Shown: positions 1 through 13,200 of the stretch, piece by piece
Numbering within the stretch: position 1 is the first letter of the stretch
How the letters are laid out: each line of letters starts with the position of its first letter
DNA from: Selaginella moellendorffii
Lineage: Eukaryota > Plantae > Lycopodiophyta
Direction: 5' to 3'
DNA length: 13,200 nt
Assembly (NCBI RefSeq): GCF_000143415.4
Contig: NW_003314555.1
Span: 1 to 13,200, forward strand
Notes under the pieces: model-generated
Seen by the model: only the letters and a program-made list of their open reading frames with translations
Told to the model about the DNA's origin: nothing
Databases searched by the model: none
Made by a program: the position numbers and the translations under genes

Positions 1-599
1 CGGTGTTCCGAAATGTTATCCCAAAGTCCCAGACTATGGAAAGGAAGAGGAGTAGCCCTCTAGTGTGGTGACCAAGGACATAGTCACACAGTGAGGAAGT
101 CCCAAAGGATAGTGGGACTTAGTGGTCGGGTCTGTGAGCCTTGATCCAATGGCAATGGTGGCGAACATAGCCATGGATAGAAAGGGACTTGGTAGGGACT
201 GGAACAAAGATATTGGGGAAGGCTATTCCCCATATTTGTGGGCATCCTAAGGATGCTAAGGAGTGGATCTAGGATGACCACTCATGGACGGATGGCCCAG
301 TCTTTGAGAGATGGGATTGCAATGTAGGTGGTGTTGGACCACCGATGTGACCAAGGTGAATGGGCATGGCCTAGCGTAACAGGCTGATATGTCAGTGGTA
401 CCTTGGGGTGTCGGTCATGGGATCGGACACGTGGAGCACTTGGACCAAGTGCAAAGGTTGAGTGGCATGGATGTCATTTTCGGTGTTAGCAAGCCCCAAG
501 TCCTGAATTGGACTTATGGAGGTTGTGAGTGAGACTCTTCCTAGTGGCCGGAGAGGTGGTTAAGTGACTAAAGTAGAATGAAAAAATTAATCGCTTACA
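1..599 (-). mobile_element. Possible LTR-like repeat segment, cut by the window start
   Basis: No credible ORF; G-rich on + with recurring short motifs (GTGACCAAGG twice, GGGACT repeatedly). On -, a short purine run (AGGGG, 604-600) directly precedes TGTAAG at 599, a PPT-TG-like boundary. No second LTR copy is visible. Confidence 0.3.
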
Positions 600-614
600 C
601 CCCTATGATAAGAT

Positions 615-743
615 TAGTCCCTCAATATTGCTATATAGTAACTTACTGTGTCTGCCAAACACCCTCGCTATCATGCCTTATATATTGGTTCTGTTTCAGA
701 TCCATATGCTTATGATAAGTGTTTAAATCTGCCAAAGAGGCAT
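615..743 (+). repeat. Dispersed repeat copy A (inverted relative to copy B at 2163-2294)
   Basis: Aligns to the reverse complement of 2163-2294. Identical blocks TAGTCCCTCAATATTGCTA (615-633) and TGCCAAACACCCTCGCTATCAT (653-674); the rest differs largely by transitions plus a net 3-nt length difference. Confidence 0.9.
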
Positions 744-760
744 GCAGGACTATCAACCAT

Positions 761-1447
761 GTGGAAAACTATTTTATAGTGGTAGACGAAGATGATCATA
801 TGAAAGTTACGAGCGTGCAATCCTTTTTCACCAATCATGCCAAAACTTGGTGGTGCCATATGTGCACTAAAAAAGGGTAAATTAGAAGTTGGACTAAGAT
901 GTGGTATCCATAAAGAATACTTATTAGAAGATCTTGGTCTGAAACTTCATGTTGAGCTGTGGCAGTTAAAGCAGGTTTGCTAAAAAATGTATTATAATTG
1001 CAAATATGAGTGGTGAAGATGCTCGAAGTTATTTTTTGGAAGGTTTGAGTTTACTTTCTCGCAATGAGATTTTGAAGTTTAAGCCGAAGACATATCTGGA
1101 GTGTAAAGAGGCAGCACAACAAGTTTCCTTTAGTCATTTGCTCATGAAATAGTATCAACAGCTGTATGCTGGTACCTTGGACAAAAATAAGAACTTTGAG
1201 AATAAACAAGGTGATTGGAAATCGAGAGTGGAAGGAATGTTCTACCCTAAAAGCTCACAAATAATGGTTAACAAAGGTGGTGGTTGGCAACCACTAGCAA
1301 CTTCTTCTAGTCCTAAGCCCTTTGTCCCTCCTCCTAGTGGGTATAAGTAGCAGCAACTTTGTGAAATCTACTCCTAGTGGAATAGGTAGTGTGGGTTATT
1401 GCTTCCATTGTGGAGAGACAAAATATAAATCCTTGGAATGTCCTAAT
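761..1447 (+). mobile_element. gag: Degenerate Ty3/Gypsy gag (capsid + decayed CCHC zinc knuckle)
   Basis: Manual translation gives VENYFIVVDEDDHMKVTSVQSFFTNHAKTWW, then EDARSYFLEGLSLLSRNEILKFKPKTYLECKEAA, and C-F-H-C-G-E-T-K-Y-K-S-L-E-C at 1400-1441 (CX2CX4HX4C with H replaced by Y). Interrupted by stops and frameshifts. Confidence 0.8.
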
Positions 1448-2152
1448 TGTAGCATATGTGGTTTTTACCCTTTATCCTATGGTGGTTTACCATAGGATAA
1501 CCATGAAGCAGAACCTAAACCCTCCATGTGCCATGTGACAAATGCCATATGTCATATGCCACGTGTCCAATGGAACGTGGTGTGGAACCTGAGTTTCAGG
1601 GCCTTGGGCCACTAAATGAAGGAACAGTGCCAAACTCCCAAGCGTGGAGCCAAGGAGCAATGGCACTAGAGCATGGAGCAATTCCCAAGCAAACAGCCCA
1701 GGGAGTGAAGGGATAGAAGCCTGGAGCGACTTGGAACAGTCCTAGAGCAACTGACCAGTATGCAAAACAAAGCCAAATGGAGTCTGGTGCTATTTTAGTA
1801 TACTGATGGCTTAACGCAAAGACATAGGTACTCCACCAACTAGCATGATGTGGAACTTGGGCTTAGACCCAAACTGAATGCAGAACAAGGATAGGCACGC
1901 AAGTGAGAGTTAGGCTATGCCTTAGGTTGGTCGGCTATGCCCAACTTACCCACTATCCCTACTATACATTTGGAACCCCTACAGCCCTCCCTCGCCCTTG
2001 AGGAACACACACTTTGGGCTTTCACCCCAACCCTCCCTTAGTATTAGGAGTTAGTCTTTAGGACAAGCTCAAAACTTATTAAATATGGAATGTCCCTAGA
2101 TTGTGAATTTGGACATGAGACGAACACCATTGTGTTCAGGTCAATCTCTACA
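1448..2152. mobile_element. Putative solo/orphan LTR (~705 bp)
   Basis: Starts TGTAG at 1448, right where the gag similarity stops, and ends CTACA at 2148-2152 (5-bp terminal inverted repeat, TG..CA). No credible ORF; recurring TGGAAC/TGGAGC motifs. Flanks (CTAAT / TTCCG) do not form a TSD. Confidence 0.45.
1472..1500. repeat. Perfect 12-bp inverted repeat with 5-nt loop
   Basis: TTATCCTATGGT (1472-1483) GGTTT ACCATAGGATAA (1489-1500). Confidence 0.9.
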
Positions 2153-2162
2153 TTCCGTAGAT

Positions 2163-2294
2163 ATGCCAAATGAGCAAATCTTAACACTTTCCATTAATAG
2201 CATTTGAGGCTAAAATGAGACTAACACAAAGGGTATGATAGCGAGGGTGTTTGGCAAACATGGTAAGGTATCATCTAGCAATATTGAGGGACTA
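2163..2294 (-). repeat. Dispersed repeat copy B (inverted copy of 615-743)
   Basis: Reverse complement reads TAGTCCCTCAATATTGCTAGATGATACCTTACCATGTTTGCCAAACACCCTCGCTATCAT..., matching 615 onward. Confidence 0.9.
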
Positions 2295-2492
2295 GTTTTA
2301 ATATGTGAGGGTTCTTGTCAAGCCAGTGCAAGACAGAGTAAAAGAGAACTAACAAGCTAGGCCAAGTATGCTTGGCTAAATAAATACTTAAGAATTCCTT
2401 CCTTATGCTCGTCCGGCCAAGTATAGATGCAAAGTCCAATTTACTAACACTTGAATAAAAGGGATTAATAAAGGGTCTAGCAATACCGAACT

Positions 2493-5222
2493 TCCTACCA
2501 CTGTGGAAGTAAGGAAAGAGTGTCCATAAGGACTGGCCGATAGATAACTTTCAATACCCGAAATCACATTCACAACACTAACAAGCATAAGACAAAGTCT
2601 TGTGTTATTGTCATGAGGGAAAATAGTGGTGGTGAAGCTGAAGGGGTTGACTAGTTGGTCAATGCAAACTATAAGGAAGAGGAGGTGAGTTATTTTCGTT
2701 AATTTCCTCAAGTTTTTCTCACAATCAATGCAAGCACTTATATGTTGATATATCTAGTAGGCTTTGTTTGTAAATACCAAATCCAAGTGATGATTGACAC
2801 GGGAGTTATATATAACATGATATCTAAAGATTTAGTTAAGTTGTTATGATTTAATGTTAAGTAAATGTTGCCCATACACTTTTGATTTGCAGAAGGTGGA
2901 TAAGTAGCTAGAAGATTTGTGAGTGATGTTCTAATAAAAATATCTAAGTGGAAAGAAAAATTAGATTTGGTAGTGTTGAAGATACCAGATTTTTAGATGG
3001 TATTTAGTATGGATTTCTTCAACAAATATATCAAAAGGATTTATGGTGCTAGACAAAGTTGCATCATATTGAGGTTAGAAAAACATCCTGATATATCCTT
3101 CCAATTGTAAAAGTGCGCTTCAAAGGATTGGGATGCTAAATTCCTGATTGGGAGGCTCAAAAAGTAGCTAAGAAGGAATGTCAAACCTTTTGGATTCAAG
3201 TGATGGAAGTTGAGAGTGATGGTGACTCAATTTGAATTGGTGATGGGGTTGATTTTGTACCAAAAAAAATATTGAAGTTGTTGGTGTGATATCTTTCTAA
3301 AGGATTTGCCATTATAGCTATGAGATTGATCGTTGGATTGAGATTGTTTTAAGTTCTAAACCATCTATGAAAGCTCTATATTGTTTGAACATCAAAAAGA
3401 TAGCTGAACTCAAGAAGCAATTTATAAAGCTTCTTGACAAATGTCATATCTAACTATGCAAATCACCTTATGGAGTGTTAGTGTTTTATGTTATGAAAAA
3501 AGATGGCACTATGAAGATGTGTATTAATTATTGAGCTCTTAACAAGATTACAGTAAAAAATAATTATCTTTGACCTTACATTGATGATTTGTTTGACCAA
3601 AGTATTTTATGTGACTTGATTTGCAATCTAGGTATCATTAAATATGGGTGGTAAATTAAGATGTGGAGAAAACATCCTTAAGACTTGATATAAATCATAT
3701 AAGTTCTTTGTTATGCCATTTGGGTTATGTAATGCTTTAGTAATATTCAATACAATGATGGATAGAATATTTGGATATATTTGTTGTCCTATATTTTGAC
3801 GATATTCTAGTCTTCAGTGAAACATTGGAGGATCATTTGAAACACTTGGAGCTAGTATTTCAAAAGTTCTGTGAACACAAATTGTATGCTAAGGAAAGTA
3901 AATGTGTTTTTAGACAATTGCACATGAATTTTCTTGGGCATATAGTCGATAGTGGTGTAATTGAGGTGGATCCAAAGAAGGTGGAAGTGGTGAAGTACTA
4001 GGAAGTCTTAACCACTATATCAAATATTCATTTCTTTCTCGGTTTGGTGGGATATTATTGTAAATTTGTTTGCAATTTTGTAAGTATTGCTCTTCTGTCG
4101 ACTGAGTTAACAAAAAGTAGTATAATGTTTTATTAGACACTAGTTTATCAACGTGCTTTTGTGTGGTTGAAAGAGATCTTCACTATGGTTCTTATTCTTA
4201 GGATCCTAGATCTTGAAAAACTCTTTGAAATGCATTATGATACATCTAACTATGTTATAGATGCCGTGTTGCAACAAGATTTTGACAATGCGGTTGGTGT
4301 TACGCTAAGAGGACACAATTGTCTTGTTGCATTTTATTTCAAGAAATTGGATAAAACCCAATAAAGATGGCTAACATATGAGAAAGAGATATTTGTTATA
4401 GTGTCGGCATTGGAACACTAGATACATTATTTAGGTGGACATACCAAGGTTTATATGGATAGTGACACATTGAGTTACTTCGCTACATAATTAAAGCTTC
4501 TCTTACCAATAAACTTGCTTCAGCATAAGCTTGTTAGATTTGATGTTGAAATCATCTATAAACTTGATAGAGACAATATTGTTTTAGATGTGTTGAGTCA
4601 TCAGGCTCAATTTGAGGCAATGTCAACAATCAATTTGGATTGGTTGGAGGACATTCAAGTTTTATATAAAAGTGATCCATTAGCAAAGGCAATCTTGCAC
4701 TATATGGAGTTATCAAAGTAGAACCCTGGTAGCAAAGTGGCAAAAGTTGCTAATTGTGTTAATGTAAAGTTTCACTTTTCAATTCGGGATGGGCTTATTT
4801 TCTATAAGCAAAAAAGATTGTATCTTCCGTCCAAGGATTTGCAACAGATGTTTTTACAAGAACATCATGATGTTCCAATAGTGGGACATGGTGGAAAATG
4901 AAAGACTCTTGCTTCATTAAAAAAAGGATTTTTCTAATCTAGTATGGAAGGTGATATAGTGGATTATGTTCTTTCTTGCCTTATATGCCAGCAGTGTAAA
5001 TGAAGAACTGAAAAACAAGTTGGGAAATTATAGTGCATTTTAATACCGACATGGCCATTTTAGAGTGCGACATTTGACTTCATCACTTGCTTGCCAAAGT
5101 CGAAAAGTTATGACACTTTAATGGTGGTTATGGATCAGTTGTCAAAGATTGCACATTTCATTCCAACTGAAGAAACAATGAATATGAAGTAAGTAGCAAT
5201 GCTCTTTTTCCATGAAATAATC
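2493..5222 (+). mobile_element. pol: Degenerate Ty3/Gypsy gag end + pol (protease, RT, RNase H, integrase truncated in the core)
   Basis: Decayed knuckle SYHCGSKE..CP (2493-2526); protease VMIDTG (DTG 2796-2804); RT motifs KKDGTMKMCINY*ALNKITVKN, VMPFGLCNA and YFDD (3792-3803); RNase H FEMHYDTSNYVIDAVLQQ..VAFYFKKL..YEKE; integrase HHDVPIVGHGG..CLICQQCK and DFITCLPKSKSYDTLMVVMDQLSKIAHFIP. PR-RT-RH-INT order is Gypsy. Many in-frame stops and frameshifts. Confidence 0.95.
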
Positions 5223-5306
5223 CAAACCTCTTCACCTTATTCAACTCATCCACATCATTCCTCATCATGGCCAAAAATACATTGCTACCACTCACTCATA
5301 AGTCTT
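5223..5306 (-). mobile_element. Short inverted Gypsy integrase N-terminal (zinc-binding region) fragment
   Basis: The minus strand reads KTYE*VVAMYFWP then, after a frameshift, MRNDVDE, matching the KT..R...YFWP.M..DV segment between the HH and CC ligands of Gypsy integrases. Confidence 0.6.
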
Positions 5307-5319
5307 AGGAACTCTGGCA

Positions 5320-6015
5320 ACATTATGTGCAAGATTTCTTGAAGTGTCAATGCACGAAGCTAGATACTGCTAGGTTGTTACTTCCTTTTGAGATCCCAGG
5401 AGGATCCTTTTGATGGATTTTATATGATGCAGTATTGGTCCATTTCCTTCCAGTGGCACAGCTATTTATAAAAGATGTGTTCAACCCACGATTAACTGGC
5501 CACTTTTGGACTAGCCTTTTTTAAATGTATGGAAGTTTAGTTCTTATCTATCACCCTGATGGGCAAACCGAAAGGAACAAATCGTACATTGGAGGATATG
5601 TTAAGAAGTTATGTGGATAATTACATGAGAATATCTGCCCTGGTAACTTGAATTAACTCATCAAATGCATCTTATTTTCAGTGCCCTTAACAGTTCATGG
5701 AATTCTTTGATTGGCATGGCTCCTTTTTGTTCCTCGAAGTCCAGCCAATTGGTTGGCTAAGTTTCACATGGAGACTACTGTGAGGGATAAGTTGATGCAT
5801 GCTCAGAAACAGCAAAAGAAATATGCTAACCGTTACTAGCTACTATGCATTTGCTGATCGTACATATCCTATGATGTAAGTTATGAGTTAAAGCTCCCTG
5901 AAACGTGGAAGAAGATTTATCCTGTTTTCCATGTTTCGTTGCTTAAACCTTTTATGGATAATTATGCCAGTGTAGCGGCACCTAATTTCAAGATTGAAAC
6001 TAATTCTTGATGCAT
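5320..6015 (+). mobile_element. Second, heavily deleted Gypsy (chromovirus-like) integrase with GPY/F region and chromodomain start
   Basis: YVQDFLKCQCTK..LLLPFEIP..MDFI, LTGHFWTSLF, YHPDGQTER, LEDMLRSYV, then SYELKLPETWKKIYPVFHVSLLKPF and FKIET/ILDA (frameshifted). Confidence 0.85.
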
Positions 6016-6050
6016 GATAAAAGTGAAACAAGAGCTCAATGCATCAAGAA
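6004..6050. repeat. Perfect 12-bp inverted repeat with 23-nt spacer at the Gypsy/Copia junction
   Basis: TTCTTGATGCAT (6004-6015) and ATGCATCAAGAA (6039-6050). Confidence 0.85.
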
Positions 6051-7385
6051 CAATATGTATCACCGACAAAACCTAACCTCAAATGTTATTCCAACACTAC
6101 CTCCCCAAACTTTGACTCCCAACTTATGTCTAAGCTTGAAAAACATGGATTCTCCACGTGCCTTTGTGAAAATATCTGTACATTGGTATGCAGATTAAGT
6201 TGATTTTGCCATCTGTTGTTTTCTTCTGAACAAAGTGATGTTGGATGTCATGTGTTTCATCCTGGAGTGAAACACTGGAGTTTTTGACATGGCGATGCTT
6301 TTGTTGTTGCAGAATAATAGAGTCAGTTGTGACTATGCTTGTTTCAGGTTAATTAGCATTTTTTTGCCGATGATGCCACCATGTATTCTACCTTTGAACT
6401 TAAAAGTGCAACAGTGACTTGTTTTTTGCTAGTCCATGACACTGGTGCTCCCACCAACATATAGCAGATTCCTGTTCTGGAAAGTCTCATGTCTATATCC
6501 CCTGCCCAATCTGCATTTGAGTAGTGATCTGGAGAGCGATGAAAATTGATTCCCAACTCAGCTGTGCTACAAAGATATCACAAAACTCTCTTGGCCACTT
6601 GCCAATGAGCTACATTTGGTGAAGAATTGAATCTTTAAATGAGATATTTGATCATGTACTGTTAGCAAATTAAAGCAATCCTCCAACAAGTGACCTGTAC
6701 ATGCTTGCATCTTTGAATTGTTGATCCATCTCTTTGGAGAATTTCATGCCAGCAACCATGGGTGTAGGGGCTGAGTTGCATTTGCTGATAAGCAACTTAG
6801 AAATGTACATGGAGTGGGACAGTTTGATTGAACCATCTTGTCAATCACGTATACTTGTTCAGTCATCTTGAATCTTAACTTAAACTTTTCCTTAGTGCTG
6901 TTTACGAGTTTAAGTTGCCAACAAGTAAACAATCATCAACATAGACAGCAATGATCACAAAGCCTATATTTCTTTCCTTTTGATACAAATTCCCATCAGA
7001 ATTCAATCTGATGAAACCTTCTCCTCGAAGAAACTTATTGATGCAATGATACCATTGCCTTGATGAGACTCTAGACAGCTTTTTCTTAGCTTGCAAACTA
7101 ACTCTTGTCCATCCCAATCATTTGAAATTCTGACGGCTACTTCATCCAGAAGTCCTCTGCCAAAGGTCCATTCAGAAAAGTTTTTTTCACATCAAGATGA
7201 TGTGCTTCTAAGTGGTGTTGTGTAGCAAAGGTTAGCAAGGATGCTGGTTGCTTTGACTATCAACGAGAATGTCTCGTGATAATCGATTCCTACTACCTGA
7301 GAATAGCTCTATGCGACATGCCTATCTTGTATCTCTTGATGTCTCCATTTGTCACCAACTGTTTCACGTCTTGAAACCTTAGGCA
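6051..7385 (-). mobile_element. pol: Degenerate Ty1/Copia fragment: RT, RNase H, polypurine tract and start of the 3' LTR
   Basis: NGDIKRYK, YSQVVGIDYHETFS, HHLDVKKTFLNG, SSRQWY, AVYVDD, SNADWAGDIDMRLSRTG..VSWTSKKQVTVALLSSKVEYM, DIFTKA..FFKLRHKLGV. Followed by PPT-like GGGGAGGTAG (6106-6097) and TGTTGG from 6096. Multiple frameshifts; outer boundaries are approximate. Confidence 0.93.
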
Positions 7386-7489
7386 CATACTATTTTGTGC
7401 ATAAAAAGCCATTTCCTCTTACAGTGAGCCTTTTCTCTAGAAGCCAAAACAAATGTTCATGTGCAATGTTGACTTCAAAGAAGCCATAA

Positions 7490-7741
7490 AAGGGCAGGAA
7501 GCATAATGGAACTCTTCCCAGAACTCCCCATCACAGTCCGCCGGTCGCGCATGACAAGGACGGCACAGCTGAGCTCAAGCGGCTGGAGCAGATTGACCCC
7601 AAAGCGGTAGCTTCCGTTGCTCGAGCGCGGCGGTGCATCCATGCTGCCTGGTTCAAGGACAATCCCAGGCAAGCCTGCATAGCTGCTCTCGATCTCTACG
7701 CTCGCACCAAGAAACCTCGAATCAAGCCCTCGCGCGAGTAA
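7490..7741 (+). other. Start-less, GC-rich open frame (possible orphan terminal exon or gene fragment)
   Basis: 83 codons open between TAA 7487-7489 and TAA 7739-7741: ...PPVAHDKDGTAELKRLEQIDPKAVASVARARRCIHAAWFKDNPRQACIAALDLYARTKKPRIKPSRE*. CpG-rich, unlike the adjacent TE DNA. Candidate acceptor CACAG ends at 7536. No family recognised. Confidence 0.3.
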
Positions 7742-7822
7742 AATGCGGGCGGCAGCGATCAGGCACACAATTCCTCGAAATCTTGAATCGGACTCGTGGC
7801 ATTCATACCACACCTTACAGCC

Positions 7823-7828
7823 TTTATT
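7823..7828 (-). terminator. Candidate polyadenylation signal of the NTPase-REase-PHD gene
   Basis: AATAAA on - about 150 nt downstream of the stop codon at 7981, in an AT-rich 3' UTR-like stretch. Confidence 0.4.
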
Positions 7829-7980
7829 AAGTTACATATAGCTTTAAAAGATAAATGGAATGCACAATATCTGCAAACTTGAAGATGTTCCTAGACAAAA
7901 ATTATTGATACTTGTAGAACTGATGCAATTGACAGTTGTGGTGGTTGCTGACGATTGTTTGAGCTAAGCACACAGGCATC

Positions 7981-10038
7981 TTACGATTTGAAATACTGCG
8001 CACAAGCGGGGCACATGAACGGTACCTGAGTGACACAGTTGACTTCGTTTCTACGTTCTTCCCCTGCTTCTTCGACTAGATCTGCCCCCTGTTCTGGATC
8101 CACCACCAGTGCTGGATTGTAGTGGACACAAGGCTGGTGGTACCACAGGTCACAAACGTCACACTGCACCCAGGGAGCATCGCCTCTATCTTCCCAGCAG
8201 TCGGAGCAGCTTTGCAAATCCTGTGACAGACGAGAGTTCCATTAAAGAGGAAAAGGAACAAGAAAATAAAAGACAGCATACCGTTCTGGCTGTGTTTTTC
8301 CTGAGCTCGTCCAGCGTCTCATCAATCCTCGAAAGTTGTACACTAAAGAAGCTGAAAGGCATCACGACAACATAATACTCGAGGCCAGGATGCACTCTGG
8401 ATGTTGCTCGGTATGAGACCCACCTGTCCGTGTAAATCACCCACACAAGCACCTTGATCCGCTTGTCGCCAACAAACAGTTCCTCAGCCTTCTTTGCCGT
8501 CTTCTTGTGATGAGTGATGGCGTTCTTGGCGACAGAAAAATGGAGAGCCACGATAAAGTTTTCGTCTTCCAAGTAGGTGTCAATGCCAGCGTGGTTAAAG
8601 TCGTATGGGACATGCATTGTTCCTTCAACGGAGAGCAGCTTTCCGGACATTGGTCCATGGAAGTTGAGGACGTGCTTCACTGTTATGTGTGCTCTTTTGC
8701 CTTGTGCGTAATAAAAGCCTTGAGTCATAAACTTTGTGCTGAGGATTCCCGCCATTTCGGCATTCCAGCCGATGCGAGCCATGTTGTCGTCCTTAGCAAC
8801 GGCTTGTACCCAGAAGGTGACCTGCTTCCGCTGCTCATCGAGGTCATCCTCGCGCATGAGTCCAGCTAAGGTGCTAAGCGCATAGGAATGAAAATGAGGG
8901 GTGAGAGCCTCGAGCGTTCCATCTTTGCCCACGTAGAAGCACTTGGGCTCTAGCAGCAGAGGAAGCCTTGGAACTGTTTCTGTGCCCGTCAACTCTTTCT
9001 GGAGATGCTCTCGAACGTTCCCTCCCAGGTGGCGCTGGATGAACGTACGTATATCTGCCTCAAATGATATGATGCACTGGTGGAACACTTCCATGTCTGT
9101 GTCGAATTGATCCAGCAGCCTTGGAACTCGACCTGTTTTAGACAGATCGACGCGCTGGAACTGAAAGAGGTTGAGATAGGATGCCAGTTCTTTGTCCTAC
9201 AAAGCGCACACATCTCAGAATGTGAAGAACAAGACGCCTAAGAACTTACATTCAGTCCTCCAACAACCAGCTTGTACTGCGGGGCCTTGGGATGACGAAG
9301 GACTTGCGTCCATACACTTGAAATTGAAGCGCAAAAGACGACGACACAATACTCGAGAAGGCGGCAGAGAGATTGTACCCCCGGACTATCTCTCGCCATG
9401 TTGCCGTCATCAACGACAATGGTCAGGTCCACATTTATCATCCTCTTCAAGAAGTTTTCCACGTCGAAGATCGATACTTGGCCCGCCTCTATCGCTTCGA
9501 GCTCCTGCAAGGCAGCGTTGTCGTCCACAAAAGCCTGAAACAGCCCATCCCAGAGCGTATTCTCCGGGGCCCAGGCCATTTGAGCTCCGTCGACCAGCAT
9601 AATCCGACGCGGCCGAGACGAGGAGCCGATCCTGTCGCGCGCGAACTTGCCATAGAGGTAGAGCACAGACGCTGCGACGCTGCAACTCTTGCCAGCGCCC
9701 GGGGTGCCCGTTATGTACCTGAAACCGTAAATACCGTAAGGACGAAGCTGCTTGCGACCGCGCTTTCCTGGAGGCGAGACTATCTTCGATTCTGGGAGTT
9801 TGACCTCGGGGCGCTCCTCCTCTATGAAATCGATGAGCTCCTTGGTGAGAGGCCTGCCCATGTAATCAAACGTCGTCCGGTGCGAGAAATGGTAGACTTC
9901 CATAACCTTGGTCGGATCCTGAAGATCGGCTTCAGTGAGCAGGGCGGAGAAAGCCATGAGCAGCCCATGGATCCTCTCCGCATCCTCACGACGGACATCC
10001 ACAACCCTCTGGCGCTTGACACCGCCGCCGTCTTCCAT
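7981..10038 (-). CDS. 647-aa P-loop NTPase + restriction-endonuclease-like domain + PHD finger protein (Crinkler/RHS-type NTPase-REase-like); exons 10038-9250, 9196-8282, 8220-7981
   Basis: ATG at 10038 (the 10062 start in the track is TTG). Intron 1 9249-9197 (53 nt, GTAAGT..TTTGTAG) and intron 2 8281-8221 (61 nt, GTATGC..CACAG) are both phase 0 and join three track ORFs in frame (263+305+79 aa) with no stops. Walker A GTPGAGKS (9708-9685), Walker B-like IVVDD (9420-9406), TGRVPRLL, HVPYDFNHAGIDTYL..IVALHFSVAK..HH, and a C4HC3 PHD. The gene structure is well supported; the REase/CR assignment is less certain. Confidence 0.8.
7996..8208 (-). other. PHD finger (C4HC3) in exon 3
   Basis: C-S-D-C ... 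W-V-Q-C-D-V-C-D-L-W-Y-H-Q-P-C ... F-M-C-P-A-C; all eight zinc ligands are present. Confidence 0.85.
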
Positions 10039-10049
10039 CCCAATACAAA

Positions 10050-10071
10050 AAACCCTATCCAAAAACCCTAA
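10050..10071. promoter_or_regulatory. Two telo-boxes (AAACCCTA) just upstream of the ATG
   Basis: AAACCCTA at 10050-10057 and AAACCCTAA at 10063-10071, 12-33 nt upstream of the ATG at 10038; a typical position near plant TSSs and 5' UTRs. Confidence 0.6.
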
Positions 10072-11118
10072 TAGTGCAGAGACGTTACGAAAGGAATATA
10101 TGTAAAAAATAAAGAATTTTGGACTATTTTCTCCCCATTTGAGTTGGCTATGGTGTGTGAGCTATGGTGCTCACCACTATCTCTAGGAAGCTACCTCTCA
10201 ATGTCTGTGACCCAGATTATTTACCTTGAGAGCTATTGAGAATGCTGAAGCTGTGCTTATAGTTTGAAAATATAAACTATAGGTGCAACACAATTTGCAC
10301 CTTATCATTTTATGTCAAATCCAACATAGCACTGCCACGATTGAGTTGCTTTGTCTAGGACAAACAAACTCACTCTTATTGGCCACTTCACTACTAGATA
10401 TTCTGCAACATGGCTTATTATCGCCAGGTTATTGTTTTGCATCTTCATTTCTCTTTCTTGTTTTTTCTTCTTTCAGTCTCTGGGAGGCATATGTATTCCT
10501 TTTCTCTTGAAGGAATGTTTGGTGGTCTACAAAATGATATAGGATTGTAATAGTTATCTTTGCCACCACTTAGGATTTACATTCTCTCCATCTATTCCTC
10601 CTTTTATGTCCATTGCAATCCTAGACCTTTAGTCATAAGTTCCACTTGTTTCCTCTCGAAAGGAATCTCCATTCCTTAACCAGGATGCCAGTAGGTATGG
10701 ATCTCTATGTTGCTTTGTTTATCCTAAATGATCATCCACCAGAGCTGCTGGCAACGATCAAATGGAAAGTTCCAAGGGATAATGCTGGCCTGGCTGCGTG
10801 AACGATCAAAGATCGTAGATCAGGTTTCGCCACTCTCCCTATATCCTCACCGTCTTTGCCTGATTTCTCCCAAACCAAAAGAAGCAAGTCTTTCCTTGTG
10901 GGATTTGATTGATAAGTTGGAGGAAAGCGAAGTTGCTGCTGGTGCTATTGTTCTTCATTTGAATCGTCTGTGTTGATAGGGCGCCGTCAAATGCCAGTAT
11001 CCGGTTTAGAGCTAATCTGAAAATACGCTAAATATAATTTTTGATTAGAACCACTCATTTAATTAGGATAAAAACCAACCCAACAAAATTTACAACAGGC
11101 AAAATTTGGCTGTCCATT

Positions 11119-13200
11119 TTATATCAACATCCCCATCTTCTTCCGAGCAGCCTTGAGCTCCTCGCCAACCTTGGAAGTGTCTTCCATCAGAAACTTGTCA
11201 ATCTGTGCTGCCGCTTCCCTCCCTTCGGCAATCGCCCACACAACCAGCGATTGTCCTCTTCGACAGTCACCAGCGGCAAAGACACCCTTGACATTTGTAG
11301 CAAATTTGCCATACTCTGCTTTAAATGTGGTTGCTGCATCATTGGTAGCCACTTTGAGCTTCTCAGCTACGTCCTAGAAAGTAAAATCGTCAGCTGGAAT
11401 GAAAAGAAAAGAAGAATTTAGCTCATTTCACCTGTTCTGGTCCCACGAATCCCATGGCCAAGAGCACCAAATCTGCCTCTATTATCTCTTCCGACCCTTC
11501 GATTTCCTCCCTCTGGAATCTCCCACTCGCGTCCTTAAACCACCGCACCCGTTTGAGCACCAAGCCGCTGACACGGTTATCACCATCGGTGATAAACTTC
11601 TTTGTAGTCACCTCGTACGACCTGGGGTCACTACCAAACTTCTCCTTTGCCTCGGCATGCCCGTAATCGACGCGGAAAACTCGTGGCCACTGCAACAATC
11701 GCGAGCCGTAAGGAACACTCCAACACAGAGACGAAAGGACAAGAAACTCTTACCTGTGGCCAAGGATTCCCCGGTGCACGAGTTGCAGGAGGCTGAGGAA
11801 GTAGCTCCAGATTTACAACGCTCTTGCAGCCGTGGCGGACTGCAGTGCCGATGCAATCTGTGCCTGTATCGCCTCCTCCTATCACCACCACCTTCTTGTC
11901 TTTGGCGGATATGTAGTTGTTGTCCTTGAGCCCCGAATCCAGCAAACTCTTGGTATTCGCGTGAAGAAACTCCATCGCAAAATGTATGCCTTCATATTCT
12001 CGGCCTTCTACTTTAAGGTCCCTGAAGAAAAACAAATAAAAAGATGGTTAGATTTAGAAACAAGTGAAGAATTCCATACCTGGGCTTAGTAGCGCCACAA
12101 GCAAGTAGTAAGCTATCATAGTCGGACATTAACCTCTCCACCGAGAATAACTTGTCAACTCCGACATTCGCATTAACGATGAACTCGATCCCTTCGGCAG
12201 CCATCAGGTTCACTCGCCGTTGAACGACCTCCACTTTATCGGTCTTCATGTTCGGTACACCGTACATCATGAGGCCTCCAATTCTATCCGCTCGCTCAAA
12301 CACTGTCACGGAGTGGCCGGCCTTATTGAGCTGATCAGCGGCTGCTAGACCTGCCGGACCGCTACCTACAATCGCCACTCTCTTCCTGTAAAGAGACAAC
12401 GACGTGAGAAACAAACGACGTGAGTAAAACTTGTCCCTACATACCCGGTTCGATAAGCTGGCGGACGAGGAACCATCCAACCTTCCTCAAAGGCTTTGTC
12501 GATAATGGTACACTCCATCGTCTTAATAGAGACCGGGTTCTCTATAATTCCCAAAACACAGGCACCCTCGCAAGGAGCAGGGCACACACGTCCCGTGAAC
12601 TCTGGAAAGTTGTTGGTTTCCAGGAGCCTGTCCAAGGCTTCCCGCCAACGACCTTGGTGAACAAGTTCGTTCCATTCCGGAATCTTGTTTCCAAGGGGAC
12701 ATCCACTATTATCCTGCAGATACAAAGAGATGACTAAATAACATAGATGAACTGGAGGGGAAGTCATACCTGGTTGCAGAATGGAGTGCCGCAATCCATA
12801 CACCGGGCAGACTGGGTTTTAAGGAGGTCATCATTCCTGGCGGTAGCAAGGACCTCATTCCAGTCTTGCATTCGTTCCTGGGCCGGGCGATATGGAAGTG
12901 TTTCTCGTTCATACGAGATAAATCCCCGATGCTTAACAGCGTCCGGAATTTTTGTTGGCCGCGCTTTGGCCGGAGTCTGAAAACAAGGCAAGCACGTCAG
13001 AGTTGAAGGCGACATGAATATTCAATTTTACCTCGGCTACTGCAGCCGCTCCTCCGTTGGTAGCTGCTTCAGCCATTTTCTTCAATTCCTGGAAAGCATC
13101 CACAGCGGCCAGTCGCGCTTCCTCCTCCTCTGCCGCTCTTTTCTTGGCCTTCTCCTCGTTGAGAGCTCTTTTGTAGTCGCGAGGGAAAACTTTCACGAAC
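11119..13200 (-). CDS. GLT1: NADH-dependent glutamate synthase (NADH-GOGAT), 3' part; exons >13200-13032, 12976-12770, 12713-12445, 12385-12080, 12021-11754, 11689-11432, 11373-11119
   Basis: End of the alpha-like domain [11 protein letters not shown], a linker, then the GltD-like domain in the same chain: [42 protein letters not shown] (Fe-S cysteines), GSGPAG and GGGDTG dinucleotide-binding motifs, [18 protein letters not shown]. Six GT-AG introns of 55, 56, 59, 58, 64 and 58 nt keep the frame; stop at 11121-11119. The 5' part lies outside the window. Confidence 0.98.

What the first reader, a model, noticed from the sequence alone, without database searches (positions are those of the whole stretch)
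7981..10038. Hidden three-exon gene fusing a Crinkler/RHS-like NTPase-nuclease module to a PHD chromatin reader
Seen: three separate track ORFs join through two canonical phase-0 introns into one uninterrupted 647-aa protein, with telo-boxes upstream and AATAAA downstream. It has Walker A (GTPGAGKS), Walker B-like IVVDD, a TGRVPRLL motif, a P-x3-N-x2-G-I-D..hhhh-H-F-S-V..H segment and a complete PHD finger. Established: an NTPase followed by a PD-(D/E)xK REase fold is the core of Crinkler/RHS-type eukaryotic effectors, proposed to derive from transposon-associated modules; PHD fingers commonly read the histone H3 tail. Inference: a nuclear, histone-mark-guided NTPase/nuclease. It could be a domesticated effector, a selfish or mobile element with chromatin targeting, or a genome-defence/cell-death factor. 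I do not recognise this architecture as a named plant gene.
Basis: partly seen in the sequence, partly recalled or inferred. Interest (0 to 1): 0.85.

Follow-up and report, generated by a model that had tools for sequence, protein, structure and literature searches.

The report
Crinkler-like ATPase-nuclease-fold gene with PHD finger
A spikemoss (Selaginella moellendorffii) gene, expressed and already annotated as uncharacterised, joins the ATPase plus nuclease-fold module best known from Crinkler/RHS proteins of fungi, oomycetes and trypanosomes to a plant-type histone-reading PHD finger, so it looks like a domesticated conflict module aimed at chromatin.

Summary
Three minus-strand exons (10038-9250, 9196-8282, 8220-7981) join through two GT..AG phase-0 introns. 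RNA contigs from four studies skip exactly these introns. The 647-aa product is identical to RefSeq XP_024523766.1, "uncharacterized protein LOC9641073", of Selaginella moellendorffii, so the gene is annotated, not hidden.

- **ATPase:** residues ~105-262 model as an ORC/Cdc6-, TnsC/MuB- and STAND-like AAA+ core.
- **Nuclease fold:** residues 382-566 model with pLDDT 76 as a restriction-endonuclease fold. Its best shape match is a Crinkler-header protein cluster of Mucoromycota.
- **Whole module:** full-length fold matches include Crinkler-N and trypanosome RHS proteins.
- **PHD finger:** it is complete and closest to plant ALFIN-LIKE fingers.

Three qualifications apply. No Pfam Crinkler or RHSP profile matches, and there is no Crinkler header or signal peptide. 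The canonical (D/E)xK is replaced by [H/Q/K]-x-[S/T/A] in every paralogue, so nuclease activity is doubtful.

By sequence the family is found only in Selaginella, as about five paralogue groups that share one intron position. They lie among ordinary genes, and this window shows no flanking repeats.

Best reading: a domesticated, header-less Crinkler/RHS-type module fused to a plant PHD finger, acting on chromatin. Its function is untested.

The parts
10050..10070 (.). Two telo-boxes (AAACCCTA at 10050 and 10063), 12-32 nt upstream of the ATG, at the 5' end of the RNA coverage.
   Evidence: 2 found, about 0.5 expected in the whole window. RNA contigs reach 10052-10066.
9250..10038 (-). Exon 1, aa 1-263. 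It holds an NLS-like KRQRV (aa 8-12), the invariant YMGR motif (59-62) and the AAA+/STAND-like P-loop core.
   Evidence: NTPase fold matches are (ORC5 Z 9.8, TnsC 9.6, MuB 9.5, Cdc6, Apaf-1/NLR).
9685..9708 (-). Walker A, GTPGAGKS (aa 111-118). G111, G116 and K117 are invariant in the family.
9400..9423 (-). Walker B-like TIVVDDGN (aa 206-213). D210 is invariant.
9197..9249 (-). Intron 1, 53 nt, GT..AG, phase 0. Its position after GG[LYF][NT] is shared by all paralogue groups.
   Evidence: joint in 4 RNA runs.
8282..9196 (-). Exon 2, aa 264-568. It holds the helical lid with the TGRVPRLL (GxP-like) motif, a poorly modelled linker that may be a winged helix, and the REase-fold domain.
9113..9136 (-). 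TGRVPRLL motif (aa 284-291). T284, G285, V287, P288 and L290 are invariant. It resembles the GxP motif of STAND/ORC-type lids (inference).
8288..8842 (-). REase (PD-(D/E)xK) fold domain, aa 382-566. Helix 1 carries invariant E410. The G467-I-D469 motif sits at the start of strand 2. H481-F-S483 sits in strand 3 where (D/E)xK is expected. H493 is invariant.
   Evidence: Domain model pLDDT 75.6, pTM 0.77. VIA-align: R.BspD6I Z 8.3, McrC 7.5, N.BspD6I 7.4, then FokI, Can2, Bse634I and others. Foldseek: McrC E 2.8e-4. Atlas shape search: Crinkler-header cluster TM 0.67. Motifs.
8221..8281 (-). Intron 2, 61 nt, GT..AG, phase 0, just before the PHD exon. Among the loci examined it occurs only in this subfamily.
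   Evidence: joint in 4 RNA runs.
7981..8220 (-). Exon 3, aa 569-647 plus the stop codon. It is a C4HC3 PHD finger with a 38-residue acidic last loop.
   Evidence: Pfam PHD E 2.9e-6. Best solved relatives are ALFIN-LIKE 1 (E 3.3e-5), 1we9, ALFIN-LIKE 3 and the KDM5A/B PHD fingers.
7823..7828 (-). AATAAA polyadenylation-signal-like hexamer, about 155 nt after the stop.
   Evidence: RNA coverage fades at about 7858-7892.

Best explanation
This is an intact, spliced and transcribed nuclear gene of Selaginella moellendorffii (LOC9641073). It belongs to a small gene family that sequence searches find only in Selaginella.

The protein is a header-less version of the NTPase-(HTH)-REase module known from the C-termini of Crinkler/RHS-type (CR) proteins. 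To this module a plant ALFIN-like PHD finger has been added at the C-terminus and basic NLS-like clusters at the N-terminus.

Most likely mechanism (inferred):
1. The PHD finger docks the protein on H3K4-methylated nucleosomes.
2. The ORC/Cdc6-, TnsC- and STAND-like AAA+ domain works as a nucleotide-dependent switch or oligomeriser.
3. The REase-fold domain contacts DNA. It lacks the canonical second acid and lysine in every paralogue, so it more likely serves as a DNA-binding or structure-sensing module than as a classical Mg-dependent nuclease.

On this reading the protein is a domesticated conflict-system module working on chromatin, not a secreted effector or an active transposon.

Shown here: gene structure, expression, fold assignments, family range and selective constraint. 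Inferred: nuclear location, the histone mark read, loss of nuclease activity, and biological role.
For: - **Splicing and annotation:**
- **Fold of aa 382-566:** nearly all top VIA-align hits are PD-(D/E)xK nucleases. Foldseek finds McrC at E 2.8e-4. AFDB hits include PD-(D/E)xK and Rpn transposase-nucleases, and the C-termini of fungal NACHT or unnamed proteins.
- **CR link, found by three routes:**
  - Foldseek on the full model aligns aa ~10-560 to Crinkler-N proteins (A0A0C2Z6Y9 E 2.5e-11, A0A397VNN7) and to RHS proteins (F9WKD4, annotated RHS; Q4DD28, unnamed in the output and RHS only from my recall).
  - The ESM Atlas shape search puts a Crinkler-header cluster of Mucoromycota first for both models, with TM 0.67 over 161 residues for the domain.
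  - Language-model features of aa 50-568 score 0.97 with 213-217 shared features against Mucoromycota clusters. The first cluster's model superposes on that Crinkler cluster at TM 0.89. Exon 2 alone also points to RHSP and Crinkler neighbours.
- **Literature:** NTPase+HTH+REase is described as the commonest Phytophthora CRN C-terminus, and CR proteins are reported from land plants (PMC5289972, PMC6131194 and PMC12957317, all citing Zhang et al. 2016).
- **NTPase class:**
- **PHD:**
- **Resident gene rather than mobile element:**
  - All five paralogue groups share one intron position.
  - The paralogues sit among ordinary genes such as GOGAT, RNase P p29, RtcB and PP1.
  - No flanking repeats are found.
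  - The locus is syntenic with a second copy at 97.5%.
- **Constraint:** dN/dS is 0.34 against the 97% copy and 0.53 against the 85% paralogue. By region, the PHD is 0.03 and the REase fold 0.30.
- **Degenerate active site:**
Against: - No sequence-profile link to Crinkler or RHS families. Pfam RHSP, RHS_N and Crinkler give no hit in 12 members at E up to 10. Pfam and NCBIfam are silent on exons 1 and 2.
- The CR link rests on predicted structures and embeddings. The full-length model is poor (pLDDT 50, TM 0.2-0.34).
- Prokaryotic AAA+/REase architectures score only somewhat lower (AAA_14+DUF4143, AAA-ATPase_like+PDDEXK_9, McrBC).
- E410, D469 and H493 are conserved, so a non-canonical active site cannot be excluded.
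- dN/dS near 1 in the NTPase between recent paralogues could mean relaxed constraint.
- The HTH between the NTPase and the REase fold was not resolved.
- Histone binding and nuclear localisation are untested.
Confidence: 0.6

Rival explanations
1. An active histone-mark-guided NTPase-nuclease. The REase domain would cut DNA under NTPase control, in the manner of McrBC, and act as a genome-defence or cell-death executor on chromatin.
For: The REase fold is supported, with McrC among the best matches. E410, D469 (in most copies) and H493 are conserved, and dN/dS is 0.30 in this domain. In CRN8 the cell-death activity was attributed to the REase domain (PMC5289972).
Against: Strand 3 carries [H/Q/K]-x-[S/T/A] where (D/E)xK is expected. 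No lysine is conserved nearby. The PD aspartate is Asn in P0001 and P0014. RNA contigs matching the gene were recovered in at least 14 runs, with no sign of silencing in the four runs examined. That fits poorly with a constitutively toxic nuclease, but it is weak evidence.
Confidence: 0.2
2. A convergent or independently derived AAA+/REase protein. It would descend from a prokaryotic ATPase-nuclease family (AAA_14+DUF4143, AAA-ATPase_like+PDDEXK_9 or McrBC-like) or from a STAND/NLR-type protein, and would not be kin of the Crinkler/RHS module.
For: Such bacterial and archaeal architectures appear among the fold and feature neighbours, with TM 0.48-0.54 and feature scores near 0.90. Weak Pfam hits in paralogues go to AAA_22, AAA_16, NACHT and nSTAND. 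There is no RHSP or Crinkler profile hit.
Against: Eukaryotic CR-type proteins rank first in three different searches and align over the whole two-domain module. The prokaryotic rows score lower.
Confidence: 0.12
3. The gene belongs to a selfish or mobile element (a transposon-borne NTPase-REase) that still moves in the Selaginella genome.
For: The NTPase resembles the transposition AAA+ regulators TnsC and MuB. AFDB neighbours of the REase domain include proteins annotated as MULE or PD-(D/E)xK transposases. Zhang et al. 2016 proposed a transposon origin for the CR module (title, and as cited in PMC5289972). Several dispersed paralogues exist.
Against: No terminal inverted or direct repeats lie around the gene. 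The same neighbour, NADH-GOGAT, is present in the second copy. There are only about five paralogue groups, 27-34% identical to this protein, all sharing one intron position. The neighbourhoods are ordinary. No transposase was called next to any copy.
Confidence: 0.05

Closest known systems
Crinkler/RHS-type (CR) NTPase-HTH-REase C-terminal module (Zhang et al. 2016; CRN effectors of oomycetes, Crinkler-like proteins of Glomeromycotina, chytrids and Basidiomycota, trypanosome RHS proteins)
   Same: The order is the same: a P-loop NTPase followed by a REase-fold domain. Fold matches run across the whole module. The best shape match of the REase domain is a Crinkler-header cluster. The nearest feature neighbours are Mucoromycota clusters whose model superposes on that cluster. 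The presumed site of action is nuclear.
   Different: This protein has no N-terminal Ubl/LxLFLAK header, no RHS_N domain and no signal peptide. No Pfam RHSP match is found. The REase (D/E)xK is lost. A C-terminal PHD finger is added. It is encoded by a plant, with introns, as a low-copy resident gene.
McrBC and other prokaryotic AAA+ plus PD-(D/E)xK systems (AAA_14+DUF4143, AAA-ATPase_like+PDDEXK_9)
   Same: An AAA+ NTPase is coupled to a REase-fold domain. McrC is among the best solved matches.
   Different: McrB and McrC are separate proteins, and McrC has an intact D..(D/E)xK. The prokaryotic systems have no chromatin reader. They score below the CR-type neighbours.
Plant ALFIN-LIKE PHD fingers (AL1, AL3, 1we9) and KDM5A/B PHD fingers
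   Same: These are the best sequence matches of the PHD finger (E 3e-5 to 9e-4). The pattern C-x2-C..D-x-x-W-[IV]-x-C-D-x-C-x-x-W-[YF]-H-x-x-C-V..P-A is shared, including the two Trp positions. From my own knowledge, these fingers read H3K4me3/me2.
   Different: This finger has a 38-residue acidic insertion before the last Cys pair. It sits at the end of an NTPase-REase protein rather than after an Alfin DUF3594 domain. Binding has not been tested.
ORC1/Cdc6, Sir3 AAA+ and STAND (Apaf-1/NLR) NTPases
   Same: These are the best solved matches of the NTPase core (Z 8-9.8). The family has an upstream conserved GR motif and a GxP-like motif after the core. From my own knowledge, plant ORC1 also combines an AAA+ domain with a PHD finger.
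   Different: There is no sequence-level membership (Pfam hits are below cut-off). There are no BAH, LRR, WD40 or TPR parts, and the domain is followed by a REase fold.

Membership tests
Crinkler (CRN) effector | N-terminal Ubl header domain (LxLFLAK/HVLVxxP; Pfam PF20147 Crinkler) | tested here: not met
   No PF20147 hit in P0018 or in any of 12 family members at E up to 10. The N-terminus is a hydrophilic helical region carrying KRQRV.
Crinkler (CRN) effector | Secretion signal or delivery into a host | tested here: not met
   The N-terminus MEDGGGVKRQRVVDVRRED has no hydrophobic signal segment (read directly from the sequence). The gene is a resident plant gene.
CR-type NTPase-HTH-REase module | P-loop NTPase with Walker A and Walker B | tested here: met
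   GTPGAGKS and IVVDDGN are present, with G111, G116, K117 and D210 invariant.
CR-type NTPase-HTH-REase module | C-terminal REase (PD-(D/E)xK) fold domain | tested here: met
   Domain model pLDDT 75.6. VIA-align and Foldseek hits are REase-fold nucleases.
CR-type NTPase-HTH-REase module | Intact REase catalytic residues (D ... (D/E)xK), as reported for example for CR-REase 5 (PMC6131194) | tested here: not met
   Strand 3 reads H-F-S here and Q-I-T, K-I-T, Q-I-A or Q-F-A in paralogues. D469 is Asn in P0001 and P0014. The mapping is by secondary structure, not by a residue-level superposition.
CR-type NTPase-HTH-REase module | HTH / winged helix between the NTPase and the REase domain | tested here: inconclusive
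   Residues ~300-400 are modelled with pLDDT below 50. Helices and a short hairpin are predicted, but without confidence.
CR-type NTPase-HTH-REase module | Specific relationship to known CR proteins (sequence or profile) | tested here: inconclusive
   No Pfam RHSP or RHS_N hit. Crinkler-N and RHS proteins are nevertheless top fold and feature neighbours. The CR-NTPase and CR-REase alignments of Zhang et al. 2016 could not be obtained.
Trypanosome RHS protein | Pfam RHS_N (PF20445) and RHSP (PF07999) | tested here: not met
   No hit in 12 members. Only fold-level matches were found, to F9WKD4 (annotated RHS) and to Q4DD28 (unnamed in the output).
PHD finger (PF00628) | C4HC3 zinc ligands with PHD spacing, and a Pfam score above the gathering threshold | tested here: met
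   All eight ligands are present. PF00628 scores 27.6 bits against a cut-off of 24 on exon 3. On the whole protein it scores 22.6 bits, just below. PDB PHD hits reach E 3e-5.
H3K4me3-reading PHD subclass | Aromatic cage residues and binding to methylated H3K4 | not testable with these tools
   W585 and W594 align with the Trp residues of ALFIN-LIKE and KDM5 fingers. Binding itself needs peptide assays.
Transposable element | Terminal repeats, target-site duplications, multiple near-identical dispersed copies | tested here: not met
   No flanking direct or inverted repeats. The position is syntenic. The paralogues are old and share an intron.

The most novel reading that the evidence does not exclude
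The Selaginella family descends from a Crinkler-type NTPase-REase cassette acquired horizontally from a Mucoromycota (arbuscular-mycorrhizal-type) fungus. It then gained introns, lost the delivery header and the nuclease chemistry, and was welded to the plant's own ALFIN-type H3K4me reader. A microbial effector module would thus have been turned into a plant chromatin factor, possibly a decoy or guard for incoming Crinkler effectors that act on host DNA.
Probability: 0.15. Interest if true: 0.75.

Novelty: new variant of a known kind. Interest (0 to 1): 0.5.

Why it matters
[quoted passage not shown] Here such a module has no delivery header. It is low-copy, intron-bearing and expressed, it is under purifying selection, and it is fused to a plant histone reader. 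That makes a concrete, testable case of domestication.

The case could show what the NTPase-REase pair does when it is not a toxin. It could also show whether the REase fold can be kept as a non-catalytic DNA module, and whether plants reuse effector-type modules on their own chromatin.

The family seems confined to one lycophyte lineage, so the general impact is moderate.

Tried and rejected
- Pfam and NCBIfam on exons 1 and 2 gave nothing.
- PDB sequence searches on exons 1 and 2 gave nothing useful.
- The search for homologous proteins with exon 2 gave nothing, because the full-length kin fall outside its length window. With the family profile it returned only Selaginella fragments.
- A phmmer search of 1.84 billion representatives with exon 2 found five proteins, all from Selaginella. 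No sequence-level bridge to other taxa was found.
- The search for related loci with the REase-domain alignment found no relative in viral contigs. For metagenome and genome contigs the alignment was too divergent to make patterns.
- Rfam found nothing in the window.
- The repeat search found no repeat flanking the gene.
- The key paper, Zhang et al. 2016 (NAR 44:3513), is not held. I could not check whether it already lists this Selaginella family or its PHD fusion.
- No held paper mentions the locus tags.
- The full-length AlphaFold model was poor (pLDDT 50). Only the domain model and the better-modelled NTPase core (block pLDDT about 60-83) were used for fold claims. The PHD and linker regions of that model were not used.
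- The secreted-effector reading was rejected, because there is no header and no signal peptide.
- The active-transposon reading was rejected, for the reasons given under the rival explanations.
Full report
**Observation**

The gene lies on the minus strand. From the sequence and ORF list and a script, the structure is:

| Part | Window coordinates | Size |
|---|---|---|
| Exon 1 | 10038..9250 | 263 aa |
| Intron 1 | 9249..9197 | 53 nt, GT..AG |
| Exon 2 | 9196..8282 | 305 aa |
| Intron 2 | 8281..8221 | 61 nt, GT..AG |
| Exon 3 | 8220..7984 | 79 aa |
| Stop | 7983..7981 | |

Both introns are in phase 0 and the product is 647 aa. Twenty-four public runs were listed for the stretch, fourteen of them RNA runs with 0.69-0.81 of the sampled words. 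I laid the contigs of four runs from four studies on 7600-10400. Each run has one contig that skips 61 nt and one that skips 53 nt, exactly at the proposed junctions, with CT..AC ends on the + strand. Coverage runs from about 7858 to 10066.

Two telo-boxes (AAACCCTA) sit at 10050 and 10063, right at the transcript's 5' end. About 0.5 would be expected in the whole window. An AATAAA lies at 7823-7828 on the gene strand.

One caveat: many variant letters in the RNA contigs are those of a 97% identical second copy. Expression is shown for the group of near-identical copies, not strictly for this one.

**Identity**

A phmmer search of 1.84 billion cluster representatives with exon 2 returned only five proteins. 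All are uncharacterised proteins of Selaginella moellendorffii. A search with the closest of them recovered the window's own cluster. Its member P0018 is XP_024523766.1, "uncharacterized protein LOC9641073 isoform X1", 647 aa, from a 13,200-bp contig. It equals the three exon translations placed end to end. The gene is thus annotated in RefSeq and not hidden, but nothing is known about it. An older model (EFJ04460, 693 aa) has wrong ends. No paper in the library mentions the locus tags.

**Family**

- There are five paralogue groups, 27-34% identical to this protein, plus a close paralogue at 85% and twins at 97%.
- Four of the five representatives found end in a PHD finger.
- All groups share the intron after the GG[LYF][NT] motif. 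The family therefore diversified inside the plant genome after that intron arose.
- The paralogues lie among ordinary genes such as NADH-GOGAT, RNase P p29, RtcB, S6PP, PP1 and RCC1.
- The window is collinear at about 97% with scaffold GL377570 across GOGAT and this gene.
- No direct or inverted repeats flank the gene.

**Selection**

| Comparison | Region | dN/dS |
|---|---|---|
| 97% copy | whole gene | 0.34 |
| 85% paralogue (intact frame, in-frame indels only) | whole gene | 0.53 |
| 85% paralogue | PHD | 0.03 |
| 85% paralogue | REase-fold domain | 0.30 |
| 85% paralogue | NTPase | about 1.06 |

The counts are small.

**Anatomy**

Pfam recognises only the PHD finger. The full-length AlphaFold model built from a 12-sequence family alignment is poor, with pLDDT 50. 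Its NTPase core has block-mean pLDDT of roughly 60-83.

- **NTPase.** VIA-align places the core with ORC4/5 and Cdc6 (Z 8.8-9.8), the transposition ATPases TnsC and MuB (8.8-9.6), the Sir3 AAA+ domain, and STAND proteins such as Dark, ZAR1, CED-4 and NRC2 (about 8). Family-invariant residues include M60-G61-R62 upstream of the P-loop, G111/G116/K117 (Walker A), D210 (Walker B), and T284-G285-x-V287-P288 after the core. This pattern recalls the GR and GxP motifs of STAND/ORC-type NTPases; that comparison is my inference.
- **REase-fold domain.** A separate model of aa 382-566 reached pLDDT 75.6 and pTM 0.77. Against 48,161 PDB representatives, nearly all top hits are PD-(D/E)xK nucleases: R.BspD6I small subunit Z 8.3, McrC 7.5, N.BspD6I 7.4, then NucS, Can1/Can2, FokI, LlaBIII, Bse634I, SgrAI and Cfr10I. 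Foldseek agrees, with McrC at E 2.8e-4. No single Z is high, but the consistency supports a REase fold.
- **Active-site positions.** Mapped on the secondary structure, helix 1 carries invariant E410, D469 sits at the start of strand 2 (the 'PD' position), and strand 3 reads H481-F-S483 where (D/E)xK is expected. The paralogues have Q-I-T, K-I-T, Q-I-A and Q-F-A at that place. No nearby lysine is conserved, and D469 is Asn in two copies. H493 is invariant. The fold is kept under constraint, but the classical catalytic set is incomplete. I judge nuclease activity doubtful, not excluded.

**Link to Crinkler/RHS proteins**

Three different searches point the same way.

1. Foldseek with the full model against AFDB clusters aligns residues ~10-560 with a 'Crinkler effector protein N-terminal domain-containing protein' (A0A0C2Z6Y9 [167-710], E 2.5e-11; also A0A397VNN7). 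It also aligns with the RHS protein F9WKD4 and with Q4DD28, which the output leaves unnamed and which is RHS only from my recall. Fungal NACHT or unnamed proteins and proteins that I recall as oomycete, Volvox, Naegleria and Rhizophagus entries appear too. The organism column was blank, so those taxa rest on my memory of the accessions. TM-scores are low because the query model is poor.
2. The ESM Atlas shape search ranks a Crinkler-header cluster of Mucoromycota first for both models. For the REase domain the match is TM 0.67 over 161 residues at rmsd 3.5.
3. Language-model features of aa 50-568 score 0.97 with 213-217 shared features against Mucoromycota clusters. The first cluster's model superposes on the same Crinkler cluster at TM 0.89. 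Exon 2 alone had already pointed to RHSP-containing and Crinkler neighbours.

[quoted passage not shown] 2016).

Against membership: no Pfam Crinkler, RHS_N or RHSP hit appears in any of 12 family members, even at E 10. There is no header and no signal peptide. Prokaryotic AAA+/REase architectures are also among the neighbours, at lower scores. I therefore file it as 'works like, and probably derives from, the CR NTPase-REase module', not as a Crinkler or an RHS protein.

**PHD finger**

All eight zinc ligands are present. The last loop holds a 38-residue acidic insertion, which is why Pfam matches only the first 32 model positions. The best solved relatives are plant ALFIN-LIKE 1 (E 3.3e-5), 1we9 and ALFIN-LIKE 3, followed by the KDM5A/B PHD fingers and TAF3. 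The alignment keeps W585 and W594 opposite the Trp residues of those fingers. From my own knowledge these are H3K4me3/me2 readers, so H3K4-methyl reading is the most likely specificity. That is an inference. The plant-type finger suggests the fusion happened in the plant lineage.

**Mechanism proposed**

The protein would be nuclear, given KRQRV at aa 8-12 and GKRGRKQ at 91-97. The PHD finger would dock it on H3K4-methylated chromatin. The ORC/TnsC/STAND-like NTPase would act as a nucleotide-dependent switch or oligomeriser. The degenerate REase fold would contact DNA. All of this is inferred. The fold assignments, expression, constraint and family range are shown.

**Rivals**

| Rival | Probability |
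|---|---|
| Active chromatin-guided nuclease | 0.2 |
| Convergent AAA+/REase protein unrelated to CR | 0.12 |
| Active mobile element | 0.05 |

**Novelty**

This is a known kind of module in a new setting: header-less, intron-bearing, low-copy, PHD-fused and, by sequence, confined to Selaginella. I could not read Zhang et al. 2016, which may already list plant CR proteins or even this family. That limits the novelty claim. The scan itself has two other unverified first-stage notes on paralogues in this genome.

**Restrictions**

The gene is an intact plant gene, not a broken toxin or effector.

Noticed in passing
window 11000-13200 (minus strand): The 3' part of an NADH-dependent glutamate synthase (GOGAT) gene lies upstream of this gene, in the same orientation. 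ORFs carry [17 protein letters not shown] and similar motifs. The same neighbour is present in the second copy (L001 713-8804).
   Followed up: partly
window 7534-7796: Collinearity with scaffold GL377570 ends at about 7806. The next 263 bp match the 5' end of the GOGAT locus (L001:597-859) at 98.9% and are covered by RNA contigs. The small contig may therefore hold a GOGAT - this gene - GOGAT-start arrangement, or it may be a mis-join. L001 also has 88-91% GOGAT fragments downstream (15067-16537).
   Followed up: partly
window 8352-8423: RefSeq isoform X2 (P0019, 623 aa) removes 24 aa (521-544, two core strands of the REase fold), consistent with a 72-nt GT..AG intron that I infer at these coordinates. 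RNA contigs break at 8415-8444, but no such joint was reported.
   Followed up: partly
P0020 (SELMODRAFT_446658, 994-kb scaffold): A third copy, 97% identical and without gaps, is fused to glutamate synthase in an old gene model. The assembly thus holds three near-identical copies: two haplotypes plus either a duplicate or an unplaced haplotig.
   Followed up: no
L002 10001-12172 (paralogue P0001, 150 kb from the twin on GL377570): The published P0001 model skips 28 codons, yet the locus reads through in frame. Between this paralogue and the window gene, dN/dS is about 1 in the NTPase and 0.03 in the PHD. Its Walker A is GISGAGKT and its 'PD' Asp is Asn.
   Followed up: partly
window 609-710 and 2199-2300: An inverted repeat with 102-nt arms, 76% complementary and 1488 nt apart, lies in the AT-rich left part of the window. 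It may be the ends of a small non-autonomous element.
   Followed up: no
P0015, P0016 (SELMODRAFT_424112, _425182): Short PHD-type fragments (227 and 255 aa) related to the P0002 paralogue lie on the same scaffolds as P0007/P0008 and P0002/P0006. This suggests tandem partial duplicates.
   Followed up: no
AFDB hit D8QVP6: Another protein, a 481-aa 'AAA+ ATPase domain-containing protein', matches aa 66-476 of the model at fold level. I take it to be a Selaginella entry from the accession; the organism column was blank. It may be a more distant family member without a PHD finger. Its sequence was not obtainable here.
   Followed up: no
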